The position numbers were made by a program, and so were the translations under genes. From NCBI GenBank assembly GCA_046731295.1, contig JBKPKU010000051.1, forward strand, positions 13,902 to 77,901: a stretch of 64,000 nt of DNA. Direction: 5' to 3'. The notes under the pieces are model-generated. The model saw only the letters and a program-made list of their open reading frames with translations. It ran no database searches and was not told where the DNA came from. This stretch comes from Actinomycetota bacterium (GTDB taxonomy: Bacteria > Actinomycetota > UBA4738 > HRBIN12). Numbering within the stretch: the stretch's first letter is position 1; each line of letters begins with the position of its first letter. Of the stretch, positions 1 to 64,000 are shown one piece after another.

Positions 1-1793
1 ACCACGACCACGCGCGAGGGCCTGAACGCCCTGCCGAGGTGCTCGGCGACCAGGTCCGAGAGCTCGCGCGGCAGATCGTCCGGCGGCTCGCCCCTGGCGA
101 CCACGAAGCACCAGATCGCCTCGCCCTTGACCTCGTCGGGGACCCCGACGACGGCGGACTCGGCCACGTTGGCATGGAGCGTTAGCACGCCCTCTACCTC
201 CGCGGGCCCCAGGCGCTTGCCCGCCACGTTCATCGTGTCGTCGCTGCGGCCGTGCAGGAACCAGAACCCGTCCTCGTCGACGCTCGCCCAGTCGCCGTGG
301 CACCACACGCCGGGGAACCGTCGCCAGTACGCGTCCAGGTAGCGTTCGGGATCGCCCCGCAGCCCACGCGTCATGCTCGGCCACGGCTTGCGGCAGACGA
401 GCTCGCCGACCTCGCCGGGCGCGGCCGGCGTGCCGTCCGGACGGAACACGGCCACGTCCATCCCGAGCGCCGGTCCCCGAAGCGTGCACGGCTCGAGCGG
501 GCTGATCGGGTGCGGGGACAGGAAGCAGGCCCCGACCTCGGTGCCACCGGAAAGGTTGATGATCGGCAGGCGCCCGCCGCCGACCTCCTCGAAGAACCAT
601 CGGTACGGCTCGGGGTTCCACGGCTCGCCGGTCGAGGCCAGGATCCGGAGCGACGACAGGTCGTGTGTACGGACGTGCTCATCGCCGGCGGGGATCAGCG
701 CGCGCACGAGCGTGGGAGACACGCCGAGCTGCGTGATGCCGTACCGCTCGACCATGTCCCACAGCCGGTCCGGCCCCGGATGGTTCGGGGCCCCGTCGTA
801 CAGGAAGACCGTGGCGCCGAGCGCCGTCGCCCCCACGATCTCCCAGGGCCCCATGATCCAGCCCAGGTCGGCGACCCAGTACAGGACGTCGCCCGGGCGG
901 ACATCGGTCTGGTAGGCAACCTCCTCGGCGATCTTCACCAGGAACCCGCCGTGCACGTGCACGGCCCCCTTGGGGGTGCCGGTCGTGCCGCTCGTGTACG
1001 CGATGAACAGCGGATGCTCGGGATCCAGCCGCTCGGTCTCGAAGCGGCCGGCGTGATCGGACAGGAGCTCGTCCCACCGGACGTCCCGCTCGGCGTCCCA
1101 CGGCGCGTCCCCGCGCCCCGAACGCTCGACGACCACCACGCGCCGAACCGACGGCGCAAGCGCGACCGCCTCGTCGGCCGTCTCCTTCATCGGCACCGGC
1201 CTGCCGCGGCGGGGGAACCCGTCCGCGGTGATCAGCACGGTCGCGCCGGCGTCGTCGAGCCGCCTGGCCACCGCGTCGGCGCCGAACCCCGAGAACAGCG
1301 GTAGCCACACGGCTCCGAGCTTCGAGCACCCCATGACCGCGACGACGGCCTCCGGGCTCGGCGGCAGGAAGATCCCCACCGCGTCGCGCGACCGGACGCC
1401 CATCGCGCGCAGGCCGTTGGCCAGGGCGTCCGAGCGCTCGCGCAGCTCGCGGTAGGTCACGCGTCGCGACGATCCCTCCTCGCCCTCCCACGCGACGGCG
1501 ATCGCCTGGGGCGTGCGTTCGGCCCAGCGGTCGACGCAGGCGTGGGCCAGGTTCACCGAGCCGCCGCCGAACCACGTCGCCCACTCGATCCCGCGGGACG
1601 TGTCCAGGACGCTCGCGTACGGCTCGAGGAACGGGAGGTCGAGGTCGCGCACCACCGCGTCCCAGAACCACTCGACGTCCTCGGTCGATCGCCGGATCAG
1701 CTCCTCCTCGGTGGCGATGCCGTTCGCACGCATGAAGCGCGTGACGTTCGCGCGCTCGACCACCTCGGGGGAGGGGCTCCACACGATCGTCAT
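1..1793 (-). CDS. AMP-forming acyl-/acetyl-CoA synthetase family protein (C-terminal end runs off the window)
   Basis: Absent from the ORF track because no stop lies inside the window. The minus-strand frame from ATG at 1793-1791 reads MTIVWSPSPEVVERANVTRF... It contains the AMP-binding signature PLFIAYTSGTTGTPKGAVHVH (about 958-1020) and HGRSDDTMNVAGKRLGPAEVE near the left edge. Confidence 0.85.
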   Translation of the reverse strand, partial: MTIVWSPSPEVVERANVTRFMRANGIATEEELIRRSTEDVEWFWDAVVRDLDLPFLEPYASVLDTSRGIEWATWFGGGSVNLAHACVDRWAERTPQAIAVAWEGEEGSSRRVTYRELRERSDALANGLRAMGVRSRDAVGIFLPPSPEAVVAVMGCSKLGAVWLPLFSGFGADAVARRLDDAGATVLITADGFPRRGRPVPMKETADEAVALAPSVRRVVVVERSGRGDAPWDAERDVRWDELLSDHAGRFETERLDPEHPLFIAYTSGTTGTPKGAVHVHGGFLVKIAEEVAYQTDVRPGDVLYWVADLGWIMGPWEIVGATALGATVFLYDGAPNHPGPDRLWDMVERYGITQLGVSPTLVRALIPAGDEHVRTHDLSSLRILASTGEPWNPEPYRWFFEEVGGGRLPIINLSGGTEVGACFLSPHPISPLEPCTLRGPALGMDVAVFRPDGTPAAPGEVGELVCRKPWPSMTRGLRGDPERYLDAYWRRFPGVWCHGDWASVDEDGFWFLHGRSDDTMNVAGKRLGPAEVEGVLTLHANVAESAVVGVPDEVKGEAIWCFVVARGEPPDDLPRELSDLVAEHLGRAFRPSRVVV

Positions 1794-1870
1794 CCGCTGC
1801 CTCGCTTCCGATTCCGGGCTTGTGGGTAGGCTGATGGCCCGGGGCCGGCGACGGCTCCCGAACCCAGCCT

Positions 1871-3322
1871 ATGGCCCACGACACCACGACGCAGACCGGC
1901 GATCCGGGCGCGCCCGAACGCGCCCCGACCGCCCCGCCTCCGCATCCGCGCCTGCGCCGCGTGTTCCTCGCCGTGACGGCCACGGTCTCCGCGTTCGTCA
2001 TGGTGATCGCGGCCGTGGCGATGGGAACGTATTTTTGGGCGCGCGGCCAGATCGACTACATCCCCGACGTCGCCGGGCCGACCGGCCAGGGATCCCAGAC
2101 GGCAGAGGACATCGCCGGCAAGTGCGCCGAGCGCGCGTGCAACTACCTCCTGCTCGGCAGCGACTCGCGTCAGGGCCTGTCCCCGGAGGAGATCGCCGCC
2201 TTCGGGAGCAATGCGCACATCGGGGGCGAGAACCGTTCGGACACGATCATGCTCGTGCACACGCGGCCGGACCGGAAGGAGGCCATCTTTCTCTCGTTCC
2301 CGCGTGATCTCTGGGTCGACATCCCCGGCATGGGCATGGGGAAGATCAACTCGGCGTTCGAGGGCGGGATCGACCACGGGGGCGCGCAGCGCGTTGCCCG
2401 CACCGTCAAGAGCATCACGGGGATGCAGATCCATCACGTCATGTACGTGAACCTGCTGGGCTTCCAGAAGGTGGTGGACGCGCTCGGCGGCGTGGACATG
2501 TGCGTGCCGTACCCGATGTACGACCCGCTGACGCTGCTCGACATCCCGGCCGGATGCCAGCACTTCGACGGCCGGACCGCGCTCGCGTACGTCCGCACGC
2601 GCCATCAGCCGTGCGACACGGTCCCGGACTTCGCGCGCATCAGCCGCCAGCAGCAGTTCCTGCGGGCGGTGATCGCCAAGCTCCTTCAGCCGGGCGAGCT
2701 GCTGAAGCTGCAGAACCTCGTCCCCGAGCTGCTCGGCAACCTCGTGGTGGACAAAGGCCTGAACCCGGCCGAGCTCGTCTACCTCGCCGGGCTGCTGCGC
2801 GGCGTCGGGACCGAGAACGCCGACTTCCGTGCGCTCCCGACCGTCCCCGAGGGGATCTACGACTCGAGCGGCCAGTACCTGTCGGTCGTTCGGACGGTGC
2901 AGCCCGATGCCGACGAACTCTTGCGCCGGCTCCGCGAGGGCAGGCCGCTCGGGGACCTCGGGACGCAGCTGTCCGGGACCGCGCCCTCGCCGGCCAACAT
3001 CGTGGTCTCGGTCGTCGAACGCGACGACGGCGCGCCGATCGCGAACACAGTGTTCGACATCCTGACCGAGGGCGGGTTCAACCAGTCGCCGGGGATCGTC
3101 GACGAGACCGTCGTCAAGCCGCCGGCGAAGGGGTCGATGATCCTGTACCGCTCCGGGGCCGAGGACATGGCAAAGGTCGTCGGCTCGTACTTCGGGAACC
3201 TCGACCAGGTCCCGGCGCCGGCCGGAACGCTTCCGCGCGGGCAGGACGTCGCGGTGGTCGTGACCGACCGGTACCACGTCCCGCCGCCGAATCCGAACGG
3301 CCCCGTCGACTGCCCGACGTAG
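1871..3322 (+). CDS. LytR-CpsA-Psr (LCP) family cell-wall glycopolymer ligase with C-terminal LytR_C-like domain
   Basis: N-terminal TM segment, then NYLLLGSDSR...RSDTIMLVHT...FLSFPRDLWVDIPG...GKINSAF...VNLLGFQKVVDALGGV...ALAYVRTRH, typical of LCP proteins. Confidence 0.9.
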   Translation: MAHDTTTQTGDPGAPERAPTAPPPHPRLRRVFLAVTATVSAFVMVIAAVAMGTYFWARGQIDYIPDVAGPTGQGSQTAEDIAGKCAERACNYLLLGSDSRQGLSPEEIAAFGSNAHIGGENRSDTIMLVHTRPDRKEAIFLSFPRDLWVDIPGMGMGKINSAFEGGIDHGGAQRVARTVKSITGMQIHHVMYVNLLGFQKVVDALGGVDMCVPYPMYDPLTLLDIPAGCQHFDGRTALAYVRTRHQPCDTVPDFARISRQQQFLRAVIAKLLQPGELLKLQNLVPELLGNLVVDKGLNPAELVYLAGLLRGVGTENADFRALPTVPEGIYDSSGQYLSVVRTVQPDADELLRRLREGRPLGDLGTQLSGTAPSPANIVVSVVERDDGAPIANTVFDILTEGGFNQSPGIVDETVVKPPAKGSMILYRSGAEDMAKVVGSYFGNLDQVPAPAGTLPRGQDVAVVVTDRYHVPPPNPNGPVDCPT

Positions 3323-3326
3323 GCCG

Positions 3327-4514
3327 CTACGGCCGCGGCTCCGCGCGGGCCTCCAGCACGGTCGCGAGCTCCGCGAACGCCACCTCGGGCACGTACCGGT
3401 CGCGGATCAGCGCCCGTCCCGCGTCCCGAAGGCTCGTCCACAACGCGTCGTCGGTCAGCACGCGAGCGGCCGGGCCGGCCATGGTCTCGGGACGATCCGC
3501 GACCAGCAGGTGCTCTCCGGCGACGACCTCGAGGCCCTCGGCCCCCTCGGCCGACGTGACGACCGGGAGCCCGCGCGCGAGCGCGTTCAGCACCTTGACC
3601 CGGCTGCCCGAACCCCCGACCGCCACGTCCACGAAGCAGCGCGACCGCCGGTACAGGCGCTCGTCGTCGTCGACCGGCCCGGCGTACTCGACGCCGCGCG
3701 CCCGATGGGCGAGCCGGATCAGCGACTCGGGCGCACCCGAGCCGCCGACGACGAGCCTGGCCTTCGGCACGCGTTCGAGCAGGGGAGGGAAGCCCTCGGC
3801 GATGAAGCGCGTCAGGCCCTCGGCGTTCGGCGGCCAGGACAGGGTGGCGAAGAACAGCAGGACGGGATCGGGGGCGGGGTCGAGCGGGGGGCGTTCGGCG
3901 AGCGCCGGGTCGGGGACGTTCGGCAGGATGCACACGTCCTCGGGCACCTGGCCGAGCTCCAGCAGCGCACGCCGGTCCGGTTCGGAGACGACGAACACGG
4001 TGTCGAAGCGCTCCAGGATCGACCGCTCGTAGCGGCGCACCCGGCCCGCCTCGAACCGCACCATCGCCCGGCGCGCGCGGCGACGCTCGAGGGCGGCGTG
4101 CCGCTGCCACATCACGTACTCGGCGTTGTGCTCGTGCAGCAGGCGCACGCCGGGGAAGCCCTCCGGGAGGTCCTGCGCCATGAGCCATCCGTCGACGAAC
4201 GCGAGGTCGTGGTGGCGGTCGGCGATCAGCTGCTCGATCCGTGCCCGCATCTCGCGGCTCCGGTTGCGTTGGACGCTGAGCGGGACGCCGGCCGCGTAGC
4301 TGCGCGCGAGGTTGAGGCCGGTGCGTCCGCGTTCGATCGGGACGGTGACGGTCTCGCCGTTCGCCCGCCGCCACGGGTCGGCGTCGGGGGTTCGGAACGC
4401 CGCGACGTCCACCGCGTGCTCGCGTTCGAGGAAGGAGAGCAGCGCCGCCGACTTGATCGTGCCGCCGCTGCGAGGGTCGTCGAGTCGGCGCGGCGTCAGG
4501 AACAGGATGCGCAT
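3327..4514 (-). CDS. GT4-family (GT-B fold) glycosyltransferase
   Basis: MRILFLTP start. The C-terminal half has a GT-B donor-binding pattern (GGSGSRVKVLNALARGLPVVTS). Its start lies 1 nt after the stop of the upstream tagA-like gene. Confidence 0.85.
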   Translation of the reverse strand: MRILFLTPRRLDDPRSGGTIKSAALLSFLEREHAVDVAAFRTPDADPWRRANGETVTVPIERGRTGLNLARSYAAGVPLSVQRNRSREMRARIEQLIADRHHDLAFVDGWLMAQDLPEGFPGVRLLHEHNAEYVMWQRHAALERRRARRAMVRFEAGRVRRYERSILERFDTVFVVSEPDRRALLELGQVPEDVCILPNVPDPALAERPPLDPAPDPVLLFFATLSWPPNAEGLTRFIAEGFPPLLERVPKARLVVGGSGAPESLIRLAHRARGVEYAGPVDDDERLYRRSRCFVDVAVGGSGSRVKVLNALARGLPVVTSAEGAEGLEVVAGEHLLVADRPETMAGPAARVLTDDALWTSLRDAGRALIRDRYVPEVAFAELATVLEARAEPRP

Positions 4515-4515
4515 C

Positions 4516-5265
4516 TCACGTCCGATCCACCAGCGCGAGGACCGGGAACACGAGGGTCGCGCGGGCGATGCGGGGCAGGCGCGCCGGCTCGAGCGCGAGT
4601 CGCCAGAGCCATTCCAGACCGGCCGCGTGGATCCATCCCGGCGCGCGCCGGAGCGTCCCGCCCCACATGTCGAACGCGCCCCCCACGCCCATCAGGACGC
4701 GCGCCGACGGCAGGAGCTCGGCGTGCTCGGCGATCCAGCGCTCCTGCTTCGGCGCGCCCAGTCCGACCAGCACGATCGCGGGCGACAGCGACCGGATGCG
4801 TTCCACGAGCTCGGCTCCGGCCAGTGGGTCGGCGCGGCCGTCGTCGCCGAAGGCCACGTCCGAGCCGGCGGCCTCCACGCGCAGGCCGGGGAGCGTCGAG
4901 CGCCACCGGTTCGCGGCGCGGTCGGCCGCGCCCTCCCGGCCGCCGAGCAACACCACGGACTCGCCCCTGGTGGCGGCCAGGCGCAGCAGGTCGGCGCCGA
5001 CCTCCACGCCCGGCCAGCGCCGCACGCGACGTCGGGAGCGGATCGACTCGACGAGCGCGACGCCCGTGCCGTCGGGGAGCGCGAGGTCGGCGGTGTTGAG
5101 CACCGACGCGTACCGGTGGTCGCGCCTGGCCAGCAGGAGGATCTCGGGGTTCGGGGTGAACACGCGATGCGGACGCTCGTCGTCCAGCATGCGCCCGAGC
5201 TCTCGGAGCAGCTGTCCCTCCGAGTCGAGCTCGTCCAGCTGCACGCCGAAGACGGATGGCGTCAC
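4516..5265 (-). CDS. WecB/TagA/CpsF (GT26) family glycosyltransferase
   Basis: VFTPNPEILLLARRD...LALPDGTGVAL...VVLLGGREG...IVLVGLGAPKQERWI...GVGGAFD. The ORF-track start at 5658 is an Arg-rich extension. GTG at 5265 overlaps the upstream stop (GTGA at 5262-5265). Confidence 0.8.
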   Translation of the reverse strand: MTPSVFGVQLDELDSEGQLLRELGRMLDDERPHRVFTPNPEILLLARRDHRYASVLNTADLALPDGTGVALVESIRSRRRVRRWPGVEVGADLLRLAATRGESVVLLGGREGAADRAANRWRSTLPGLRVEAAGSDVAFGDDGRADPLAGAELVERIRSLSPAIVLVGLGAPKQERWIAEHAELLPSARVLMGVGGAFDMWGGTLRRAPGWIHAAGLEWLWRLALEPARLPRIARATLVFPVLALVDRT

Positions 5266-5981
5266 GGGCGGTCGCCGGCGCCGGCGCGGGCGAAGGCCTC
5301 GTGCAGGCCCTCGGCGCGCTCGCGCAGCCGAGCCGGGACCTCGCGCCGATACCGCTCGCGGATCTCGCCCTTCATGCCGTCGCGCGTCTCGGAGGGCCTC
5401 GGCACGATGCGTTCGAGGTACTCGCCGCCGCCGCGCCGCGCGCGCCAGTCCTCTTCGATCTCGCGCAGGCACCTCGCGACGTTGTCCTGGGTCGGCTCGA
5501 ACTCGGCGAACGCGGTCCCGAACCGCGCGTTCACGCGCCGCGTGATGCGGCCGACCTCGCCGCCCACCACCTCCGCGAACGACCCGATCACGAGGTCCTT
5601 GCGGTAGGGGAGCAGCGGCTCGTGGAAGTCGACGTACCCGCGCAGCACGCCGGCGCACGTGCGCCCCGGGTGCCGGATCACGCTCGAGACCACCGCGCCC
5701 TCCGGGTCCCGGACGAGCACGAGGGCCGGCACGCCGAGTCGAATCGCCGCGATCACGTGGCCAGGCGCGTGGGTGTGGTGGGCCACCTTGAGCCGCGCCG
5801 GCTCCTGCGCGAGGTTGAACGCGGCCAGCGCGAACGACGACGCGGACCGCGGGAACGACTCGATCAGCAGATCGGTGTCCTCGGCGACGAGCTCGCCCTC
5901 GCCGCGCAGCCGCGCGAGCGGCTTGGCGAACGCCGGCCGCCGCGCGAGCCGCGTCATCACCCGATAGCGAACACGCTCCAC
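5262..5981 (-). CDS. Hypothetical protein, sulfotransferase-like (possible PAPS-binding motifs)
   Basis: IESFPRSASSFA resembles a 5'-PSB loop and LVLVRDPEGAVVSSVI resembles the RDPxxxxxS 3'-PB motif of bacterial sulfotransferases. Its stop overlaps the tagA-like start. The functional call is tentative. Confidence 0.55.
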   Translation of the reverse strand: MERVRYRVMTRLARRPAFAKPLARLRGEGELVAEDTDLLIESFPRSASSFALAAFNLAQEPARLKVAHHTHAPGHVIAAIRLGVPALVLVRDPEGAVVSSVIRHPGRTCAGVLRGYVDFHEPLLPYRKDLVIGSFAEVVGGEVGRITRRVNARFGTAFAEFEPTQDNVARCLREIEEDWRARRGGGEYLERIVPRPSETRDGMKGEIRERYRREVPARLRERAEGLHEAFARAGAGDRP

Positions 5982-6033
5982 CGGCGGATGCTACCGCTCG
6001 CCGCCGGACCGGCCGACGGCAACGAGGCCCCGG

Positions 6034-7032
6034 CTACGACGCTCCGGCGGGCACGGCGCGGGCGAAGAGCTCGGCCAACGCCTCCTCGGTCTCGAACACG
6101 ACGTCGTCCGGCCCGGCCTGCTCGGCCAGCCCGCCCGCGTTCGAGACGAGTGACGGCGTCCCCAGCCGCTGCGAGCGGGCGAGCGCCCCCGAGGACCAGG
6201 CCCCCCGGTACGGGAACACCATCCGGTCGGCGGCCTCCACCCACGCGTCGAAGTCCTCGTCGGACACGAACGCCTCGAGCAGCGTGACGCCGGGCGTGGA
6301 CGCCGCGAGCGCGCGCAGCTCCTCCACGTACCGGTCGGTGGCGTCGCTCGGGATGCGGACGGACCCGACCACGGAGAGCCGGCCCGGCGAGCCCGCGGCC
6401 CCGAACGCGCGGATCGCGCGATCGAACCCCTTGTCCGGCTGGAGGAAGCCGGCGCACACGAAGAGCGCTCCCTCCACGGCGTCGAGCCCCAGGCGTTCGC
6501 GCGCCTGCTCACGCGAGAGACGCGCATGCACCGCCACGCCCTCGGTGTGATCGATCAGCCGCCACCGTGTTCGGATCCGATACGCGTGCTCGAGCGCCAC
6601 CCGCTCGGCGTCGGTGTGGAACGCGAGTCGAGCCCGCGCGAACGCCAAGCCGAGCATCCGATAGTCGGGCCGCCAGCGGTTCGGCGGCACGTTGGCCTCG
6701 TGTAGGACGATCTCGACGTTCGAGCGGCGGAGCGTCAGGTACCACAGCGACGCAGCCGTGAGGACGTGCGCGGACGGTGAGCGGGGGCGGAAGTACAGGC
6801 CCGTCTCGTAGTGCACCACCACGCGGTCGAACCGGTCGCCGATCGCCGCCGCGTGCCGGAACGCCGCGCCGCCGATGAACGGCCTGCGAACGTCGCCGTC
6901 GCCGTCGGGCGGCGACAGCACGATTACGACGTGGCCCTCGCCCCTCAGCCGTTCGGCCTGCGCGCTCGCGTATGCCCCGATGCCGCAGTGACGAGGAGGG
7001 AAAGAGCTGACGATCAGGATCCGCTCAGGCAT
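6034..7032 (-). CDS. GT4-family glycosyltransferase
   Basis: The credible start MPERILIVSSFPPRHCGIGAYA at 7032 overlaps the upstream stop by 8 nt. The C-terminus has VFPYRGAWSSGALARSQRLGTPSLVS. The longer track ORF (to 7239) is an off-composition extension. Confidence 0.8.
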   Translation of the reverse strand: MPERILIVSSFPPRHCGIGAYASAQAERLRGEGHVVIVLSPPDGDGDVRRPFIGGAAFRHAAAIGDRFDRVVVHYETGLYFRPRSPSAHVLTAASLWYLTLRRSNVEIVLHEANVPPNRWRPDYRMLGLAFARARLAFHTDAERVALEHAYRIRTRWRLIDHTEGVAVHARLSREQARERLGLDAVEGALFVCAGFLQPDKGFDRAIRAFGAAGSPGRLSVVGSVRIPSDATDRYVEELRALAASTPGVTLLEAFVSDEDFDAWVEAADRMVFPYRGAWSSGALARSQRLGTPSLVSNAGGLAEQAGPDDVVFETEEALAELFARAVPAGAS

Positions 7033-8173
7033 CGGCCGCCTCGCGCAACACCGCCGCCGTCCGGCGCGCGGTCTCGTCCCACGCGTAGCCGGATGCACGC
7101 TCGATCCCGGCGGCGCGGAGCCGGGCGCGCAGCCGGGCGTCGGCAAGGACCGTTGCGATGCGTTCCGAGAGATCGTCGGGGTCGGCGGGGTCGACGAGCA
7201 CGCCGGCGCCTTCCACGAGCTCGGGGAGCGCGGCGACATCGGAGGCGATCACCGGCGTGCCGCACGCCATCGCCTCGAGTACCGGGAGGCCGAACCCCTC
7301 GTACAGCGACGGGTACACGAGCGCGTCCGCGCCGCCCAGGAGCGCGGCCTTGGTCTCGTCCGGGACGTAGCCGGTCAGCACGACCCGTCCGAGCGAGCCG
7401 GGCGGGACGCCGTCCAGGGCCTCGCGGACGCGGTCGCGACCGTCGGGGTCCCACGGACGCCCGCCCACCAGCACCAGCGTGGGCCGCTCCTCCGCCGGCA
7501 TCCGCCCGACGGCCTCGGCAAGCGCCGGCAGGTTCTTGCGCCGGTCCAGCCCCAGGAACACCAGGTACGGGCCGTCGATGCCGAACCGGCGGCGGACGCC
7601 CCGGACCTCGTCGTCGCGCGGTGGCCGGAACGTGAGCGTGTCGACCCCCAGCGGGATCGTCGCGATCCGCCCGGGCTCCACCCCGTAGAGCTCGATCACG
7701 TCCCGGCGCGTCGCCTCGGAGGGGACGATCACTCGCGTCGCGACACGCAGCGTGCGTTCTAGACCCGTGAGCCACCACGGCACGGTCTGCGGGGCGGTGT
7801 CGGGGTGGAAGCGGAACCCGAGGTCGTGCACGGTCACCACCTGACGCTTCGCGCGCGTCGGCGCAGGGACGAAGTTCGGCCCGAACAGGACGTCGAACCG
7901 CACGAACCACTCGACGCGCGGGAGGTCCAGCCGCGCGGTCATCCGGTTGAACAGCTGCGCCGGGATCGGCGTGCCGCGTTCGCGCAGGTTCGGCGCGGGG
8001 ACGTCGCGGAAGAAGCGCCTGCCGCGCAGGAACCCGCCGGCGTTCAGGTACCACGCCACGTAGTCCGACGCGGGATCCAGGACCGGCAGGCGGCGGATCA
8101 GGTGGTCGGCGTAGTAGCCGACGCCGGTCTTCTCGGGCGCCGTCGCCGGTCGGGCGTCGATCGCGACCCGCAT
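7025..8173 (-). CDS. GT4-family glycosyltransferase
   Basis: MRVAIDARPATAPEKTGVGYY start at 8173. It also shows VVTVHDL...YLVFLGLDRRKNL...LVYPSLYEGFGLPVLEAMACGTPVIAS (EX7E-type motif). Confidence 0.88.
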   Translation of the reverse strand: MRVAIDARPATAPEKTGVGYYADHLIRRLPVLDPASDYVAWYLNAGGFLRGRRFFRDVPAPNLRERGTPIPAQLFNRMTARLDLPRVEWFVRFDVLFGPNFVPAPTRAKRQVVTVHDLGFRFHPDTAPQTVPWWLTGLERTLRVATRVIVPSEATRRDVIELYGVEPGRIATIPLGVDTLTFRPPRDDEVRGVRRRFGIDGPYLVFLGLDRRKNLPALAEAVGRMPAEERPTLVLVGGRPWDPDGRDRVREALDGVPPGSLGRVVLTGYVPDETKAALLGGADALVYPSLYEGFGLPVLEAMACGTPVIASDVAALPELVEGAGVLVDPADPDDLSERIATVLADARLRARLRAAGIERASGYAWDETARRTAAVLREAADA

Positions 8174-8295
8174 CGCTAGCCGGTTCGGGGGCTGGTCTCG
8201 CCCGCGTGCGTTTCCATACGGCGTGCATCGTACCGACGCTGTCTGTCCGAACATGTTGCGATGGAGCGACGAAAACCGGGGCGGAAGGTCGGCGA

Positions 8296-8308
8296 TGATA
8301 CGCTCGCC
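8296..8308 (+). promoter_or_regulatory. Putative extended -10 promoter (TGA-TACGCT) giving a near-leaderless transcript for the 8314 gene
   Basis: TGATACGCTCGCC is identical to the 13-mer at 23889-23901. The TANNNT hexamer at 8299-8304 ends 9 nt before ATG 8314, and no SD sequence lies between. Confidence 0.4.
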
Positions 8309-8313
8309 CACCG

Positions 8314-8703
8314 ATGCCGAACGAGCCCGACGACCAGGCCGACGACGCACGATCGGTGCTCGAACGCGAGCTGTACTGGGGCGTCGACCCGAGCTCGGCC
8401 GCCGACCAGAGCACGCGCCAGATCCGGATCGCCCTGCACGACTTCGCCGCCGGGATGCGCGCGGACGAGCGCTCGCGCATCCCGCGGCGCGAGCCGCTGC
8501 TGGGCTCGGCCTCGTCGTGGAAGCGCCAGGTCAAGGGCTGGTTCTACGTCGTCCTTCGTCCGGTGACCCACCGCTACGACCGACTGCTCGGCGATCTCGC
8601 GACCCTGAACCGGATGCTGGCCGAGCGCCTGGCCGACGCGGAGGCGGAGATCGAGCGGCTGCGCGGCGCATCGGAGGAGCGCGGGTCCTCGGGGCAGACC
8701 TGA
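8314..8703 (+). CDS. Hypothetical protein with C-terminal coiled-coil-like segment
   Basis: Protein-like composition (LERELYWGVDP...WFYVVLRPVTHRYDRLLGDLATLNRMLAERLADAEAEIERLR). Its stop overlaps the next ATG (TGATG at 8701-8705). First gene of the plus-strand glycan operon. Confidence 0.55.
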   Translation: MPNEPDDQADDARSVLERELYWGVDPSSAADQSTRQIRIALHDFAAGMRADERSRIPRREPLLGSASSWKRQVKGWFYVVLRPVTHRYDRLLGDLATLNRMLAERLADAEAEIERLRGASEERGSSGQT

Positions 8704-9752
8704 TGCGCATCGCGGTCTGCCATCCGCAGACGCCGTTCGTGCGCGGCGGCGCCGAGACGCACGCCGAGCAGCTCGTGCGCGCGCTCCGAAACTCCGGACA
8801 CGAGGCCGAGCTCGTGCTGGTCGCCGGCAAGTGGTACCCGGGCGCCGAGCTGGTGCACCAGATGGCGGTGTGGCGGAGCATGGAGCTGTCCGAATCCAAC
8901 GGGCTTCCGATCGACGCCGTGATCCCGCTGAAGTTCCCGGCGTACCTGCTCAACCACGAGCGCAAGATCGTCTGGCTGATCCACCAGCACCGCACCGCAT
9001 ACGAGCTGTGGGATCACCCGCAGTACGCGGACCTCGCCCGACAGCCCGAGGGCGTGCAGGTGCGCCAGATGATCCACGCGGCCGACCGCGTCGCGCTCGG
9101 CGAGGCCAAGCGCGTGTTCGCGAACTCGAAGAACGTGCAGCGCCGGCTGTGGGACTCGCTGCGGATCCCCTCCGAGCCGCTGTACCACCGCTCGCCGCTC
9201 ACGCAGGCGCTCCTCGAAGAGGAGCCGGGGCCGTACCGGGACGGGATCGTGTTCCCGAGCCGGTTCGAGAGCCTGAAGCGCCAGTCGATCGTGGTCGACG
9301 CGATGCGCCACGTGCGCGGCGACATACGCCTGGTCCTGGTGGGTCGCGGCCCCGACGAGCGGGCGCTCCGACGGCAGATCCAGGAGCACGACCTCGGCGA
9401 GCGCGTGTCGATCGAGGTCGGCGTCTCGGACGAGCGGCTGCGCGAGCTGTTCCTGGGCGCGCTCGGCGTGTACTACGGGCCGTTCGACGAGGATTACGGG
9501 TACGTGACGATCGAGGGGTTCGCGGCGCACCGGCCGGTGGTGACGCTCACCGACAGCGGCGGCCCGCTCGAGTTCGTGATCGACGGGGAGACCGGCTTCG
9601 TGACGGAGCCGGACCCCCGCGCGATCGCCGAGGCGTTCGATCGCCTGTACGCCGATCGAGCCCTCGCCGCCCGGATGGGCGAGACGGGCCGCGCGATGGT
9701 CGAGCGCGAGATCCCCGACTGGCCGGAGGTGGTCGCACGGTTGCTCGGCTGA
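8703..9752 (+). CDS. GT4-family glycosyltransferase
   Basis: MRIAVCHPQTPFVRGGAETHAEQL...VFPSRFESLKRQ...YGPFDEDYGYVTIEGFAAHRPVVT. The track ORF from 8223 is an upstream extension in the same frame. Confidence 0.85.
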   Translation: MRIAVCHPQTPFVRGGAETHAEQLVRALRNSGHEAELVLVAGKWYPGAELVHQMAVWRSMELSESNGLPIDAVIPLKFPAYLLNHERKIVWLIHQHRTAYELWDHPQYADLARQPEGVQVRQMIHAADRVALGEAKRVFANSKNVQRRLWDSLRIPSEPLYHRSPLTQALLEEEPGPYRDGIVFPSRFESLKRQSIVVDAMRHVRGDIRLVLVGRGPDERALRRQIQEHDLGERVSIEVGVSDERLRELFLGALGVYYGPFDEDYGYVTIEGFAAHRPVVTLTDSGGPLEFVIDGETGFVTEPDPRAIAEAFDRLYADRALAARMGETGRAMVEREIPDWPEVVARLLG

Positions 9753-9778
9753 TCGAGCTGCTCACCACGCCGCGACCC

Positions 9779-11107
9779 ATGGCCGATCCGGTCGTGCCGA
9801 GGGTCGCATTCGTCTCGCCGATGCCGCCGGCGACAACCGGGATCGCGACGTACGCGGCCTCGGTGCTCGCGGGCCTCGAGCGCAGCGGCTACCGGCGGCG
9901 CCGCCAGATGGACGTGCTCTGGCCGGTCAGGCCCAGGCACGACCTCGCGATCGCACGGTACCGGCTGGGCGTGTACCACATCGGCAACAACGTCGAGTTC
10001 CACGGCGACATCTACCGCCTGGCGTCGCTGCGCGACGGGGTGGTGGTCCTGCACGACCTCGGGCTGGACGACCTCGTGCGGGGCCTGGTGGACCGCGGCG
10101 ATCCGCTCGGCTACCGCGCGGCGCGCGAGGCGCTGGTCGGCGCCGACCGTCTCACCCTGGCCGAGGCAAGGGACAACGAGCCGCTCGCGTGGCCGTGGTG
10201 CGCGCACATCGCGCGCATCGCGAAGTCGGTCATCGTCCACTCGGCCTTCTGCAAGCGCTACCTGGAGGACCTCGGGTGCCGGACGCCGGTGTTCGTCGTC
10301 CCGCACCCGCCCGTCGAACGCGAGGCGGACCTCCGCCTCGCGGCCCAGCGCGCGCCCGCGATCCGCGCGCGGCTCGGTCTCCGGAATGAGGACGTGCTGG
10401 TGGTCGGGGCGGGAGACCTGAACCCGGCCAAACAGCTCGAGGCGCTGGTGGCGGCCTTCGCGCGCCTCGACGAACGCGTGCACCTCGCGCTGGTCGGCCG
10501 GCGGATCCCGACGTTCGACCCGGACGCGCTCGTGCGCGGCTCGGGGCTCGGATCGCGGGTGACGCTCGCCACCGACGTCTCGGACGAGGCCTTCCGCGGG
10601 TGGTTGACCGCCGCCGATGTGGTGGTGGACCTGCGCTTCCCGCACCGCGGCGAGGTGAGCGGGACGCTGATGCGGGCCATGCAGGTCGGCCGGCCCACGC
10701 TGGTGAGCGCGACGGGGACCTACCTCGTCCTCCCCGAGGACGCGGTCGTACGGATCGCCCCGGGCCGGGCCGACCCCCAGGAGCTGGCGGAGGTCCTGTC
10801 GGGCCTGGCGGACCGGCCCGAGGCGCGGGCCAGGATCGGGGAGTCGGCGCGCCGGCACGTCGAGACCACCGCGAGCCTGGAGCGGACGGCCGCCGGCTAC
10901 GAGGAGGCGATCGAGTTCGCATTGCGGCTCGTGCAGGACCCCCGGCGCCTGGCGCTCACGCGGTGGGCGCAGGCGCTGAACGACCTCGGGATCACGCCCG
11001 AGGGCCTGGACGAGGACTACGGCCTGTCCTACGTGCGCGCGCTGGCCGAGATCGAGATACAGGCGGGCCCGTCGCGTTCGGCCGGCGAATCCACGCCAAC
11101 GTCATAG
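9779..11107 (+). CDS. GT4-family glycosyltransferase
   Basis: MADPVVPRVAFVSPMPPATTGIATYA...VVLHDL...VVVDLRFPHRGEVSGTLMRAMQVGRPTLVS. The start is chosen at the first ATG after the preceding stop and could lie slightly upstream. Confidence 0.8.
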   Translation: MADPVVPRVAFVSPMPPATTGIATYAASVLAGLERSGYRRRRQMDVLWPVRPRHDLAIARYRLGVYHIGNNVEFHGDIYRLASLRDGVVVLHDLGLDDLVRGLVDRGDPLGYRAAREALVGADRLTLAEARDNEPLAWPWCAHIARIAKSVIVHSAFCKRYLEDLGCRTPVFVVPHPPVEREADLRLAAQRAPAIRARLGLRNEDVLVVGAGDLNPAKQLEALVAAFARLDERVHLALVGRRIPTFDPDALVRGSGLGSRVTLATDVSDEAFRGWLTAADVVVDLRFPHRGEVSGTLMRAMQVGRPTLVSATGTYLVLPEDAVVRIAPGRADPQELAEVLSGLADRPEARARIGESARRHVETTASLERTAAGYEEAIEFALRLVQDPRRLALTRWAQALNDLGITPEGLDEDYGLSYVRALAEIEIQAGPSRSAGESTPTS

Positions 11108-11177
11108 TTCGAGGGAACCCCGTTGCTAGACTCGGCCGGCCGGCCCGGGCCGAACAGGCCCGCCGAGCGCGGAGCGC

Positions 11178-12065
11178 ATGGCTGCCACCACCCAGACCGT
11201 CGAGCGCACCTCCGAATCGCCGCATCTCCGGGTCGGCGAGCGGCTGCGCGTGCTGATCGCGCACCGCGAGATCCTGGCCAACCTGGTCCGCAAGGAGCTC
11301 AAGGTCAAGTACGTGGCCTCGGTGCTCGGCGCGGTGTGGTCGCTGCTGAACCCGCTCGTGTATCTGGCGGTGTTCACGTTCGTCACGCGGGTGCTCGGCA
11401 ACGGGCTGCCGGACTACCCCGTGTACCTGCTCTCGGGCCTGCTGGCCTGGAACCTGTTCTCGGCCTCCACGATCGGCGGCTCGCGTTCGGTGATCGACAA
11501 CGCGAACCTGGTCAAGAAGGTCGCGTTCCCGCGCGAGATCCTGCCGCTCGCGGCGATCGGCGTGGCGCTGGTCGACTACGGGCTGCAGATGATCGTGCTG
11601 CTGATCTTCATCGTCGCGACGGTCGGCCTGCACGTACCAGACTTCGCGCTGCTGCCGCTGGCCTTCGCCGCGCTGCTCGTGTTCACGTGTGCGCTGACGG
11701 CGTGGATCGCCGCGCTGAACGTGCGCTACCGCGACGTCGGCCACCTGCTGAACATCGGCCTGCTGGTGTGGTTCTGGGTCACGCCGATCGTGTACGCGAG
11801 CGGGCTGGTCCAGCAGCACCTGGGCGATCGCGACGTCCTGAAGGTCCTGTACTTCTGCAACCCGCTGACCGCGGTGGTCGAGGGGATGCACCGCGCGCTG
11901 TACGGCGTGGGCGCGCTGCCGGACGGGGGAACCGCCACATGGAACATGCCGCTCGGCACGCTGACGTTGGTGCTCGGGACGGTGCTCGTCGGGTCGATGA
12001 TCTTCCTGCGCTTCACGTGGGGATCGTTCTTCGCACGTTCGGGCGACTTCGCGGAGGAGCTGTGA
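11178..12065 (+). CDS. ABC-2 type polysaccharide/teichoic-acid export permease (Wzm/TagG-like)
   Basis: LANLVRKELKVKYVASVLGAVWSLLNPL... followed by six hydrophobic segments, typical of an ABC-2 permease. Confidence 0.9.
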   Translation: MAATTQTVERTSESPHLRVGERLRVLIAHREILANLVRKELKVKYVASVLGAVWSLLNPLVYLAVFTFVTRVLGNGLPDYPVYLLSGLLAWNLFSASTIGGSRSVIDNANLVKKVAFPREILPLAAIGVALVDYGLQMIVLLIFIVATVGLHVPDFALLPLAFAALLVFTCALTAWIAALNVRYRDVGHLLNIGLLVWFWVTPIVYASGLVQQHLGDRDVLKVLYFCNPLTAVVEGMHRALYGVGALPDGGTATWNMPLGTLTLVLGTVLVGSMIFLRFTWGSFFARSGDFAEEL

Positions 12066-13252
12066 GCGTGACGGCCGCGCCGGCGATCGAGGTCCACGCC
12101 GTCTCCAAGCGCTTCCACGTGTTCCGCGAGAAGCCCTCGACGATCAAGCAACGCCTGCTGACCTCCCGCGCGCGAGCCGACGACTTCTGGGCGCTCCGCG
12201 AGATCGACCTGGACATCGGCGAGGGGACGACGTTCGGGCTGATCGGGCACAACGGCTCGGGCAAGACGACGCTGCTCAAGTGCGTCGCCGGCATCCTGCG
12301 CCCGACCTCGGGCACGATCCGACAGCGCGGCCGGCTGGCGGCGCTGCTCGAGCTCGGCGCAGGGTTCCACCAGGAGCTCACCGGTCGCGAGAACGTCTAC
12401 CTGAACGCCTCGTTCCTCGGCCTGTCCCGCAGGCGGACCGACGCCGTGTTCGACGAAGTCGTGGCGTTCGCCGAGCTCGAGGACTTCATCGACAACGAGG
12501 TGAAGTTCTACTCGTCGGGGATGCTCGTGCGACTGGGGTTCGCGGTCGCCGTGCACGTCGATCCCGACGTGCTCCTGATCGACGAGGTGCTGGCGGTGGG
12601 GGACGAGGCCTTCCAGGCCAAGTGTCTCGAACGCGTCCGGGCCTTCCAGCGCGAGGGCCGGACGATCGTCCTGGTGACCCACGCGTTGGACACCGTGATC
12701 GAGACCTGCGACCGCGCGGCCATGCTGCATCACGGCGAGCTGCACGCCGTGGGGATGCCGGACGACGTGGTGCGTGAGATGCGCTACGTCCTGCTGGGCG
12801 TGACCGACCCGAACTTCGTGCCCGAGGAGGGCACGCGCGAGGCCGAGATCGCCGAGGTGCAGATCGTGCGGCCGAACGGCGCGAGCGACGGCGGCTTCCT
12901 GCGCGGCGACACGATCGCGATCGTGGTGGACGTTCGGCAGAACGAGCCGGTCGACGACCTCGACGTGGACTTCGCCGTCCTGGACGGGGCCACGAACTAC
13001 CCCGTTCTGGAGGCGCGCACCTCCCGCGTGGGCCTCGACCTGGGACGGTTCGACAAGAAGCGCGTCCGCTTTAGGATCGAGGGCTTCCCGTACGACCCCG
13101 GCAAGTACTGGGTCACGGTCGGGCTCTCCAGCCGCCGGACCGGGCACCTGTACCACGTGCAGACGCAGCGCTACCTCTTCGAGGTCTACGACGCACCACG
13201 GATCCAGGACCGCGTCGACGTGTCCGTCCGGGTGGAGGTCGACGACCTGTGA
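12062..13252 (+). CDS. Polysaccharide export ABC ATPase (Wzt/TagH-like) with about 150-aa C-terminal extension
   Basis: Walker A GHNGSGKTTLLK, signature YSSGMLVRLGF, Walker B LLIDEVLAVGD. The GTG start overlaps the permease stop (GTGA at 12062-12065). The extra domain spans about 12794-13252. Confidence 0.9.
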   Translation: MSVTAAPAIEVHAVSKRFHVFREKPSTIKQRLLTSRARADDFWALREIDLDIGEGTTFGLIGHNGSGKTTLLKCVAGILRPTSGTIRQRGRLAALLELGAGFHQELTGRENVYLNASFLGLSRRRTDAVFDEVVAFAELEDFIDNEVKFYSSGMLVRLGFAVAVHVDPDVLLIDEVLAVGDEAFQAKCLERVRAFQREGRTIVLVTHALDTVIETCDRAAMLHHGELHAVGMPDDVVREMRYVLLGVTDPNFVPEEGTREAEIAEVQIVRPNGASDGGFLRGDTIAIVVDVRQNEPVDDLDVDFAVLDGATNYPVLEARTSRVGLDLGRFDKKRVRFRIEGFPYDPGKYWVTVGLSSRRTGHLYHVQTQRYLFEVYDAPRIQDRVDVSVRVEVDDL

Positions 13253-13680
13253 GCGAACCTCGGACCCACCCCACGCCCGCGCAGACGAAAGGGAGCAACG
13301 CCATGCTGATCGCGCTCATCTTGTTCTCGGTGACGATGGCCGCGGTGGCCCAGCTCACGCTCAAACACGGCATGAACCTCGTGAACGACGAGCTGGCGCC
13401 CGCGAAGTTCTCGCTGGACGGGCCGTCGCTTCGCGTCGTGATCCAGCAGCCGTACGTGTGGAGCGGGCTGTTCCTGTTCGGCCTGTCCGCGCTCGTCTGG
13501 TTGATGGTGCTGTCGCGGGCGTCGCTGTCGTTCGCCTACCCGTTCGCGGCGCTCACCTACGTGCTGATCCTGCTGTTCGACCAGTTCGTGCTGGAAGAGA
13601 CCGTCCCGCCACTTCGGTGGGCCGGCGTCGCGTTCATCGGCATCGGCATCATCCTGGTCTCCCAGACGAAGCACTCGTGA
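13249..13680 (+). CDS. Small multi-pass membrane protein, EamA/SMR-like (ArnE/ArnF- or GtrA-like flippase candidate)
   Basis: Four hydrophobic segments (MLIALILFSVTMAAVAQLTL..., GLFLFGLSALVWLMVL, AYPFAALTYVLILLF, WAGVAFIGIGIILV). There are 4-nt overlaps at both ends. The true start may be the internal ATG at about 13303. Confidence 0.65.
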   Translation: MSEPRTHPTPAQTKGSNAMLIALILFSVTMAAVAQLTLKHGMNLVNDELAPAKFSLDGPSLRVVIQQPYVWSGLFLFGLSALVWLMVLSRASLSFAYPFAALTYVLILLFDQFVLEETVPPLRWAGVAFIGIGIILVSQTKHS

Positions 13681-14693
13681 AGGCCGTCGTCCTGGTCGGC
13701 GGACAGGGGACGCGGCTGCGGCCGCTGACCGAGACCGTCAAGAAGGAGCTCCTGCCGCTGGTCGATCGCCCGATCCTGGACCACACGCTCGACCGGCTGG
13801 TGCGCCACGGCGTCCACGAGGTCGTCCTGTCGAGCTCGTACCTGGAGGAGACGTTCCGCGCGTTCCTCGATGCCCGGCACGGCGACCCGCGCATCTCCTG
13901 GATCACGGAGAGCGAGCCGCTCGACACCGGCGGTGCGATCGTCAACGCGCTCCCGGCGCTGGACACCGACGAGCCGTTCCTCGCCCTGAACGGCGACATC
14001 CTGACCGACCTCGACGTCACGCGGATGCTTGCGTTTCACCGACAACGGAAGGCAACCGCGACGATCGCGCTCACGCACGTCGAGGACGCGCGGCCCTACG
14101 GGCTCGTGCCGCTCGACGGGGACGGCCGGGTCGTGGAGTTCCGCGAGAAGCCCGCGGACCTCGTGCCCGGCGACATCAACGCGGGAACGTACGTGCTGGA
14201 GCCGTCCGCGCTCCGGGCATGGGAGCGGGGCGTGAGCGTCTCGATCGAGCGCGTGATCTTCCCGACGCTGATCGAAGACGGCCGCCCGCTGTTCGGGTTC
14301 CTCTCGGACGCGTATTGGAGGGATCTGGGAACGCCGCAGGCCTACCTCCAGGCCACCTTCGACCTGCTGGACGGGCTGGTCGCGGGGGAGCCGGCGTTCG
14401 AGGCGCCGTTCGTCGCGGACGGCGGCCGGATCGACACCGGCGCCGACGTCGACCGGCACGTCGTGGTCGGGCCGGGCACGTCCATCGAGGCCGGCTCGAG
14501 CGTGACCGGGTCGGTCCTGCACGATCGCGTCCGCGTGGCGAACGGTGCCACCGTGTCGGGCTGCGTCGTTGGGCGCGGATCTGAGATCCTGGGCGCCCGC
14601 GTCTCTGGCTCGATCCTCGGCGAACGCGTTCGCGTCCTCCCGGGCGTCGAGCTCGTCGACGCGCGGGTCGACCCCGGTACGACCGTCCCGTAG
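13677..14693 (+). CDS. Mannose-1-phosphate guanylyltransferase-type sugar nucleotidyltransferase with C-terminal left-handed beta-helix
   Basis: VKAVVLVGGQGTRLRPLTETVKKELLPL...LNGDILTDLD...EKP...NAGTYVLE. The GTG start overlaps the upstream stop (GTGA at 13677-13680). Confidence 0.8.
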   Translation: MKAVVLVGGQGTRLRPLTETVKKELLPLVDRPILDHTLDRLVRHGVHEVVLSSSYLEETFRAFLDARHGDPRISWITESEPLDTGGAIVNALPALDTDEPFLALNGDILTDLDVTRMLAFHRQRKATATIALTHVEDARPYGLVPLDGDGRVVEFREKPADLVPGDINAGTYVLEPSALRAWERGVSVSIERVIFPTLIEDGRPLFGFLSDAYWRDLGTPQAYLQATFDLLDGLVAGEPAFEAPFVADGGRIDTGADVDRHVVVGPGTSIEAGSSVTGSVLHDRVRVANGATVSGCVVGRGSEILGARVSGSILGERVRVLPGVELVDARVDPGTTVP

Positions 14694-14775
14694 ATCCGCC
14701 GCCCCGAACCCACGGTCGCCCCGAACCATGTGATACGTTGCGTGACTCCCGATCACGCTCCTAGCAATCCTGAAG

Positions 14776-16308
14776 ATGCGAAGAACCCTCCTCCTGACGG
14801 TGCTCGTCCTCGTCCTGGCCGGCGCGGTCCCCGCCGGCGCCGGACCCAGCCGCTCGTCGCGAGGCCCAAGCGAGTTCCGGATGTTCGGGGGCGGTTTCGG
14901 GCACGGCCTCGGTCTGTCGCAGTGGGGAGCGTTCGGTCTGGCCACGAAGGGCTGGGGGAGCACGAAGATCCTCAAGCACTTCTACTCGGGCACCCGCGTC
15001 GTCACGAAGCCGGGGCCGAACCAGCTGCGGATCGGGCTGGTGCAGGACGCGGACGCGGTGCGACTCGAGGCGGAGGCCGGCCCTGTCGAGATCCGCATCG
15101 GCGACCCGAGGGGCGAGGTCGTCGCGAGCATCCCGTCGGGGGAGACCTGGAGGGTGCGCGCGGCGGCCGATGCGTACAGCATCCTGGACAGCGGTGGGAC
15201 GACCGTCGAATCCGTCGGCGGTCCCGACGACCCCATCTTCGCCGTGTACGCGCCCACGCAGTCGCGCGTCCGGGTACCGGAGGCCGGGCACACGTACAAC
15301 CGAGGTTCGATCGAGTTCGGCCTCAACCCGTGCAACGCCGGAGGATGCACCATGCGCGCGGTCCTCACGGTCGACCCCCAGGGGTACCTGTACGGGCTCG
15401 GCGAGGTCCCGAGCTCGTGGCCGATGTCCGCGATGAAGGCGCAGGCGATCGCGGCGCGGACCTACGCTTTCACGAAGGCGGCCACGTCCCAGCACCGCCC
15501 CGAGTGCGACTGCGCCCTCTATGCCACCTCGTTCGACCAGGTGTACGCCGGATGGGATAAGGAGGGGGGCGCCGACGGCGAACGCTGGGTGGCCGCCGTT
15601 CGCCAGACCAACAGGGAGGTCGTGGTCACGGCGGGCCAGACGATCCAGGCGTTCTACATGTCCTCGTCGGGCGGCTACACGGAGAACAACGAGAACGTGT
15701 GGGGAGGCGAGCCGATCAGCTACCTGCGCGGCGTGTGCGACCCCGGCGACTACACGTCCTCCAACCCGAACGCGATCTGGCGGGAGGACTTTTCGCCCTC
15801 GCAGCTGACGCAGGATCTGGGTCTGGGCATCGGGACCGTGACGGGGTTCACGGACATCGACCGAGGGGTGTCGGGCAGGATCATGTCGATCACGGTCGAA
15901 GGCGCGAACGGACAGGCGTCGATCAGCGGGTCCCACCTTCGCTCGGCGCTCGGGCTGCGGGACGATCGCCTGTGGATCAACGAGGACCGGCGGGTAACCG
16001 GCGCGATCCGCGCCAAGTACGACGCCCAGGGATGCTCGCCGGGTCTGCCTACCTCCAGGCAGGTCTCGGTGGCGGGCGGCACACGTCAGAAGTTCGAGGA
16101 AGGGACCATCTTCCAATCGACGGCGACGGGGGCGCACTACCTTCGAGGCCCCGTGCTCGATCGGTACCTCTCCAAGGGAGGGCCGGGGGGCTCGCTCGGC
16201 TTCCCGATCGGCGACGTCCGCCGGCTCGACAACGGGAACTGGCGGGGGCGCTTCGAGGGCGGCGTGATCGTGTGTCAGGCCGACGGGGCCCCCTGCCGGA
16301 TCGATTGA
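14776..16308 (+). CDS. SpoIID/LytB domain protein with C-terminal LGFP-type repeats
   Basis: Signal peptide, then GHGLGLSQWGA...YLYGLGEVPSSWPMSAMKAQAIAARTYA...FYMSSSGGYTENNENVW. The C-terminus has ...GSLGFPIGD. Confidence 0.85.
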   Translation: MRRTLLLTVLVLVLAGAVPAGAGPSRSSRGPSEFRMFGGGFGHGLGLSQWGAFGLATKGWGSTKILKHFYSGTRVVTKPGPNQLRIGLVQDADAVRLEAEAGPVEIRIGDPRGEVVASIPSGETWRVRAAADAYSILDSGGTTVESVGGPDDPIFAVYAPTQSRVRVPEAGHTYNRGSIEFGLNPCNAGGCTMRAVLTVDPQGYLYGLGEVPSSWPMSAMKAQAIAARTYAFTKAATSQHRPECDCALYATSFDQVYAGWDKEGGADGERWVAAVRQTNREVVVTAGQTIQAFYMSSSGGYTENNENVWGGEPISYLRGVCDPGDYTSSNPNAIWREDFSPSQLTQDLGLGIGTVTGFTDIDRGVSGRIMSITVEGANGQASISGSHLRSALGLRDDRLWINEDRRVTGAIRAKYDAQGCSPGLPTSRQVSVAGGTRQKFEEGTIFQSTATGAHYLRGPVLDRYLSKGGPGGSLGFPIGDVRRLDNGNWRGRFEGGVIVCQADGAPCRID

Positions 16309-16320
16309 CCCGGGGCGGGC

Positions 16321-17061
16321 CTAGGGTTGGAGCAAAGGCCCGAGGAGCCCACGCGGCGCCTCGGGCGCGATCGAGGTCCCTCGGTAAGCGTCGATGAAGC
16401 CGCGAGCGATCGCGACCGCCTCCTCGGGCGTGACCGAGGCCGGACAGAACCACCGCGTGTTCCATGCGAGGAGCACGAGCCCGTGCTCGACCGAGAGCGT
16501 CGGGTAGGGGGCCATGATGACGCGCTTTTCCCCGTCGGCGAGCGCCTCCACGCGCCGAATCACGTCGTCCGACGGGCCGCCCTGCGCCGCCGGCAGGTAG
16601 TACACGACCACGTACGCGTGTTCGAGGTTGTGGACCGCGCGGGTCTCGGGGACGGGCTCGGGGTAGACGTGGGGATCGGGGGGCAGCGGCGAGGGGTCGT
16701 GCGGGCCCGCGGCCGCGGGAGGGTTCGGGTAGTCGTACGACTCCCCGGCGGCCAGGTGCGTCCGGGACGGGGTCACGATCACCGGCTGCTCGAGGTTGGC
16801 GCACCCGGCCGCCTTGGCAGCCGAACGGGCCTCGGCCGAGATCTCACCCGGAGAGGTGGTCCGATAGAACAACAGCCACCCGAGCGCGATCACCGCGGCG
16901 ACCGCGACGATCCGAACCCAGGGAGAGGTTCGCCGGGGCGGCGGCTGCGCGGGTCGGCGCTTGCTGGTGGTCGGCCGGGCCGTCTTCGTGGCGCCCGACG
17001 CCTTGGCGGCGGGGTTCGCATGCGGCCGGGATCGCGGGCGGCGCTTGCGCTTGGTGGCCAC
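16321..17061 (-). CDS. DUF3105-type membrane-anchored protein
   Basis: GTG start at 17061. Lys/Arg-rich tail (VATKRKRRPRSRP...), one TM segment, then AAAGPHDPSP...AVHNLEHAYVVVYY. The upstream part of track ORF 16321..17538 is an artefact. Confidence 0.78.
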   Translation of the reverse strand: MATKRKRRPRSRPHANPAAKASGATKTARPTTSKRRPAQPPPRRTSPWVRIVAVAAVIALGWLLFYRTTSPGEISAEARSAAKAAGCANLEQPVIVTPSRTHLAAGESYDYPNPPAAAGPHDPSPLPPDPHVYPEPVPETRAVHNLEHAYVVVYYLPAAQGGPSDDVIRRVEALADGEKRVIMAPYPTLSVEHGLVLLAWNTRWFCPASVTPEEAVAIARGFIDAYRGTSIAPEAPRGLLGPLLQP

Positions 17062-17072
17062 CTCGCCGCCGC

Positions 17073-17915
17073 TTACTGCGGGACCGAGGTGAAGTCGAAC
17101 GTCGACGGGATCGGGTCGGGCAGCTGCTTCTCGGTCCCGTACGTAACCACGATCACGCTCTGATCGTCGAGCGAGATGTCGCGCGGATCGCCCGTCTGCT
17201 GCTCGCCGTCCACGTACACGCGGATCTGATTCTTCTCGTCGTTGCAGTAGCCGCCGATGCAGCTGGGCGTCAGCCGTACGCCCCAGACCCCGAAGAACTC
17301 GCCGAGCGTGAACGTGCGCGCCTGCGAGGACTCCAGGTGGACGACGCCCGTGTCGTCGTGCGTGTGGATCGACTGGATCGTGCCGGCTGACTCGTTGATC
17401 CCGATGTTCGGGGGCAGGGGCTCCTGGGTGCCGTTGATGAAGATCTGGACATTGGCGTGCTCGTGCATCGTCGTGCCCTCGGCGGGCAGGCCGAGCGCGT
17501 CCGCCCGGGCGGCCGACTTGGCTCCGTTCGCGGGCCACGGGGCCTCGGTGGTCAGGACGCCCGGCGGCGAGGACGGGGTGGCGGGTTCGCTCCGGTTCGT
17601 GAACCAGAACGCACCCACGCCCACGATCACCGCGAACCCGGCGATCCAGGCGATCTGTCGAGCCCGCCGTGCGCGCGCCATGCGCCGGCGGACGTACTCA
17701 CGCTGCTGCCGTGCCAGGTCCTTCTTCTCGGCCCGGGTGCGCTGCGGCTCCGCGTGGAGTTTCGGGTCGGCGGTGTTGCCGGGCCTCGAGCCCGCGGCCG
17801 GCGGCGCCTGCTTCGTCTCGGCCGGCTTGTCCGGACGCGGACGTTCGGCGGTCCGGGTCGCGCCCGCCTGCGGGCGGTTCCTCGGGCGGTTCGGCTTGCG
17901 TCGCTTCTTGGCCAT
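17073..17915 (-). CDS. Hypothetical membrane-anchored protein with His-rich extracytoplasmic domain
   Basis: MAKKRRKPNRPRN basic tail, one TM (IAWIAGFAVIVGVGAFWF), then HEHANVQIFINGTQEPLPPNIGI...IHTHDDTGVVHLES...TLGEFFGVWG. It sits between two DUF3105 genes. Confidence 0.7.
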   Translation of the reverse strand: MAKKRRKPNRPRNRPQAGATRTAERPRPDKPAETKQAPPAAGSRPGNTADPKLHAEPQRTRAEKKDLARQQREYVRRRMARARRARQIAWIAGFAVIVGVGAFWFTNRSEPATPSSPPGVLTTEAPWPANGAKSAARADALGLPAEGTTMHEHANVQIFINGTQEPLPPNIGINESAGTIQSIHTHDDTGVVHLESSQARTFTLGEFFGVWGVRLTPSCIGGYCNDEKNQIRVYVDGEQQTGDPRDISLDDQSVIVVTYGTEKQLPDPIPSTFDFTSVPQ

Positions 17916-17932
17916 CTGCCTCGCCGAGTGGA

Positions 17933-18673
17933 TCAGAACGCCGCGCCGGCCTCGGGCGCGTCGCCCTTGTACGGGCGCTGGCCGAACGGCGGGGCTGCGT
18001 AGGACGAGGTGAAACCGAACGCGGCGGCCAGGTTCGGCCGCGCGCAGGACTGCACGTGGTGCCAGGCGACGAGCGCCATCTGCGCCCCGTTCGGCAGCGT
18101 CCCTTCGGCCCCCTGGTCGGGGTAGTCGTACGGGGCGACGATGACCCGGCTGCCGACGTCCGAGCGCGCGTAGAAGTCCTTGATCTTGTCGAGCTCGGGA
18201 CCCGAGGCGTCGGGGGAGTACCACACGATCGCGGCGCCGTGCTCGAGCGAGTGGATCACTCGGTCGATCGGCGGGGGCGATCCGTAGACGCCGGCCCCGT
18301 ACGGGATCGGGTTGTGGGGTCCGGAGGCCGGAGGCACGGAGGGGTACTGCGAGAGCTGCACGGGCGACGACACGTGGGCGCGGTCCTGGTCCTTGGGCTG
18401 GAACGGGCCCACCTTCTCGACCTGGTCGCACCCCGCGTTCTCGGTCGCCTGGGGTGCCGCCTGGAGCAGGTCCTCCGGGCTCGCCTCGGCCGGCTGCGGC
18501 CTCGTGAGGGCGTAGGCGCCGATCCCGGCAGCCAGGATCGCGACCAGTGCGATAGCGATCCAGCGGTTCCGCTTGGTTCGGGCCATCTTGCGCTGGAGCT
18601 CGACACGCTGGCGCCGGGCCTCTTCCTTTCGCTCGGCCTTGGTCAGACGCTGTTTCGATGTTGGGTTTGCCAT
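17933..18673 (-). CDS. DUF3105-type membrane-anchored protein
   Basis: Basic N-terminal tail, one TM segment, then PPASGPHNPIPYG...VIHSLEHGAAIVWY...ALVAWHH. Confidence 0.8.
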   Translation of the reverse strand: MANPTSKQRLTKAERKEEARRQRVELQRKMARTKRNRWIAIALVAILAAGIGAYALTRPQPAEASPEDLLQAAPQATENAGCDQVEKVGPFQPKDQDRAHVSSPVQLSQYPSVPPASGPHNPIPYGAGVYGSPPPIDRVIHSLEHGAAIVWYSPDASGPELDKIKDFYARSDVGSRVIVAPYDYPDQGAEGTLPNGAQMALVAWHHVQSCARPNLAAAFGFTSSYAAPPFGQRPYKGDAPEAGAAF

Positions 18674-18843
18674 ACGGATGGCCCGTGGGGCGGTCCCCAG
18701 GATACGAGGCCGAAGGGATTTCGGCCCGCAGACGGCGTTGCGCAGTCCGAGCGCTTGCGGCGGCGCGGGGCGTGTTCCTATGCTTCGCGTGCCTTCCCCG
18801 AGACGCTCGCGGGCCGGGCCGCCGGCCCGGAAAAGAGGTGGCG

Positions 18844-20259
18844 ATGGCGGACACGGAGACGGGCAACGTGGTGCAGGTCGAATCGGCGCCGTCCGGCGGA
18901 CTCGACCGGTTCTTCAAGATCTCCGAACGCGGGTCGACCGTTCGGATCGAGATCATCGCCGGGATCACGACCTGGCTGACGATGGCGTACATCCTATTCG
19001 TCAACCCCACGATCCTCGGGTTCGTCGGCATCCCGGACCTGCGGCCACTGGGGCTGCCGTTCGCGCAGGTGCTGACGGTGACGGCGCTGACGGCCGGCGC
19101 CATGACGATCCTGATGGGCCTGGTGGCGAACTACCCGTTCGCGCTGGCGGCGGGGCTCGGGCTGAACGCGTTCGTCGCGTTCACGCTCGTCGCGGCCGAC
19201 GGGTTGTCGTTCCCACAGGCGATGGGCGTCATCGTGGTCGAGGGGTTGCTGATCACGGTGCTGGTGCTGACCGGCGTGCGCGAGGCGATCCTGCACGCGA
19301 TCCCGATGGATCTCAAGCGCGCGATCGGCATCGGCATCGGCGCTTTCATCGCGCTGATCGGCCTGGTGAACGCGGGCGTCGTGACGAACACGGGGCCCAC
19401 GCCGCTCTCCCTCGCCGGCGAGCTCACGACGTGGCCGATCGCCGTGTTCGTCGTTGGTCTCACGGTGAGCGCCGCCCTGGTCGCCCGGCGCGTCAAGGGC
19501 GCGTTGCTGATCGGGATCCTGGTCTCGACCGTGATGGCCACGATCGTCAACGAGGCCAACGACCTCGCGATCTGGCAGAACGGCATCGCGGCGTGGCCGA
19601 GCAGGATCGTGGACACGCCGGACTTCGGCCTGGTGGGGGCCTTCTCCTTCGACTTCTTCTCGGCGCTCGGAACCGCGACCGCGATCGCCGTCGTGATCTC
19701 GGTGATGCTGTCGGACTTCTTCGACACGATGGGGACGGTCATCGGGCTCGGCGGCGAGATGAAGGCGCTCGACGATAGGGGTCGGCTCCCCGGCATCAAG
19801 CGGGTGCTGCTCATCGACTCGTTGGCGGCGGCCGCGGGCGGCGCCGCGTCGGCGTCGTCGAACACCACCTACATCGAGAGCGCGTCGGGGATCTCCGAGG
19901 GCGGACGCACCGGCCTGGTCTCGTTGGTGGTCGGCGTCCTGTTCCTGCTGGCGATGTTCTTCTCGCCGATCGCCGGCGTGATCCCGCCGCAGGCCACGGC
20001 GCCGGCGCTGGTGCTCGTCGGCTACTTCATGATGGTGCTGGTCAAGGACATCCAGTGGGCCGACCCGGGCATCGGGGTGCCCGCCCTGCTCACGATCGTG
20101 ATGATGCCGTTCACGTACAGCATCACCAACGGCGTGGGGGCCGGGTTCCTGTCCTACGTCGTGATCGCGGTGCTGCGTGGCAAGTGGCGGGACGTCCATC
20201 CTCTGCTGTACGGGGTCGCGGCGATCTTCGCCTGGTACTTCGTCCACGGGGTGGTGTAG
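18844..20259 (+). CDS. NCS2/AzgA-family purine (adenine/guanine/hypoxanthine) permease
   Basis: LDRFFKISERGSTVRIEIIAGITTWLTMAYILFVNP... plus multiple TM segments. ATG at 18844 is preceded by GGAAAAGAGGTGG. Confidence 0.9.
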   Translation: MADTETGNVVQVESAPSGGLDRFFKISERGSTVRIEIIAGITTWLTMAYILFVNPTILGFVGIPDLRPLGLPFAQVLTVTALTAGAMTILMGLVANYPFALAAGLGLNAFVAFTLVAADGLSFPQAMGVIVVEGLLITVLVLTGVREAILHAIPMDLKRAIGIGIGAFIALIGLVNAGVVTNTGPTPLSLAGELTTWPIAVFVVGLTVSAALVARRVKGALLIGILVSTVMATIVNEANDLAIWQNGIAAWPSRIVDTPDFGLVGAFSFDFFSALGTATAIAVVISVMLSDFFDTMGTVIGLGGEMKALDDRGRLPGIKRVLLIDSLAAAAGGAASASSNTTYIESASGISEGGRTGLVSLVVGVLFLLAMFFSPIAGVIPPQATAPALVLVGYFMMVLVKDIQWADPGIGVPALLTIVMMPFTYSITNGVGAGFLSYVVIAVLRGKWRDVHPLLYGVAAIFAWYFVHGVV

Positions 20260-20273
20260 CGAGGAAGGGCCGC

Positions 20274-21563
20274 TCACTCGGTCCGCAGGAACGCGGAGAG
20301 GTCGAGCGAGGGCCGCGGAGGCGCGGTCCCCGACGGCATCGGGCCGGCCGCGACGGTGCCCAGCGCGAACCACTGGTCGTCCATGCCGAGCGCCACGCGG
20401 CTCTCCTGTTGACAGAAGAGCGTCGAGGAGATCCAGCACGACGCGTAGCCCTGGGCGTGGAGCGCGAGCAGGAGGTTCTGGATCGCGGCCCCGCCCGACA
20501 GCAGGAACATCTCTTGCTCCGCGTGCGCCCGTTCGGCGTCCGGGTACGGGTGCGCCCGCTCGAACCGCACCCACGGGACGATCAGCACGGGCGCGGCCCC
20601 CAACACGGCGTCGCTGCGAGCGATCCGACGCGCGATCGTGTCCTCGGGCGTCCCGTCGCCGCGCAGGTCGGCACGCCAGGCCTCGGCGATCGCGCCCAGC
20701 AGGCGCCGCTTGGCGGCCGGCGACCACAGCGCGGTGAACGACCAGGGGCGCGTGTGATGGGGCGCCGGGGCGGTGCACGCCGCGCGAACCGCCTCCTCGA
20801 CGACCCCGCGCGGCACCTGGCCTTCGCCGAACGCCCGGATCGTGCGCCGCTCCGAGATCGACAACAGCGGCGACGCGCGGAACAGGTCCTCGTCGGGGGG
20901 GCGCACGAGCTCGGCCACCGGCACGGACGTCCCGTCATGGCGCACCCCACGCACCAGAGCAGCCGGCACGCGCTCGGCCTTGCCCATCGCGAGTCCGCTG
21001 GCCGCGGCCACCTCGTCCGCGAGCGCCACCACGGTCGCCTCGAGCTCGCGGCCGAGGTGGTCGGCCGTGCCGCGCAGGTCGACCAGCGAGGCGATCCCCG
21101 CGCATCCGATCGCGACGTTCACCACGCCGCGACGCCACGGCCGCCCGAACGTGTCGGTGATCACGACGGCGACGTCGGCGCCGAGTCGTTCGGACAGCGC
21201 GGTGCGCAGCCGCTCGGCCGAGCCGTCCGGGTCCTCGGGCAGCAGGGTCAGGAACCCGGCCTCGACGTTCGAGGCGTCGACGCCCGCGTTCGCGCACACG
21301 AAGCCGTGTCGCGTCTCGGCGACCACGAGGTCGCCGCGCCGCGCGACGACCCGTCGGGCCTCGCGATCGACCCAGCCCTCGCGGCCGCCGTCGCCCTCGG
21401 CCACGACGCGCCCCTCGGCCTTCGACACGACCTTCTGCGTGACCGCGACCACGTCGCCGTCGCGAACGCCCACGGGCCCCAACGCGGCCGATAGGACCTC
21501 GCCCAGGTCGTCTCCGGGCCGAACCTCCTTGACGCCCTCGACCGGCAGGATCTCGATCTTCAC
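20274..21563 (-). CDS. fbiB: Bifunctional F420 gamma-glutamyl ligase (CofE domain) / C-terminal nitroreductase-like domain, FbiB type
   Basis: VAVTQKVVSKAEGR...CANAGVDASN...VITDTFGRPWRRG in the N-terminal half. The C-terminal half is nitroreductase-like (RRTIRAFG...APAPHHTRPW). Confidence 0.9.
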   Translation of the reverse strand: MKIEILPVEGVKEVRPGDDLGEVLSAALGPVGVRDGDVVAVTQKVVSKAEGRVVAEGDGGREGWVDREARRVVARRGDLVVAETRHGFVCANAGVDASNVEAGFLTLLPEDPDGSAERLRTALSERLGADVAVVITDTFGRPWRRGVVNVAIGCAGIASLVDLRGTADHLGRELEATVVALADEVAAASGLAMGKAERVPAALVRGVRHDGTSVPVAELVRPPDEDLFRASPLLSISERRTIRAFGEGQVPRGVVEEAVRAACTAPAPHHTRPWSFTALWSPAAKRRLLGAIAEAWRADLRGDGTPEDTIARRIARSDAVLGAAPVLIVPWVRFERAHPYPDAERAHAEQEMFLLSGGAAIQNLLLALHAQGYASCWISSTLFCQQESRVALGMDDQWFALGTVAAGPMPSGTAPPRPSLDLSAFLRTE

Positions 21564-21567
21564 GGGC

Positions 21568-22509
21568 TCACGCGAGCATGTCGAGCGCGAAACGGGCGAG
21601 TGCCTCGGCCTTCGCGTCGTCGGTCATGATCGAGTCGGTCGCGCCGGCCCGAACGCCGGTTGCCTCGATGCGCGGGATCAGCGCTCGATCGGCCGCGTCG
21701 ACGACCCAGGCCGCGAGCAACCCGTCGTAGCAGGCGGCGGCCCCGGCGGCCGAGACCTCGGCGCCGGCGGCGGGCATCAGCCGATCCGCCATCCCCGCGA
21801 GCGGCGCGCCGGCGACGATCCCACTCACGCCGACCACGTCCGAGCGCCGTGCCGCCAACGCGTCGCGGATCCCGGGGACGGCGAGGATCGGGCCGATCGA
21901 GGCGACCGGGTTCGACGGGCACAGCACGACCGTGTCCGCATCGGCGATCGCCAGGAGCACGCCGGGGGCCGGGCGTGCGTGGTCGGCACCCTCATAGCGG
22001 ATCCTCTTGACCTCGTCGCGTCCCCCGCGCCGAACCCAGTATTCCTGGAAGTGCAGGTCGAGCTCGGCGCCGTCGGAGACGATCGTGATCCGCGTGGCGA
22101 TGGGATCGTCGCTCATCGGCAGGAGCGTGGCCCCGATCCCGAACCGCGCGGCGACCGCCGCGGTCGCCTCGCTCAGCGTCTTGCCCGCGGCGAGCAGGTT
22201 CGTCCGGAACAGATGCGTCGCCAGATCGAGGTCGCCCAGGTTGAACCACGCCTGGTCGGGGTCGAACGATCGGAGCTCCTCGGTCGCCCGGAACGTCTCG
22301 CCGCGCCGCCCCCACCCGCGCTCGCGGTCGAACACGTCGCCCAGCCAGTACGTCACCGAGTCGAGATCCGGTGAGACGTGAAGGCCATGCATCGTGATGT
22401 CGTCGCCGGTGTTCACGAGCACGGTGACGTCCCCGGGGGCAACCACACGGACGAGTCCGCGCAGGAACTTCCCGGCGCCGATCCCGCCGGCCAGCGCCGT
22501 GACCCTCAC
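21568..22509 (-). CDS. fbiA: 2-phospho-L-lactate transferase (CofD/FbiA)
   Basis: VRVTALAGGIGAGKFLRGL...VLVNTGDDITMHGLHVSPDLDSVTY...LCPSNPVASIGPIL. The GTG start overlaps the upstream stop (GTGA at 22506-22509). Confidence 0.9.
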   Translation of the reverse strand: MRVTALAGGIGAGKFLRGLVRVVAPGDVTVLVNTGDDITMHGLHVSPDLDSVTYWLGDVFDRERGWGRRGETFRATEELRSFDPDQAWFNLGDLDLATHLFRTNLLAAGKTLSEATAAVAARFGIGATLLPMSDDPIATRITIVSDGAELDLHFQEYWVRRGGRDEVKRIRYEGADHARPAPGVLLAIADADTVVLCPSNPVASIGPILAVPGIRDALAARRSDVVGVSGIVAGAPLAGMADRLMPAAGAEVSAAGAAACYDGLLAAWVVDAADRALIPRIEATGVRAGATDSIMTDDAKAEALARFALDMLA

Positions 22510-23843
22510 GCGTCCACCACCGTGAACAGCCGCCACGGCTCGGGGACGCCCTTGAGCGTGTGCATGCCTCGGTCCGCGAACGCGATGCCGGACCCGGCGA
22601 CCAGGTCCCGCACCGTGCTGGAGACCAGGACCTCGCCCGGCGAGGCCTCGGCGGCCACGCGGGCACCCGTGTGCACGGCGATACCTCGGATTCCACCGTC
22701 GGCGAGCTCGACCTCGCCGGTGTGCAGGCCGGCGCGGATCTCCAGACCCAGCGACCGAACCCCGTCGCGGACGGCGCACGCGCACCGGATCGCGCGGGCC
22801 GGCCCGTCGAACGTCGCCAGGAAACCGTCGCCCGCCGTGTCGACCTCGTGGCCGCGGTGGCGTTCGAGCTCCTCGCGCACGAGCGCGTGGTGACGACCGA
22901 TCACGTCGCGCCACGCCACGTCACCGAGCGCGGACGCGCGGGCCGTCGAGTCGACGATGTCGGTCATCAAGATCGTGGCCAGCACCCGGTCGCGCCCGGA
23001 CGCGGGCCGCGAGCCCGTCAGGAACTCCTGGACCTCGTCGAGGATGAGGTCGGCATTTCCGATGAACGGGAAGTAGTCGTCCCCCTCGACCTCGACGTAG
23101 CGGGCCCCGGGGATGTGCTCGCCGAGGTAACGGCCGTGCACGGCCTCCACCAGACGGTTGTCCCGCCGCGAGATGACCAGCGTCGGCACGCGGATCGAGG
23201 GAAGCACGTCGCGCACGTCGAGCTGCTGGAGCATGTGGCGCATCGCGAGCACCGTGCCCGGGCTCGACCCGAGGCGCTGGTACCGCGCCCACCAGCTGCG
23301 GAACGCGGGGTCGCCGGCCACGGTGGGCCCGACGGTCTCGAGCAGCACGCCGCGGCCCCACCCGAACTCCAGCTCCTGCTCGATCCGCGCCTCGAACTCG
23401 GGCGAGGTGCCCCATGGGTAGTCGGGCGCCCGCGTGTACCGGGCCGTGGTGTTCATGAGCACGAGAGCGCGTACGCGTTCGGGCGCGGTGGCGGCCAACA
23501 GCATCCCGACGCCGCCGCCTCCTCCGACCCCGAGCACGGAGGCCTTGGCCGACCCCGCGGCCTCCATCGTGGTGATCACGTCGTCGGTCCACACCTCCAG
23601 TGTCGGCATGTCGGACAGCGAGACCGGGTCGGACGAGCCCGTGCCACGCTGGTCGATGCAGATCACGCGGGCGAACGACCCGAGCCGCTCGAGGAAGTGC
23701 TGGTAGTCCGGCTGCTCCCACATCGCCTCGATCGAGTTCCAGAACTCCGCCAGGAACACGACATCGAGGCCGCCGCTCCCGAACACCTGATAGGCGACGT
23801 GCACGTCGCCGCTCCTCGTGTACCGCGTCTCGGGGGCGTCCAT
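22506..23843 (-). CDS. Alpha/beta-hydrolase-fold domain fused to class III adenylate/guanylate cyclase domain
   Basis: Start MDAPETRYTRSGDVHVAYQVFG at 23843. The hydrolase-fold half has GVGGGGG where the GxSxG nucleophile elbow is expected. The C-terminal half reads ATILMTDIVDST...VDTAGDGFLATF...IRAGLHTGEVE...GIAVHTGARV. Confidence 0.85.
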   Translation of the reverse strand: MDAPETRYTRSGDVHVAYQVFGSGGLDVVFLAEFWNSIEAMWEQPDYQHFLERLGSFARVICIDQRGTGSSDPVSLSDMPTLEVWTDDVITTMEAAGSAKASVLGVGGGGGVGMLLAATAPERVRALVLMNTTARYTRAPDYPWGTSPEFEARIEQELEFGWGRGVLLETVGPTVAGDPAFRSWWARYQRLGSSPGTVLAMRHMLQQLDVRDVLPSIRVPTLVISRRDNRLVEAVHGRYLGEHIPGARYVEVEGDDYFPFIGNADLILDEVQEFLTGSRPASGRDRVLATILMTDIVDSTARASALGDVAWRDVIGRHHALVREELERHRGHEVDTAGDGFLATFDGPARAIRCACAVRDGVRSLGLEIRAGLHTGEVELADGGIRGIAVHTGARVAAEASPGEVLVSSTVRDLVAGSGIAFADRGMHTLKGVPEPWRLFTVVDA

Positions 23844-23888
23844 CCGAGGCAGTCTGCGGCGACGGACCGACGGGCTGCAACCGGCCGG

Positions 23889-23901
23889 TGATACGCTCGC
23901 C
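23889..23901 (+). promoter_or_regulatory. Putative extended -10 promoter (TGA-TACGCT) for fbiC, near-leaderless
   Basis: TGATACGCTCGCC is identical to 8296-8308. The hexamer at 23892-23897 ends 10 nt before ATG 23908, with no SD sequence. Confidence 0.4.
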
Positions 23902-23907
23902 GAGCCC

Positions 23908-26451
23908 ATGCGTGCAGCACCCGAGCGCCTGCTGTCACGCTCGCTCGCGCGGGCGACCTCGGGCAAGTCCCTGTCCGTCGACGAGGTCGAGGCGTTGCTG
24001 TCTGCGCGAGGGCCCGCGCTCGCCGACCTCACGTCGCTGGCGTCGAACCTGCGAGAGCTCGGTCACGGCCGCACCGTCACGTACTCGCGCAAGGTGTTCG
24101 TCCCGCTCACGATGCTGTGCCGTGACCACTGTCATTACTGCACGTTCGCCAAGCCGCCGGCCAAGCTGGACCACCCGTTTCTGTCGCCCGATGAGGTCGT
24201 GGCGATCGCCGAGGCGGGGCGGCGCATGGGGTGCAAGGAAGCGTTGTTCACGCTCGGCGACCGGCCCGAGGAGCGGTACGACGTCGCGCGCGCCTGGCTT
24301 GCTCAGCGGGGATTCGGATCGACGCTCGAGTACGTGCGCGCCTCCGCGATCCGCGTGATCGAGGAGACCGGGTTGCTCCCGCATCTCAACCCCGGCGTCA
24401 TGTCCTACGAGGAGATGGCCCGCCTCAAGCAGGTGGCGCCCTCGATGGGGTTGATGCTCGAGACCTCCTCTCCCCGGCTGTCCGAGCGCGGGGGTCCGCA
24501 CTTCGGGTCGCCGGACAAGGTCCCCGCCGTGCGCGTGCGCACCATCGAGGACGCCGGTCGGCTGGCGATCCCGTTCACCACGGGGATCCTGGTGGGGATC
24601 GGAGAGACGCTCGCCGAACGAGCGGCGTCGCTGCTCTCGATCCGCGAGATCCACCGCCGGTACCGGCACGTCCAGGAGGTGATCGTCCAGAACTTCCGGG
24701 CCAAGCCCGGCACGGCGATGCACGACGCGCCCGAACCCGGAGACGAGGAGTTCCTGGCCACCGTTGCGACCGCCAGGGTCGTCTTCGGCCCGCGGATGCA
24801 TGTGCAGGCGCCGCCCAACCTGTCGGATCCAGAACAGCAGCTCCGGCTGCTCGACGCCGGGATCGATGATTGGGGCGGCGTCTCGCCGCTCACGCCCGAC
24901 CACGTGAACCCCGAGCGCCCGTGGCCGGCGATCGAGCGCCTAACCGCCCGGACCGCCGAGCGCGGGCTCGAGCTGCGCGAGCGCCTGACGATCTACCCCG
25001 AGTTCGCGCTGCGGCCCTCGTCGTTTCTGGCCGGCAGGATGCGGGCCCCGGTCGAGGCGCTCATGGCCCCGGATGGCTTGGCCGTGCCCGGCGCGATCGC
25101 CCGGCCGATCCCCTGGCAGGACCCGGATATCTCCTGGAAGCCGCGCACGACCGAGCTGACGTTCGCCAAGGGCCGCGGCTCGGGGCTCCGATCGGACGCC
25201 GACGTCGTCTACGGCACGGCCGACCTCCCCGAGCGCACCCTGGCGTGGCGTTCGGAGCGGGTGTCGCCCCGGCGGCTCGAGGGGCAGATCCGCTCGGCCC
25301 TGTCGAAGGCCGAGGCGCACCGCCCGATCACGGACGAGGAGGCGATGGCGCTGTTCCGAGCGGACGGCGATGCACTCGAGGCCCTGTGCGGGGTCGCCGA
25401 CGGACTACGCGAGGAGGCCGTCGGCGATGCGGTCACGTACGTCGTGAACCGCAACATCAACTTCACCAACGTGTGCTACGTGGGGTGCCGCTTCTGTGCG
25501 TTCGCCCAGCGCGAGGTCGACCCCGAGTCGTACACGCTGACGCTGGCAGAGGTGGCCGACCGCGCTCGCGAGGCCGCCGCGTGGGGATGCACCGAGGTGT
25601 GCATGCAGGGCGGGATCCATCCCGACCTCCCCGGATCCTTCTACTTCGATCTGCTCGACGCCGTGCGCGAAGCGGCGCCGGATATCCACATCCACGCGTT
25701 CAGCCCCATGGAGGTGATGAACGGCTCGACCAAGCTCGGCATCTCGTTCCGCGAGTTCCTGCAGGAATGCCGGGCGCACGGGCTGGGCACGATCCCGGGC
25801 ACCGCGGCCGAGATCCTGGACGACGACGTGCGCTGGGTGCTGACCAGGGGAAAACTGCCGGCCGACGCGTGGGAGCGGATCGTTCGAACCGCGCACGACC
25901 TCGGGATCCGCAGCTCGTCCACGATCATGTTCGGGCACGTCGACGCGCCCCCGCATTGGATTTTCCACATCCGGCGCATCGCGAACATCCAGCGTGACAC
26001 CGGCGGATTCACCGAGTTCGTTCCCCTGCCGTTCGTGCACCAGAACGCCCCGATCTACCTCGCCGGGAAGGCGCGCCCCGGTCCCTCATTCGAGGACGAC
26101 CGGCGCATGCACGCGGTTGCGCGCATCCTGCTCGACCGAGTTATCCACAACGTTCAGGTGTCGTGGGTGAAGATGGGCGTGCGGGCCTGTCAGACGATCC
26201 TGAACGGCGGCGCGAACGATTTCGGCGGTACGTTGATGGAGGAAACGATCAGTCGCATGGCCGGCGCCGAATGGGGGATCCGCATGGAACCGTCGCAGAT
26301 CCGCGATGCGATCACGGCGATCGGCCGCATCCCCGTCGAACGCAGCACCACGTACGAACCGTTGCAGCGCAATGAGTTCAGCCATGTATCTGACGGTGCA
26401 CACGGCGACCACGAGGCCTCGAGACGCGAGGGGCCCGGCTCGAACGCCTGA
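23908..26451 (+). CDS. fbiC: FO (7,8-didemethyl-8-hydroxy-5-deazariboflavin) synthase, fused CofG/CofH radical-SAM domains
   Basis: Two radical-SAM cysteine motifs (CRDHCHYCTF and CYVGCRFCAF) in one roughly 850-aa protein. Start chosen at ATG 23908 (MRAAPERLL). Confidence 0.9.
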   Translation: MRAAPERLLSRSLARATSGKSLSVDEVEALLSARGPALADLTSLASNLRELGHGRTVTYSRKVFVPLTMLCRDHCHYCTFAKPPAKLDHPFLSPDEVVAIAEAGRRMGCKEALFTLGDRPEERYDVARAWLAQRGFGSTLEYVRASAIRVIEETGLLPHLNPGVMSYEEMARLKQVAPSMGLMLETSSPRLSERGGPHFGSPDKVPAVRVRTIEDAGRLAIPFTTGILVGIGETLAERAASLLSIREIHRRYRHVQEVIVQNFRAKPGTAMHDAPEPGDEEFLATVATARVVFGPRMHVQAPPNLSDPEQQLRLLDAGIDDWGGVSPLTPDHVNPERPWPAIERLTARTAERGLELRERLTIYPEFALRPSSFLAGRMRAPVEALMAPDGLAVPGAIARPIPWQDPDISWKPRTTELTFAKGRGSGLRSDADVVYGTADLPERTLAWRSERVSPRRLEGQIRSALSKAEAHRPITDEEAMALFRADGDALEALCGVADGLREEAVGDAVTYVVNRNINFTNVCYVGCRFCAFAQREVDPESYTLTLAEVADRAREAAAWGCTEVCMQGGIHPDLPGSFYFDLLDAVREAAPDIHIHAFSPMEVMNGSTKLGISFREFLQECRAHGLGTIPGTAAEILDDDVRWVLTRGKLPADAWERIVRTAHDLGIRSSSTIMFGHVDAPPHWIFHIRRIANIQRDTGGFTEFVPLPFVHQNAPIYLAGKARPGPSFEDDRRMHAVARILLDRVIHNVQVSWVKMGVRACQTILNGGANDFGGTLMEETISRMAGAEWGIRMEPSQIRDAITAIGRIPVERSTTYEPLQRNEFSHVSDGAHGDHEASRREGPGSNA

Positions 26452-26612
26452 TTCCGTCTAGTTCATTGACCGAACCGGTCAAGCAGATGGACCATCGAAA
26501 TTCTTCGGAGAACCCCTTGCACCTTGCGCCGAGCACGTATTCGATTCCCTGGGGACGCATGTGGAGGAGTTCCATAACTCGAGTTTCCCTCTTGCCAAGA
26601 GGGGGACGGATA

Positions 26613-26642
26613 CCCCAGAATCACACGCGTGTGATTCTGGGG
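26613..26642. promoter_or_regulatory. Perfect 30-bp palindrome 17 nt upstream of the whiB start codon
   Basis: CCCCAGAATCACACG|CGTGTGATTCTGGGG, read directly. The core ATCACA-N4-TGTGAT lies at 26620-26635, and the right arm abuts the GGGGAGAGGG purine tract. Confidence 0.6.
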
Positions 26643-26658
26643 AGAGGGCGGGGCCCGC

Positions 26659-26886
26659 ATGCATCACTACATCCCATGGCAGGAGCGAGCACGGTGCAGG
26701 CAGCACGATCCGGAGGTGTTCTTCCCCGAGAAGGGAGGTTCATCGAGGGAGGCGAAGCGGATCTGCGCGGACTGCCCGGTTCGCATCGAGTGCCTCAACT
26801 ACGCCCTTCGTCGCGATGAGCGGTACGGGGTGTGGGGAGGGATGAGCGAACGAGAGCGGCGACGCCTGAAGCGCATGGCGTCCTGA
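26659..26886 (+). CDS. whiB: WhiB-family Fe-S redox-sensing transcription factor (WhiB2/WhmD-like by neighbourhood)
   Basis: ARCRQHDPEVFFPE...AKRICADCPVRIECLNYAL...YGVWGGMSERERRRLKR shows the four-Cys pattern and GVWGG turn. Confidence 0.92.
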   Translation: MHHYIPWQERARCRQHDPEVFFPEKGGSSREAKRICADCPVRIECLNYALRRDERYGVWGGMSERERRRLKRMAS

Positions 26887-26906
26887 ACATCGAAAGGGGG
26901 TGACCC

Positions 26907-27260
26907 ATGTCCCCAGCGAGAAAGAGATCGACCGCAGGCAAGAAGGCGGCCGCGACACGCAAGCGGAAGACCGCCGCCCGCAAGACGGCGGCGAAGAAGG
27001 CAGCCGCAACGCGCAAGCGGAAGACCTCGGCGAGGAAGCCCGCGACGCGGAAGTCTCCCAAGCGGAGAACCGCGGGTAAGAAGGCGGCCGCGACGAGGAA
27101 GCGCAAGACTTCCGCCGCTCGCAAGACAACACGGAGAAAGCCCGCCGCCCGCAAGCCGGCGGCGAAGAAGGCGACTCGCAGAAGGACCACGCGCAGGAAG
27201 ACGGCGGCCAAGAAGACCGCTGCGCGTAGACCCAAGAGGCGGACCGCGAAGAAGCGGTAA
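26907..27260 (+). CDS. Highly basic Lys/Arg/Ala/Thr repeat protein (histone-H1-tail-like, putative nucleoid-associated)
   Basis: 117 aa composed almost entirely of K/R/A/T. GKKAAATRKRKT occurs twice and KKAAATRKRKT a third time. A good SD (GAAAGGGGG) lies 6-8 nt before the ATG, 20 nt after the whiB stop, and a strong hairpin follows. Confidence 0.65.
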   Translation: MSPARKRSTAGKKAAATRKRKTAARKTAAKKAAATRKRKTSARKPATRKSPKRRTAGKKAAATRKRKTSAARKTTRRKPAARKPAAKKATRRRTTRRKTAAKKTAARRPKRRTAKKR

Positions 27261-27276
27261 GCGTCGGGTCGAGAAC

Positions 27277-27313
27277 GAACGCGGAAGGGGGGCGTTGCCC
27301 CCCTTCCGCGTTC
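27277..27313 (+). terminator. Perfect 17-bp stem, 3-nt loop hairpin after the whiB/basic-protein pair
   Basis: GAACGCGGAAGGGGGGC-GTT-GCCCCCCTTCCGCGTTC. There is no U-tract, which is common for high-GC actinobacterial terminators. Confidence 0.7.
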
Positions 27314-27369
27314 GACGAGCATCTCCTGCCTGCTAGGCTGCGCGCCGCCCTCGGGCGGCAACGACCCCA

Positions 27370-30300
27370 ATGGTTACGACGACCGTCGATCCTTCTCGAA
27401 CCTCGAACGAGGTCCACTCGCCGAGCGTGCTCGTCGTCTTGGTCACCCGCGAGGCGGCCGGCTGGCTCCGTGGCTGCCTCGAGTCGCTGGCCGCCCAGAC
27501 CCACCCCCGGCTGGGCGTGGTGGCGGTCGACAACGGCTCGAGCGACGGCACCCTCGAACTCCTCCATCAGGCGCTGGGCGCTGGGCGCGTCGTGGCGCTC
27601 GGACAGAACCGGGGTCTCGCCGGGGCGCTGGCCGCCGCGACCGAACTCGCGCCGGCCAGGGCCGCCGACTACCTCCTCTTGGTGCACGACGACGCGGCGC
27701 TCGCGCCGGACGCGGTCGAGCGCCTGCTCGAGAGTGCCGAGGGCATCAAGGGGGTCGAGCGCGTGGGTGTGGTCGGGCCCAAGGTCGTCGATTGGGACGA
27801 CCCGCGGATCCTGCGCGAGGTCGGCCGATCCACGGACCGGTTCGGTCACCCGTACTCGCCCCTGCAAGACGGCGAGCTCGACCAAGGCCAATACGACCGG
27901 GTCCTGGAGGTCCTTTTCGTCTCCTCGGCGGTGATGCTGGTCTCGCGGGAGGCCTGGCAGCGCACGGGGCCGTTCGATGAGCGCTTCTCCGGGCACCACG
28001 ACGACCTGGACTTCTGCTGGCGGGCGCGCCTTGCGGGGTTCCGCGTCCTGATGACCCCCCTCGCCACCGCCCGGCACCGGGACGCCTCCGCGCGCGGCGA
28101 GCGGCCGCCCGAGGAGCGGCATCGCAGCACGCGCTACTACGCCGCGCGGGCGGCCCTGGCCTCGATGCTGAAGGACTACGGGGTCCTGACCCTGCTCTGG
28201 CTGTTGCCCGTGTATGCGGTCGTCGGGCTCGCGCGCGTCGTGTACGCGGCCCTGGCGCGCCGCTTCGAGGATGCCTTCGACCTGCTGACCGCCTGGGGAT
28301 GGAACATCCTCCACATGCCCGGGACGCTTCGGCGCCGGGTCCGGGCGCAGGCCGTCCGGTCGGTCGCCGACCGAAAGATCCGCCCCTTCATGGCCTCCAC
28401 GTTCCGGCTGCCGAGGTGGTTCGAGCAAGCCGAGGCGTTCCTGGACGAGGGCCTGGAGGAGATCTCCGGGGAAGAGGACGACCGTCCGCTGCCGCGAAAG
28501 GCGGCCGGCGTGGCGGCGGGGCATCCCGTGCTGCTCGGGTCGATCATCGCGATCGGGCTGTGCGCGCTCGCCGTCCGCGCGTTCGTCGGACCCGAGGTGC
28601 TCACCGGCGGCGCCTTGGCCGCGTTCCCGGCCCAGGCGGCCGGCTTCTTCCGCGAGCTCGGCTCCGCCGTTCGAACGACGGTGCTGGGTGGGGTTCAGCC
28701 GGGGAGCCCGGCGCTGGCGGCGATGGGTGCGGGCTCCTGGGTCGCCTTCGGCAGCACGGCCCTGGCGCAGAAGGTCTTCCTCGGGGCGATGCCCGCGATC
28801 GCCGGGATCGTCATGTACCGCGCGATGGCACGGGAGACGGGCTCCCCCGCGTCCTCGGTGGTGGCCGCCGGGGCGTACGTTCTGTCGGCGCTCATGCTGT
28901 GGGCCTTCTCCGAGGGCAGGCTCTCCCTGCTCGTGGCCCTCGCCGTACTGCCGTTCGCCTGGGACCGGATCGACGCCGCGTTCCGGCGCCGGGCCCCCGA
29001 ACGCCCGTACCGGTCCGCGGTCGGGTTCGGGGTGGCGCTGGCGATCGGTGGCGCGTTCGCGCCCTCGATCGCCCTGCCCATCGGGGCGTTCGCGATCGTG
29101 AACCTCCTGGCCGGCAGGCGCCGCGATCGTGGCACGGTGCTGGTGGCCCTCGGCATTTTCGCCGCGGTCCTGCTCGCGTTCCCGGTGGTGCTGGCGGCCG
29201 CTGGCGATCCGGCCGCCGCGCTCGCGTCCGACATCGGTAGGCCCGACGTCTGGTCGTTGCTGCGCCTGGCGCCCGGCGACGGCCCGGGCACCTGGGCGGT
29301 CGCGGCCTTCCTACCTATCGCGGCCATCGTCTGCTTCGCGGGCGCCGCCGACCCGCAGCGTGGCCGCGCGTGGCGCGCACTGCTCGTGGCGGTGGCGGGG
29401 ACCGTGCTTGCGTGGGCGTCGGTGGCCGGCTACCTCCCGGCGGCGTTGACGAACGCGCCCGCATGGCTCGCCGCCGCCGCGGTCGTCGAGAGTGCTCTGA
29501 TCGCCTACGGGCTGTCGACGTTCGCTCGTGGGCTCGGCCGGCAGGCGTTCGGGTTCCGGCAGCTCGGCGTCGCGGTCCTGTCGGTGGTGCTGACGGTGGG
29601 TGTCCTGGCCCAGGCACTACAGGTCACGTTCGCCGACTGGGCGGTGCGTCCCGGTGGCCTGCCGCCCGCGTGGCCGGTGATCGCCTCGAGCGCGCCCGGG
29701 CCCTTCCGGATCCTGTGGCTCGGAGCCCCCAACGGCGAGCCGTTCCCCGCTCCGGGCGGGGATCCGATCGGGCTCGCCCAGGCGGGGGATGCGACCGTTC
29801 GGTTCGGTCTGACCGATCGCGACGGCGTGTCGGCGCTCGACGACGGCCGCGCGCGATCCGGACCCGGCTACGATCATCTGCACGAGATCGTGCTCGACCT
29901 CGTGGCCGGGGGAACGCGCCACGCGGGCGCGTTGCTGGGCACGTACGGCGTGCGGTTCGTCGTGTCGGCCGAAGGGGACCTACCCGGCGTCGCGCGCGAA
30001 CGCCTGCTCGAGCAGCTCGACCTCGACCGCGTCCCGGCCGGCGGGCTCACGATCTTCCGAAACGCGGCGACCCTGCCGACGACGTTCGTCTCGGCGAACG
30101 CGTCGGTGCCCGACCGCTTCGTGCCCGCCGAGATCCAGTCCTCGCCCGCGGTCGCCGGCACCGAGCTCGACGGCGGGGGGGAGCGGTTCTCGGGTGCCGC
30201 CGCCGAGCCGGGGCACGTCGTGGTGACCCAGCAGTTCGACGGCGGCTGGAACGTGGACAACGGCGGCCGGGCGGTCGAGCCGTTCGAGGGCTACGGTTGG

Positions 30301-30438
30301 GCGATCGCCGCGCCCGTGCAGGCCGGCGACGTCGTCGTCCGGTTCACGCAGCAGTGGGTCCGCACCGCCGAGATGGTGCTGCTCGGCCTGCTGTGGGCCG
30401 CGGCGCTGTGGATCACACGCAAGCCGGGGTCGGCGTGA
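27370..30438 (+). CDS. GT2-family glycosyltransferase fused to a large polytopic membrane domain and C-terminal extracytoplasmic domain
   Basis: The N-terminal roughly 300 aa are GT-A/GT2-like (VLVVLVTRE...VVAVDNGSSDGT...LLLVHDDAAL...SSAVMLVSREAWQRTGPFDERF). More than 12 hydrophobic segments follow. Confidence 0.85.
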   Translation: MVTTTVDPSRTSNEVHSPSVLVVLVTREAAGWLRGCLESLAAQTHPRLGVVAVDNGSSDGTLELLHQALGAGRVVALGQNRGLAGALAAATELAPARAADYLLLVHDDAALAPDAVERLLESAEGIKGVERVGVVGPKVVDWDDPRILREVGRSTDRFGHPYSPLQDGELDQGQYDRVLEVLFVSSAVMLVSREAWQRTGPFDERFSGHHDDLDFCWRARLAGFRVLMTPLATARHRDASARGERPPEERHRSTRYYAARAALASMLKDYGVLTLLWLLPVYAVVGLARVVYAALARRFEDAFDLLTAWGWNILHMPGTLRRRVRAQAVRSVADRKIRPFMASTFRLPRWFEQAEAFLDEGLEEISGEEDDRPLPRKAAGVAAGHPVLLGSIIAIGLCALAVRAFVGPEVLTGGALAAFPAQAAGFFRELGSAVRTTVLGGVQPGSPALAAMGAGSWVAFGSTALAQKVFLGAMPAIAGIVMYRAMARETGSPASSVVAAGAYVLSALMLWAFSEGRLSLLVALAVLPFAWDRIDAAFRRRAPERPYRSAVGFGVALAIGGAFAPSIALPIGAFAIVNLLAGRRRDRGTVLVALGIFAAVLLAFPVVLAAAGDPAAALASDIGRPDVWSLLRLAPGDGPGTWAVAAFLPIAAIVCFAGAADPQRGRAWRALLVAVAGTVLAWASVAGYLPAALTNAPAWLAAAAVVESALIAYGLSTFARGLGRQAFGFRQLGVAVLSVVLTVGVLAQALQVTFADWAVRPGGLPPAWPVIASSAPGPFRILWLGAPNGEPFPAPGGDPIGLAQAGDATVRFGLTDRDGVSALDDGRARSGPGYDHLHEIVLDLVAGGTRHAGALLGTYGVRFVVSAEGDLPGVARERLLEQLDLDRVPAGGLTIFRNAATLPTTFVSANASVPDRFVPAEIQSSPAVAGTELDGGGERFSGAAAEPGHVVVTQQFDGGWNVDNGGRAVEPFEGYGWAIAAPVQAGDVVVRFTQQWVRTAEMVLLGLLWAAALWITRKPGSA

Positions 30439-31814
30439 GGAAGCTCCAGACGGTCGTCGCGATCCTCGTCCCGGTGGTGCTGCTCGCCGGCGCGGCGTAC
30501 GCGCAGCGCGAGCTCACCTCGCGGTCGTTCGAGGCGATCGAACGACCGGAGAGCTCGGGCGCGTGGTTCTGTCCGCACGGCGGCGGCCCGGATGGCTGGG
30601 ACGTCCAGCTCCAGGTCGCGAACCCCGGGTCACGAACGGCGACCATCCGCGTGCGCTCGCTCGGCCAGGACAAGCCCCCCGAACCCCAGACGCTCCAGGT
30701 CGATCCGGGCGCGTTCGTTCGCGTCCCCGTGTCGGGGGACGGCAGGGGCAGCGCGTCGGTCGTCGAGTGGTTCGGCCAGTGGGTGGCGGTGGGCTGGCTG
30801 GCCCATGCCGGCGGCGAGGAGACGGGTGTCGCGGCAGAACCCTGCGCGCCGGCGGCCGGCGACCGGTGGCTCCTGCCCGACGGCGTCACCGAGACCGAGG
30901 ACGACGAGGCGTATCTCGTGGTCATGAACCCGTTCGCGCGCGAGGCGGTGTTCTCCATCACCCTGCTCGGCCGGCGCGAGCCCGTGCAGCACAGCTCGAC
31001 GACCGACGTGGCCCTGAAGCCGTTCCGGAGCACCGCGTTCCGCCTCGGTCAGATCCTGTCCGGCGAGCCGACGGTGGCCGCGATCGTCGACGTCTCGGTC
31101 GGGCGCGTGGCGGCCGCGTCGCTCGGCGTCACCGTTTCCGGCGGCATCCGGTCGGCCCTCGGGTACCTCGGGACGCCGCCGAGGGACCTCACCTTCCCGG
31201 GGGGTCACGATGCGGGCCGGACGCAGCTCCCGGTGATGAACGCGAGCCCCACGCAGGAGGGCGGGCGCGCGTCCGTGGACGGCAACATCCTGGGTGAGGG
31301 CCAGTCGCCACAGGCGTTCGCCGGACTGGCCGAGTCGAGCCTGCCGCCGATGTCCGCGCGCACCTTTCCGGCCACGACCTCGGTCCCGTCCTCGATCCGG
31401 CTGGAGGTCTCCGCGGACCGGATGGCTGCCGTTCGCCGGACGTTCGGCAGCGTGTCCGATCAGGCGGCGGTCACCGGCGCGGAGCCGACGACGTCGTGGC
31501 TCGTCCTCCCCACCGTCGCGGGGTCGCCGTCGCACCCCGGTCTCGTCCTGGCCAACCCGGGGACCAAGCCCACCGAGGTTGCCCTCTCGTTCCTTTCGCC
31601 GGGGCCGGATCGGCAGGTCACGGTGACCGTGCCGCCGCAGTCGACCGCCGAGGCCCCCGAGCGGTTCCTGAACGTCGCCCCGCAGGTCGGGGTGTTGGCG
31701 AGGGCCTCATCGGGAACATTCGTTCCGGCTTCGGCGTCCTACTCCCTCGGTATCGAGGGGTTCGCGGGGTACGCCGTGGCCCTCGGGATCCCGATCGCGA
31801 GGGGCGCGTCGTAG
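30435..31814 (+). CDS. Membrane-anchored secreted protein (resembles the actinobacterial DUF5719 type, from memory)
   Basis: The GTG start overlaps the GT2 stop (GTGA at 30435-30438). It reads VRKLQTVVAILVPVVLLAGAAYA as a signal/anchor, then a beta-rich sequence. The track ORF from 29370 is an off-composition extension. Confidence 0.7.
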   Translation: MRKLQTVVAILVPVVLLAGAAYAQRELTSRSFEAIERPESSGAWFCPHGGGPDGWDVQLQVANPGSRTATIRVRSLGQDKPPEPQTLQVDPGAFVRVPVSGDGRGSASVVEWFGQWVAVGWLAHAGGEETGVAAEPCAPAAGDRWLLPDGVTETEDDEAYLVVMNPFAREAVFSITLLGRREPVQHSSTTDVALKPFRSTAFRLGQILSGEPTVAAIVDVSVGRVAAASLGVTVSGGIRSALGYLGTPPRDLTFPGGHDAGRTQLPVMNASPTQEGGRASVDGNILGEGQSPQAFAGLAESSLPPMSARTFPATTSVPSSIRLEVSADRMAAVRRTFGSVSDQAAVTGAEPTTSWLVLPTVAGSPSHPGLVLANPGTKPTEVALSFLSPGPDRQVTVTVPPQSTAEAPERFLNVAPQVGVLARASSGTFVPASASYSLGIEGFAGYAVALGIPIARGAS

Positions 31815-31937
31815 GGCGGCGGCCCTACAGGCGATCCGGGGTCGTACCCGGCGGGCGCGACCCCCTATGATGTGCCCGCACGCAACGGACGATGAACCCG
31901 GGGCGATGGACCGGGGGCAAGAACGGAGAGGATCGCG

Positions 31938-32993
31938 GTGGCTCGAGCGAAGCACCGACGGGGACGCCGGTGGGTGGTCGTGGCCGTCTCTCTGGGCGTG
32001 GTCCTGCTGGTCTCGGGCGGGACCGCGTTCGCCGCCTATCGCTACGACGCCTCCACCTCGGACCGGATCCTTCCCGGCATCACGATCGCGGGCGTCGACG
32101 TGGGTGGCATGCGGCGCGACGAGGCCGTTCGAACGCTCCGCGAGAAGGCCGAGGAGACCCTGTACAGCGACCTGGTCGTCCGGGCCGCGGGACGGTCGTG
32201 GACCGTGACGCCTGCCTCGCTCGGCATGACCGCCGACGTGGAGGGGTCGGTGTCGCGGGCGTTCGCGGTCGCCGACCAGATGTCGTTCGCGTCGCGGGTA
32301 TACCATCGCCTGCGCGACCAGCCGGTCGACGTCTCGATAGACCTGCCGTTCCTCGAGGATCGGGGCGGCGTCAAGACGTTCGTCCAGCAGGCGTTCGACG
32401 AGGTCTCGGTGCCCGCCGTCGACGCCCGGTTCGCGCTGGTCGACGGCGAGCTCGTGACCGGCCGCTCGCACACGGGGAGGGAGCTCGCCGTGCACGAGGC
32501 GACGGCGCGGATCCTCCACGCACTGTCCGATCGCGCCGAAGAGGTCTCCGTCCCGGTCCGAACGCTCGACCCGAAGGTCACGACCGCCTCGCTCGGTCCG
32601 TCGATCGTGGTGGACCTGTCCGAGAACCAGCTCTACCTGTACGACGGCCTCCACGTCGTCAAGCACTACCCGGTCGCGACCGCGGCTCCCGGTTACGAGA
32701 CGCCCGTCGGGAATTGGCAGATCGTGAACAAGGTCGAGAACCCGACCTGGTACAACCCGGCCCTCGACACGTGGGGGGCCGACCTCCCGCCGGTGATCGA
32801 GCCGGGGCCCGGCAACCCGCTCGGGACCCGCGCGCTCTACCTCAACGCCCCGGGCATCCGCATCCACGGCACGTACAGCTCGTCCTCCATCGGCACGTAC
32901 GCCTCGCACGGATGCATCCGGATGTTCATCTCGGACTCCGAGGACCTGTACGGGCGCGTCCCGATGGGGACCCGCGTCATCATCAAGGCGTAG
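31938..32993 (+). CDS. L,D-transpeptidase (YkuD domain) with N-terminal anchor and pre-catalytic domains
   Basis: The C-terminus reads YPVATAAPGYETPVGNWQI...NPLGTRALYL...IRIHGT...SHGCIRM, the catalytic His/Cys motif. Confidence 0.9.
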   Translation: MARAKHRRGRRWVVVAVSLGVVLLVSGGTAFAAYRYDASTSDRILPGITIAGVDVGGMRRDEAVRTLREKAEETLYSDLVVRAAGRSWTVTPASLGMTADVEGSVSRAFAVADQMSFASRVYHRLRDQPVDVSIDLPFLEDRGGVKTFVQQAFDEVSVPAVDARFALVDGELVTGRSHTGRELAVHEATARILHALSDRAEEVSVPVRTLDPKVTTASLGPSIVVDLSENQLYLYDGLHVVKHYPVATAAPGYETPVGNWQIVNKVENPTWYNPALDTWGADLPPVIEPGPGNPLGTRALYLNAPGIRIHGTYSSSSIGTYASHGCIRMFISDSEDLYGRVPMGTRVIIKA

Positions 32994-33015
32994 CGCCCTG
33001 GCGGGGCCCGGTTGC

Positions 33016-33043
33016 TTGAAATCACATCCGTGTGATCTACGCT
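33016..33043 (+). promoter_or_regulatory. Sigma-70-type promoter (TTGAAA-16 nt-TACGCT) with a 16-bp dyad ATCACAtccgTGTGAT filling the spacer
   Basis: -35 at 33016-33021 and -10 at 33038-33043. ATG 33050 lies 7 nt after the -10, implying a leaderless mRNA. The dyad at 33021-33036 has the same half-sites as the whiB palindrome core. Confidence 0.5.
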
Positions 33044-33049
33044 TGCCCC

Positions 33050-33259
33050 ATGCGGACGTGTTCGAGGATCCGGTGCTCCACGTTGGCCACGGCCACGGCC
33101 GCGATGCGCTACGACGAGCGGTCGATCCTGCTGCTCGATCTCGTGGCCGACCCCGACCCGGGGCTCGTGGACCTGTGCCCAGACCACGCGGCCCGGCTCA
33201 CGCCTCCGATGGGGTGGGCGATCGCCGACCTGCGCGTCGCGTCGGCGGTCCCGGCCTGA
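33050..33259 (+). CDS. DUF3499-type small protein
   Basis: MRTCSRIRCSTLATATAAMRYDERSILLLDLV...LCPDHAARLTPPMGWAI matches the actinobacterial DUF3499 pattern, which is usually found next to phosphomannomutase. Confidence 0.75.
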   Translation: MRTCSRIRCSTLATATAAMRYDERSILLLDLVADPDPGLVDLCPDHAARLTPPMGWAIADLRVASAVPA

Positions 33260-33417
33260 CCGTCGGGAGCTGGGTGTCCCCTCGAGCCCGAGGCGTGTCC
33301 CCCGGACGGCCGTTCGTCCTCGCATGCTGGAGGACCGTGGCGTGGCCCGAGCCGGTGTGCAGATCTGAGACCTCCGTGCTATGTGCTCCGATGCGCCCCG
33401 CGCCCGAGGATTGACCC

Positions 33418-33609
33418 ATGGACGGCAAGCCCGAAGGCACCTGTCCCGTCTGCCATCAAGGCGACCTGATCTCGATCTCGATGAACGTGGGCGGCAACGA
33501 CCTGTCCTTCACGACGTGCCACATGTGCGAGGCCAAGTGGTGGTACCGGGACGGCGAAAGCGTCCCCCTCCGGGCGGTCATCGGCTCGGTCCTGCAGCAG
33601 GAGAGCTGA
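33418..33609 (+). CDS. Small CxxH...HxC protein (zinc-ribbon-like candidate)
   Basis: 63 aa with CPVCH...TCHMCE. Protein-like composition. Confidence 0.55.
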   Translation: MDGKPEGTCPVCHQGDLISISMNVGGNDLSFTTCHMCEAKWWYRDGESVPLRAVIGSVLQQES

Positions 33610-33628
33610 ACGGGTTGAGTACGATGCG

Positions 33629-34993
33629 GTGACCGTGCCGCATCGAGAACTCGGCCCCATCTTCAAGGCCTACGACGTTCGCGGCGTCGTTCCCGACGAG
33701 CTCGACGAGGAACGCGCCCGGGCCATCGGTGCCGCGTTCGCCGAGTGGTCCGGGATCGGATCGGTCGCGGTGGGACGCGACTGCCGCATGTCTTCGCCGT
33801 CGCTCGCAGCCGCGGTGAGCGAGGGAGTCGTCTCGCGCGGCGCCGACGTCATCGACCTCGGGCTCGCATCCACCGACCTGCTGTACTTCGCGTCCGGCTC
33901 GCTGGAGGTGGCGGGCGTGATGCTGACGGCGAGCCACAACCCGCCCGCATACAACGGCCTGAAGTTCTGTCTGCCGGGCGCGCGCCCCGTCGGACAGGAC
34001 ACCGGCCTGGTCGAGATCCGGGACGTCGCCGAGAACATGTCCTTCGGAGTTGGCCCCGGGAGGGGGTCGGTCACCGAGCGTGACCTGCTGGATGCGTACG
34101 TCGAACACGTGCTGTCGTTCGTGGACGTCGAGGCGATGCGTCCACTCACCGTCGTGGCCGACACCGCCAACGGCATGGGGGGCCTCGTCGTACCGCCTGT
34201 GTTCGAACACCTGCCGATGACGCTCGTGCACCTGTTCCCGGAGCTCGACGGGACATTCCCGAACCATCCGGCCGACCCGATCGACCCCGAGAATCTCCGC
34301 GACCTGCAGCGCGCGGTGCTCGAGCGCGACGCCGACGTCGGGCTCGCGTTCGACGGCGACGCCGATCGCGTGTTCCTGGTCGACGAGCGCGCCGAGGGCG
34401 TGAGTGGCTCGGACGTGACCGCGCTCGTCGCCGCGGCGATCCTGGACCGGCATCCGGGCGAGACGGTCGTCCACAACCTGATCTGTTCCTGGGCGGTGCC
34501 CGAGGTGATCCGCGATCACGGTGGTGTGCCGGTGCGTACGCGCGTCGGGCACTCGTTCATCAAGCAGGTGATGGCCGAGACCGGAGCGATCTTCGGGGGC
34601 GAGCACTCGGGGCACTACTACTTCCGGGAGAACTACCGGGCCGACTCGGGCCTGATCGCGGCCGTCGTGGTGCTCGAGCAGCTCTCGCGGGCAGACGCGC
34701 CCCTCTCCCTGGTGCTGGCGCCGTACCGTCGATATCGCTCCTCGGGCGAGGTCAACTCCAGGGTCCTGGACCAGGACGGCAAGATCGAGGAGATCGCGCG
34801 CACCTACGCGGACGGGCGCGAGGACCGCCTGGACGGCCTGACGGTAGAGTTCGAGGACTGGTGGTTCAACGTGCGCCCGAGCAACACCGAACCCCTGCTG
34901 CGGCTGAACGTGGAGGCGCGGACCGACGAGCTCCTGCAGGAGAAGACGGCCGAGCTCCTGGAGCTGATCCGACGTGAAGGAGGACCGACGTGA
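33629..34993 (+). CDS. Phosphomannomutase/phosphoglucomutase
   Basis: FKAYDVRG...MLTASHNPPAYNGLKF (active-site Ser loop)...FDGDADR...GGEHSGH. Confidence 0.92.
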   Translation: MTVPHRELGPIFKAYDVRGVVPDELDEERARAIGAAFAEWSGIGSVAVGRDCRMSSPSLAAAVSEGVVSRGADVIDLGLASTDLLYFASGSLEVAGVMLTASHNPPAYNGLKFCLPGARPVGQDTGLVEIRDVAENMSFGVGPGRGSVTERDLLDAYVEHVLSFVDVEAMRPLTVVADTANGMGGLVVPPVFEHLPMTLVHLFPELDGTFPNHPADPIDPENLRDLQRAVLERDADVGLAFDGDADRVFLVDERAEGVSGSDVTALVAAAILDRHPGETVVHNLICSWAVPEVIRDHGGVPVRTRVGHSFIKQVMAETGAIFGGEHSGHYYFRENYRADSGLIAAVVVLEQLSRADAPLSLVLAPYRRYRSSGEVNSRVLDQDGKIEEIARTYADGREDRLDGLTVEFEDWWFNVRPSNTEPLLRLNVEARTDELLQEKTAELLELIRREGGPT

Positions 34994-35193
34994 CACTGGA
35001 TGCGGAGCTGCTCGAGATCCTCGTGTGTCCCAACGACCGCGGCGAGCTCGATTACCAGCAGGACCCCGAGGTCCTCGAATGCCGCACGTGCGGCTACCGG
35101 TACCCGGTCCGCGACGGGATCCCCGTCATGCTGATCGACGAGGCGGAGAAGCCCTCCACCCCTCGAAAGCCCTCCGCCAAGAAGAAGCGGTGA
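34990..35193 (+). CDS. Trm112-family small zinc-ribbon protein
   Basis: LLEILVCPNDRGELDY...LECRTCGYRYPVRDGIPVMLIDEA. There are GTGA overlaps at both ends (34990-34993 and 35190-35193). Confidence 0.8.
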   Translation: MTLDAELLEILVCPNDRGELDYQQDPEVLECRTCGYRYPVRDGIPVMLIDEAEKPSTPRKPSAKKKR

Positions 35194-36244
35194 CCGATCT
35201 CGACGACCGGGCGGCGATCCGAGCCGCCGATCCCGGCGGGATGCTCGACACGGTCGCCGGCCTAGCCGCGCAGTGCCGCGAGGCGTACGCGACAGGGCTC
35301 GCCACGAACCCGCTCCCCGAAGCCGACGACGTCGCCTCGATCGCCGTGTGCGGCATGGGCGGTTCGGCCATCGCGGGCGACGTGCTGGCGGCCGTCGCCG
35401 CGCCCCGCCTGCGGATCCCGGTCACGGTCGTGCGGACGCCGGAGCTCCCCGAGTTCTGCGGGCCGCACACGCTGCTGATCGCGTCCTCGTACTCCGGCGA
35501 GACCTCGGAGACTCTCGCCCTGTTCGAGGAGGCCGTGGTGCGAGGCTGCCGGATCCTGTCGATTACGTCGGGCGGCACGCTCGGCGAGCGCTCGGCCGAG
35601 CTCGGGGTGGGCCGCGTCCTCGCCCCCGAGGGCTTCATGCCGCGCGCCGCGTTCGGCCACCTGGCGCTCGGCGCGCTCGGGGCGCTCGAGGCGATGGGGA
35701 TCGCACCCTCCCACGCGGACGACGTGGACGAGGCCGTCGCGCTGATGGGCGAGGTGATGGCCGAGTCCGGAGCCGAAGTTCCGACGCCGGCGAACCCGGC
35801 CAAGGCGCTCGCGCTCGCGATCGGGGAGCGCGTGCCGATCGTGTGGGGCTCGGACGGCATCGGCTCCGTCGCCTCGATGCGCTGGAAGACGCAGTTCAAC
35901 GAGAACGCCAAGGTGCCGGCGTTCGCCGCCGCGCTGCCGGAGCTGGACCACAACGAGGTCGTCGGCTGGTCGCCCGGGCGCGGCGAGGGGTTCGCGGTGA
36001 TCGCGCTCCGCCATGCGGGCGAGCACGGCGACGTCGCGACGCGCTTCCCGCTGTCGGAGGAGATCGCCCGGCGCTCGGGCGCCGACGTGCACGAGGTGGT
36101 GGGGCGCGGCCGTTCGGACCTCGCCTGCCTGCTCACGCTCGTGCAGACCGGGGACCTGGTCTCGACGTACCTCGGCCTGGCCCGCGGCGTCGACCCCTCG
36201 CCGGTCGAGGCGATCACGACCCTCAAGCGCGCCCTGGCCGAGAC

Positions 36245-36248
<4 letters not shown>
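35190..36248 (+). CDS. Bifunctional phosphoglucose/phosphomannose isomerase (SIS domain)
   Basis: IAVCGMGGSAIAGDV...LLIASSYSGETSETL...RWKTQFNENAKVPAF...PELDHNEVVGW. Confidence 0.8.
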
Positions 36249-38390
<2,142 letters not shown>

Positions 38391-39050
38391 GTGACGGAGC
38401 CGCCGGCCGAACCGATCTCGGTGCGAGCTCGCTTCGAGCGCTTCCCGGCGACGGTCAAGGGTGCCTTCATCTTCCGGGGCGAGGCCCCCGACCCGCATCA
38501 GGTCGTGGTGGTCGGGGCGCGCGTGAGCGCGCTGGGGCCCGGCGGCTCGAGCCCGATGCCGCTCGCTCCGGTGACGCTGGACGTGGTTCCACACCGTGAC
38601 GTGTTCGTCCCGTTCGAGTTGCCGCTGGCCGACCTCGAGCCCGGCTGGTACACGCTCGTGTGCGACGTCGAGGTCGACGGGTCGCCGGCGACGTTCGACG
38701 GCGGACGCCGGTTCTCGGTGCCGTGGCCGCGCGCGACAGTTCGGCGCGGGCAGGTCAAGGTGGGGAAGCGGGTCCGCCTGGGCGATCAGACCGTGCAGGT
38801 CGAGCAGGTGGACTGCTCGGGCGACTCGATCAAGGTGAACCTGCGCATCGACCCGCCGGGCGCCGTGACGCTGAAGCTGTTCGCCGGCGGCCGGCGCCTC
38901 CGGGTGCTCGAGATGGAGGCCGACGAGGTCGGCCGAGCGAAGGCGACCGCCTATCCGCTGATGCGCGCGGACGAGGTCCTGCGGATCGAGCTGAGGGGCC
39001 GCCGACGCGGGTCCGAAGAGGCCATCGAGGTGCCGCTGACGCAGGGCTGA
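38391..39050 (+). CDS. Hypothetical protein
   Basis: The GTG starts immediately after the ahcY stop. The composition is protein-like and beta-rich, with no family recognised. Confidence 0.55.
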   Translation: MTEPPAEPISVRARFERFPATVKGAFIFRGEAPDPHQVVVVGARVSALGPGGSSPMPLAPVTLDVVPHRDVFVPFELPLADLEPGWYTLVCDVEVDGSPATFDGGRRFSVPWPRATVRRGQVKVGKRVRLGDQTVQVEQVDCSGDSIKVNLRIDPPGAVTLKLFAGGRRLRVLEMEADEVGRAKATAYPLMRADEVLRIELRGRRRGSEEAIEVPLTQG

Positions 39051-39086
39051 TGTCGTCCTGTCGGCGGCGGGCGCTAGCGTTCGGCG

Positions 39087-39893
39087 ATGCTGGCCCCGCT
39101 GCTCGACGCGCTGTTCCCCAAGCGATGCGCCGGGTGCGGCTCGGGGCCCTGGCCGTTCTGCGGCGGATGTCGCTCCGACCTCGTCGTCCTCGGCGAGCCG
39201 CGATGCGAGCGGTGCGGCGCGCCCTGTCCTCGGCCGGTGACCGGATGCCTCGACTGCCCGCCCGCGTCCATCGCGATCGCGCGCGCTTCCTTCGGGTTCG
39301 ACGGCCCGGTGCGCCGGGCCGTGCACCGGCTGAAGTTCGGCGGCTGGCGCTCGGTGGCCGAGGCGCTCGCGGGGGCCATGGCGCGGAGTTGGTCCGCCGA
39401 GGCGTGGCCGGCAGATGTCATCGCGTGGGTGCCGCTGTCGCGGGAGCGGCTCGCCGCGCGCGGGTACGACCAGGCCAGGGCTCTGGCGCGCGCCGTGGCG
39501 CCCCGGGTCGGCTTGCCGGCCGAGGGGCTGCTCCGCCGAGTGGGCGATCCTGGGCCGCAGGCCCGTCGCGGCGGCGCCGCCCGGCGGGAGGCCATGCGTG
39601 GCGTGTTCGCCCCGGCGGGCCGCATCTCGGGACGGGTCCTGCTGATCGACGACGTGCTGACCACCGGCGCCACGGGGGGCGCGTGCGGGGAGGCCCTGCT
39701 CTCGGGCGGCGCCTCGAGCGTGGGCCTGCTGACCGCGGCCCGCGCGGTGTCCTCGGCACGACGCCCCGGAACCCCCCCTATACTCGGCGTCGGGCTCGCG
39801 TCCGGGTCTGTGGTTGCCCCGGGGAGCGGCTCCCCGGCAGTCGATGCCAGCCGCGGGCGAAGCGACCCACGTAAGCCGACCCTTGGTCGGTGA
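39087..39893 (+). CDS. ComF-family phosphoribosyltransferase-like protein (ComFC type)
   Basis: N-terminal double CxxC zinc finger (CAGCGS...CGGC, CERCG...CLDC), then RGYDQA and the PRT loop VLLIDDVLTTGAT. The last roughly 45 codons look non-protein-like and may be read-through into the downstream RNA element. Confidence 0.8.
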   Translation: MLAPLLDALFPKRCAGCGSGPWPFCGGCRSDLVVLGEPRCERCGAPCPRPVTGCLDCPPASIAIARASFGFDGPVRRAVHRLKFGGWRSVAEALAGAMARSWSAEAWPADVIAWVPLSRERLAARGYDQARALARAVAPRVGLPAEGLLRRVGDPGPQARRGGAARREAMRGVFAPAGRISGRVLLIDDVLTTGATGGACGEALLSGGASSVGLLTAARAVSSARRPGTPPILGVGLASGSVVAPGSGSPAVDASRGRSDPRKPTLGR

Positions 39894-40035
39894 GCATGGC
39901 GCGGTTTAGATGTAAGTCCTGCCCCGGAGGGGTTCGCCTCGACGGGAGAGGGTGCGAAGCCGCCCGATGGGCGGCGATCATCCCCGCAGGCGGATGTGGG
40001 GACAAAGACCAGGTCAGCCGGACGCGGGCCCGCTC
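39876..40035 (+). ncRNA. Candidate structured RNA, raiA-motif-like by position (between comF and hpf). Boundaries are approximate.
   Basis: A 180-nt non-coding gap with nested helices read by eye: 39876-39890, 39922-39932, 39959-39975, cctgc 39918-22 with gcagg 39986-90, and tcccc 39981-85 with gggga 39998-40002. The genomic context matches the published raiA motif class. Confidence 0.4.
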
Positions 40036-40073
40036 GATCTTCGAGGGCGGGGAACGGGGGCGCGAAGGCACGC

Positions 40074-40475
40074 ATGGAGCTCGTGCTGAAGGGCCGAGGC
40101 GCCCGGGTGGCCCAGCGTCTGCGCGAGGTCACCCAACACAAGCTCGCGCGGATCGAACGCCTCGAGCCGTCGCTCACGCGTCTGGAGGTGGTCGTCACCG
40201 TCGAGAAGAACCCCCGGCAGGGCGGCCTGCACCGGATCGAGGCCGTCGCGGCCACACCGAGGAAGACCTATCGCGCCCACGCCGACGCCACGGACGTCGA
40301 CTCGGCCCTGGACGTGGTGGCCGAGCGGCTCGAGCGCCAGATCCTCGACCACCACAACCGCCGCCGGGCTCGTCGGAACGCGGGAGCGGGTCGCGTAAAA
40401 TCCGCGCAGATGCCGCTCGCTGGGGAAGCCACCGAGGACGTCGCCGAGGACGTGGAGCCGGGAGGCGCGGAGTGA
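40074..40475 (+). CDS. hpf: Ribosome hibernation promoting factor / RaiA family (short form)
   Basis: MELVLKGRGARVAQRLREVTQHKLARIERL...VEVVVTVEKNPR...AHADATDVDSALDVVAERLERQI. Confidence 0.85.
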   Translation: MELVLKGRGARVAQRLREVTQHKLARIERLEPSLTRLEVVVTVEKNPRQGGLHRIEAVAATPRKTYRAHADATDVDSALDVVAERLERQILDHHNRRRARRNAGAGRVKSAQMPLAGEATEDVAEDVEPGGAE

Positions 40476-41158
40476 GTGACAAGCCCGATGCGGGCTCTGA
40501 GACGCTCAGGGTGCTGGTCTGCGATGACCACGCGCTGTTCCGCCGGGGCCTGCAGATGGTCCTCGAGCAGGAACCCGATCTCGAGCTCGTCGGCGAGGCC
40601 GCGGACGGCGAGGAGGTGGTCGTCCGCGCCCAGGAGCTGATGCCGGACGTGATCCTGATGGACGTCCGGATGCCCCGGAGGTCCGGCATCGAGGCGGCGA
40701 GCGAGATCAAGGAGGCGCTGCCGCACGTCAAGATCCTCATGCTGACGATCAGCGACGACGAGGCCGACCTCTACGAGGCGATCAAGGCCGGCGCCTCCGG
40801 CTATCTGCTCAAGGAGATCCCGATCGAGGAGGTCGCCGACGCGATCCGATCGGTGTGGGCGGGGCAGTCGCGCATCAGTCCATCGATGGCGAGCAAGCTC
40901 CTGACGGAGTTCGCGGCGATGAGCAAGGCGACGGAGGAGAAGCCGCAGATGGCAACCCCACGGCTGACGGAGCGGGAGATGGAGGTGCTGCGCCTGGTCG
41001 CGCAGGGCCTCAACAATCGCGACATCGCCGCAAAGCTGTTCATCTCCGAGAACACCGTGAAGAACCACATCCGCAACATCCTGGAGAAGCTCCACCTGCA
41101 CTCCCGCATGGAGGCGGTCGTCTACGCCGTGCGGGAGAAGATGATCGAGATCAACTAG
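40472..41158 (+). CDS. NarL/FixJ-family response regulator (REC + LuxR HTH) with no adjacent kinase
   Basis: RVLVCDDHALFRRGL...DVILMDVRMP...KILMLT receiver motifs. The HTH reads LTEREMEVLRLVAQGLNNRDIAAKLFISENTVKNH. The GTG overlaps the hpf stop (GTGA at 40472-40475). Confidence 0.9.
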   Translation: MSDKPDAGSETLRVLVCDDHALFRRGLQMVLEQEPDLELVGEAADGEEVVVRAQELMPDVILMDVRMPRRSGIEAASEIKEALPHVKILMLTISDDEADLYEAIKAGASGYLLKEIPIEEVADAIRSVWAGQSRISPSMASKLLTEFAAMSKATEEKPQMATPRLTEREMEVLRLVAQGLNNRDIAAKLFISENTVKNHIRNILEKLHLHSRMEAVVYAVREKMIEIN

Positions 41159-41236
41159 GCGCCCCGGCCGGGCTCCCGGGCACGTTCGGGACCTCCGGTA
41201 CCATGGAGTCCCGAACCCCCCGAACCGAGGCGAAGC

Positions 41237-43903
<2,667 letters not shown>

Positions 43904-43916
43904 GCATTCGCAAAGA

Positions 43917-43944
43917 GGAGGCCGGCCCCGAGGGGCCGGCCTCC
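43917..43944. terminator. GC-rich hairpin between convergent secA and a small minus-strand gene
   Basis: GGAGGCCGGCCCC-GA-GGGGCCGGCCTCC, 13-nt perfect arms. Confidence 0.7.
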
Positions 43945-43966
43945 GAGCGCGGAGAGGGGGGTTACC

Positions 43967-44197
43967 TCACCGGCACTGTCCGCAGACGGATCTGTTGACG
44001 ACGATCGGCGCGCCCTGCTCCTGCGCCGGGCCGAAGTCGCGCACCGGGCCGAGCCCGGTACCGCCGGCGGGCGTCGAGCGGGCGGCGAGCGCCATCGTCA
44101 CCACTGTGGCCGCCGCCAGGAGGATCGCCGCCAGGACGAACCACGCCCGCGCCAGGTAGTGACTCTCGATCGGAAGGTTCGCGCTCCTGGTGGCCAT
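43967..44197 (-). CDS. Small membrane protein, hypothetical
   Basis: A strong SD (AGGAGGAAGCG) precedes ATG 44197. One TM segment (AWFVLAAILLAAATVVTMALAA) and a C-terminal CGQC. Confidence 0.5.
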   Translation of the reverse strand: MATRSANLPIESHYLARAWFVLAAILLAAATVVTMALAARSTPAGGTGLGPVRDFGPAQEQGAPIVVNRSVCGQCR

Positions 44198-44294
44198 CGC
44201 TTCCTCCTGTCTGTGGCTCGAACGCTAGATCCGGGCGCCGACGCCCTCGGTAACGCCCGACACGAACCCGATGTGACGTGCAGCACATCCGGGC

Positions 44295-44320
44295 GTCCCG
44301 GGCGGTTGGCCGCCCGGGAC
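44295..44320 (-). terminator. Perfect 11-bp stem, 4-nt loop hairpin between two small minus-strand genes
   Basis: GTCCCGGGCGG-TTGG-CCGCCCGGGAC. It could act as a terminator or attenuator. Confidence 0.45.
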
Positions 44321-44336
44321 CGCCCGCTCTTCGGGC

Positions 44337-44729
44337 TCAGATCCGCTGGTGTCGGCCGTACCGCGAGAAGTCGTTCTTCGCGTCCATCCCGCCGCTCAGC
44401 TCGGTCGGGGTGGCCCCGATAGGCCGGGTGGCCGGCCCGGCCGCGCCCGTGGCGATCCCGCGCCGCGGCACGTCGCGGACGAACGAGATGTCCCCGATCC
44501 GGCCGCCGACCGTGACGCCGCGCAGCTCGGACGGCGTGTTCGCTGCGGTGCCCGACACGCTCGCGACCGCGGGGTTGTCCACGGTCGACGTGGTGGTCGG
44601 CGCCGAGTCGCCGCGATCCAGCGAGACGGCGATCACGGCCACGGTCAGCATGACGATCGAGACGACGACGGCCGCGGGCCAGATCGAACGGCCCCCCGTC
44701 GGCTTCAGCGTTCCGACCCTGGTGCTCAT
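44337..44729 (-). CDS. Membrane-anchored hypothetical protein
   Basis: ATG 44729 is preceded by GGAGGTGGGGG. It reads MSTRVGTLKPTGGRSIWPAAVVVSIVMLTVAVIAV, then an S/T/G-rich ectodomain. Confidence 0.5.
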   Translation of the reverse strand: MSTRVGTLKPTGGRSIWPAAVVVSIVMLTVAVIAVSLDRGDSAPTTTSTVDNPAVASVSGTAANTPSELRGVTVGGRIGDISFVRDVPRRGIATGAAGPATRPIGATPTELSGGMDAKNDFSRYGRHQRI

Positions 44730-45022
44730 CCCCCACCTCCCGTCTTGGTTCCGTGCCCGACGGTAGGGATCTCTCGGCCGTGCTTCGGTGACCGGCGGCA
44801 CGATGCGGGCGTGACCTGCCGCACCCGGCTCGGGCTAGGCTGCCCGCGGGAGGAACGGGTGGCCGAGGGACGACGCGAGGACCAGATGCGGCCGATCACG
44901 GCCCCTCGCCGAGGCGCTACCTCGAGTCCGTAGGCCCCGACGCGCCCGCCGGGTGCGAACTCGGCCATGCCGCGAGGATAGCCTCGGCGATGCGCTCGTT
45001 GGGCCCCGGTACGATGTCGCGC

Positions 45023-46133
45023 ATGAGCGAACACACCGAGCGCCTCGAGGACCTGACCAAGCGCATCGCCTCGGCGAAGGAGTTCCTTTGACGTCGACGG
45101 CAGGCGCTCGCGGGCGGCCGACCTGGAACGGCAGGCGGCCGAGCCGTCCCTGTGGGACGACCCAGAGCACGCGCGTTCGCTGACGACGCAGCTGTCCCGG
45201 CTGCAGGCCGAGCTCGAGCGCTACGACGGGCTCGTTCGCCGACTCGAGGACGCCACCGCGATGGACGAGCTGCTGGCCGACGAGGCCGATCCCGAGATGA
45301 CCGCGGACCTCGCGCGCGCGGTCAAGGAGCTCGAGGGCGACGTCGAGAAGCTCGAGCTCGCGACGCTCCTCGGCGGCGAGTACGACGACAACGACGCGGT
45401 CGCCACGCTGCACGCCGGCGCCGGCGGCACCGAGTCGCAGGACTGGGCCGAGATGCTGCTTCGCATGTACCTGCGTTGGGCCGAACGCGAGAAGCTCGAC
45501 GTCGAGATCGACGAGACGCTGTTCGGCGACGAGGCCGGGATCAAGAGCGCGACGTTCATCGTGCACGGGCCGTACGCCTACGGTCTGCTGTCGGCCGAAC
45601 GCGGAGTGCACCGCCTGGTTCGGATCTCGCCGTTCGATGCCCAGAAGCGCCGGCACACGTCGTTCGCCAACTTGGATGTCATCCCGCTGCTCGAAGAGAC
45701 GGGGGATGAGGACATCCTCATCGACCCGAAAGACCTCAGGATCGACGTCTACCGCTCGACCGGACCGGGGGGCCAGTCCGTCAACACGACGGACTCCGCC
45801 GTGCGGATCACCCATCTGCCGACGGGCATCGCGGCGGCGTGCCAGAACGAACGGTCCCAGCTCCAGAACCGCGCTGTGGCCATGCGGATCCTCAAGGCGC
45901 GACTGGCCGAGCGCATGCGCGAGGAGCAGCAGACCAAGTTGGAGAACCTACGCGGCGAGCGCAAGGGCATCGACTTCGGCTCGCAGATCCGATCGTACGT
46001 GCTCGCCCCGTACCGACTCGTGAAGGATCACCGGACCGACGTCGAGATCGGCGACGTGGATCGGGTCCTCGACGGCGACCTCGAGGAGCTCATCGAGGCG
46101 GAGCTCCGGCGGCGCGCCGAACCCGCATCCTGA
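45023..46133 (+). CDS. prfB: Peptide chain release factor 2, requiring a programmed +1 frameshift at CTT-TGA-C (45086-45092)
   Basis: Frame 0 reads ATG 45023 MSEHTERLEDLTKRIASAKEFL, then TGA at 45089-45091. The +1 frame from 45090 continues DVDGRRSRAADLERQAAEPSLWDD... into track ORF 45261..46133, which carries SPF and GGQ motifs. An SD-like AGGAG lies upstream of CTT. Confidence 0.9.
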
Positions 46134-46231
46134 AGCGGGGCAAGGGCTCCGACGCATCTCGGCGCTTACGCTGCGCAGCCCGCGTCGTGAGCCGGAGCTT
46201 GCCGAGGGCATATCAACCCGAGACAATCTGA

Positions 46232-48082
46232 GTGCCCAACCCGGGAAGGTCATGCACCTTGTCCGAAAAGTCCAGGCGGCGGCTGGAGCTTTCGATCACG
46301 GCGGTGTTCGTTCTGGCTCTCCTGTTGGTCGGCGCGGTCCTGATCTTCACGGGCGGAGCGGCTTCGGCCAAGCAGATCGCGACGCTCCAGCTCTTCGGCG
46401 GAACGGTCGACGTCCAGAAGGGAGGGAGCGGAGACTTCCAACCGGTCGCGGAGGGTGCGTCCCTGCACGAGGGCGACACCGTGCGCACCGGCCCAACCGG
46501 AAGGGCGTCCGTCGTGTACTTCGACGGCAGCCTGACGCGTCTGGACTACGACACGACATTCACCTTGGTCACGCTCGAGACGCTCAACAACGCGAGCGAC
46601 TCGAAGGTCATCGAGGGCGAACAGGCCGACGGCAGTTCCTACAACAGGGTGGCCGAGCTCACGGACGGGGCGAGCCGGTTCGAGGTCGAGACGCCGACCG
46701 TAACGGCCTCGGTCCAGGGCACGGCGTATGCGCTCATCGTCGAGGACGGCTCGACCACGGTGGCCGTGGTCGACGGTGTGGTGGAGGCGAGCGGCAACGA
46801 CGCCTCCGTGAGCGTGCCTGCCGGCAAGATGGTGAACGTCGATGCGGAGGGTTCCATCGGCGTCCCGCAGGATCTCTCGCGTCAGGTGCTGAACAGCCCG
46901 TGGCTCTCCTTCAACCTCTGCGACATCGACCATGACGACGCCTGCGTGACGGGCGAGTCGGTCACGCCTCCGACCGAACCCGTCGAGCCGAACCCCGACA
47001 AGGAACCGCCGCACACCCGGCCGGAAGTCACCCCGACGCCGACGATCGCGCCGGCCGGCAGCAACGGCGGCGGCAACGGCGGCGGCAATGGCGGCGGCAA
47101 TGGCGGCGGCGGCGGCGGGTCGCCGCCTCCAAACGCGCCGCCCACCGCGGGCTTCACGGCGACGCCGAACGAGGGTCACGCGCCGCTGCGGGTGCAGTTC
47201 GCGGACGCTTCGAGCGACCCCGACGGTGACCCGATCTCTCGACACTGGAGCTTCGGCGACGGCTCCTCCCGGAACGGCGGCACGAGCCCGACGCACACGT
47301 TCCGCGATCCGGGGACCTACACGGTCACCCTGACGATCCAGGACCCGGACGGCGCGACCGACCACAAGAGCAAAGTCATCGACGTGGGGTCGCCGCCCGC
47401 CGGATTCGATCACATCGTCATCTCGCCTTCGAACGCGACGATCCCGCCGGGAGGCTCGCAGATCTACGCGGCGGAGGCGTTCGATACCCACGGGCAGTCG
47501 ATGGGAAGCGTCACGGCCAACACGTCGTTCTCGATCGGGCCGAACGGCTCGTGCACGGCCAATACGTGCACCGCGAACCAGCCTGGGACCCACACGGTCA
47601 CGGGAACGTTCTCGGGCGACAGCGACGCCGCCACCCTCGTGGTCGAGGAGCCCCTGCCGCCGCCGTGTCCGAACTATGCCTTGGCGTTCCGCACGAGGCC
47701 GCCGGATTCGATCGATGCCGGGAGGCAATTCAACGTCCAGGTACGCGTCGACGTCCTGCAGGGCGGCGCCAATGAGGGCCCGCTGACCATCTCGCTCTCG
47801 CTCGGCGGTGGGAGCTTCGGTGGCGGTGACACATCACAGACGTGGGCGGGGGAGGGGACGATCACGTTCAACCACCTCTCGATCGACCAGCCCGGGACCT
47901 ACTCGATCACGGCGACCGCCCCGTGCGCGTCCCCCGCGGACCCGGCGTGGATCGTCGTCACCGAGAAGGGAAACTCGAACACCCTGGGTCTCGTCCTGGC
48001 GGGACCGGGACTCCTGGCGGCGCGTCGAAGGCGCCGGGGACCGGGACTCCTGGCGGCGCGTCGAAGGCGCCGACGGCCTTGA
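46232..48082 (+). CDS. Membrane-anchored surface protein with FecR-like domain, Gly/Asn linker, PKD domain, Ig-like domains and Arg-rich C-terminal anchor
   Basis: FecR-like (LHEGDTVRTGPTGRASVVYFDGSLTRLDYDTTF). The PKD part reads FTATPNEGHAPLRVQFADASSDPDGDPISRHWSFGDG...HTFRDPGTYTVTLTIQD. The start codon is uncertain (GTG 46232 or a downstream TTG). Confidence 0.8.
   Translation: MPNPGRSCTLSEKSRRRLELSITAVFVLALLLVGAVLIFTGGAASAKQIATLQLFGGTVDVQKGGSGDFQPVAEGASLHEGDTVRTGPTGRASVVYFDGSLTRLDYDTTFTLVTLETLNNASDSKVIEGEQADGSSYNRVAELTDGASRFEVETPTVTASVQGTAYALIVEDGSTTVAVVDGVVEASGNDASVSVPAGKMVNVDAEGSIGVPQDLSRQVLNSPWLSFNLCDIDHDDACVTGESVTPPTEPVEPNPDKEPPHTRPEVTPTPTIAPAGSNGGGNGGGNGGGNGGGGGGSPPPNAPPTAGFTATPNEGHAPLRVQFADASSDPDGDPISRHWSFGDGSSRNGGTSPTHTFRDPGTYTVTLTIQDPDGATDHKSKVIDVGSPPAGFDHIVISPSNATIPPGGSQIYAAEAFDTHGQSMGSVTANTSFSIGPNGSCTANTCTANQPGTHTVTGTFSGDSDAATLVVEEPLPPPCPNYALAFRTRPPDSIDAGRQFNVQVRVDVLQGGANEGPLTISLSLGGGSFGGGDTSQTWAGEGTITFNHLSIDQPGTYSITATAPCASPADPAWIVVTEKGNSNTLGLVLAGPGLLAARRRRRGPGLLAARRRRRRP
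48001..48072 (+). repeat. Perfect 36-bp tandem duplication (2 copies) inside the 3' end of the surface-protein gene
   Basis: GGGACCGGGACTCCTGGCGGCGCGTCGAAGGCGCCG occurs at 48001-48036 and again at 48037-48072. It encodes GPGLLAARRRRR twice. Confidence 0.95.
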
Positions 48083-48137
48083 CGAGCGGGGCCCGCCGGC
48101 ATGTCGAGTCCCTGTCTGCACCGCCGACCGTCGCGGG

Positions 48138-50621
48138 CTACGCGCCGGTCGAGCCGGTGGGCGCCGTGGCCGAGCCGCCCCCGCCGGATGCCCCCGAGGC
48201 CTGAGCGCGCCGGCCCCGAACGATCGCCATCACCAGCATCATCAGCATGCCGAGCCACGCCAGCGCCGAGAGCGCGATCCCGCGCCCGATCGCGGGCTCC
48301 CGATAGACGAGGCGGACCTGATGGTGGCCCTCGGGGACCGCAACGCCCTGAACGAACCCGTCCACTCGCAGCAGCGGCACCGGACGCCCGTCCAACGTCG
48401 CCGACCATCCCTCGTCCCACGCGTTGCGGACGACCAGGACCGAGGGGTCGGGGGCATCCACGTCGATGCGCACGTCCTCGGGTTCGAGCTCGCGATAGTA
48501 GGCGTGCCCGGCCACGCCGTGCGGGCGGCGCGACAGGCCGGGATCGGCCTCGAGCACGGCCACCCGCGCGGGGTCGAACCGCGGCTCGATGGCCGCGTCC
48601 AGCGCCGCCGAGGCGCTCGGCGCCACCTCCCAGGTCGGGACCAGCGTCGCTCGGGGCTCGGCCCCGACGATCTCGACGAGCCGATAGGCGCCCTCCCGCG
48701 CGACCGTCGGGCCTTCCAGTGTGGGCGGGAGCGTCTCCTCGCGCGTCACGAGGTACCGAGCGCCGAGCAGACGCATCTCGGACAGCGTCGGTACCTGGAT
48801 CACGGCCGCGTTGTAGAAGACCGGGAGCGCGTTGATGCCGTGGATGTAGGACCAGTAGCCGGGGATCTGCACGGGTGAGTAGCCGAGCGTGTCGGGGAGC
48901 TCGAACAGCACCGAGCGCCCGATCAGCAGCGCCGGCCAGTCCGGCGCTTTGCGGGTGAACAGGTACCCCTTGTTGAAATTGGCGTCGGTCGAGATCCACG
49001 CGAGGTAGCGACCGCCGGCGATCCCGTTCCGCCGGAGTGACTGCGCGATCGGTCCCGGTTCCAGGTACGCGTTCAGGTCGACCTCGGGCCAGCGCAGGGG
49101 GGCGGCGACCAGCGCCGGATTGCTCCCGCTCTCCAGGCCGAGGTACACGGTCCCGCCGTGGTACATCGAGGACCACACGGCACCGGCCGCTAGCTCGGCT
49201 CCCAGCACGAGGCAGATCGCAACGGGCGCCCATCGCCGGCCGCGCGCGATGGCCCAGACGACCCCGATCACCGCCGCGGACGCGATCGCGAACACCGTCA
49301 GCCGTCCTACGCGCGCGCCCATCAGCAACGGGAGGGCGAGGAAGACGGCCAGGCCCACGCCGATCCACCGCATCGCCTCGCCGAACGACGGCCGGTGGTG
49401 AAGCATCCAGTGGATGCCGATCGCCCCGAGCACCGGCACGATCAGGAACGCGAGGTAGCGCAGCCGGCCCGGGTTGTGCAGGTAGACGTCGCCGAACGGG
49501 AGCGCCAGCGCGAGCGAACGGAACCAGCCCGCGCCGATCAGCACCGAGCTCGTGAGGACGTACGCGACCGCGAACACGACCCCGAGCGCGACCACGAGGT
49601 ACCGGCGCACCCGGTCGCGCAGCGCGAACGGCACGAACAGCAGGACGGCCGCGCCAAGGTACCCGCCGGGCGTCGACGCAAGCGCGATCGGCCACGCGCC
49701 CCAGATGCCGGTGTCCGGGATCGGGATGTCCTCCTCGCCGGCGGAGATCCGGGCGACGGTGCCGCCGAACGACCCGTATCCGTCGGACAGGCTGGAGCGC
49801 GCGAGCACCGCGAAGCGGGGAACCAGGATCGCGAGGTTCGCGAGCGGCAGGAACGCGAGGAAGCCGATCGAGAGCCACACGGCGGTGAACGTTCGGAGCT
49901 CGCCGCGTCGCACCTCCCGGATCGAGCGCGCGATCACGTACGCGACCGCAAGCCCTGTCGCCATCACCAGCCCATGCGACAGGTGCGACGTCGCGACCTG
50001 CCCCCACGCCAGCGCCGCGAGCGCAAGCCACACGAGGCGCCGCCACCCGCCCGCCGAGAAGAACCCGGACGCGCCCACCAGGACATACGGCGTCCACGCG
50101 AGCGTGCCCGCGAACGGCAGGCTGATCGCAACGATCGACGCCGAGATCGCCATCGCGACCGACAGACCACCCGCGGTCGCGGCGACCCGGCCGAGGCCCT
50201 CCTTGCGCAGGAACCAGAACAGGCCGAGGCCGGACAGGATCGGGTTCAAGACGATGAGCGCCCTGAGGCCGCCACCGCACCCGAACGCCACGGAGGTTCC
50301 CATCGTCGAGAGCGAGAGCCACCCGCTCTGCGGGTCTGCGGCGAACCACGTCCCGGCCATCTCGAACGGGTTCCACAGCGGGACATGCCCCTCCGCCAGG
50401 GCCCGGCCGAGCATGCACGAGCGCGGGAGCCAGAACGACAGGATGTCCGGATGCTGGTCGGTCAGGTGGGCGAGGAACGCGATGCCCCTCAAGGCCAGGA
50501 GCACCGAGCCGATGATCAAAGCCGGGCCTGCGGCGGCGGCGAGCAGCCGCAGGGTCGGGGAGGATGTGGATGTCTGCGGGACAGGTGCAGGGGCGCGAGG
50601 CCGTCGCGTGGCGGTCTCCAT
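48138..50621 (-). CDS. YfhO-like polytopic membrane protein (GT-C-type glycosyltransferase candidate)
   Basis: 827 aa with more than 12 TM segments in the N-terminal two-thirds, a large extracytoplasmic domain and a final TM segment. This is the overall YfhO architecture. Confidence 0.7.
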   Translation of the reverse strand: METATRRPRAPAPVPQTSTSSPTLRLLAAAAGPALIIGSVLLALRGIAFLAHLTDQHPDILSFWLPRSCMLGRALAEGHVPLWNPFEMAGTWFAADPQSGWLSLSTMGTSVAFGCGGGLRALIVLNPILSGLGLFWFLRKEGLGRVAATAGGLSVAMAISASIVAISLPFAGTLAWTPYVLVGASGFFSAGGWRRLVWLALAALAWGQVATSHLSHGLVMATGLAVAYVIARSIREVRRGELRTFTAVWLSIGFLAFLPLANLAILVPRFAVLARSSLSDGYGSFGGTVARISAGEEDIPIPDTGIWGAWPIALASTPGGYLGAAVLLFVPFALRDRVRRYLVVALGVVFAVAYVLTSSVLIGAGWFRSLALALPFGDVYLHNPGRLRYLAFLIVPVLGAIGIHWMLHHRPSFGEAMRWIGVGLAVFLALPLLMGARVGRLTVFAIASAAVIGVVWAIARGRRWAPVAICLVLGAELAAGAVWSSMYHGGTVYLGLESGSNPALVAAPLRWPEVDLNAYLEPGPIAQSLRRNGIAGGRYLAWISTDANFNKGYLFTRKAPDWPALLIGRSVLFELPDTLGYSPVQIPGYWSYIHGINALPVFYNAAVIQVPTLSEMRLLGARYLVTREETLPPTLEGPTVAREGAYRLVEIVGAEPRATLVPTWEVAPSASAALDAAIEPRFDPARVAVLEADPGLSRRPHGVAGHAYYRELEPEDVRIDVDAPDPSVLVVRNAWDEGWSATLDGRPVPLLRVDGFVQGVAVPEGHHQVRLVYREPAIGRGIALSALAWLGMLMMLVMAIVRGRRAQASGASGGGGSATAPTGSTGA

Positions 50622-50724
50622 CGCCTCAGGCTACCGAGGGCGCTTGGTTCCTGTTGACCAGGGGGTCTGCTAGACTTCGCGCCGGTTCGGCCCCGCAAAC
50701 CACTCGGACCATCCAGGACCCCAC

Positions 50725-51402
50725 ATGATCAGTCTTCAGCATGTCACGAAGGTCTACAGGAACGGCACGACGGCGCTGGAAGACGTCACCGTCGAGGTCG
50801 AGAAGGGCGAGTTCGTCTTCATCGTCGGGCAGTCCGGCTCGGGCAAGAGCACGTTCATCCGCCTCCTGCTGAAGGAGGAGGAGGCGTCCAAGGGCGACAT
50901 CTACGTCGCCGGCAAGAACCTCGCCAGGCTCACCACCTGGAAGGTCCCGCACCTGCGACGGAACATCGGAACCGTGTTCCAGGACTTCAAGCTCCTGCCG
51001 GACAAGACGGTGTTCGAGAACGTCGCGTTCGCACTGGAAGTGATCGGCAAGCCCAAGCACGTGATCGATCAGCGCGTGCCCGAGATCCTCGAGCTCGTCG
51101 GACTGGGAGACAAGCTCAACGACTTCCCGGACGAGCTGTCAGGCGGCGAGCAACAGCGTGTTTCGATCGCCCGCGCCTGCGTGAACCGTCCGCTCGTGCT
51201 GCTGGCCGACGAGCCGACCGGCAACCTCGACCCATCGACATCGGTCGAGATCATGCGGCTGCTCGACAAGGTCAACCGGATCGGCACCACGGTCGTGATG
51301 GCCACGCACGACCAAGCCATCGTCGACGCGATGCGCCGCCGCGTGATCGAGCTGGAGAAGGGCCACGTCGTCCGCGACCAGGCCCGGGGGGTGTACAGCT
51401 AG
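50725..51402 (+). CDS. ftsE: Cell-division ABC ATPase FtsE
   Basis: [34 protein letters not shown]. Confidence 0.95.
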
Positions 51403-52278
51403 GTGGCGCGGTTCGAGTACCTGTTCCGCGAGACCACGTCGGGTCTGCGACGGAACGGCCTGGTCGCGTTCGCCGCGATCTCCACCACGTTCATCGCGCT
51501 GTTCCTGTTCGGGCTGTCGCTGCTAATCTCGCGCCAGGTGAGCCTGATGATCGAGGCTACCACCGGCAACGTCGAGGTCGCCGTATACCTGACCGACCCG
51601 GTGAACCTGGACAACGTCCAGTCGCTCACCAACACGCTGAACGAGCTCCCGGTGGTCGCCGACGTGCACTACGAGAACAAGCAGGAGGCGTGCGAGCGGT
51701 TCCAACGCCTGTTCGCCGAGCAACCGGCGCTGGTCAACAACGTGGACTGCGACGCCCTGCCGGCCTCGCTCCGCGTCAAGATGGAGGACCCGGAGCAGTA
51801 CGCGCAGGTGCAGGCCGTCCTGAAGGGTCAACCGGGGATCGAGCAGATCGTGGACCAGAGCGCGTTCCTGGACCGGCTGTTCGCGGTCACCAGGGTGTTC
51901 CGCGTGGGCGTCCTGCTGGTTGCGTTCGTGATGCTGGTCTCGGCGTCGATCCTGATCGCCAACACTGTTCGAATGGGGCTGTTCGCAAGGCGCAAGGAGA
52001 TCGGGATCATGAAGCTCGTCGGGGCGACCAACTGGCGCATCCGGATGCCGTTCCTGGTCGAGGGGCTTTTCGAGAGCCTGATCGGCGCGGTGGCCGCGAT
52101 CCTGTTCCTGTTCGCCATCAAAGTGGCGTTCATCAACCCGCTCAACGAGTCGGTCCAGTTCATCCCATGGATCGTGAACCGGGACGTGATCGCGATCATC
52201 CCGATCCTGCTGGTGGCGGGCGCCATCGTGGCGCTCCTGGCCGGTCTGGTCGGGATGCGCCGCTTCCTCGACGTCTGA
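51403..52278 (+). CDS. ftsX: Cell-division permease-like protein FtsX
   Basis: The GTG start directly follows the ftsE stop. It has an N-terminal TM segment, a periplasmic domain, three C-terminal TM segments and EIGIMKLVGATNWRIR. Confidence 0.9.
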   Translation: MARFEYLFRETTSGLRRNGLVAFAAISTTFIALFLFGLSLLISRQVSLMIEATTGNVEVAVYLTDPVNLDNVQSLTNTLNELPVVADVHYENKQEACERFQRLFAEQPALVNNVDCDALPASLRVKMEDPEQYAQVQAVLKGQPGIEQIVDQSAFLDRLFAVTRVFRVGVLLVAFVMLVSASILIANTVRMGLFARRKEIGIMKLVGATNWRIRMPFLVEGLFESLIGAVAAILFLFAIKVAFINPLNESVQFIPWIVNRDVIAIIPILLVAGAIVALLAGLVGMRRFLDV

Positions 52279-52316
52279 CGGACCATCGCACCCTCCACCG
52301 GTAGGGTGGGTGGGCC

Positions 52317-52793
52317 ATGAGCCCAAAGGCCGATCCCGCCGGACAGAAGACCGTCGTCTCGAACCGCCGCGCGCGGCACGACTACGAGATCCTGGAGCGC
52401 TTCGAGACCGGCATCGTGCTTTCCGGCGCGGAGGTCAAGTCGCTGCGCGGCGGCCATGGCTCCCTAGCCGAGGCGTTCGCCCGCGTTCGGGACGGGGAGG
52501 TCTGGCTCGAGGGGATGCACATCCCGCCGTACGCGCAGGCGGCGGACAGGTCCCGATACCAGCCAACGAGGCCCCGCAAGCTCCTGCTCCATCGAAAGGA
52601 GATCGAGCGGTTGGTCGGCAAGGCCGCCGAGCGCGGTCTGGCGCTCGTGCCGATGCGCATGTACTTCGCGCACGGGCTGGCCAAGGTCGAGCTCGGGCTG
52701 GGGCGTGGCAAGCGGCAGTTCGAGAAGCGCCAGGCGATCGCCGAGCGCGAGCACCGTCGCGAGATGGAGCGCGAGGCCGGACGCCGTCGGTAG
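52317..52793 (+). CDS. smpB: SsrA-binding protein SmpB
   Basis: NRRARHDYEILERFETGIVLSGAEVKSLR...LLLHRKEI... Confidence 0.95.
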   Translation: MSPKADPAGQKTVVSNRRARHDYEILERFETGIVLSGAEVKSLRGGHGSLAEAFARVRDGEVWLEGMHIPPYAQAADRSRYQPTRPRKLLLHRKEIERLVGKAAERGLALVPMRMYFAHGLAKVELGLGRGKRQFEKRQAIAEREHRREMEREAGRRR

Positions 52794-52823
52794 GCCCGTA
52801 TACTCTCGGTCACAACCGCATAT

Positions 52824-53177
52824 GGGGGTGTACTGGCTTCGATCTGGACGGATGCCGTTCAGGAGAAGCGGGCCGAGGTCCCCGGATGCCTCGTTAAAAG
52901 CCGGGACAAACACAAGCGCCGATTCTGAATACGCGCTCGCTGCCTAGGTAGCTAGGTAGCCGTCCCCTCCGGGTCGCCTGCGACCGGAGGATGGGCGTCG
53001 TGAGCAGGCTCACGGATGTGGCTCCGCCCGGGGGCCGCCGCCGGACACCGCACCCGGGCTGGCCGAGAGGTGCTCCGCCGGCGGGAGCCTCGAGGCGAGA
53101 TCGATCCGCCGGCTGCGCCCGGAGAAGCCCTGAGCGGTCGCCCAGAGACAGGGGTTCGAATCCCCTCACCTCCACCA
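52824..53177 (+). ncRNA. ssrA: tmRNA (SsrA)
   Basis: 5' GGGGGUG pairs with CACCUCC-ACCA at the 3' end, including the G3:U wobble. The T-arm is GGGGTTCGAATCCCC. The tag frame ...GCC GAT TCT GAA TAC GCG CTC GCT GCC TAG encodes ADSEYALAA. CGGAGAAGCCCTGAG is similar to the mycobacterial tmRNA I recall. It lies immediately downstream of smpB. Confidence 0.9.
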
Positions 53178-53185
53178 ACATCTGG

Positions 53186-54265
53186 ATGATTACCGACCAC
53201 GACATCGCCCGGTGGCGACTCCGTAACCAGCAGCTGGTGCATCCGCACGCGGACACCGTTACCGACGCCATCGGCAACCTGCTCGCGGTCCAGGCCGAGA
53301 ACCCGGGCCAGTCTGCGTGGGCGGTGGCTTCGCGGACCGGTCATGCCTCCGGGGCCGACGTCCGAGCCGCACTCAAGGACGGGCGAGTGATCAGAACCCA
53401 CGTACTCCGACCGACGTGGCACTACGTCCTCGGCGAAGACATCGGATGGCTGCTCGAGCTGACCGCTCCCAGGGTGCTGCAGGTCACGGCGAAGCAGTTG
53501 CATGCCGCCCACGGGGTCGACGATCGCGAGGTCAAACGACTCATGTCGGCGGTCGTCGACATCCTCGGAGAGAACCCCGATCTCACTCGTGGGCAGATCG
53601 CCGAGGCTCTGGGCGAGCGTGGACCCGTTAGGGGAACCGGGTTGATGACGATCCTGCTCGCACACCTCGAGCTCAATCGACTCGTCTGCAGCGGCCGCCC
53701 GGTCGAGGACGAACACACCTACGCCCTGTTCGCCGATCGCGTGCCCGAGCCCCGTCGGCTGGACCGGGTCGACGCGCTCGGCGAGCTCGCCCTTCGCTAC
53801 TTCTCCGGACACGGGCCGGCGACCGAACGCGACCTGGCCTACTGGGCGACACTCACCCTCACCGATGTCCGGCGGGGCCTGAACCTCGTCCGCGAGCGGC
53901 TCGCCTCGTTCGAGCACGATGGCAGGACCTTCTGGCACGCGCCGGGTGATCCGCCTCGGCGAGCGGCGGAACCGGCGGCTCACCTGCTACAGATCCTCGA
54001 TGAGATGTACCGGGGGTATCAGGAGACGCGCTGGGTGCTCGATCCTGCGGGCATCGTGCCGCGTGTGCGCGAGTCCTCCATCGGGATGGCTCTCGTCGAC
54101 GCTCAGCTGCTCGCGGCCTTGCGGCGGACGGTCACCGGCGATCGCGTGGTGTTCGAGCTCGCTCCGTATCGGACCCTGAAGCCGAGGGAGACGGCCGCCC
54201 TGCGGCGTGCCGCGGAACGGTACGGCGAGTACCTCGGTTTGCAGCCGAGGCTGGAACTGTCGTGA
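53186..54265 (+). CDS. Winged-helix DNA-binding domain protein of the YcaQ/DUF1006 type (interstrand-crosslink DNA glycosylase family)
   Basis: IARWRLRNQQL...LLAVQAENPGQSAWAVASR...VIRTHVLRPTWHYVLGEDIGWLL. The ATG lies 9 nt after the tmRNA CCA end and has no SD sequence. Confidence 0.72.
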   Translation: MITDHDIARWRLRNQQLVHPHADTVTDAIGNLLAVQAENPGQSAWAVASRTGHASGADVRAALKDGRVIRTHVLRPTWHYVLGEDIGWLLELTAPRVLQVTAKQLHAAHGVDDREVKRLMSAVVDILGENPDLTRGQIAEALGERGPVRGTGLMTILLAHLELNRLVCSGRPVEDEHTYALFADRVPEPRRLDRVDALGELALRYFSGHGPATERDLAYWATLTLTDVRRGLNLVRERLASFEHDGRTFWHAPGDPPRRAAEPAAHLLQILDEMYRGYQETRWVLDPAGIVPRVRESSIGMALVDAQLLAALRRTVTGDRVVFELAPYRTLKPRETAALRRAAERYGEYLGLQPRLELS

Positions 54266-54338
54266 CCCGATGGGAGTGGGCAGCTCGCGATGCCTTCATC
54301 GAAGGCTTCCGCGCGGGAAGGTCTTTGCCGCCGCCAGC

Positions 54339-54356
54339 GATGCCTCCGGAGGCATC
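54339..54356. terminator. 18-bp perfect palindrome between convergent genes
   Basis: GATGCCTCC|GGAGGCATC. Confidence 0.35.
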
Positions 54357-54442
54357 GGGCGCCCGGCAACAACCTCCCCGCCGGTTCCGATACCAAAGAC
54401 GTCATCGCCTTCGAGGAAAACGCAAGGTCGCGTTCGGGTTCC

Positions 54443-54847
54443 TTAGTTGCGGATCTCGGCGACAGGTCCCTCCGCCCGAACGGCGAGCACATCGCCGGTA
54501 GTAGCGGCTCTCTCGGCGACCACCACGATCGGGATCGCGCGACCGTAGAGCTCTCGGGCCACGATCGCCCCGAGCGCGAGGATCGGGTCGGGTTCGGAAA
54601 GCACGATCGCGGCCGGAGCGGTTCCCGCCCGCACGGTCTCGGCGAGCACGCTCGACGAGGAACTCGAGCCGCGCCCGGACGGCATCACGAGGACGCGCCC
54701 GGCGACGCTCGCGCCGCGCTGAGGGTGCCGGACGTCGATCACCTCGCCGTTCGCCGGATCGACGCCGCCCCAGAACGAGAGCGGCTCGTCCAGGACGAGG
54801 ACCTCGCCCTCTGCGGTGCCGGCGACGAGCGTTCGGCCCTCAGCCAT
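54443..54847 (-). CDS. Aconitase X swivel-domain subunit (DUF126)
   Basis: EGEVLVLDEPLSFWGGVDPANGEVID...GRVLVMPSGRGSSSSSSVL...APAAIVL. It overlaps the upstream gene by 8 nt. Confidence 0.8.
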   Translation of the reverse strand: MAEGRTLVAGTAEGEVLVLDEPLSFWGGVDPANGEVIDVRHPQRGASVAGRVLVMPSGRGSSSSSSVLAETVRAGTAPAAIVLSEPDPILALGAIVARELYGRAIPIVVVAERAATTGDVLAVRAEGPVAEIRN

Positions 54848-56099
54848 CGGCCCACAGGGACTCGTCTCGCACGACCCGGCCGGCAGTCGCCGATTCGACG
54901 CACTCCTCGAGCCCGCCGATCACGACGTCCACGCCGATGTTGGCCGGCGCGTACCACGCCCACTTGCCCGAGTCGGTCATGACCGGCCCGCCTCCGGCAT
55001 CCATGATCGGCGTGAGGTAGGTGCAGGTGTCCGTCACGATCTCGACGCCCACAGCCGTGAGCGCCGAGACCCACCCGCGGCGTTCGGCCTCCGCGAGGAC
55101 GTCTCGGGACGTGTTCACGTAGAAGGGCACGACGGGTTGGCGATCGTCGAGCAGGCCGGCCAGCCGCTCGAGCTCGGCCAGCGAGGCGTGCGGCGTGCCG
55201 ATGCTCACCGCGCCCAGCGCGTCGCCGTTCGTCGTCGCGAGCTCGTGGCGAGCGGCCCGGAGCCTCGAGGGCGTCGCCACGACCTCCGGGAACTCACTGC
55301 CGCCGGTCGCGGAATCCAGCGTCGGCGCTTCCGGCGTGATGCCCACCGCGTGGAACATCCCGACCGAACCCGACGACGCCGCGGCCGCCCCGAGCGCCTT
55401 CAGGCGGTCCTCGTTCGTGCCCGCCGGCAGACCATCGATCGCGGCCACCTCGGCCCCCGCCTCCCTCCCGAGCACGTGGCCGAGCACCGGGAACAGCGCG
55501 TCCGAGTCGAGCAGCCGAGCCGACACGCCGTCCAGCCGCAGCACCAGCCGGGCCCGTCGCTCCGCGTCCAGGTGGAACCCCGCCAGCGGCGCCCGGCCCG
55601 TGATCGCGGCGCAGATGTCGATGAAGTCGCCGTAGCGGTTCGTCCGGGCGCCCAGCACCGAGTTGCAGAACACGATCGCGTTCGACTCGGCCCACGCCAC
55701 ATGCTGGCCTAAGGCCGGTCGCTCGGGCAGCTGATACGGAGCGCAGGTCCACGTCGGCCGGCAGCCCATCGCCACGTACAGGTCCATCTGGCGGCGGGCG
55801 TTCGCGAGCGTCTCGGCGCCTCCCCGCTGCCGCTCTGGGTGCAGGAGATCGAGCAGGGCGACGTTCAGCGTCGTCGGGACCGAGACGCGCGCCCCGCCCG
55901 AGACCAGCCGCTCGGCGAACTCGAGCCCGGCGAGGCCGTGGTACAGGCACCCGTCGACGTGGGCGGAGACGACGTCGATCAGCCGTTCGGCGCCCATGAC
56001 CTCGGCAGTCTCGACGAGGATCCGCATCGCGAGCGCGGCCGCCTCGCCGTCGTCGCCCTCCAGGCGCGACCGGTCGGCCTCGGTGAGCTCGACCGGCAC
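54840..56099 (-). CDS. Aconitase X catalytic subunit (DUF521)
   Basis: AMRILVETAEVMGAERLIDVVSAHVDGCLY...WTCAPYQ...AWAESNAIVFCNSVLGARTNRYGDF... Confidence 0.85.
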   Translation of the reverse strand: MPVELTEADRSRLEGDDGEAAALAMRILVETAEVMGAERLIDVVSAHVDGCLYHGLAGLEFAERLVSGGARVSVPTTLNVALLDLLHPERQRGGAETLANARRQMDLYVAMGCRPTWTCAPYQLPERPALGQHVAWAESNAIVFCNSVLGARTNRYGDFIDICAAITGRAPLAGFHLDAERRARLVLRLDGVSARLLDSDALFPVLGHVLGREAGAEVAAIDGLPAGTNEDRLKALGAAAASSGSVGMFHAVGITPEAPTLDSATGGSEFPEVVATPSRLRAARHELATTNGDALGAVSIGTPHASLAELERLAGLLDDRQPVVPFYVNTSRDVLAEAERRGWVSALTAVGVEIVTDTCTYLTPIMDAGGGPVMTDSGKWAWYAPANIGVDVVIGGLEECVESATAGRVVRDESLWADG

Positions 56100-56108
56100 G
56101 GACGGACG

Positions 56109-57290
56109 CTAGGCCTTCGCGGCCCGTTCGAAGATCGGCAGCGCCCGCTCGACCATCTCGTCGTTGCCGGTCACCGAGATGCGGAACCGCCCGGGCATCT
56201 CGACGACCGTGCCGGGTAGGACGAACACTTTGTCCTCGCCCAGGCGCTCGACGAAGGCCTGATCGTCCGAATCCGGGCTCGCGGGCAGGAGGTAGAACGA
56301 CCCCTCGGGCGAGTGGAGGTCGTAGCCGTACGAGCGGAGCTCGTCCACCAGGCGGTCGCGGCGCCGCTGGAGCGCCTTGACGTCGACGCTCATGTGATCG
56401 ATCTCGCCCATCGCCCGCTGAAGGACGTTGTTCGGCGCGGCGTGGCCGCCGTAGGTGAGCTGCGCGAGCATCAGCGCCTCGCGCATCGGCTCGGGGTCGG
56501 GCATCTCCGGCGGGAGCGCGATGTAGCCGCAGCGCTGTCCGGGCGTGAGGAGCTGCTTCGCGTACGTGTAGACGAGGAACGAGTTCGGATAGAACTCGGT
56601 CGGGCTGGGGAACGCGCGGTCGTCGAAGACGATCCGCGAGTAGGCCTCATCCGAGATCAGGTAGATCGGCCGCCCGATGCGTTCGGACGCGCGCGTCAGG
56701 ACGTCCGAGAGCGCCTGCAGGGTCTCGGGCGGGTAGATCTTGCCGCTCGGATTGTTGGGCGAGTTCACGATGATCGCCGACGTTCGTTCGGTGATCGCGG
56801 CCTCGATCGCCAGCACGTCAAGGTCCCAGGTCTCGTAGTCGACGGGGACGCGGACCGGCGCCGCGTCGCCGCCCACGATGATGGCCTCGTAGAAGAACCA
56901 CGGCGGCGTGAGGTAGACGACCTCGTCGCCCGGGTCGGTCACGGTTCGGATGCAGAGGTTCAGGCCGGCGAACGCGCCGTCGGTCAAAAGGATGTCCGCG
57001 GCCTCGAACGGCACACCCCGCCGCTCACGGAGCCCGGCGGCCGCGGCCTCCTGCGCGTACGGCTCGTTGAACTTGTAGGCGTACCAGTCCTTGTCCTGCG
57101 GGACCGTCCAGCGCTGGAGTGACTCGATGTACTCGGGCAGCGCCATCTCCTGTGGGTTGCCGGCCACGAAGTCGCAGTTCTCGGGGTCGGTCGGATCTCG
57201 CCTGGACCACGCGCCCTGCGTGAAGAACCGCATCAACGGTTCCTCGATCGCGCGGATCCGCTGCATGCTCGTCGAGAAGCGGTGCGTCAT
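56109..57290 (-). CDS. Class I/II pyridoxal-phosphate-dependent aminotransferase
   Basis: Start MTHRFSTSM at 57290 is preceded by GGAGGAG. It shows IIVNSPNNPSGKIY...ISDEAYSRIVF...YTYAKQLL (Schiff-base Lys region)...GRFRIS. The track ORF to 57896 is an extension. Confidence 0.85.
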   Translation of the reverse strand: MTHRFSTSMQRIRAIEEPLMRFFTQGAWSRRDPTDPENCDFVAGNPQEMALPEYIESLQRWTVPQDKDWYAYKFNEPYAQEAAAAGLRERRGVPFEAADILLTDGAFAGLNLCIRTVTDPGDEVVYLTPPWFFYEAIIVGGDAAPVRVPVDYETWDLDVLAIEAAITERTSAIIVNSPNNPSGKIYPPETLQALSDVLTRASERIGRPIYLISDEAYSRIVFDDRAFPSPTEFYPNSFLVYTYAKQLLTPGQRCGYIALPPEMPDPEPMREALMLAQLTYGGHAAPNNVLQRAMGEIDHMSVDVKALQRRRDRLVDELRSYGYDLHSPEGSFYLLPASPDSDDQAFVERLGEDKVFVLPGTVVEMPGRFRISVTGNDEMVERALPIFERAAKA

Positions 57291-57461
57291 CCGGGCTCCT
57301 CCGTCGTGCGCTCGGGTTGCCGTGGTGCGCACCCTATCACCGGGCATGTGAGCCACCAGGTGAGGGGTGTCCAGAGCTGGGTCCCTGATGGCATCCATCG
57401 ACCATCTGCTGGTCAGCCGGGTCGGGGCACTCCATGACGTCGAGATGTACCGTCTCCAGGG

Positions 57462-57881
57462 ATGAGCGATACGCGAGTGGATGGACAAGAGAACCTCGAG
57501 ATCGTCGTGCTCGATTACCTGGGCGCCATCCGCACGGGCGACGGGGAAGCCATCCGGGCGGTGCTCGATCCCGACGTTACGTGGCAGGGTCTTCATGAGG
57601 ACTGGGTCTGCAACGGACCTGATGAAGTGATCGAGACATTGCGACAGGAACGCCAGCTGCGTCGCGATGTCGCCGCGTTGGAGTTCATCCGAGCCGGCGA
57701 CCGGGTGCTCATGGGTGTCCGAGGGCCAGCACTCGATGAGGTCGGAGGCGAACCGCTGAACGGACAGATCTTCAACGTCTTCACGTTGAGCAACGGAAAG
57801 ATCGTCCGCATCGAAGACCATCGCCTTCGATCGGAGGCTCTCGGGTCCGCCGGGTTGGATATCGACGCCGGCTGGCGATAG
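57462..57881 (+). CDS. SnoaL/NTF2-like fold small protein
   Basis: 139 aa with VVLDYLGAIRTGDGEAIRAVLDPDVTWQG...IFNVFTLSNGKIVRIEDH, as in NTF2-like proteins. Confidence 0.6.
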   Translation: MSDTRVDGQENLEIVVLDYLGAIRTGDGEAIRAVLDPDVTWQGLHEDWVCNGPDEVIETLRQERQLRRDVAALEFIRAGDRVLMGVRGPALDEVGGEPLNGQIFNVFTLSNGKIVRIEDHRLRSEALGSAGLDIDAGWR

Positions 57882-57896
57882 CCGCGCAGGGCCCAA

Positions 57897-59783
57897 CTAC
57901 CAGGTGACGGGCGGCACGCCGTCGGGATCGGCGTCCGGGTACGCCGTCTCGCCGAATCGCGACAGGTCCGAGGCCGCCAGCTCGCCGATGTACGAGGCGG
58001 GGAGGACCGCGGCGAACGAGCGCTCGTCCAGGCGATCGTCCCTGACCGCGGCCGGCCGGACGTAGGGCCCGATGTTGTCGCCGTAGCGGTAATCGGCCAA
58101 GAAGGCGGCCACGTCCCGGTCGGACAGGCCGGCGTCGACCAGCGCCTTGGGGTCGAGGTACACCTCGGAGGGCGCGACCATCTGCACCAGGCCGAATACG
58201 CTGGTGCCGAACTCAGCGTTGATGTCCTCCTCCAGCTGGATCGGGTCGATCCGGACGCCGCCGTTCGCGTCGATCTCGGGGCACTGGCCGTGGTCGGCCG
58301 TGACGATCAGCACGCTCCGGCCGTCGCCGAACCGCTGCGTGAGCAGGGCGGCGAGGCGACCGATTTCGGCGTCGACGGCCCCGAGGACCTCGGCCTGCCG
58401 CCCGTCGTCCATGTTGTAGACGTGACCGGCGTAGTCGGGCGCCTTGAAGTTCAGGTACAGGAGGTCGGGCACCTCGTCCTGCCCGAGCCGCTCGGAGTCG
58501 AACGTCGCCTCGATCAGCTCGCCCTGGTAGCGCACGACGGGCGGGAAGCAGCACATCGCCTTCTTGCCGGTCGGGTCGTAGGGGGAGGGAGGGGGCGGGT
58601 CCCAGCCCCCGGTGAGCTCGGCCAGGCGGTCGAGGCCGGGGCTGATGTTCGGGAGCCGGTAGCGGGTGGGGTGGTGAGGTTTCCACCCGCCGCCGCCGTC
58701 CTCGTCCCAGAAGACGCCGACCGGCGCCCGCCCCATCGGCCGGCCGCCGTGGCCGAGCAGCCCGACGTGCCACACCTGGTAGCCGATCTCGCCCACCCAG
58801 GCCTCGTTCTCCGTCCATCCCGTCCAGCGGTCGGCCAGCGTGGGCTCGAGCAGGAACGACGGGTCGATGTTGCCCGGCTCGCCCCAGGCCTTCACCGGGC
58901 CGCCGGCCCGACGGACGTTGTGACCGGTGATGCCGTGCGTCCGCGGGAACGCGCCGGTCCCGATCGTGGCGTGGGTCGCCGCGGTCACCGCCGGGAACGA
59001 GCCCGAGATCGCGTTGCGGTACGTCGCGCCCTCGTGCATGAGACGCTTCAGGTTCGGCCAGGCGTCGGGCCAGCGTCGCAGGACGTTCCACCCGCCGCCG
59101 TCGATCACGAACGTGACGACCAGGCGCGGCTGCACCGGCGGCGTGACCGACGGGATGCCGGGAAGGACCCGCCCGTCCGCGGCGCGGAACTCGTCGAACC
59201 CGATCAGCGCGGCCGTCGTGGGCGCGAGGTCGGCGAGCGTGACGCGCTCGGTGTGGTCCTGCGGTTCGATCCGGCCGGGCGACCACACGACGATGGGGAC
59301 GCGCTCGCCGTACATCCACGGGACGGCGTGACTCGACCGCGGGTCGTTCGGCTCGAGCGAGCGGGACTCCTGCGGGTAGTTCGAGCTCGAGAACGGGGTG
59401 ACCAGGAGCTGCAGGTCGCCCATCCGCTCGGCGTTGTAGGAGCGGGTGACGAGCTCGAGGTACTCCGAGCCGAGGTCCGAGGACATGGCCTCGAGCGCGG
59501 GCCTCGGGTCGGGCCGAGTGAGGCGGCGGACGACCGTGCCGAGCGCGGTGGCGGCGCCCACCGCGACCAGGCCGACGCCGCCGAGCGTGAACAGGAAGCC
59601 GCGCCGGGACGGATCCTCCTCGACCCGGCTTCGCGCCACCAGCAGGACGGCGGCGAGGACGAGCAGGCCGACCGCCGCGCCGAGGACGAGGCTCCGGGTC
59701 GCGACGAGCGCGAGCGCGAGGACCCCTCCCGCGACGGCGAGCAGCGCGAGGACGCCCCGGGAACGCATGGGTGAACGCATCAT
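57897..59783 (-). CDS. Membrane-anchored alkaline-phosphatase-superfamily protein (type I phosphodiesterase/nucleotide pyrophosphatase-like)
   Basis: Start MMRSPMRSRG at 59783 with two N-terminal TM segments. It shows VVTFVIDGGGWN...FPAVTAATHATIGTGAFPRTHGITGHN...VTADHGQ. The 1066-aa track ORF fuses it to an artefactual extension. Confidence 0.75.
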   Translation of the reverse strand: MMRSPMRSRGVLALLAVAGGVLALALVATRSLVLGAAVGLLVLAAVLLVARSRVEEDPSRRGFLFTLGGVGLVAVGAATALGTVVRRLTRPDPRPALEAMSSDLGSEYLELVTRSYNAERMGDLQLLVTPFSSSNYPQESRSLEPNDPRSSHAVPWMYGERVPIVVWSPGRIEPQDHTERVTLADLAPTTAALIGFDEFRAADGRVLPGIPSVTPPVQPRLVVTFVIDGGGWNVLRRWPDAWPNLKRLMHEGATYRNAISGSFPAVTAATHATIGTGAFPRTHGITGHNVRRAGGPVKAWGEPGNIDPSFLLEPTLADRWTGWTENEAWVGEIGYQVWHVGLLGHGGRPMGRAPVGVFWDEDGGGGWKPHHPTRYRLPNISPGLDRLAELTGGWDPPPPSPYDPTGKKAMCCFPPVVRYQGELIEATFDSERLGQDEVPDLLYLNFKAPDYAGHVYNMDDGRQAEVLGAVDAEIGRLAALLTQRFGDGRSVLIVTADHGQCPEIDANGGVRIDPIQLEEDINAEFGTSVFGLVQMVAPSEVYLDPKALVDAGLSDRDVAAFLADYRYGDNIGPYVRPAAVRDDRLDERSFAAVLPASYIGELAASDLSRFGETAYPDADPDGVPPVTW

Positions 59784-59827
59784 CTCAAAGGTTCGGTTCC
59801 GAACCGCCCGAGGGTTCGATCGCGTGC

Positions 59828-61018
59828 CTACACGCGCTTGCGGGGCAGGTCCAGGAACGGCAGCCCGACGACGGTCGCGGCGACCTTGCCGCGCTCGCCC
59901 TCGACGGTCCATTCGACCGAGATGCGGGTGCCGGGATCGCTCAGCGCCGGCGGGAGCGACCCGAACCCGATCATCCGCTTGATCGTCGGCCCCCAGGTCA
60001 CGCTGGTCGCGCGCCCGACGCGCCGGCCGTCCTTGTAGACGGGCACGGGATCGCGGTGCACCTGCGCGGAGACCGACGGCGGGAGGTCGTGGCGGGCGAA
60101 CATCGCCTCGATCCCGGTCCAGTCCAGGTCCAGGCCCACGAGGCGGCGACCCGAGCCGCGGGCCTGCTCGTCTTCGAGCGCCTGCCGGCCGACGAACGCG
60201 GGCTTGCCGAGGTCGACGAACGGGCCCAGGCCGATCTCGAACGGCGAGTACTGCTGCTCGGGGCTGATCGCGTGGCGCGCGCTCGTGTACTCGGCCTCGA
60301 TCAGGATCAGCCCGGCTTCGACTCGCGCGACGTCGAGCGCCCGGATGCCCGCGGGCCGGATGCCATGGGGCCCGCCGGCCTCCCATAACGCATCCCAGAC
60401 GTCCGTGGCGGCCTCGGACGCGACCCAGATCTCGTACCCGAGGTCGCCGGTGTATCCCGTCCGCGTGACGTCGACGGCGACCCCACCGATCTCCGATCGT
60501 CGGTGGCCGAAGTAGCGGAGGTCGTTCCACGCCTGCCGGGTGGCGCCCTCGAGCACATCCCGCGAGCGCGGGCCCTGCAGCGCGACGGCCGCGACGCGTT
60601 CGGACACGTCCTCGATCCCGACGTCCAACCCGGACGCGTTCATCGAGAACCAGCGGTAGGACGGGTCGGCCGCGGTCCAGAAGAAGGCGTTCTCGGCGCG
60701 GCGGGTGATCGTCCCGTCGTCGATCACCTTGCCGTCCTCGTTGCACCACGGCGTGTAGATGACGCGTCCGACGGCGAGCCTGGAGGCGTCGCGCGTCGCG
60801 ATCCGGTCCACCAGCCGGGCCGCGTCGGGCCCGGTGATCTCGTACTTGTACAGCGGGGAGACGTCGATCAGGGCCGCCTGCTCGCGGATCGCGTTGTACT
60901 CGATGTCGTGGAAGTCGGCGTATACGGCGGCCGCGAAGTAGCCGGACCACTCGCCCCAGGACATCGTCGTGTTCAGCGCCGCCGTTCGCGGGTGGAACGC
61001 CGTCCCGACGCTCACCAC
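59828..61018 (-). CDS. GcvT-family aminomethyltransferase (folate-binding)
   Basis: EYNAIREQAALIDVSPLYKYEITGPDA...ALQGPRSRDVL...TRTGYTGDLGYEIW...GIRALDVARVEAGL. Confidence 0.85.
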   Translation of the reverse strand: MVSVGTAFHPRTAALNTTMSWGEWSGYFAAAVYADFHDIEYNAIREQAALIDVSPLYKYEITGPDAARLVDRIATRDASRLAVGRVIYTPWCNEDGKVIDDGTITRRAENAFFWTAADPSYRWFSMNASGLDVGIEDVSERVAAVALQGPRSRDVLEGATRQAWNDLRYFGHRRSEIGGVAVDVTRTGYTGDLGYEIWVASEAATDVWDALWEAGGPHGIRPAGIRALDVARVEAGLILIEAEYTSARHAISPEQQYSPFEIGLGPFVDLGKPAFVGRQALEDEQARGSGRRLVGLDLDWTGIEAMFARHDLPPSVSAQVHRDPVPVYKDGRRVGRATSVTWGPTIKRMIGFGSLPPALSDPGTRISVEWTVEGERGKVAATVVGLPFLDLPRKRV

Positions 61019-61193
61019 GACCTCCTCGCTCTCGCTCGCTCTCTGCCTCGTTCTCTGGGGACGCCCGTAGGCTAGCGCTGGTAAGACGTGCCTTCATGGC
61101 TCCCCCTAGCCTCGGGCACCGCCTGCGGTGTACACCTCGGCGCGAGTACGCACAACCGCGGCCCGGCTACCGCCCCATCTCCGTGAGCCTCCC

Positions 61194-61233
61194 GACCAGC
61201 ACGGCCTAAGCGTCGGTCCTCACAGTCGATCAG
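61194..61233. repeat. Intergenic repeat copy A (diverged)
   Basis: GACCAGCACGGCCTAAGCGTCGGTCCTCACAGTCGATCAG. It shares the ends GACnAGCAC and CAGTCGATCAG with copy B. Confidence 0.5.
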
Positions 61234-61263
61234 CAACTCGGCGAAGAGATGGCTCACACATAC

Positions 61264-61668
61264 TCACTTCGCAATGAATGCGCCATTCATGGCTGGGTGT
61301 GCGTCGCATTGGAACTGATAGGTACCTGCCTCGAACGCCGGGACCTCGTACGTTATGGATGTTCCGTGAGGCGCGATATCGCCGACGAACGATGATCCGC
61401 CCCCATCGAAGATGTGGATGTTGTGGTTGCCATGGGGGCTGATGTCTTGGTTGTCGAAACGGATCGTGAACGGGACGCTCGAAGGGGCCGCGATGCAGTC
61501 GGTCGTGAACTGGTGCGATTGCGACTCCAGCACGGCGATATGGAGCTCGGTGCCATTCGGGGTACACGTCGCACTAGGCGCACTCTCGCTGCACGTTGTG
61601 AGGGCGAACGCAAAGGGGACGAGTGCCGCCGCCACGACAATCGATCTAACGGCCGCCATGCCCATCAA
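61264..61668 (-). CDS. Cupredoxin (type-1 blue copper) lipoprotein candidate
   Basis: Signal peptide with ALTTC lipobox-like cysteine. The ligand pattern is H in GNHNIHIF plus C..H..M in FQCDAHPAMNG. Confidence 0.72.
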   Translation of the reverse strand: MMGMAAVRSIVVAAALVPFAFALTTCSESAPSATCTPNGTELHIAVLESQSHQFTTDCIAAPSSVPFTIRFDNQDISPHGNHNIHIFDGGGSSFVGDIAPHGTSITYEVPAFEAGTYQFQCDAHPAMNGAFIAK

Positions 61669-61746
61669 CCTCTTGCGATCAGGCGGGCACTAAGAGCGTA
61701 CGCCCGGAGCCTCACGAGGTACACCCTCATTGCGCCCGCTCCCGTA

Positions 61747-61797
61747 GCATCCGACGAGCACCGCCCGGACCGTCCGATCCTCCTCGCAGTCGATCAG
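61747..61797. repeat. Intergenic repeat copy B
   Basis: GCATCCGACGAGCACCGCCCGGACCGTCCGATCCTCCTCGCAGTCGATCAG. Confidence 0.55.
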
Positions 61798-61816
61798 GAG
61801 AGGAGAACGTCGCGAA

Positions 61817-62581
61817 GTGATAGGAGAGGATGGCCGCGTGGACTGGGTGGCGGACTTCTATACCAAGCAGTACGAGTGGGCCGACTGGCGACGTCGATGG
61901 AGCGAGTTCGACTCAGACGACCGCGACCTCCACGTCGACGCAGTAATTCGGCACGCCGGGTCGCAGCCCCTCCGAATCCTTGAGCTCGGGTCTGGCACCG
62001 GCACGACCGCCGCGGCTCTTGCGGTCGCGGGGCACGACGTTGTGGCCATGGAGCTCCTTGGCGAGCTCGCGGCACATACCCAGGAGCTTGCGGCCGTCGT
62101 GACCGGAGGCTCGTTACGGACGATTGCGGGCGACTTCTACGAGATTGAGCCGCCAGGCAAGTTCGACGTCGTCGTTTACTTCGATGGGTTCGGGGAGCGA
62201 CGAGGATCAAAGGCGGCTGCTGCGTCGGATCGTCGGATGGCTCGTCCCGAGCGGGTGCGCTCTCGTCGATGTGTTTGTGCCGTGGTATTGGGCCAGTCGT
62301 GCCGGGAACGAGGAGGAGTTCCCCAAGGGGAGCGGAGTCCGCTACCTCGACGGGTTCGACGCGGAAGGGTGTCGGATGACTGAGCGGATGTGGCGGGTCG
62401 GACACGAGACGATGCCGTGACACAGTCCCTCCGGTGCTACTCGCCGGCCGACCTTCGCCTCTTGCTCCAAGGAACTGGCCTCTCAGTTCGCGACGTCGAG
62501 CCTTTCACCGATGAGACATACGGGGAGCCGTGCGAGCTCGCTGACGCCATGCTCTACCTCGCCGCGCTTACGCCCGCCTAA
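61817..62581 (+). pseudogene. Class I SAM-dependent methyltransferase disrupted by two compensating frameshifts
   Basis: Frame A (61817-~62195) carries motif I ILELGSGTGTTAAALA and VVYFDGFG. The sensible continuation GSDEDQRRLLRRIVGWLVPSGCALVDV... is in the +1 frame up to TGA 62420. The C-terminal part VTQSLRCYSPADLRLLL...LYLAALTPA is back in frame A. A GGGG run at 62192-62195 marks the first shift. Confidence 0.7.
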
Positions 62582-62600
62582 CGCCGTTCCATCTCGCGCA

Positions 62601-62643
62601 GCATCCCGATGAGCACCGCCCGGAGGGTCCGGTCCTCCACCGC
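62601..62643. repeat. Intergenic repeat copy C
   Basis: GCATCCCGATGAGCACCGCCCGGAGGGTCCGGTCCTCCACCGC. By eye, about 36 of 43 aligned positions match copy B. Confidence 0.55.
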
Positions 62644-62777
62644 TAGCCGGATAGGCGAGGCTCGGCAATCGAGGGTCTCGGGCTCCCACACGGCCTACCG
62701 CATAGACGGTAGCGACGATCGTGGGCGTATGCCATGATTCGGTCGCAGGCTGCCCGCCGGTGACGAGGAGGCGAGCC

Positions 62778-63662
62778 ATGTCTGTAGCCCGAACCCCGAC
62801 GCTCCGAAGGAGCGCCGTCGTCGCAACGCTGGTAGCGGCGACCATCGCCGTCGCGCCCGCCTCATGGGCGGCCGTCCCGGCGATCTCGTCGTTCTCGCCC
62901 ACCAGCGGGCCGGTCGGGACCTCCGTGACGATCAATGGGTCGGGGTTCACCGGGGCGACCAATGTGAAGTTCGCCGGCACCCCAGCGACGTTCACCGTGG
63001 ATTCGGACGTGAGGATCACGGCGGTCGTGCCCGCCGGCGCGACAACCGGCCGGATCAAGGTGGTGACCCCGAGCGGCTTCGCCACGAGCACCACGCAGTT
63101 CACCGTCACGAGCGCAGCTGGCCCGACGATCACGTCCTTCTCGCCGAACAGCGGGCCGGTCGGGACTTCGGTGACGATCAATGGGACGGGGTTCTCCGGG
63201 GCGACTGCCGTGAAGTTCAACGGGACGACGGCGACGTTCACCGTCAACTCGGACACGAAGATCACTGCGACCGTGCCCCCGGGCGCGACCACGGGAAAGA
63301 TCTCCGTGACGACCCCCGCCGGTTCGGACACGAGCGGCACGAAGTTCACCGTGACGGGCACGGCGCACTCGCGAACGGTCTCTCTTCACCTCCGGCGCCA
63401 TCTCCGGGTGCGCGGAACGGTTACGGTCGACGACGGGTTCTCGGCTTGCGCCAGCAATGTTCCTGTTCAGATCCAGCGCCGGCGGTTCGGCGGTGCCGCC
63501 TGGCGCACAATCGTGCGCCTGTCGACGGACGACGCCGGGCGGTACTCGGCCCACGTCCGGAACCTGCCAGGCCGATACCGGGCACGAGCCGTCAGCGTCA
63601 CCCTCGCGACCGGTGACGTGTGCGGCCGGTCGACATCGGGGGTGAAGCGGTACCGACTCTAG
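62778..63662 (+). CDS. Secreted protein with two tandem IPT/TIG-like Ig-fold repeats and a C-terminal beta domain
   Basis: GAGGAGG precedes ATG 62778 and a signal peptide ends ASWA. The repeat is P(A/T)I(S/T)SFSP(T/N)SGPVGTSVTING(S/T)GF(T/S)GAT.VKF.G..ATFTV.SD..ITA.VP.GATTG.I.V.TP.G. Confidence 0.75.
   Translation: MSVARTPTLRRSAVVATLVAATIAVAPASWAAVPAISSFSPTSGPVGTSVTINGSGFTGATNVKFAGTPATFTVDSDVRITAVVPAGATTGRIKVVTPSGFATSTTQFTVTSAAGPTITSFSPNSGPVGTSVTINGTGFSGATAVKFNGTTATFTVNSDTKITATVPPGATTGKISVTTPAGSDTSGTKFTVTGTAHSRTVSLHLRRHLRVRGTVTVDDGFSACASNVPVQIQRRRFGGAAWRTIVRLSTDDAGRYSAHVRNLPGRYRARAVSVTLATGDVCGRSTSGVKRYRL
62877..63359 (+). repeat. Two 79-codon intragenic repeats (62877-63113 and 63123-63359) encoding the IPT/TIG-like modules
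   Basis: Read directly from the translation, with a period of 246 nt. Confidence 0.85.
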
Positions 63663-64000
63663 CTCTCGAGGAGGATCGAGGTTCGCAGACCGGACCGCAG
63701 CTCAGAGAGTGCCGTGACGTTCGAGCTCCGTGCTCGGCGCGCCGAGCCACCCTAGAGTCTCGAGAACATCCGCCACTGTCATAGTTATGCGGATCAGACC
63801 ACCGGCTCTCGGTGCGGCGCGGGAAACCGCTGCCCCCAGTGCTCTGGTCGCCCACGCTGATGCCCTGAACCCAGTGCATCTCCATGCCGCAAGCGGTGCA
63901 GTCCAAGACGAACTCGCTGAGGCCCCGGTCGAGTTCGGCCTTGGTCTTCAGGAGTTCGAGCCGCAACATCGTCGCCGCGATCGTGACGCGGTGATCGGCG

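What the first reader, a model, noticed from the sequence alone, without database searches (positions are those of the whole stretch)
39829..40060. Probable raiA-motif-like structured RNA between comF and hpf
A 180-nt gap separates the comF stop (39893) from the hpf ATG (40074). The last 45 or so comF codons (after ...LLTAARAV) have non-protein-like composition. No credible ORF lies in this stretch, but it is packed with nested helices that I can pair by eye. They are ccgggga/tccccgg (39829-39847), ccgacc/ggtcgg (39876-39890), cccc/gggg (39922-39932) and gccgccc/gggcggc (39959-39975). A long-range cctgc (39918-22) pairs with gcagg (39986-90), and tcccc (39981-85) pairs with gggga (39998-40002). 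The raiA motif is a large ncRNA class of unknown function described in Actinobacteria and Firmicutes. It is characteristically found between comFC and raiA/hpf, sometimes overlapping the comFC 3' end. The position here matches exactly.
Basis: partly seen in the sequence, partly recalled or inferred. Interest (0 to 1): 0.7.

Follow-up and report, generated by a model that had tools for sequence, protein, structure and literature searches.

The report
Confirmed raiA (ModT) noncoding RNA gene

Summary
The finding is correct. Rfam's raiA model (RF03072) matches window 39797-40026 (+) over its full length at 143.6 bits (gathering score 101.3, E 1.6e-35). Every helix of the published cryo-EM architecture can be drawn on the sequence: P1a/b/c with GU and GGU bulges, P2, P3a/b, P4-P8, pseudoknots PK1 and PK2, and the UUAGAUGUAA linker. 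P1a runs 5 bp beyond the Rfam hit, so the RNA spans about 39792-40031.

In 28 actinobacterial homologues 95.9% of pairs are kept, against 30-43% when partners are slid. 26 pairs show compensatory changes, including pairs in both pseudoknots.

A -10 box (TATACT, 39779-39784) lies 7 nt upstream of P1a. It is invariant in the six closest relatives.

The comF reading frame runs 102 nt into the RNA as a non-coding-like tail. hpf starts only 42 nt after P1a. No -10-like promoter hexamer or U-tract terminator lies between them, either here or in about 68 metagenomic relatives, so hpf is probably co-transcribed with the RNA.

Two are not, and one coordinate pair is off by 10.

This is a known family, so interest is low to moderate.

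The parts
39779..39784 (+). Predicted -10 promoter hexamer TATACT. It lies 7 nt upstream of the first P1a base, inside the comF ORF tail.
   Evidence: TATACTCG is invariant in 7 of 7 clade sequences although the DNA around it is variable. A TANNNT hexamer lies 4-8 nt upstream of P1a in 28 of 28 actinobacterial raiA loci, and 5-8 nt upstream in 70 of 73 metagenomic clade loci. There are only two TATACT in the 64 kb (0.7 expected). The other is 19 nt upstream of the tmRNA gene. That it acts as a promoter is inferred, not shown.
39792..40031 (+). raiA-motif (ModT) RNA, full extent including the 14-bp P1a
   Evidence: Rfam RF03072 hits 39797-40026 at 143.6 bits. Five further P1a pairs on each side are kept and covary in relatives.
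39792..39814 (+). P1 5' strand: P1a 39792-39805, GU bulge 39806-07, P1b 39808-10, P1c 39811-14
   Evidence: Pairs with 40008-40031. In the P1a+P1b helix, 11 of 17 pairs have changes on both sides among 28 sequences. P1b switches U-A to C-G (9 sequences against 19).
39819..39837 (+). P2 hairpin (8 bp, loop CGG).
   Evidence: It appears as a 20-nt insertion relative to the Rfam consensus. One compensatory G-C to A-U change is seen in L001. The stem is described in PMC12968392.
39840..39866 (+). P3a (39840-43/39863-66), asymmetric loop AU/GAAG, P3b (39846-48/39856-58), and an apical loop whose bases 39850-55 form PK1
   Evidence: Mapping. P3a U-A changes to C-G in 19 of 28 sequences. The loop geometry matches the Ns-raiA description.
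39867..39870 (+). P4 5' strand (CCAC), pairing with GUGG at 39996-39999
   Evidence: Invariant in 28 of 28 sequences, so it is neither supported nor contradicted by covariation here.
39875..39891 (+). The comF stop codon UGA (39891-93) begins at the last base of its 3' strand.
   Evidence: compensatory changes at 4 of 7 pairs in the 28-sequence set.
39896..39915 (+). PK-L strand: PK2 (39897-98 with 40003-04), PK1 3' strand (39900-05), and the exposed linker UUAGAUGUAA (39906-15)
   Evidence: PK1 has 3 of 6 pairs with changes on both sides. PK2 pair U-A occurs in 9 sequences and C-G in 19. The linker matches the family's UUAGA(N)GUAA, the proposed KhpA-KhpB site.
39918..39990 (+).
   Evidence: Outer P7 and proximal P8 each show 3 of 4 pairs with changes on both sides. 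Distal P8 has 4 of 7 covarying pairs within the clade. The P8 internal loop is CGAA/GAUC, not the family's usual E-loop AGUA/GAA.
39996..40031 (+). 3' closing strands: P4 (39996-99), 8-nt linker GGACAAAG containing PK2 (40000-07), P1c (40008-11), GGU bulge (40012-14), P1b (40015-17), P1a (40018-31)
   Evidence: and the structural description.
39087..39893 (+). comF/comFC-like ORF. The family-homologous part ends near 39743. The 49-codon tail 39744-39890 plus the stop codon overlaps the promoter and 102 nt of raiA.
   Evidence: In relatives the tail is read in other frames and stops at other positions inside raiA. The ORF ends inside raiA in 52 of 64 metagenomic loci.
40032..40073 (+). 42-nt spacer with a Shine-Dalgarno-like GAAGG (40064-68). 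It has no TANNNT hexamer, no T-run and no conserved hairpin.
   Evidence: Among 68 clade spacers, 4 contain TANNNT, 1 has a run of four or more T, and 65 have an SD-like motif.
40074..40475 (+). Short hpf/yfiA-type hibernation factor (133 aa, S30AE domain only), probably co-transcribed with raiA
   Evidence: Pfam PF02482 and TIGR00741, with profile position 1 aligned to residue 1. Its stop overlaps the start of the NarL-type response regulator (40472-41158) in GTGA.

Best explanation
This is the gene for a raiA-motif (ModT) RNA of the subtype that has both P2 and P8.

Shown by computation:
- The sequence matches the family covariance model over its full length.
- It can form every helix and both pseudoknots of the cryo-EM architecture.
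- These pairs are maintained by compensatory substitutions in relatives.

Inferred from sequence:
- Transcription starts at about 39791-39793 from a -10-only promoter (TATACT) embedded in the non-homologous tail of comF. The transcript therefore begins at the base of a 14-bp P1a helix that clamps the 5' and 3' ends.
- No -10-like promoter hexamer or U-tract terminator lies in the 42 nt before hpf. The same transcript probably continues into hpf and the response-regulator gene. The roughly 240-nt RNA would be released by processing, or would persist as a stable decay product.

Inferred from work on clostridial homologues, not tested here:
- The folded RNA acts in trans as an abundant, long-lived RNA.
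- It probably works within a protein complex, with KhpA-KhpB proposed to bind the exposed UUAGAUGUAA linker.
- It tunes the switch from growth to stationary phase. Its biochemical activity is unknown.
For: - Rfam hit: 143.6 bits against a gathering score of 101.3, full length, + strand only.
- All 77 pairs of the published architecture form with standard or G-U pairs. The structure description comes from PMC12968392.
- Covariation, 7 clade sequences: 93.6% of cells paired against 35-45% when slid, 17 compensatory pairs, and 0 of 500 shuffles as high.
- Covariation, 28 sequences: 95.9% paired against 30-43% when slid, 26 compensatory pairs, including pairs in PK1, PK2, P1b and P3a.
- Many G-U pairs exist that would be A-C on the other strand, which fixes the orientation.
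- Synteny comF-raiA-hpf-RR-secA is kept in all six closest genomes, with Rfam scores of 138-151 bits.
- Promoter: TATACTCG is invariant in the clade. TANNNT lies 4-8 nt before P1a in 28 of 28 loci, with CTGACA at a 17-nt spacing in 13 of them, and 5-8 nt before P1a in 70 of 73 metagenomic loci. The only other TATACT in the window precedes the tmRNA gene. C. difficile ModT likewise has its own SigA promoter.
- Co-transcription with hpf: the spacer is 28-53 nt in the clade, with a median of 41 nt in 69 metagenomic loci. Of 68 spacers, 4 contain TANNNT and 1 has a T-run.
- Trans action, abundance and phenotypes: PMC10861870 and PMC11706538. KhpA-KhpB binding.
Against: - There are no transcript data for this organism or any close relative. 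The start site, the 3' end and any processing are all inferred.
- The tight fusion to hpf (42 nt, no terminator) looks more like a 5' leader than like the free-standing clostridial genes. Rfam still labels the family 'Cis-reg; riboswitch'.
- The P8 E-loop, which docks on PK1 in the solved structures, is replaced by CGAA/GAUC throughout this clade. Tertiary packing may therefore differ.
- All functional evidence comes from spore-forming Clostridia. Lence et al. reported that their earlier analyses found no ModT binding to KhpB in C. difficile. The KhpA-KhpB binding measured in vitro has only micromolar affinity.
- I did not look for khpA or khpB in the window.
Confidence: 0.88

Rival explanations
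1. The structure is a cis-acting 5' leader of the hpf-response regulator operon, either riboswitch-like or mRNA-stabilising. It would control or protect the downstream message rather than act as a free RNA.
For: - hpf starts 42 nt after P1a.
- In 68 clade spacers there is almost never a -10 hexamer (4 of 68) or a T-run (1 of 68).
- The orientation and the hpf partnership are fixed across the clade.
- The Rfam type label is 'Cis-reg; riboswitch'.
- The 2017 discovery paper noted that the position is consistent with a 5' UTR.
Against: - There is no expression platform. No conserved terminator or SD-sequestering hairpin occurs in seven aligned spacers, and the spacers are variable and mostly unstructured.
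- In two Clostridia the deletion phenotypes are rescued in trans, and the RNA is far more abundant than an mRNA leader.
- In other Actinomycetes the gap to hpf reaches 126-440 nt.
- The 2017 paper reported that in-vitro experiments gave no evidence of small-molecule binding.
Confidence: 0.1
2. The conservation reflects a protein-coding C-terminal extension of ComF, and the hairpins are incidental to GC-rich coding DNA.
For: An uninterrupted ORF does run from 39087 to 39893. tblastn finds 'similarity' to residues 232-268 of that ORF in relatives.
Against: - In all six relatives that similarity lies in a different frame from the ComF body.
- The ORFs stop at different places inside raiA, at +45, +81 or +101.
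- The ComF family profiles end at residue 219.
- GC3 drops from 0.92 in the body to 0.71 in the tail.
- Conservation continues 138 nt past the stop codon.
Confidence: 0.01
3. Chance folding of 70% GC intergenic DNA, with no functional RNA.
For: GC-rich DNA folds strongly by default.
Against: E 1.6e-35 against a curated model, z = -3.4 against shuffles, 26 covarying pairs, and conservation across genomes whose SecA is only 53-84% identical.
Confidence: 0.005

Closest known systems
raiA motif RNA / ModT (Rfam RF03072; Weinberg 2017, Soares 2024, Lence 2024)
   Same: - Full-length covariance-model match.
- All core helices, both pseudoknots, the conserved bulges and the conserved linker are present.
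- The comFC-upstream, hpf-downstream context is present, with RR, secA and prfB nearby.
- The phylum is Actinomycetota.
- A promoter abuts the RNA, as in C. difficile.
   Different: - The gene is squeezed between its neighbours. comF reads 102 nt into it, and hpf begins 42 nt after it with no terminator. The clostridial genes studied so far are free-standing, with their own terminators or defined 3' ends.
- The host is an uncultured, non-clostridial lineage.
Ns-raiA, the Nocardioides sp. Iso805N raiA RNA solved by cryo-EM (PMC12968392), the P2+P8 subtype
   Same: Same subtype, with P2 present and a P6-P7-P8 three-way junction. The J1 residues (G, C before P2; A before P3a), the P3 internal loop (AU/GAAG against AU/AAAG) and the 8-nt P4-P1c linker register are near-identical.
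   Different: - The PK2 pair is U-A here and C-G in Ns-raiA, which is a compensatory change.
- P7 is 8 bp with a bulge here, against 14 bp in Ns-raiA.
- The P8 internal loop lacks the E-loop consensus.
- Natural P1a appears to be 14 bp here, against 9 bp in the construct and in the Rfam model.
Riboswitch or structured 5' leaders of stress genes
   Same: [quoted passage not shown]
   Different: It has no expression platform and no known ligand. Family members act in trans in the two species tested.
tmRNA gene of the same window (52824-53177)
   Same: It is another stable structured RNA gene and is preceded by the same TATACT hexamer. These are the only two copies in 64 kb.
   Different: The fold and function are unrelated. 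In tmRNA the hexamer lies 19 nt before the mature 5' end, which is consistent with a processed precursor.

Membership tests
raiA motif RNA (RF03072) | Covariance-model score at or above the curated gathering score, over the full model | tested here: met
   143.6 bits against 101.3, model positions 1-209 of 209, E 1.6e-35.
raiA motif RNA (RF03072) | Closing stem P1a-P1b-P1c with a conserved GU bulge (5' side) and GGU bulge (3' side) | tested here: met
   GU at 39806-07 and GGU at 40012-14. All pairs form, and P1a and P1b covary.
raiA motif RNA (RF03072) | P3a-P3b hairpin bent by an asymmetric A-rich internal loop | tested here: met
   GUCG/CGAC, loop AU/GAAG, GCC/GGC. P3a has U-A in 9 sequences and C-G in 19. 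The bend itself cannot be tested with these tools.
raiA motif RNA (RF03072) | Pseudoknot PK1: the P3b apical loop pairs with the strand just 5' of the UUAGA linker | tested here: met
   39850-55 with 39900-05, 6 bp. 99.4% of cells are paired and 3 of 6 pairs change on both sides.
raiA motif RNA (RF03072) | Pseudoknot PK2: PK-L pairs with the P4-P1c linker | tested here: met
   U39897-A40004 and G39898-C40003. The first pair is U-A in 9 sequences and C-G in 19. Two clade members (L003, L004) have a shifted linker.
raiA motif RNA (RF03072) | Conserved single-stranded linker UUAGA(N)GUAA between PK1 and P6 | tested here: met
   UUAGAUGUAA at 39906-15. The same variant occurs in 45 of 75 metagenomic clade loci.
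raiA motif RNA (RF03072) | P4 and P6 helices closing the two inner junctions | tested here: inconclusive
   Both can form, but both are invariant in all 28 sequences. There is no covariation evidence from this set, so support rests on the literature.
raiA motif RNA (RF03072) | E-loop (AGUA/GAA) in P8. This is frequent in the multi-stem subtype but is not obligatory. | tested here: not met
   The loop is CGAA/GAUC here. AGUAG is absent in 75 of 75 clade loci and present in most of the other Actinomycetes aligned. The family description says 'often', so this does not exclude membership.
raiA motif RNA (RF03072) | Genomic context: downstream of comFC and upstream of raiA/hpf, in Bacillota or Actinomycetota | tested here: met
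.
raiA motif RNA (RF03072) | Single copy per genome | tested here: inconclusive
   There is one hit in the 64-kb window. The rest of the genome was not available.
raiA motif RNA (RF03072) | Abundant, stable, trans-acting transcript; KhpA-KhpB binding | not testable with these tools
   Known only from C. acetobutylicum and C. difficile and from in-vitro work.
Riboswitch / cis-regulatory leader | Expression platform (intrinsic terminator or SD-sequestering helix) coupled to the aptamer | tested here: not met
   No terminator-like site on the + strand between 39000 and 40600. No conserved hairpin in seven spacers. 1 of 68 spacers has a T-run.
Riboswitch / cis-regulatory leader | Specific ligand binding | not testable with these tools
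   The 2017 paper reported that in-vitro experiments gave no evidence of small-molecule binding.

The most novel reading that the evidence does not exclude
In this uncultured actinobacterial clade the raiA RNA may be made only as the 5' part of a raiA-hpf(-response regulator) transcript, driven by one -10 promoter at the foot of P1. Production of the RNA and of a short, dimerisation-domain-less hibernation factor would then be mechanically coupled. The RNA might act in cis on hpf (stability or translation), or be matured from the mRNA by cleavage in the 20-80-nt spacer. That would be a different life cycle from the free-standing clostridial genes, and it would give a direct handle on the long-suspected link between raiA RNA and ribosome hibernation.
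Probability: 0.15. Interest if true: 0.55.

Novelty: already known. Interest (0 to 1): 0.25.

Why it matters
raiA/ModT is one of the most widespread large bacterial RNAs that still has no known biochemical function. This copy adds nothing categorically new.

The modest added value lies in the lineage-level anatomy:
- A conserved -10 box abuts a 14-bp P1a across Actinomycetota.
- The comF reading frame habitually terminates inside the RNA.
- The spacer to a short hpf contains no -10-like promoter hexamer or U-tract terminator.
- P8 lacks the E-loop.

These features make the clade a natural test case for two questions: whether the RNA is matured from an hpf mRNA, and whether the P8-PK1 dock is dispensable.

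Tried and rejected
Those pairs never vary, and they conflict with the cryo-EM architecture, so I did not use them.
- The sigma-70 consensus scan found no promoter. It requires both hexamers and so misses -10-only actinobacterial promoters. Alignment of relatives was needed.
- I looked for a -35 box in the clade. The best match was 2 of 6, so I describe the promoter as -10-only. Other Actinomycetes do have CTGACA at a 17-nt spacing.
- I looked for a conserved hairpin, terminator or SD-masking helix in the raiA-hpf spacer and found none.
- I considered that the ComF tail is a real, conserved peptide. The frame shifts between relatives rule this out.
- I did not build my own covariance model, because a model of about 240 nt would probably exceed the calibration limit. 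I used MAFFT alignments anchored on the invariant core, and left P2 and the inner parts of P7 and P8 out of the 28-sequence count because they align poorly there.
- Simple anchor matching mislocated four distant loci (L080, L012, L026, L076). I corrected them from nhmmer coordinates.
Full report
**1. Observation**

The region was read directly.
- The comF-like ORF ends with TGA at 39891-39893.
- The 230-nt core folds to -124.8 kcal/mol, against -107.8 +/- 5.0 for dinucleotide shuffles (z = -3.4, 0 of 200 shuffles as good).
- The ComF family profiles (TIGR00201 and GntX) end at residue 219 of the 268-residue ORF.
- The last 49 codons lose the codon-position GC signature. GC1/2/3 is 0.76/0.76/0.71 in the tail against 0.77/0.66/0.92 in the body.

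**2. Identity**

A gathering-threshold scan of the whole window against Rfam 15 gives two hits only.
- raiA (RF03072) at 39797-40026 on the + strand: 143.6 bits, gathering score 101.3, E 1.6e-35, model positions 1-209 of 209.
- tmRNA at 52824-53177.

The flanking genes are as follows.
- A ComF/GntX-type protein lies upstream.
- A 133-aa HPF/YfiA protein with only the S30AE domain lies downstream.
- A NarL-type response regulator follows; its GTG start overlaps the hpf stop.
- SecA comes next.
- Further downstream are prfB, ftsE, ftsX, smpB and the tmRNA gene.

This is the neighbourhood published for raiA motif RNAs: 74% lie downstream of comFC and 66% upstream of raiA/hpf, with RR, secA and prfB nearby (PMC10861870).

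**3. Anatomy**

I used the cryo-EM description of the Nocardioides RNA (PMC12968392) to place every element on the window sequence. A script confirmed that all 77 pairs are standard or G-U.

| Element | Coordinates |
|---|---|
| P1a | 39792-39805 / 40018-40031 |
| GU bulge | 39806-07 |
| P1b | 39808-10 / 40015-17 |
| GGU bulge | 40012-14 |
| P1c | 39811-14 / 40008-11 |
| P2 | 39819-26 / 39830-37 |
| P3a | 39840-43 / 39863-66 |
| P3 internal loop | AU / GAAG |
| P3b | 39846-48 / 39856-58 |
| PK1 | 39850-55 / 39900-05 |
| P4 | 39867-70 / 39996-99 |
| P5 | 39875-81 / 39885-91 |
| PK2 | 39897-98 / 40003-04 |
| Exposed linker UUAGAUGUAA | 39906-15 |
| P6 | 39918-22 / 39986-90 |
| P7 | 39923-46 |
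| P8 | 39950-83 |

- The 20-nt 'insertion' in the Rfam alignment is simply P2, which 42% of family members carry.
Those bases belong to P6/P7, to P8 and to the P4 3' strand.

**4. Relatives and covariation**

A SecA-based scan of one genome per species returned 80 loci. The closest are uncultured Actinomycetota MAGs with 74-84% SecA identity. Cultured genera reach at most about 60%.

A single-sequence nhmmer search found raiA homologues upstream of secA, on the same strand, in 27 of the 80 loci. All six closest relatives keep comF-raiA-hpf-RR-secA and score 138-151 bits with Rfam.

On the 7-sequence clade alignment:
- 93.6% of cells are paired, against 35-45% when partners are slid by 1-3 columns.
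- 17 pairs show changes on both sides.
- No shuffle out of 500 reaches the observed value.

On 28 sequences, counting only the well-aligned helices:
- 95.9% of cells are paired, against 30-43% when slid.
- 26 of 60 pairs show changes on both sides.
- The covarying pairs include P1b (U-A 9, C-G 19), P3a (U-A 9, C-G 19), PK1 (3 of 6 pairs) and PK2 (U-A 9, C-G 19).

P4, P6 and P1c are invariant in this set and so are uninformative here.

The five outermost P1a pairs, which lie beyond the Rfam model and beyond the cryo-EM construct, are kept and covary. In metagenomic clade members, 59 of 73 have at least 13 of 14 P1a pairs.

Caveat: these counts are per sequence, not per evolutionary event. The window's clade accounts for most of the U-A states.

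**5. Promoter (inferred)**

TATACTCG (39779-39786) is invariant in all seven clade sequences, although the surrounding comF-tail DNA is poorly conserved.

A TANNNT hexamer ends 4-8 nt before the first P1a base in 28 of 28 actinobacterial loci. In 13 of them it is preceded by CTGACA at a 17-nt spacing.

In 73 metagenomic loci retrieved with a clade-specific P1b-P1c pattern, 70 have TANNNT 5-8 nt before P1a. The hexamers are TATACT in 31, TATCCT in 19 and TATAAT in 12.

TATACT occurs only twice in the 64 kb, with 0.7 expected. The second copy lies 19 nt upstream of the tmRNA gene.

The transcript therefore most likely begins at the foot of P1a. This parallels the SigA promoter and single start site mapped for C. 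difficile ModT. The clade has no recognisable -35 box.

**6. Overlap with comF**

In the window the comF frame has no stop codon until UGA at 39891-93, which is 102 nt into the RNA.

In the six relatives the ORF also ends inside raiA, at +45 or +81. The apparent 'tail homology' found by tblastn is in a different frame from the ComF body in every case.

Among metagenomic loci, 52 of 64 comF ORFs end inside raiA. Most stop at +46 to +48, at a UAG in the P2-P3a junction. The rest end within 57 nt upstream.

The tail is therefore a by-product of RNA-level conservation, not a conserved peptide.

**7. Relation to hpf**

The spacer from the end of P1a to the hpf start is 42 nt here, 28-53 nt in the six relatives, and has a median of 41 nt (20-81, one outlier) in 69 metagenomic loci.

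The spacers are variable, mostly unstructured and share no hairpin. Of 68 spacers, only 4 contain any TANNNT, 1 has a run of four or more T, and 65 carry an SD-like motif.

The simplest reading is that hpf, and the overlapping response-regulator gene, are transcribed through raiA from the raiA promoter and/or from comF.

This differs from the general statement that the motif is usually hundreds of nucleotides from the next ORF. It also differs from the terminator-bounded clostridial genes. Other Actinomycetes in my set range from 23 to 440 nt.

In this clade HPF is short (about 106-135 aa). In the other Actinomycetes it is 195-286 aa in all but one locus, where the ORF appears truncated.

**8. 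How it most likely works**

- Shown here: family membership, fold compatibility, covariation and synteny.
- Inferred here: the promoter, the start site at the base of P1, and co-transcription with hpf.
- Taken from the literature on Clostridia: the RNA is constitutively made, is extremely abundant and stable, and acts in trans.
  - Its loss delays entry into stationary phase and impairs sporulation and aggregation. In C. difficile this works partly through raised c-di-GMP.
  - KhpA-KhpB binds family members with an affinity of about 2 uM, possibly at the exposed UUAGA(N)GUAA linker.
  - The biochemical activity is unknown.

I therefore commit to the following. This is a stable, compactly folded trans-acting RNA that is most likely protein-associated and involved in growth-phase transition. 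In this lineage it is produced from the same transcription unit as a hibernation factor.

The main rival, a purely cis-acting leader, gains some support from the fused arrangement. It lacks any expression platform and runs against the trans-complementation data. I give it about 0.1.

**9. Comparison and novelty**

All defining features that could be tested are met. The exception is the frequent, but not obligatory, P8 E-loop. It is replaced by CGAA/GAUC here and is absent in 75 of 75 clade loci.

Rfam's type label 'Cis-reg; riboswitch' is at odds with the experimental papers.

The element is a member of an already known family and is detectable with the standard model. The lineage-specific details are refinements, not a new kind of element. 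Those details are:
- the 14-bp P1a;
- the -10 box inside comF;
- comF stops inside the RNA;
- the tight link to a short hpf;
- the missing E-loop.

Interest is 0.25.

Noticed in passing
window 52799-52804 and 52824-53177: The only other TATACT in the 64 kb lies 19 nt upstream of the tmRNA gene (Rfam RF00023, 119.2 bits). The same near-consensus -10 box therefore precedes both structured-RNA genes of the window. smpB (52317-52793) lies immediately upstream.
   Followed up: partly
window 45011-46133, site 45086-45092: prfB (RF2) carries the classical programmed +1 frameshift. Frame 0 reads MSRMSEHTERLEDLTKRIASAKEFL, then CUU UGA C, preceded by an SD-like AAGGAG. The PCRF/RF-1 domains continue in the +1 frame (ORF 45261-46133 matches the PCRF profile from position 56).
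   Followed up: partly
window 40074-40475 and 40472-41158: The hibernation factor is a short form (133 aa, S30AE domain only, no C-terminal dimerisation domain, acidic Ala/Gly-rich tail). It is translationally coupled (GTGA overlap) to a NarL/LuxR response regulator. Clade relatives have HPF of about 106-135 aa, whereas the other Actinomycetes in the set have 195-286 aa in all but one locus.
   Followed up: partly
L081-L200 (metagenomic clade loci); equivalent of window 39838-39840: In most clade members the comF stop codon is the UAG of the conserved P2-P3a junction of raiA (ORF end at +46 to +48). The window has CAG there and reads on to the UGA that follows P5. A protein's stop codon is thus supplied by conserved RNA-gene sequence.
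   Followed up: partly
window 39954-39958 / 39976-39979: The P8 internal loop is CGAA/GAUC instead of the family's E-loop AGUA/GAA, which docks on PK1 in the solved structures. AGUAG is absent from 75 of 75 clade loci. The loop might be a tandem G-A motif.
   Followed up: partly
window 39792-39796 / 40027-40031; alignment A3 columns 1-5 / 369-373: P1a is 14 bp, 5 bp longer than in the Rfam model and the published cryo-EM construct. The extra pairs covary across 28 Actinomycetota sequences. I could not see the 2024 consensus figure to check whether this is already drawn there.
   Followed up: yes
output (Rfam RF03072 record): Rfam 15 lists raiA as type 'Cis-reg; riboswitch'. The 2024-2026 experimental papers conclude that it acts in trans and lacks riboswitch features.
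   Followed up: yes
window 38391-39050: A 219-aa protein with no Pfam or NCBIfam match. Its GTG start codon (38391) immediately follows the last base of the AdoHcyase ORF (38390). It is conserved upstream of comF in clade relatives (50-65% identity in L001, L003 and L005).
   Followed up: no
L058, L060 (genome contigs): Short contigs binned as Sphingomonas paucimobilis and Oscillatoria nigro-viridis MAGs encode a SecA 55-60% identical to this actinobacterial SecA. This probably reflects bin contamination.
   Followed up: no
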